Shown: piece by piece, positions 1 to 9,742 of the stretch
How positions within the stretch are numbered: position 1 is the first letter of the stretch
How the letters are laid out: each line of letters opens with the position of its first letter
Source: a virus
Lineage: Duplodnaviria; Heunggongvirae; Uroviricota; Caudoviricetes
Reading direction: 5' to 3' (one strand)
Virus record (IMG/VR): IMGVR_UViG_2695420382_000009
Location: 1 to 9,742 of that record
Length of the DNA stretch: 9,742 nucleotides
Notes under the pieces: generated by a model
Told to the model about the DNA's origin: nothing
The model's database searches: none
The model's input: the letters and a program-made list of their open reading frames with translations, nothing else
Made by a program: the position numbers and the translations under genes

Positions 1-199
1 TACACTAAATCAGTAAGTTGGCAGCATCACCCGGTAATTATTGAGTAATAATAAATTGATTATTGCAAATGTAATTTAATTCCATCTTCGCGTTATATTC
101 CAATCTTTAATCTCCGCATGGAACAAGTTGCATGCGTGACTATATTAAGACAACTTATAACCACCAAAACATTTGCTTTGCAAGCAAAAACAGTGACCA

Positions 200-228
200 T
201 TGACTCTAAGAAAATTCCGATCTATTGT
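200..228 (+). promoter_or_regulatory. Candidate sigma70 promoter (speculative)
   Basis: TTGACT at 200-205 (5/6 match to the -35 consensus), 17-bp spacer, TATTGT at 223-228 (4/6 match to the -10 consensus), in AT-rich DNA upstream of the small ORF at 263. Motif match only. Confidence 0.2.
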
Positions 229-262
229 TAGGGTCATCAAAGTTACTTAACAGTATTCCGAA

Positions 263-364
263 ATGAAAATACAAAGCAAGCTAATTGTCTTATTAAACAT
301 TATTATTGCATTTATATTATTTGAGCTTTTAGCTCAAAAATTTGGTTTGAGTACATTATTTTAA
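263..364 (+). CDS. Hypothetical small hydrophobic peptide, 33 aa (speculative)
   Basis: ATG 263-265 to TAA 362-364, translating to MKIQSKLIVLLNIIIAFILFELLAQKFGLSTLF. One predicted hydrophobic helix. No convincing Shine-Dalgarno (only GAAA before the ATG). Lies between the candidate promoter and the terminator at 513-543. Confidence 0.15.
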   Translation: MKIQSKLIVLLNIIIAFILFELLAQKFGLSTLF

Positions 365-512
365 AGCAAGATAAACAATATCGGGCACTCTAGTTTTTAT
401 AATTAACAATTAAACGTCCATAAAATGTTATTTACTTTTCTTCGCTATTGTCATATCTTAATATAGTGGCTTACGCCACTCTACTTTCATCACATTTTGT
501 ACGTTTATGTAC

Positions 513-543
513 TCGCCATGAAGCTCTTTCATGGCGATTTTTT
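513..543 (+). terminator. Rho-independent terminator, plus-strand orientation
   Basis: Perfect 10-bp stem (513-522 TCGCCATGAA pairing with 528-537 TTCATGGCGA), 5-nt loop GCTCT, then TTTTTT at 538-543. No U-run on the other side, so it is unidirectional. Confidence 0.6.
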
Positions 544-629
544 ATTCTTAATCCAAGAACATACTCCCTACCTATAGCAAAATCACTTTTTTAACAAAAG
601 AATAACGTATTTAGGTAATCATTACGAAT

Positions 630-1211
630 TTACCCTATAGGTGCTACTGGCCATTCAATATCCGGTGCAGTTGATGTATCAACACGGTTCAGCAACACCC
701 GATACTTTTTCCAGGCTTCCAGCAACAAGGTTTCTTTCTCCGTTGCGATCTCCAGATCCACAGCATCCTGAAGCGGCGCTATATGCTCACTGGCTACCTG
801 CATCAGGCTGTTTTTTGTTTCTTCCGCCTCCCGGATCCGGAACAGTTTTTCTGCTTCCGTATCCTTCACCCAGGCTGTGCCGTTCCACTTCTGAAACTCC
901 CCTTCCGGGGATAACCAGGTGACATTTTCCGGTAATGAGCCGAGTTCAGAAATAAATAACGCGTCGCCGGAAGCCACGTCATAAACCGTTTTACCCCGAT
1001 GATCTTCAACGAGATGCCACGATGACTCATCACTGTTGAAAACAGCCACGAAACCAGCCGGAATATCTGGCGGTGCAATATCGGTACTGTTTGCAGGCAG
1101 ACCTGTATGAGGCGGAATATATGCGTCACCTTCACCAATAAATTCATTAGTTCCGGCCAGCAGGTTATAAATTTTTATGGTCCGTGCTTGTTCACTCATT
1201 CTGAATGCCAT
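630..1211 (-). CDS. tfa: Tail fibre assembly protein, lambda Tfa type (Caudo_TAP family), 193 aa
   Basis: 193-aa [27 protein letters not shown]...[25 protein letters not shown], matching lambda Tfa / K-12 TfaR as I recall them. ATG at 1209-1211 overlaps the stf stop (TAATG), the classic stf-tfa coupling. GAGG Shine-Dalgarno about 9 nt upstream. Confidence 0.92.
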
Positions 1212-3410
1212 TATGCGAGCCTCACAATATAGTTAAATGCGATGTTTTTGACGGTGTTTTCCGCGTTACCAGCAGCGTTAACGGTGATGGTGTGTCCATG
1301 TGAACCAATCGCAACAGAGTGCGTATGAGCACCAATACCGACAGTATGCGCGTGTGCACCCGCAGATGCTGCTGTGCCGGACAGTGAGTGTGTATGGTTT
1401 CCTTCTGAAGATGATTTACCTACCCATTGGGAGGTGCCACTGGTTAATGAGCCACTGATACCAACCTGATTAGTCCCGCTAACTTGAGTACTCCCTGCCG
1501 GAAACATTCCAGTAGGTTGACTCCCGCTATTCGTTCTGGGCCCAGTCTGACTATGTTGGTGGGCCCCAGCTGAACTTGTAGAGCCGCTCAGACTGTGCGT
1601 ATGCGCCCCGGTGTTATTCGTGGATTTAGTGCCGTAATCAAACGACGATGTGGTTTTCGTCCCCAAATCCGTACTGGATGCGCTGGCGCTGTGGGTGTGC
1701 GATTTAATGCCATCCTGTTCCTGAGACAATACGGCACGACCACTGGCGGGCTTGCCCTTAATCGTCCAGCCACGCATATCAGGGATCACGCCTGACGGAT
1801 AAGCGGCTGCAAGTTTCGGGTAAGCAGATTTGTCAAAAGTCTGCCCCTGCATCAGGGCATAACCAGACGGAACGGTATCTGATGGCCACGGGATTGGTGC
1901 ACCGACTGGATAAAACTCTGCAGGAGGATGAGCCGAGGTGTAAAGCTGCGCCCACGGCGACCAGTTTGCGTCGGTCGTATCCCGTCGTGAACGAATAAAT
2001 GCCGGAGCATGAGCACCGCTTGTACCACTCCAGCCGATGAGTAACTCACCTTCGCCAACGGCTGTCATCCCTTTCAGGTGAATGATATTTCCATACGCTG
2101 TTGGATATCCGTTGTTATACACCTCGTATAACTCAAGACCTGCTGCCCCCTGCGTATTGTCTGTCAGCGCGGCTACCCGACCTTTTGAAGCCAGATTAAC
2201 TGATGATACTGCTGTTCCACCTGACGGTAGCGCCCCGATCTCTGATGCCGTTGGCTTATTTCTGGAGTTATAGTCCCTTCGCCAGCCAGGTGAATAATCT
2301 GTTCCGTGATTAATATAGGTAAACTGGGCGTTGGTTGTTCCGCCACCGCTGGATGTGGTCGGAGTGGTAATGCGGATCGTCATCGCTGACTTTATCCCCA
2401 TTACTTCAATGACAGCTCCGGCGAGATGAATATTACCGCAGCCAGTATCAGTAATGATTTTATTATTGCCATAAGACCAGGAACCCTTGCACATCCAGTA
2501 TGGATGGTTAAATGCTCCCTGAGAATCCAGCCACTCGATAAACTGTGCAGTCGTCCAGTTTCCTGTTGTTGTGCTTACTGACCCACCGAAGGCACGGCAG
2601 GCACCAATATTTTTCGTAAAGGTGTCTTTGCCAGGGATATCCGCACCGTTCTGATCTTTCTGCAGACGTTTCTCAGCATTGTCATTGGCTGCTTTTACTG
2701 CCTTTGGCGTTGCCGCCAGCGTTTCAGACGTGCTGTTGGTCGCGCTGCTTAGCTGGATTATCCCTTTCTGTGCTGTCGTTGCATCCTGTGCGGTGTATTT
2801 CCCGTTAGCCAGGTCATACGCGGCCTTAACGGCTTTTGGTGTTGCCGCCAGTGACTCGGAAGTGCTGTTAGTCGCACTACTGAGCTGTACTATCCCCTTT
2901 TTCGTCGTGCTCGCATCCTCCAGCGCCACGGCGGATGCAATATCCTCTGCCCGTTTTGCCGCTGTCTCAGCGCGCGTTGCTGCAGATTCCGCCGTACTTT
3001 TGCTCTGAGCTGCTGCCGTCGCACTACCAGCAGCCTCTGTCGCCTTCGTGGATGCCGTCGTGGCGCTGCCCTTCGCTGCTGACGCCTGTCTGGTCGCCTC
3101 ATCTTTTGAAGCAGACGCCGATGATGCCGATGACGCCGCCGAACTGGCGGACGATGCGGCAGCCGTTTTTGAGGATTCTGCACGGGTTTCCGACGCTTTC
3201 GCGTTCGTTTCGGATGTCTTCGCTGCGGAAGCTGACCTCGCTGCTGCCGTGGCCTGCTCAGTGGCTTCGCCAGCCTTCGTTGTGGCTGTTGAAGCGGATG
3301 ATGCGGCGCTTTCTGCCGATTTTCCGGCGGCGGTGGCACTGGCTGAGGCCTGCCCGGCACTTGTTGACGCGGCGCTGGCAGACGACGCAGCCGCTGTTTT
3401 TGAGCCTGCC
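1211..3410 (-). CDS. stf: Side tail fibre protein, 3' portion (central repeats plus lambda Stf / Rac StfR-type C-terminal domain); 5' end cut at n3411
   Basis: Ala/Ser/Thr-rich repeats, duplicated KGI(V/I)[11 protein letters not shown](S/T)[11 protein letters not shown] motif, His-x-His-rich distal region, C-terminus ...[26 protein letters not shown], stop TAA at 1211-1213. The track ORF 1211..3607 is chimeric: above n3411 it encodes an unrelated tfa-like N-terminus and begins with a TTG. Confidence 0.85.
2687..2899 (-). repeat. Imperfect tandem duplication (about 132-bp period) of the conserved phage tail-fibre repeat inside stf
   Basis: The protein motif [27 protein letters not shown] recurs 44 aa later as [27 protein letters not shown]. 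The DNA copies are visibly similar (for example GGCGTTGCCGCCAG... appears twice). Confidence 0.7.
3234..3410. repeat. 177-bp exact repeat, identical to 6839..7015 (stf central region), ending at n3411
   Basis: Base-by-base comparison: GACCTCGCTGCTGCCGTGGCCTGCTCAGTGGCTTCGCC...GCTGTTTTTGAGCCTGCC is identical in both places. A third, near-identical copy with a few SNPs lies in stf at about 5290-5465. Confidence 0.9.
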
Positions 3411-3411
3411 N

Positions 3412-3571
3412 CGTAAGCAATTTTTATGGTGTCTGGCTGAAAATTCTTTTGTTCCTCATACCAGTTTTTGCCATCTTCGCAAAAGAGCCATACCACGCCC
3501 GCTTTTTTAGTTAGCTGGTATTGTTCCGGTGTTTTCGGATTCCCGGCCTTAATATTTTTCAGGTGCATCAT
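3412..3571 (-). CDS. 5' fragment (53 codons) of a P2 G / Mu U-type tail-fibre assembly chaperone gene; cut at n3411
   Basis: ATGATG at 3566-3571 lies 1 nt after the stop of the upstream stf (TAAGATGATG), with a GGGGAG Shine-Dalgarno. It encodes [53 protein letters not shown], which resembles the N-termini of P2 G-like Tfa proteins as I recall them. The frame then runs across n3411 into stf repeat sequence. Confidence 0.6.
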
Positions 3572-3572
3572 C

Positions 3573-6329
3573 TTAAACACTCCCCACGTTGTACCATATT
3601 CCCCCAATCAATTTCTGAATTGGCCTTCTGGCAACAGTGTCGACAATATCATCCGCATTGCTGTTAATTGCGGCTGTTAAAACATAACCTGACGCATCGC
3701 CAAAGCCGTAGTCGCGCCATACGTTTTTATATTCAATGCTGCCAAGACGAATATCCCGAACGACATGATTATGCAGCCATGTGCTTAACCAGTTGTTTTC
3801 CCACACTGAACCATAAATATCGCCACTAGACGCAACTTGCGCACCACTTCCCAGCGCAAATCCCCCATCTGTTTTAAAAATGAAATCACCACCACCATCT
3901 GAACCGTTATTAATATGAACACCATCACCACCGTTATCTTTCCACAAAAACATACGAATTCTTCCGTCTTCGTTGGCGAATGTAATGTGGTGGCGGTAAT
4001 TACTTTTTAATCTAAAATTGCTGCCATTAGATTCAATATCTTTATAAAGATGTAATCCTAACTCATCAATATGTCCGATGCGCGAACCATTTGAATAGAA
4101 GCTAATAATACCATCTCCATCTTGCCTAAATCCGGTGTCGTTATCTCCCAGAACAATGGAGTTTTCACCCAGTGCGTTATCAGTAGCTCCAATAGCTAGA
4201 CCTCCTTTAATTTTGGCCCCGTGGCTGACAGATATAGCACCTGTTCTCAGATTTATAGCGAATGGCCTTAATGGGCCGATATTACCGTTTTCGCCTTGTC
4301 CTTCAGCCGTCGGAATGAAATGAAGAAAATCTTCTGAACGACGGAAAATTAGACCGAAGGTATCATTGAAAATTCGCAGCGCATTCACCGTGCCAATTTT
4401 CAGTTCTCCGGTCATTTTATCGCCGGAACGCTGAACGGCGTTACCAGCCTTGTTTACCGTTTCCTGTAAACCGAGGTATTCGATAACGGCAGCAACGGTC
4501 GATTTCGCAAGAATATCCCGCCCGACTTTTGTCAGGGTTGCCAGGCTGGCGACATCATTCCCCGTAAAATACGGAAACTTGCCTGCCGCAGTAGTAAGTC
4601 CGGCCAGCGCCGTCAGGGTGGCATCTTTCGGTTGCTTACCCGCAAGCGCGTTAGTCATGGTGGTCGCAAAATTCGGGTCGTTGCCCAGCGCCGCAGCCAG
4701 CTCGTTCAGCGTGTTCAGTGCATCAGGTGACGAATCTACAAGGGCGGCAATCGCAGCCATAACGAAAGCCGTGCTTGCGATTTGGGTATTATTCGTTCCC
4801 TGTCGCGCAGTTGGTGTTGTTGGCGTTCCGGTCAGTGCAGGACTATTTAAGGGCGCTTTCTTGTTCGTTTCACCCATTACCGCCTTAACCGCTTTTGGCG
4901 TTGCCGCCAGTGACTCGGAAGTGCTGTTGGTCGCACTGCTGAGCTGTACTATCCCCTTTTTCGTCGTGCTCGCATCCTCCAGCGCCACGGCGGATGCAAT
5001 ATCCTCTGCCCGTTTTGCTGCTGTCTCGGCGCGCGTTGCCGCGGATTCAGCAGCAACTTTGCTCTGAGATGCAGCCGTCGCACTGCCTGCCGCCTCTGAT
5101 GCTTTCGTTGTTGCTGTCGTGGCACTACCTTTCGCTGCTGACGCTTGTCTGGTCGCCTCATCTTTTGAAGCAGACGCAGATGATGCCGATGACGCCGCTG
5201 AACTGGCTGACGATGCGGCTGCTGCCTTAGAGGAAGCAGCATTGTCTGCTGAAGTCTTTGCATTTGTTTCAGAGGTTTTTGCTGCAGAAGCAGACCTCGC
5301 TGCTGCAGTGGCTTGCTCAGTGGCTTTGCCAGCCTTCGTTGTGGCTGTTGAAGCGGATGATGCGGCGCTTTCTGCCGATTTTCCGGCGGCGGTGGCACTG
5401 GCTGAGGCCTGCCCGGCACTTGTTGACGCGGCACTGGCAGATAATGCAGCCGCTGTTTTTGAACCTGCCGCAGCTGAGGCGCTCTGTCCCGCTGCTGTTT
5501 CAGAAGACTTAGCGTTCGTCTCGGACGTTTTTGCCGCCTTCGCGGAATTTCCTGCCGCCGTTGCCGAGGAAGCTGCACTACTGGCACTTGATGATGCATT
5601 CGTTTCTGAAGATTTCGCTGCCTCTTTTGAGGCCGCCGCACCCCGTGCCGAGGTGGCAGCTTCTGACGCCTTCGTGGTCGCTGTGGATGCAGAAGTGGCT
5701 GCCGATTTTTGTGATGCTGCGGCATTCGTTTCTGACGTTTTCGCGGCACTGGCGCTGGTAGCTGCCGCGCTTTTTGATGACTCTGCAGCAGCACTTTTTG
5801 CTGCTTCACGGGCCTTTGTCGATGCCGTTCCTGCGCTGGAAGACGCTGACTGAGCCGACGACGCGGCCTGTCCGGCTGACGTGCTGGCGGCACGTGCTGA
5901 GGCTGCAGCATCGGTTGCATGAGTTGCCGCCTCGCTGGCTGATTTTTTCGCGGCTGCCGTATTCTGTGCAACCGCGGAGGCGTTACGTGACACCTCTTCC
6001 ACCATCTGCTCAAAGCGGCGCAGTGCCTCCGGTCGGACATCATCCTCCGTCATGGCACCGAGAAAATCATTCAGCGTACCTGGTCTGGAACCTTCATAGA
6101 CGGTAATGGTCCCGGCATGTGAAGGCGGAAAACCTTCAACCAGCAGGGTGACGCTGTACTGACCATGCTCAACATCCATGCTGTAACGTCCGGCTTCATC
6201 CGGATTTTCAGAGGCCACCGTGTTCACCACCATCGTGCTGCTGGTTCGTCTGGCCTTCAGCACAATGGTGCAGTTCTGTACTGGTTTTCCTGTGCCATCT
6301 TTAAGCACGCCAGAAATTTTTACTGTCAT
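3573..6329 (-). CDS. stf: Side tail fibre protein, complete, 918 aa, with a C-terminal domain different from the one at 1211..3410
   Basis: ATG at 6327-6329 with GGTGGA Shine-Dalgarno. N-terminus [22 protein letters not shown]... is the conserved Stf start. Long Ala/Ser/Thr-rich repeat region, one [26 protein letters not shown] motif, then a distinct roughly 435-aa C-terminal region (3573..4880) containing [10 protein letters not shown] and ending ...[11 protein letters not shown]. Stop TAA at 3573-3575. Confidence 0.9.
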
Positions 6330-6342
6330 ACTTTTCCACCAA

Positions 6343-6375
6343 TAAAAAAAGCCCGCAGCAGTGACGCCACGGGCT
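6343..6375 (-). terminator. Putative intrinsic terminator downstream of the lom 3' fragment (minus strand)
   Basis: On the minus strand, stem AGCCCG/CGGGCT (6350-6355 with 6370-6375) and a 14-nt loop, followed by a U-run (plus-strand AAAAAAA at 6344-6350). The loop is long, so this is weaker than the one at 7911-7936. Confidence 0.4.
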
Positions 6376-6480
6376 TCAGGACAGTGTAACTTTACGTTTC
6401 CTCAAACGCAGTTCACCCCATAAGGTGGATGAACCTGCGTATCATAACAATATTTACAGAAGATAAATCGGCGTCTGTTG

Positions 6481-6837
6481 TCAGATACGGTATCCGATAC
6501 CAACAATAAATGCATCCGTTCGCCAGTCACCACTACCGGAACCTTCATAAGCAAGGTCAATGGTCACGGATTCGGTCGGGTTAAACTGCACGCCAGCCCC
6601 CCACGCCAGAGACGTGTTGCTGTGGCGACCGTCATCACTTCCGGTCAGCACATCGTGCGTTTTCCCCTTGTTGTCAGTTACGCGGAGATAATCCCCGGAG
6701 AAAGTCGACACACGGCTGTAAGCCACACCCACCATCGCATACGCGCTGAACCATTCATTCACGCGTACAGACGGCCCCGCCATCACGCTGAACCAGCGGT
6801 TACGCACGGAATCTTCATGCCAGCGGGTATCGCTGTA
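6481..6837 (-). CDS. lom: lom 3' fragment (Ail/Lom outer-membrane protein, C-terminal 118 codons); 5' end cut at n6838
   Basis: Encodes YSDTRWHEDSVRNRWFSVMAGPSVRVNEWFSAYAMVGVAYSRVSTF...AWGAGVQFNPTESVTIDLAYEGSGSGDWRTDAFIVGIGYRI, stop at 6481-6483. Matches the lambda Lom C-terminal half. The track ORF 6481..7905 joins it in-frame to stf across n6838, which is an artefact. Confidence 0.8.
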   Translation of the reverse strand, partial: YSDTRWHEDSVRNRWFSVMAGPSVRVNEWFSAYAMVGVAYSRVSTFSGDYLRVTDNKGKTHDVLTGSDDGRHSNTSLAWGAGVQFNPTESVTIDLAYEGSGSGDWRTDAFIVGIGYRI

Positions 6838-6838
6838 N

Positions 6839-7899
6839 GACCTCGCTGCTGCCGTGGCCTGCTCAGTGGCTTCGCCAGCCTTCGTTGTGGCTGTTGAAGC
6901 GGATGATGCGGCGCTTTCTGCCGATTTTCCGGCGGCGGTGGCACTGGCTGAGGCCTGCCCGGCACTTGTTGACGCGGCGCTGGCAGACGACGCAGCCGCT
7001 GTTTTTGAGCCTGCCGCAGCTGAGGCACTCTGTCCCGCTGCCGTTTCAGAAGACCTGGCGTTCGTCTCGGACGTTTTGGCCGCCTTCGCAGAATTTGCAG
7101 CCGCCGTCGCCGAGGAAGCTGCGCTACTGGCGCTTGATGATGCGTTCGTTTCTGATGATTTTGCCGCCTCTTTTGAAGCCGACGCATCCCGGGCTGAGGT
7201 GGCAGCTTCTGACGCTTTCGTGGTCGCGGTGGATGCAGAAGTGGCTGCTGATTGTTGTGACGCTGCCGCATTCGTTTCTAACGTTTTCGCCGCACCGGCA
7301 CTGGTAGCCGCCGCGCTTTTTGAGGACTCTGCAGCGGCAGCACTTTTTGAGGCTTCAGTGGCCTTTGTTGATGCCGTTCCTGCGCTGGAAGACGCTGACT
7401 GAGCCGACGAAGCGGCCTGTCCGGCTGACGTGCTGGCTGCACGTGCTGAATCTGCAGCATCAGTCGCATGGGTTGCCGCCTCACGGGCTGATGTGCTGGC
7501 ATCGCTGGCTGATTTCTTCGCGGCTGCCGTGTTCTGTGCCACCGCGGACGCGTTACGCGCCACCTCTTCCACCATCAGCTCAAAACGGCGCAGTGCCTCC
7601 GGACGGGCATCATCCTCCGTCATGGCACCGAGAAAATCATTCAGCGTACCGGGTCGGGAATCTTCATACACGGTGATGGTCCCGGCATGTGACGGCGGGA
7701 ATCCTTCCACCAACAGAATAACGCTGTACTGACCGTACTCAACGTCCATGCTGTAACGCCCGGCTTCATCCGGATTTTCTGAGGCCAGCGTGTTCACCAC
7801 CACCGTGGTGCTGTTACGTTTTGCTTTCAGCTGGATTGTGCAGTTCTGTACCGGTTTTCCTGTGCCGTCTTTCAGTACACCTGAAATCTTTACTGCCAT
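6839..7899 (-). CDS. stf: Side tail fibre protein, 5' portion (353 codons); 3' end cut at n6838
   Basis: ATG at 7897-7899 (the track's start at 7905 is a GTG two codons upstream), GGGGTG Shine-Dalgarno. [60 protein letters not shown]... is the lambda Stf N-terminus as I recall it. About 90% identical to the N-terminal half of the stf at 3573..6329, with small indels such as an extra DASTSAR. Confidence 0.85.
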
Positions 7900-7910
7900 A
7901 TTCACCCCAC

Positions 7911-7936
7911 AAAAAAGCCCGCCTGAACCGGCGGGC
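7911..7936 (-). terminator. Rho-independent terminator between lom and stf (minus strand)
   Basis: On the minus strand, a perfect 7-bp GC stem GCCCGCC/GGCGGGC (7917-7923 with 7930-7936), 6-nt loop, then a U-run (plus-strand AAAAAA at 7911-7916). About 28 nt after the lom stop and about 12 nt before the stf start codon. Confidence 0.7.
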
Positions 7937-7963
7937 TGTCATAACACTGTGTTACCTGGCTAA

Positions 7964-8649
7964 TCAGAATTTATAACCGACACCCACGATGAAACCGTCA
8001 GTGCGCCAGAGACGTGTTGCTGTGGCGACCGTCATCACTTCCGGTCAGCACATCGTGCGTTTTCCCCTTATTGTCAGTTACGCGGATATAATCCCCGGAA
8101 AAAGTCGACACACGGCTGTAAGCCACACCCGCCATCGCATACGCGCTGAACCATTCATTCACGCGCACAGACGGCCCCGCCATCACGCTGAACCAGCGGT
8201 TACGCACGGAATCTTCATGCCAGCGGGTATCGCTGTAGTGCGTTTTTTGCTCATCCTCAGCATTGGCATAACTGAAGGACGTAANNNNNNNNNNNNNNNN
8301 NNNNNNNNNNNNCGCTGAACCATTCATTCACGCGCACAGACGGCCCCGCCATCACGCTGAACCAGCGGTTACGCACGGAATCTTCATGCCAGCGGGTATC
8401 GCTGTAACGGGTCAGCTGGCGATTCTTGTCTCCTGCATAGCTGAATGACGTCACCAGCCCCAGCGTATCCGTAAACTCATAACGGTATTTCACGTTAATC
8501 CCGTTCAGATCATCACTGCCGGGAACGTTGGTCCGGGCATGAAGATACCCCGCGCTCAGCGTGGACTGATGTTCAGACGCCCATGCAGGCGCACCGGATA
8601 CGGCCAGGCAAATGGCTGCGGACAAAATGGCTGCACAAACTTTACGCAT
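7964..8649 (-). pseudogene. lom: lom (Ail/Lom-family outer-membrane protein), disrupted by the 28-N gap, a 94-bp duplication across the gap and an about 83-bp frameshifting deletion near the 3' end
   Basis: ATG at 8647-8649 with GAGAGGT Shine-Dalgarno. MRKVCAAILSAAICLAVSGAPAWA signal peptide, then SEHQSTLSAGYLHARTNVPGSDDLNGINVKYRYEFTDTLGLVTSFSYAGDKNRQLTRYSDTRWHEDSVRNRW.... Sequence 8144..8237 is repeated at 8313..8406 on either side of the gap. The reading frame ends ...SNTSLAH with a stop at 7998-8000, while the remaining homology (RTDGFIVGVGYKF, stop at 7964-7966) is in another frame. Confidence 0.7.
8285..8312. other. Assembly gap (28 N) inside lom
   Basis: Run of n characters. It is flanked by a duplicated 94-bp lom segment, and the lom sequences on either side of that segment are different alleles. 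Confidence 0.99.
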
Positions 8650-8673
8650 AATTACCTCTCGCTTTTCTGCAAT

Positions 8674-8697
8674 AAAAAAGGCGTCATTCCTGACGCC
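8674..8697 (-). terminator. Rho-independent terminator between J and lom (minus strand)
   Basis: On the minus strand, a 7-bp stem GGCGTCA/TGACGCC (8680-8686 with 8691-8697), 4-nt loop, then a U-run (plus-strand AAAAAA at 8674-8679). About 23 nt after the J stop and about 25 nt before the lom start codon. Confidence 0.6.
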
Positions 8698-8719
8698 ATT
8701 TATTGGGGTTATAAATATT

Positions 8720-9742
8720 TCAACGAATACTGATGCCGGAAGCCGCTTTTTTGGTCACAATCACCGTACAGTCGGTGATATTGCCTGCCCCCTGATTGCC
8801 TTTCTGGAAAATCTTAAACTCCAGAGTGACGCTACCACCACCACTAGGCATATCAATAACTGCACTGTAACTACCGGGAATGGCACCTTTAGTTTCTCTG
8901 GATGCGATTAATACGCCGTTTTTGCGAACTTCAAAACCATAACCCGTGTATCGCGTGCCTCCTGGGTTATTTCCGCTCCCCGGATCGTCATACGCTATAC
9001 CGTTAAAAATAATGGGCGGAATAATAATCTGGCGGTCAAAGTTATGATCATCGCTTATGGTGACTGTAACCGTCCCGTTTGGTGTTTCCGTGTTACCCCA
9101 CGTACCAGCCTGTTTCGGAAATGATTTGGATACAGCTTTAACGAAGTCACCTCTGACCTGAGTCGCCTCCAGCATGCCCTTAATCGTACAGTTTTCATTT
9201 ACCGTGACATTGTTGAGCGTCCCGGCGTTCGCATTCACACTGCCACTGATATCCGCATTTTTAGCGGTCAGCTTTCCGTCCGGAGTCAGGGAAAATGCCG
9301 ATGGATTTCCACCGCTGGTAATGGTGGGGGCCGTCAGGCGTTTCAGGAACACGTCGTTCATGAATATCTGATCGCCCTGACCAACAAACATCGGTTTTGT
9401 GTTGCCATTCGCAGGATTAACCATCGCAATCCTGTCCGCCGCCAGCAGCACCTGACTCTGCATGCCGTCAGGGGTGTTCTCAATACCGGCACCAATACCC
9501 GCGATATAAAGGCGTCCGTCCTGCATCTGCTGCAGCTTCACAGCCCACATGCTGTTCAGGTTATTATTTGTATCAACCTGAACCTTCTGTATCTGCTGAA
9601 TTGCCGCACTCTGGTCTTCCAGTTTCTTATTGACGGTCTGCGTGATTTCATTGCTGACATCCGTAATGGACGTCCTGATTTCAGCCAGGTCAGGCGCAAG
9701 CTGACCGTTATCAATCTGCGTCCACAGCTCCTGAGCCAGATG
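8720..9742 (-). CDS. J: Host specificity / tail tip fibre protein J, C-terminal 340 codons (partial; 5' end lies beyond the window)
   Basis: The frame is open from 9742 to the TGA at 8720-8722. It encodes HLAQELWTQIDNGQLAPDLAEIRTSITDVSNEITQTVNKKLEDQSAAIQQIQKVQVDTNNNLNSMWAVKLQQMQDGRLYIAGIGAGIENTPDGMQSQVLLAADRIAMVNPANGNTKPMFVGQGDQIFMNDVFLKRLTAPTITSGGNP..., matching lambda J as I recall it. The track ORF 8720..9550 is only the part after an internal Met. Confidence 0.9.
   Translation of the reverse strand, partial: HLAQELWTQIDNGQLAPDLAEIRTSITDVSNEITQTVNKKLEDQSAAIQQIQKVQVDTNNNLNSMWAVKLQQMQDGRLYIAGIGAGIENTPDGMQSQVLLAADRIAMVNPANGNTKPMFVGQGDQIFMNDVFLKRLTAPTITSGGNPSAFSLTPDGKLTAKNADISGSVNANAGTLNNVTVNENCTIKGMLEATQVRGDFVKAVSKSFPKQAGTWGNTETPNGTVTVTISDDHNFDRQIIIPPIIFNGIAYDDPGSGNNPGGTRYTGYGFEVRKNGVLIASRETKGAIPGSYSAVIDMPSGGGSVTLEFKIFQKGNQGAGNITDCTVIVTKKAASGISIR

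Follow-up and report, generated by a model that had tools for sequence, protein, structure and literature searches.

The window analysed here, a stretch of 9,742 nucleotides of viral DNA, carries tail genes of lambdoid prophages and is interrupted by non-ACGT letters at 3411 (one N), 6838 (one N) and 8285-8312 (28 N) and nowhere else. These letters delimit block A (1-3410), block B (3412-6837), block C (6839-8284) and block D (8313-9742). The window has a length of 9.7 kb, against about 6.0 kb for the same gene set in closed genomes. Its features belong to two loci, locus 1 (blocks D, C and A, with the gene order J-lom-stf-tfa) and locus 2 (block B, lom-stf-tfa').

1-31, no strand: terminal 31 nt of IS1, directly abutting position 32; 100% identical to IS1 ends beside InsA/InsB genes in L005, L013 and others
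630-1211, minus strand: tfa of locus 1 (block A), intact tail fibre assembly protein of 193 aa; PF02413 Caudo_TAP, E = 4.6e-44
1211-3410, minus strand: 3' part of locus-1 stf (block A), approximately aa 295-1027 of a 1,027-aa Stf; matched in L013 and L015, with Phage_fiber_2 and Collar domains
3234-3410, no strand: last 177 nt of block A, recurring at 100% identity as 6839-7015, where block C begins; both map to L013 6802-6978
3411, no strand: single n, false join of block A (locus 1) to block B (locus 2), from comparison with closed-genome flanks
3412-3571, minus strand: first 160 nt of locus-2 tfa', cut by the contig end; equals L005 8918-8759
3573-6329, minus strand: locus-2 stf, 918 aa, intact and real; PF08400 phage_tail_N and gp37_trimer
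4461-4486, plus strand: gix/pix-like 26-bp crossover site (24/26) in locus-2 stf, at the boundary of the constant part and the exchangeable tip
6481-6837, minus strand: 3' 357 nt of locus-2 lom, cut by the contig end; from the match of B with L005, Ail_Lom profile positions 73-198
6838, no strand: single n, false join of block B (locus 2) to block C (locus 1), from comparison with closed-genome flanks
6839-7899, minus strand: 5' part of locus-1 stf (block C), approximately aa 1-354; PF08400, E = 3.9e-72
7998-8237, minus strand: 3' part of locus-1 lom with an 83-nt deletion; ungapped in six closed chromosomes
8238-8284, no strand: 47-nt tip of block C, belonging to locus-2 lom, from the exact substring formed by B and this tip
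8285-8312, no strand: 28-N scaffold gap; by comparison with closed genomes C and D in truth overlap, with no gap between them
8313-8406, no strand: first 94 nt of block D, a 100% duplicate of 8144-8237 in block C and a contig overlap; both map to L013 5580-5673
8313-8649, minus strand: 5' part of locus-1 lom (block D), PF06316 profile positions 1-114
8720-9742, minus strand: 3' end of locus-1 J (tail tip gene), running past the window edge, from mapping to L013

Gene identity changes at every N position, as the original prediction had proposed for n3411, n6838 and the N-run; the positions are exact, and gene content and domains differ on the two sides of each. Its reading of stf below n3411 and the 5' end of a tfa-like gene above it was borne out, with 3410 in the Ala/Ser-rich central part of stf and the start of tfa' at 3412. 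The same holds for lom below n6838 and stf above it, with the 3' end of an Ail/Lom gene reaching 6837 and stf running from 6839. The doubling of a 94-bp lom segment across the N-run, with differing flanks, was found exactly as described: past the shared 94-mer the two sides diverge into GTGCGTTTT... at 8238 and ACGGGTCAG... at 8407. A further copy of this 94-mer, with 1 mismatch to 8144-8237, lies at 6744-6837.

Two open reading frames (1211-3607 and 6481-7905, both on the minus strand) read through a single n in frame, each with one X residue. The second carries PF08400 phage_tail_N at aa 3-136 followed by PF06316 Ail_Lom at aa 344-473. Had the two single-n joins not chanced to keep the reading frame, these Tfa'-Stf and Stf-Lom frames would not exist. 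An exact look-up retrieved no public record of a fused frame as a called gene. A genuine fusion is recognised as uninterrupted sequence recurring in independent genomes, and here an N stands at each fusion point.

In closed Shigella sonnei-lineage chromosomes a single contiguous J-lom-stf-tfa locus is covered by blocks D, C (to 8237) and A, which overlap by exactly 94 nt (D and C) and 177 nt (C and A). Merged through these overlaps, A (32-3410), C (7016-8237) and D (8407-9742) give 5,937 nt, which correspond to L015 (UGZB01000001.1) 4244-10180 with 1 mismatch and to L013 (CP023645.1) with 4 mismatches, at the same length and without gaps. Taken separately, A 32-3410 is 99.88% identical to L013 10180-6802 and 99.97% identical to L015, C 6839-8237 matches L013 6978-5580 at 100% without gaps, and D 8313-9742 matches L013 5673-4244 at 100%. 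In 3,748 closed E. coli records A and C follow each other without interruption, the best match reaching 99.6%. The exact 193-aa Tfa occurs in closed chromosomes directly after the 1,027-aa Stf, whose start at L013 5918 equals window position 7899, and J spans L013 1769-5266 as a protein of 1,165 aa with GpJ Pfam domains. Base 2921 of the window is C, matching the paralogue, possibly a strain-specific A/C difference.

Blocks A and C, two of the four, share 177 identical nt where A ends and C begins; this is a contig overlap and not a copy of a genomic repeat. At the other end of C, locus 1 carries ACGGGTCAG... where the window has 8238-8284, and deletion of 8238-8406 gives back the closed-genome sequence. 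The boundary 8237/8238 is thus a chimeric junction without any N mark, the fifth junction of the window. The stretch may also be read as a third lom copy, with the body of locus 1 and the 47-nt tip. Exact repeats common to both loci lie inside the two overlaps, a 105-nt core within the 177-nt A/C overlap and a 71-nt core within the 94-nt C/D overlap. No single simple k-mer size fits the overlap lengths together with these cores. A de Bruijn overlap of k-1 = 94 for the contig ends was considered and dropped; it misfits the 177-nt A/C overlap, the 71-nt core and the 47-nt wrong-branch tip.

Block B has a different origin. Positions 3412-6837 equal L005 8918-5493 at 100.000% over 3,426 nt, and the same match is found in S. 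sonnei 53G (HE616528.1) and other closed chromosomes. Extended by the 47-nt tip of C, B is found letter for letter as a 3,473-nt substring in L005 and L007, and in S. sonnei 53G. In closed genomes it is flanked by the rest of lom and J on one side and by the rest of tfa' on the other. The full tfa' there (L005 8759-9286) encodes 175 aa with PF02413, and the full locus-2 Lom (L005 5250-5849) has 199 aa. The exact 918-aa Stf occurs in 272 blocks of public assemblies, S. sonnei 53G (HE616528.1) among them. UGZB01000001.1 holds both loci, at approximately 16.1-19.5 kb and 570.9-576.8 kb, about 551 kb apart. Within the closed E. coli collection no record covers at least 80% of B, and this poor coverage had suggested that B itself could be chimeric. 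That possibility was ruled out by exact protein look-up, which led to 100% matches of B in closed S. sonnei chromosomes. The matching chromosomes fall outside the closed E. coli collection; closed S. sonnei records include HE616528 (53G) and CP019689 (75/02).

The flanks in closed genomes differ from those in the window at both single-n joins. At 3411, A continues in closed genomes as GCAGCTGAGGCACTC, which is C from 7016 onward, while B is preceded by TACTGACAGCAACG, the rest of tfa'. At 6838, B continues as GTGCGTTTTTTGCTC, which is window 8238-8284, while the sequence ahead of C is ...GCTGCGGAAGCT, present in the window as A 3204-3233. Across 5,426 closed E. coli genomes no match crosses 3411, where matches begin exactly at 3412, and none crosses 6838, the two sides of which lie about 1.4 kb apart and in reverse order. 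As for the cause of B's end at 3412, a search of the 14.7-kb closed locus found no strong repeat there. Draft contig L010 has another copy of the tip cassette, which was examined as such a repeat and rejected, since it starts at the gix site and not at 3412; this copy has 3 mismatches near the gix site and is identical beyond them.

How the blocks tile and overlap, and that each of them matches closed chromosomes, are direct results. The junctions fall on N letters written by the assembler, the blocks merge through terminal overlaps into closed-genome sequence, and the junctions are missing from independent closed assemblies. The window is almost certainly a draft short-read scaffold of Shigella sonnei, or of a near-identical strain, that interleaves contigs of two paralogous tail-fibre loci from lambdoid prophages. 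The gene fusions that it seems to carry are an assembly artefact and the biology is ordinary. Blocks D, C and A are consecutive pieces of locus 1 in the right order and orientation, and B is the sole interloper. The genome truly has two stf and two lom paralogues; what is spurious is limited to the fusions and the duplications of 177 and 94 nt.

The original prediction of blocks joined at repeats is supported, with refinements. Comparison with the closed chromosomes confirms the joins as false; there are five pieces and not four, because the final 47 nt of C belong with B; three of the pieces come from one locus, and B alone is foreign. Its view of the fusion proteins as artefacts is supported, as both single-n junctions are absent from the closed E. 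coli genomes and the closed flanks differ. Its distrust of gene calls, copy number and synteny was well placed, given the false extra partial stf and lom, the false duplications and the wrong synteny of the two prophages. The 177-nt A/C overlap, the N-less junction at 8237/8238 and the 31-nt IS1 end at the window start had escaped it.

Some features of the window are genuine. Relative to E. coli NCTC9967, locus-1 lom lacks 83 nt at junction 8003/8010, with CGCCAG repeats flanking the deletion. The deletion was not found in the top closed E. coli matches, and its microhomology amounts to only 6 nt, so it was considered as a further artefact. Six closed S. sonnei-lineage chromosomes have the identical, ungapped sequence, which ruled this out; the deletion truncates Lom to 160 aa, the length called in those six chromosomes. 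The IS1 end at 1-31 is likewise a genuine sequence feature, and in closed genomes 151 more nt lie between the IS1 end and the equivalent of window position 32.

The gix-like site in the stf of B is also genuine. It agrees at 24 of 26 positions with a gix sequence, where 0 such sites are expected by chance. Similarity to a P2-like prophage cassette beside a recombinase gene ends at this site (B 3412-4490 equals L003 5001-6079), and draft contig L006 has both a resolvase gene and a partner site in inverted orientation. Closed S. sonnei 53G has neither this partner site nor the recombinase, and an IS1 end stands in their place, so that the segment is probably frozen. The site is unrelated to the N junctions.

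An assembly history can be proposed for the interleaving. Locus 1, consisting of J, the truncated lom, the 1,027-aa stf, the 193-aa tfa and then IS1, would have been assembled as contigs D, C and A, with contig breaks at the exact repeats common with locus 2 (the 105-nt and 71-nt cores). Contig B comes from locus 2 (lom 3' end, 918-aa stf, tfa' 5' end), about 551 kb off in a closed chromosome. The scaffolder would then have put B between C and A with one n per join, and we infer that it was misled by read pairs or by similarity through repeats. By scaffolder convention, a single n would stand for a join whose estimated gap is zero or negative and for which no overlap was detected. Contig C would have run 47 nt along the wrong branch into locus-2 lom; owing to this run, the C/D overlap would have gone unrecognised and the 28-N gap would have been written instead.

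Other readings accept more of the window as written. Inter-prophage recombination could have put a locus-2 segment into the stf of locus 1, with a 177-nt direct duplication flanking it and true Stf-Lom and Tfa'-Stf genes. Both read-through frames stay in frame across the n, and segments of 88-98% similarity common to the two loci could support recombination. However, the in-frame state at two joins has a chance of about 1 in 9, and such a fusion is not accounted for by homologous recombination, because the junctions pair non-homologous positions (stf codon ~354 with lom, and stf codon ~295 with tfa' codon 53). Moreover, every junction coincides exactly with an N written by the assembler, the duplicates on either side are precisely what overlapping ends of neighbouring contigs would give, closed chromosomes 1-4 nt from the reconstruction hold the loci apart, and neither junction occurs in closed E. 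coli genomes or public gene calls. A real fusion in this strain is therefore very improbable. An equally slight chance is given to the statement that the insertion of locus 2 into locus-1 stf might be real, in the modest version of which only the IS1 end lying 151 nt nearer to tfa and C2921 are real.

Inversion or shuffling of tail-fibre genes by a Pin/Gin-type invertase, in a mixed population beyond the assembler, is suggested by the gix-like site at 4461-4486 and by a tip cassette that matches invertible-segment cassettes adjoining recombinase genes. Yet the window has a single such site, some 1 kb away from the closest N and within a block 100% colinear with closed genomes; none is found at any of the three N junctions, and S. 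sonnei 53G has an IS1 end in place of the partner site and recombinase. This makes inversion even less credible than a real fusion. No greater probability attaches to a correct contig layout from a mixed sample or variant subpopulation, with N as unresolved polymorphism. A single N is an ambiguous base call in some pipelines, but the sides of each single n are different genes from loci about 551 kb apart in the closed chromosome.

The misassembly reading agrees with repeat-induced scaffold misjoins in short-read assemblies of poly-lysogenic Escherichia/Shigella, in which contigs end at sequence common to paralogous prophages. Identical terminal overlaps (177 and 94 nt), N-marked joins, a wedged paralogous contig and chimeric reading frames are shared with such cases, whereas the additional N-less wrong-branch extension of 47 nt (8238-8284) is less common. 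Both reconstructed loci follow the order of the lambda-type J-lom-stf-tfa module of phage lambda and of Rac, Qin and e14 of E. coli K-12, with GpJ domains, Ail_Lom (PF06316), phage_tail_N (PF08400) and Caudo_TAP (PF02413). They differ from it in the 83-nt deletion of locus-1 lom and in the P2/Mu-like exchangeable tip cassette at the end of locus-2 stf. The window as written does not keep the proper order, and its modules are cut and interleaved. Locus 2 also resembles the Din-family segments (Mu Gin/G segment, P1 Cin/C segment and e14 Pin/P segment) in its 26-bp gix-like site at the boundary of the constant part and the variable tip, in the succession of stf, a tfa and, in inverted orientation, another tfa with an alternative tip, and in related contigs that hold an inverted partner site and a resolvase-family gene. 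In contrast to those systems, the window has one site and no recombinase, and closed S. sonnei 53G lacks the partner site.

The value of this result lies in quality control only. The corrected picture holds nothing novel, namely two ordinary lambdoid tail-fibre loci that are both already present in closed S. sonnei genomes. Gene calls from the scaffold would produce two nonsense fusion proteins with an X residue each and would add an extra partial stf and lom that do not exist, besides spurious duplications of 177 and 94 nt and incorrect synteny of two prophages. Tail-fibre sequences serve in host-range studies and prophage typing, and such chimeras could therefore mislead comparative analyses or enter protein databases.

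Non-ACGT characters occur in the window solely at 3411, 6838 and 8285-8312 (a run of 28 N), exactly where the original prediction had placed the switches in gene identity, and all of its sequence-level claims are borne out. Every gene lies on the minus strand, and the blocks are as follows.

1-3410: block A
3412-6837: block B
6839-8284: block C
8313-9742: block D

Two ORFs (1211-3607 and 6481-7905) read in frame through the single n's. According to Pfam, ORF 6481-7905 joins the N-terminal domain of a prophage tail fibre (aa 3-136) to an Ail/Lom barrel of which the C-terminal two thirds remain (aa 344-473). ORF 1211-3607 places a 53-residue piece of a tail fibre assembly protein ahead of a fibre body (Phage_fiber_2 repeats and Collar; Pfam and translation). 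Both are mixed-gene products, as had been proposed.

The lom segment 8144-8237 (94 nt) was said to be duplicated across the N-run. Its exact second copy was found at 8313-8406, lom sequence past it is unlike on either side, as claimed, and a third copy with one mismatch lies at 6744-6837. The first reading missed that the last 177 nt of A (3234-3410) are 100% identical to the first 177 nt of C (6839-7015); two blocks that are non-adjacent in the window thus overlap end to end. Exact repeats of B with other blocks are shorter than the 177-nt A/C overlap, and one k-mer size cannot account for the overlap lengths.

3269-3373, 5328-5432 and 6874-6978: 105-nt exact repeat, inside the 177-nt overlap
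6767-6837, 8167-8237 and 8336-8406: 71-nt exact repeat, inside the 94-mer
2880-2959 and 4939-5018: 80-nt exact repeat

The intact 193-aa Tfa of A is encoded in closed chromosomes, one of them that of S. sonnei 75/02 (CP019689), where J (1,165 aa), a short Lom of 160 aa and a Stf of 1,027 aa come before it. D, C and A tile a single stretch of this closed J-lom-stf-tfa region (locus 1), overlapping by exactly 94 and 177 nt. The matches to L013, the locus of CP023645.1, are listed below in L013 positions.

Block D: 5673-4244, 100% identity
Block C, 6839-8237: 6978-5580, 100% identity, ungapped
Block A, 32-3410: 10180-6802, 99.9% identity

In the closed genomes, A 3204-3233 immediately precedes C, and A runs on as C from 7016 onward. 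The reconstructed locus (A 32-3410, C 7016-8237 and D 8407-9742; 5,937 nt) has one mismatch to UGZB01000001.1 and four to CP023645.1. The sole mismatch to UGZB01000001.1 is position 2921, which is C in the window and A in six of six closed chromosomes; the change is synonymous, and the paralogous base 4980 of block B is also C. Possible sources of this difference are a plain SNP, gene conversion and cross-talk between the paralogues in the consensus.

Block B comes from a second prophage region, locus 2. Exact protein look-up found its intact 918-aa Stf in many assemblies, including closed chromosomes such as that of Shigella sonnei 53G (HE616528.1), where the context is normal: J, Lom (199 aa), Stf and Tfa (175 aa), then an inverted Tfa. 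B matches locus-2 records at 100.000% identity across all 3,426 nt. In UGZB01000001.1, both loci are present, about 551 kb apart by coordinates. In closed genomes, the rest of the 175-aa tail fibre assembly gene precedes B, and B runs on into GTGCGTTTTTTGCTC..., which equals window 8238-8284. This closed flank assigns the 47-nt right tip of C, judged by sequence, to locus-2 lom (100% identity), while the body of C to 8237 is locus 1; 53G contains B plus the tip as one exact 3,473-nt stretch. Therefore, the C/D overlap is not terminal and a 28-N gap was written instead. Position 8237/8238 is a fifth, chimeric junction without an N flag, and 8238-8406 (169 nt) is spurious relative to locus 1. 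The contig may have been extended along the wrong branch via the exact 71-nt repeat; alternatively, there may be a third copy of lom.

Among closed E. coli genomes, the J-lom-stf-tfa loci that the window matches span approximately 6.0 kb, versus 9.7 kb in the window. A and C merged via their overlap (912-nt query) are contiguous in 3,748 closed E. coli records, with a top identity of 99.6%. In strain Z226-5, A 2245-3410 maps to 8285-9450 and C 6839-7484 to 9274-9919, so the target positions overlap. A query across 3411 had no spanning match in this collection, all matches beginning exactly at 3412. For a query across 6838, the two sides lay about 1.4 kb apart in reversed order, as in a normal stf-lom arrangement. 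No record in the collection contained block B at a coverage of at least 80%. The Z226-5 stf nearest A/C (L001 7780-11003) carries the annotation 'phage terminase large subunit family protein', with a frameshift; terminase and tail-fibre sequence appear to have been brought together by a large deletion inside the prophage, close to the bio/ybhB region.

Compared with the lom genes of locus 2 and of E. coli NCTC9967, that of locus 1 is missing 83 nt (window 7998-8237, junction 8003/8010). A CGCCAG direct repeat stands on each side of the deletion, which alters the reading frame and leaves a truncated Lom of 160 aa. A further artefact was considered here and rejected: the deletion is genuine because the identical ungapped sequence, with its 160-aa call, occurs in all six closed chromosomes examined, including S. 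sonnei 75/02. At the window start, the last 31 nt of an IS1 run straight into position 32. Closed chromosomes have another 151 nt between the IS1 end and this point (L013 10181-10331, absent from the window), and none of the loci compared has the IS1/position-32 junction. The difference could reflect a strain-specific IS1 position, a deletion next to IS1 or an effect of the contig end.

One candidate recombination site was identified inside locus-2 stf.

4461-4486: gix/pix-like 26-bp crossover site TTCCTGTAAACCGAGGTATTCGATAA, 24/26 matches, 0 expected by chance

It adjoins a tip cassette with 98% identity to one from an invertible segment in a P2-like prophage. The related draft contig L006 has a partner site (12236-12261) and a resolvase gene (12316-12903). 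The locus-2 segment is probably frozen in closed S. sonnei 53G, since both are absent there and an IS1 end occupies that place. Another draft contig, FTVD01000086.1 (L010), carries the cassette region twice in direct orientation (L010 7840-10700 and 11858-14718); the copies differ at three positions, each close to the gix site, with no difference beyond it. The region may truly be duplicated, or the same repeat family may have given rise to another assembly artefact.

Near-identical segments common to both tail-fibre regions would have made short-read contigs break or wander, and a scaffolder may then have tied contig B to C and A via shared repeats. A single n would have been written where adjacency was expected without an overlap being found, presumably by a convention of some scaffolders. 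Repeats within the closed locus were searched for a cause of B's end at 3412, and none was found. Invertase-mediated shuffling is a fair idea for the switches, as the gix-like site of B's stf marks the edge of a tip cassette common to invertible segments; however, the window has no second such site, this one is far from every N, and the block around it keeps perfect colinearity with closed genomes. That B was truly inserted into locus-1 stf in this strain is highly improbable: it would require two illegitimate junctions falling exactly on the assembler's N marks, and a 177-nt duplication identical to the contig overlap.

The suspicion that the fusions are artefacts is upheld by the closed-chromosome tiling, the 100% match of B elsewhere and the queries across the junctions without a spanning match, and the exact look-ups of the 918-aa Stf and 193-aa Tfa settle the question. 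As quality control, the original prediction was right: the window's fusions, surplus partial gene copies and synteny are artefacts. The underlying biology, a pair of ordinary lambdoid side tail fibre loci in S. sonnei, was already known.

Follow-up and report, generated by a model that had tools for sequence, protein, structure and literature searches.

The window, i.e., the whole stretch of 9,742 nucleotides analyzed here, is composed of four contigs that are joined at N 3411, N 6838, and N 8285-8312. The contig between the first two joints (piece B, positions 3412-6837) comprises the 3′ part of a lom gene, a complete mosaic stf gene, and the start of a chaperone gene (Table 1), and all genes of the region 3412-6329 are located on the minus strand. 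The 918-amino-acid Stf reported for 3573..6329 in an earlier note on this DNA (here called Stf918) agrees with both the open reading frame and an exactly matching public protein. The identical protein was found in 272 blocks of public assemblies and in four finished chromosomes among them, e.g., that of Shigella sonnei 53G (HE616528.1). With the exact protein being this widespread, including in complete chromosomes, the reading frame is not a product of chance. Long plus-strand open reading frames overlie the shaft (4450-5067, 5119-5853, and others) and were dismissed as artefacts that arise antisense to its GC-rich Ala/Ser/Thr codon repeats. Rfam and tRNA scans of 3412-6329 yielded zero matches, and the promoter and terminator scan of the same region stayed at background level except for a hairpin upstream of stf.

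Table 1. Features of piece B and its two joints; coordinates refer to the window, and prophage 2 is the one carrying Stf918.
Feature	Position	Strand	Evidence or remark
Scaffold joint, single N	3411	.	Prophage 2 contig (tfa codon 53) to mid-Stf of prophage 1
tfa, first 53 codons, Mu U / P1 U type, cut by scaffold joint	3412..3571	-	Full gene in parent locus
stf, 918-aa lambdoid side tail fiber	3573..6329 (incl. stop)	-	ORF list, ATG start; Pfam phage_tail_N, gp37_trimer
Sv, variable putative receptor-binding tip, Stf residues 620-918	3576..4472	-	phmmer, Foldseek, PF20744
26-bp Gin/Cin/Pin-type crossover site, encodes (V)IEYLGLQE	4461..4486	-	TTATCGAATACC-TC-GGTTTACAGGAA
Phage_fiber_2-type repeat and constant region, end of Sc, Stf residues about 457-619	4473..4961	-	pHN68-3 match
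Lambdoid Ala/Ser/Thr-rich shaft, Stf residues about 135-456	4962..5927	-	Common to other stf pieces; GC 0.56-0.60
Prophage tail-fiber N-terminal anchor, Stf residues 1-134	5928..6329	-	PF08400 phage_tail_N, E 3.6e-69
lom 3′ part (Ail/Lom outer-membrane protein), same prophage as Stf918	6481..6837	-	Translation ...YSDTRWHEDS...GYRI*
Scaffold joint, single N	6838	.	Stf shaft of prophage 1 to Lom C-terminus of prophage 2

Fiber, tip and chaperone

Stf918 scored 231 bits for phage_tail_N and 27.5 bits for gp37_trimer. It belongs to the lambdoid side tail fibers by its anchor domain (the 231-bit match, residues 1-134) and by the gene order J-Lom-Stf in the parent locus (L003), where a full Lom of 199 aa with PF06316 lies upstream of Stf918. 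Anchor and shaft had been described as common to the other stf sequences of the window, and this was confirmed by 85% identity between residues 1-277 and the N-terminal Stf fragment at 7899..6839 and by 88% identity between residues 354-491 and the shaft of the Stf fragment at 3409..1214. Beyond about residue 483-491, no significant similarity to the latter fragment was found. Since the similarity ends there, the roughly 435 distal amino acids are unrelated to the other Stf, as had been claimed; only the motif given as the beginning of this region was misplaced, since it starts at residue 634 and not at about 484, leaving 285 aa from the motif to the end. From position 4960 downward, the DNA is 95.9% identical to the tail-fiber gene of the P2-like plasmid-prophage pHN68-3 (L001), with no match upstream of 4960, and residues 65-150 of Mu S align with Stf residues 408-491. 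Stf918 can be read as a mosaic of a lambda-type anchor (1-134), a lambda-type shaft (about 135-456), a constant region of the P2 H / P1 S / Mu S type (about 457-619), and Sv (620-918).

Searches with the tip by phmmer returned the Mu S/S′ chimera 8JU3_A (E 2e-15) and Mu S itself (5YVQ_A, E 2e-14). The best Foldseek matches were likewise 5YVQ_A (1.4e-11) and 8JU3 (2.9e-5), at low TM-scores (0.25) and with an AlphaFold2 monomer model (pLDDT 70.5, pTM 0.36) fit only for ranking folds and not for structural detail. The tip region alone scored 30.9 bits for gp37_trimer (PF20744), and the GC content falls to 0.42-0.44 across it. Judged by sequence and predicted fold, the distal region is a genuine fiber tip homologous to Mu S/S′, which bears out its assignment as a fiber-tip domain in the earlier note. 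Homologs of Sv, 1,671 in number, sit on varied N-terminal parts; comparison with P2 H and P1 S along the full length gave 30% identity, and the distal 889 nt are 98% identical to the fiber/tfa genes of P1-like plasmids of about 90-130 kb. The fiber tips of Mu, P1, and P2 bind the LPS core.

Following the stf stop codon (TAA at 3575-3573) and a single base (3572), tfa begins with ATG ATG CAC CTG and continues for 53 codons to 3412, so that the one-nucleotide spacing noted before was read correctly. As the 53-aa fragment by itself has no Pfam match, it was identified via the 100%-identical parent locus, from which a full Tfa of 175 aa (Tfa175) was recovered. With 126.8 bits for Caudo_TAP (PF02413; cut-off 22.1), this protein is a member of the chaperone family expected for the downstream reading frame. 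Its identity is 82% with Mu U and 85% with P1 U, and it matches 5YVQ_B over residues 1-175 (E 1e-93); the Pfam score above the gathering score together with the full-length similarity to Mu U places it in the Mu U / P1 U subgroup. The proposal that this chaperone differs in type from lambda Tfa held for the N-terminal part, which is of the Mu U / P1 U type and unrelated to that of lambda-type Tfa, but not for the family as such, as both are Caudo_TAP proteins whose last 65 aa align at 45% identity. In the modular Tfa mechanism, the N-terminal part is the fiber-binding domain (PMC9608196).

Placement of the contig

All 3,426 nt of piece B recur at 100% identity in the loci L003-L008 and L010, and in complete genomes the prophage of Stf918 adjoins trpABC. 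The three flanking pieces (8313-9742, 6839-8284, and 1-3410, referred to as D, C, and A) map at 99.97-100% to one different S. sonnei locus (L014) with the order J-Lom-Stf(1027 aa)-lambda-type Tfa. The position 3412, formerly taken as a module boundary, follows an N and marks a scaffold joint rather than a biological border; the sequence after the tfa fragment is the mid-shaft of another Stf, reached across an artificial junction. The contig end at tfa codon 53 lies 1 nt beyond an inverted repeat in which the 5′ ends of tfa and tfa′ are 71% complementary over 159 nt. No repeat of at least 25 nt was found at this contig end within L006, and no IS end is visible there, unlike at window positions 1-31.

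One phage with two tandem side fibers, one of the alternatives raised by the earlier note, is suggested only by the order of the sequences within the window and is, in our view, highly improbable. The N joints fuse tfa codon 53 to a mid-shaft Stf and a mid-shaft Stf to mid-Lom, the flanking pieces overlap mutually by 94 and 177 nt in L014 and leave no room for piece B, and a distance of about 550 kb separates the two modules on the chromosome that carries both loci (UGZB01000001.1, L005 and L014). Single-N misjoins of the same kind occur in other draft S. sonnei assemblies. Since the flanking pieces form one locus and piece B belongs to a prophage about 550 kb away, the tandem arrangement is, by sequence comparison, a product of scaffolding. 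What stands of the two alternatives is the other one, i.e., two prophages with different tips. The chance that Stf918 itself is an assembly chimera of a lambdoid Stf and a P2/P1-type tip is next to nil. Such a chimeric contig was first suggested by megablast, as none of 5,426 complete E. coli genomes covered at least 80% of the piece in one place and the proximal and distal parts matched different record sets. However, the lack of an E. coli match at this coverage follows from the fact that the E. coli set lacks Shigella, and the chimera was ruled out by the exact protein and DNA in complete S. sonnei genomes, with the protein occurring in the 272 blocks mentioned above. Furthermore, the architecture recurs in a prophage of E. 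coli O121, in which the last 185 aa are different.

An invertible cassette in the parent locus

Mu gixL, taken from the Mu genome sequence at the G-segment boundary annotated there, reads TTATCCAAAACC-TC-GGTTTACAGGAA. The left crossover site (4486..4461) agrees with gixL in 24 of 26 positions and sits where this boundary aligns. The right site lies outside the window at 14760-14785 of L003 and reads TTATCTAAAACC-TC-GGTTTACGAGAA as reverse complement. In the parent locus, the inverted sites (26-30 bp) are 2,890 nt apart, and the 26-bp pair has conserved half-sites and the same central dinucleotide. The exchange point falls between Leu619 and Gly620 and splits Stf into a constant part (1-619) and a variable part (620-918). 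The window itself holds only Sv and 53 tfa codons of the cassette; the right site, U′, S′v, and the invertase remnant lie outside and are deduced from the loci that match the contig at 100%. There, the order is J, Lom, Stf918, Tfa175 (plus strand), Tfa′177 (minus strand), S′v (minus strand), the 26-bp site, and a Resolvase remnant. Two opposed sets of a fiber 3′ end and a tfa are thus found between the sites of L003 (Sv and Tfa175 on the plus strand, Tfa′177 and S′v on the minus strand), and Tfa′ (177 aa) is 85% identical to Mu U′. By these sequence features, the tip and its tfa are half of a Gin/Cin/Pin-type invertible segment that lay beyond the reach of the earlier note. The note's suggestion of two alternative fibers in one phage holds for the tips of the intact ancestral form, but by means of DNA inversion and not in tandem.

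The cassette is decayed. An intact small serine invertase (Resolvase plus HTH_7) adjacent to it was not found at the parent locus, where 60 codons are left that are 95% identical to Gin residues 1-60 (PF00239, 57 bits) and end in a stop and a deletion joint. The corresponding pin remnant of 183 nt matches the 5′ end of gin at 96.7% identity and is fused to the 3′ remnant of a lambda-type tfa. S′v is a pseudogene with a nonsense codon in seven (L003-L009) of the eight S. sonnei loci that contain the S′v start motif, J is broken up or absent from the gene calls, and the prophage contains IS1 copies. Intact 195-aa invertases were found in P2-like prophage sequence scaffolded beside the locus in the drafts L004 and L006, with the Resolvase and HTH_7 domains confirmed by Pfam for the L006 copy.

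Compared with the Mu G segment (S-U / U′-S′, gix, Gin), gene order and orientation are the same, the site sits at the homologous point of the fiber gene (..LGLQETVN..), the chaperones and the invertase remnant show the high identities given above, and the tip is homologous to the solved S/S′ structures. The segment length is about 2.9 kb here and 3 kb in Mu (PMC12529663). Unlike in Mu, a myovirus with an Sc of 170 aa, the constant part is of lambda type and 619 aa long and belongs to a siphovirus-type prophage; Sv matches S/S′ only in patches, at about 30-42% identity, the invertase gene has been cut short, and S′v is usually a pseudogene. By its description, the P segment of e14 with PinE is also an invertible cassette for a tail-fiber C-terminus in a defective lambdoid prophage, inversion of which joins the constant 5′ part of stf to alternative 3′ parts and which can be driven by the invertase of another prophage, PinQ/PinR (PMC4272514, PMC12529663); in contrast to the locus studied here, e14 has a 1.8-kb segment and an intact pinE. 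The C segment of P1/P7 (S, U, Cin) is similar in the 85% identity of Tfa175 to P1 U, and the P1 record notes that its own segment is 93% identical to the Shigella boydii pinB locus (B segment). However, the two Sv tips share only about 30% identity, and P1 has a different constant part and virion type. Lambda Stf/Tfa (Ur-lambda) resembles the locus in the anchor domain, the site after J and lom, the shaft composition, and a Caudo_TAP chaperone directly downstream. It is set apart by the distal about 435 aa, which bear no relation to the collar/His-rich tip that the window's lambda-type Stf has, and by the Tfa N-terminal domain.

Taken together, we consider it very probable that 3412-6837 is a contig of a decayed S. 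sonnei lambdoid prophage with a Mu-style invertible tip cassette that was mis-scaffolded into the Stf of a second prophage. By homology to Mu, P1, and e14, a Stf trimer would be anchored to the tail by its N-terminus, with the tip bound by the N-terminal domain of Tfa and the conserved C-terminal helices of the latter driving trimerization. Sv and the Mu U-like Tfa would represent the expressed half of a roughly 2.9-kb Sv-U / U′-S′v segment with the second inverted site as far bound. A small serine invertase would cut both sites at the central TC and flip the segment, whereupon the constant part would be fused to S′v with U′ downstream and receptor specificity may change, following the logic of the Mu G segment (PMC4406740). 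At this locus, the system has decayed through the reduction of the invertase gene, the nonsense codon of S′v in most genomes examined, and the split of J, and because of this decay flipping would depend on an invertase acting in trans.

Presumed inversion in trans and its possible meaning

In L006 (FUDT01000051.1, a draft of another S. sonnei isolate), both reciprocal hybrid sites are present with the exchange exactly at the central dinucleotide, along with an in-frame Sc::S′v open reading frame of 691 aa. Both orientations hence occur according to this draft assembly, and since one draft holds both recombinant junctions, the segment can flip. The cassette appears able to do so without an invertase of its own, the enzyme presumably being supplied in trans. 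The contig of the window runs unbranched through the crossover site, with no sign of mixed orientation in that assembly. Given the truncated cis invertase and the nonsense codon of S′v, the cassette could have become locked in this strain.

A pure fossil, i.e., a relic site without inversion at which Stf918 and Tfa form a fixed module of a virion-less cryptic prophage in this strain, is a serious possibility that we hold to be somewhat less likely than not. The pin remnant joined to a foreign tfa end, the nonsense codon of S′v, the state of J, the IS1 copies, and the unbranched contig all fit this explanation. Against it stand the hybrid junctions of L006, which show a past exchange in at least one S. 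sonnei isolate, and the left site, which is identical to a site in the P2-like prophage with an intact invertase on the same L006 scaffold. In addition, the retained part of pin corresponds to the 5′ part of gin/hin/cin, in which the Fis-dependent recombinational enhancer lies. Precedent for a heterologous Pin acting in trans comes from e14 (PMC12529663), where PinQ inverts the P segment (PMC12529663, PMC4272514). Co-option by the host, in which inversion yields a Stf variant that keeps other phages from adsorbing, has a precedent in PinQ/StfE2 of E. coli K-12 (PMC12529663), and it would suit a segment apparently invertible in trans and 100% identical across many S. sonnei genomes. We nevertheless regard it as very improbable, for the nonsense codon cuts the alternative tip in most genomes. 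The identity of the cassette is no evidence of selection either, because S. sonnei is a young clonal species. That the pin-less cassette is kept and trans-flipped by the invertase of the co-resident P2-like prophage, with Stf variants serving the host by, e.g., receptor occlusion, would by analogy be conceivable as a long shot.

The decayed, mis-scaffolded prophage contig that we favor carries little biological weight, as the systems of Mu, P1, and e14 had already established invertible tips that come with their own chaperones and the exact gene is already present in hundreds of public S. sonnei genomes. The tip allele is without a close relative among isolated phages (44% identity at best), while the chaperone is 82-91% conserved. 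For draft genomes of this kind, single-N joints can splice a contig into the homologous gene of another prophage and create false layouts of tandem fibers. The identical crossover sites in two prophages could, if cross-talk between them is real, drive larger chromosomal rearrangements in S. sonnei.

Provenance of the pieces and the joints between them

Non-ACGT characters in the 9,742-nt window comprise one N at 3411, one N at 6838 and 28 N at 8285-8312, and all sizeable genes are carried by the - strand. At position 3411 a tfa gene breaks off at codon 53 and abuts mid-shaft sequence of an Ala-rich Stf; at 6838 an Stf shaft abuts the middle of Lom. Since these two joints are not natural, the window was handled as four pieces, A to D (see table). 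Piece B, which contains the side tail fibre studied here (Stf918), matched seven Shigella sonnei parent loci at 100% identity along its whole length of 3,426 nt (locus positions 9493-12918), with pieces A, C and D reaching only 88-94% identity to this locus. A look-up of Tfa193, the lambda-type chaperone at window 630..1211, led to a second locus, L014, belonging to another lambdoid prophage. Here, D, C and A occupy coordinates 3244-4673, 4580-5978 and 5802-9180 (100%, 100%, and 99.97% identity) and overlap by 94 and 177 nt, so that the three follow one another within a single J-Lom-Stf(1027 aa)-Tfa(193 aa) tail end.

The scaffolder placed piece B in the middle of the Stf gene of this D-C-A locus. 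Identical single-N joints occur in other draft S. sonnei assemblies, precisely at the points of departure from the finished genome. The tandem fibre layout, which the earlier note had considered as one phage encoding two alternative side fibres, is thus a scaffolding artefact, given the N joints and the overlaps in L014. Both loci are found on one chromosome, UGZB01000001.1 (6,265-29,021 and 563,504-580,085), which bears out the other reading offered, namely that the source strain carries two or more lambdoid prophages whose fibre tips differ.

The exact 918-aa protein was found in 272 blocks of public assemblies; finished chromosomes containing it include HE616528.1, CP044191.1, CP029794.1 and CP179997.1, the first being that of S. 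sonnei 53G (PMC5447701). A search of 5,426 complete E. coli genomes found none in which >=80% of piece B was covered at one place. Lambdoid prophages of this set match window 6837..4129 at about 96%, and the distal 889 nt match genes for 'tail fiber protein' and 'tail fiber assembly protein' at 98-99%. The latter matches are carried by P1-like plasmids, small phage-plasmids and some chromosomes. Both kinds of context (the lambdoid prophages and the carriers of these distal genes) share one arrangement, in which the fibre gene and tfa are followed by a second tfa and a fibre 3′ end, both inverted, and then by a recombinase.

Some observations concern the ends of the pieces. Between the overlapping pieces D, C and A the scaffolder put Ns rather than merging them, and it inserted a foreign contig. 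The final 47 nt of piece C (8238-8284) had no match to the L014 locus at >=95%. Window 1-31 (TACACTAAATCAGTAAGTTGGCAGCATCACC) is a terminal inverted repeat of IS1, as is typical of contig ends in the IS-rich S. sonnei. Because L014 has no IS1 at the matching point, the contig was probably cut short here by an insertion specific to the strain. Window 3412 corresponds to L003 12918 (L003 being one of the parent loci), where the contig stops 1 nt past an inverted repeat of 159 nt, in which the first 53 codons of tfa and those of tfa′ are 71% complementary; neither an exact repeat nor an IS end accounting for the break at 3412 was found.

Positions of the pieces and of the features of the fibre cassette
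Feature	Position	Strand	Remarks
Piece A	window 1-3410
Piece B	window 3412-6837		contains the finding
Piece C	window 6839-8284
Piece D	window 8313-9742
stf ORF (Stf918)	window 3573..6329	-	918 aa
Left crossover site	window 4486..4461	-	reads TTATCGAATACCTCGGTTTACAGGAA
Tfa175	between sites, parent locus		82% identical to Mu U, 85% to P1 U
Tfa′177	between sites, inverted		85% identical to Mu U′
S′v, alternative tip	between sites, inverted
Invertase remnant	just beyond right site		60 codons, 95% identical to Gin residues 1-60, 96.7% DNA
Hybrid site TTCTCGTAAACC-GA-GGTATTCGATAA	L006		links S′v to inverted copy of constant part
Hybrid site TTCCTGTAAACC-GA-GGTTTTAGATAA	L006		links inverted start of Sv to pin remnant

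The fibre, its tip and its chaperone

Pfam assigned phage_tail_N to residues 1-134 of Stf918 (231 bits) and gave a weak match of gp37_trimer to residues 782-847. Over residues 1-277 the protein shares 85% identity with the other Stf N-terminus in the window, and over residues 354-491 it shares 88% with the other shaft. This likeness stops at about residue 483-491. The different tip described previously was correct; the motif quoted for it starts at residue 634 and not at about 484. The shaft has a GC of about 0.58-0.60, which drops to 0.42-0.44 over the distal 750 nt.

Both the homology search and structure prediction of the variable tip alone (Sv, residues 620-918) led to the fibre of phage Mu. 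By sequence, Sv matched 8JU3_A (2e-15) and 5YVQ_A (2e-14), and an AlphaFold2 monomer model (pLDDT 70.5) gave fold matches to 5YVQ_A (1.4e-11) and 8JU3 (2.9e-5), followed by T7 gp17, T4 gp34 and S16 gp37. The 1,671 homologues of Sv in E. coli, Salmonella and Shigella sit on P2 H-type or other N-termini, or as silent cassettes. Among isolated phages the best full-length match reached only 44% (Yersinia Mu-like phages), and identity to P2 H and P1 S was about 30%. By analogy with Mu, P1 and P2, it might be guessed that the receptor of Sv is the LPS core.

The tfa ATG starts one base past the Stf918 stop, and the full gene, recovered from the 100%-identical parent locus, encodes Tfa175 (Caudo_TAP, 127 bits; E 1e-93 to 5YVQ_B). 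In contrast to Sv, this protein has 82-91% identity to its U counterparts in Mu, D108, SfMu, P1 and P7, in accordance with the Mu U/P2 G type proposed in the earlier note. That the two chaperones in the window are of different kinds did not hold, since Tfa193 and Tfa175 both belong to Caudo_TAP and share the C-terminal 65 aa, to which their alignment is limited (45% identity). According to a published model, the variable N-terminal domain of Tfa binds the fibre and the conserved C-terminal helices trimerise, and TfaMu remains on the virion (PMC9608196, summarising North et al. 2019). Sharing the C-terminus alone fits this modular model.

Three further features were noted. Rfam IS009 (RF02111) matched at full length (218 bits) to window 670-868 (-), inside the lambda-type tfa CDS. 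A strong terminator-like hairpin (6348-6377, -; 13-bp stem, then a T run) separates lom, with its stop at 6481, from stf, which starts at 6329, so that stf expression would require read-through or an own promoter. Antisense ORFs of 200-240 aa (4450-5067 and 5119-5853, +) opposite the Ala/Ser/Thr-rich shaft, with similar ones in other shafts, most likely arise from the GC-rich, repetitive codons and are not genes.

A decayed invertible segment with a crossover site inside the fibre gene

At the annotated boundary of its G segment, Mu reads TTATCCAAAACCTCGGTTTACAGGAA, which is identical to the left crossover site of Stf918 at 24 of 26 positions, and the protein text flanking this site aligns with Mu S 166-194. 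The left site has an inverted partner, with the same central dinucleotide, 2,890 nt downstream in the finished genome. Exchange at the central TC would bring the constant part of the fibre (Sc, residues 1-619) in frame with S′v. The invertase remnant closes with a stop and a deletion joint to the 3′ remnant of a lambda-type tfa (L003 14840-15160), a deletion scar which suggests that the prophage once also had a lambda-type tfa.

In the draft assembly of one parent locus (L006, FUDT01000051.1), both reciprocal hybrid sites (14760-14785 and 16122-16147) are present besides the parental sites, and an Sc::S′v ORF of 691 aa was called. As this contig needs reads from both orientations, site-specific exchange happened in at least the L006 isolate; this implies a culture of mixed orientation despite the truncated cis invertase, which itself is dead. 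The same scaffold also bears a P2-like prophage whose left site is identical and which encodes an intact Resolvase+HTH_7 invertase of 195 aa, and a precedent for inversion in trans is PinQ, which flips the e14 P segment (PMC12529663).

Other features point to decay or inactivity. In the parent prophage J is split or uncalled, no branch is seen at the crossover site in the contig of the window itself, and S′v contains a nonsense codon (L003 13998-14000), being TAA for Gln in L003-L006, L008 and L009 (L007 gave no output). Since L010 (CP179997.1) keeps Gln, this pseudogenisation is lineage-specific.

Overall, the earlier observation was confirmed and its interpretation partly supported; the real route to two alternative tips, which had been missed, is inversion of DNA at the crossover site within Stf. 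The system belongs, in decayed form, to the classical Gin/Cin/Pin class of invertible tail fibres and resides on a lambda-type Stf, onto which the cassette of e14 is likewise grafted.
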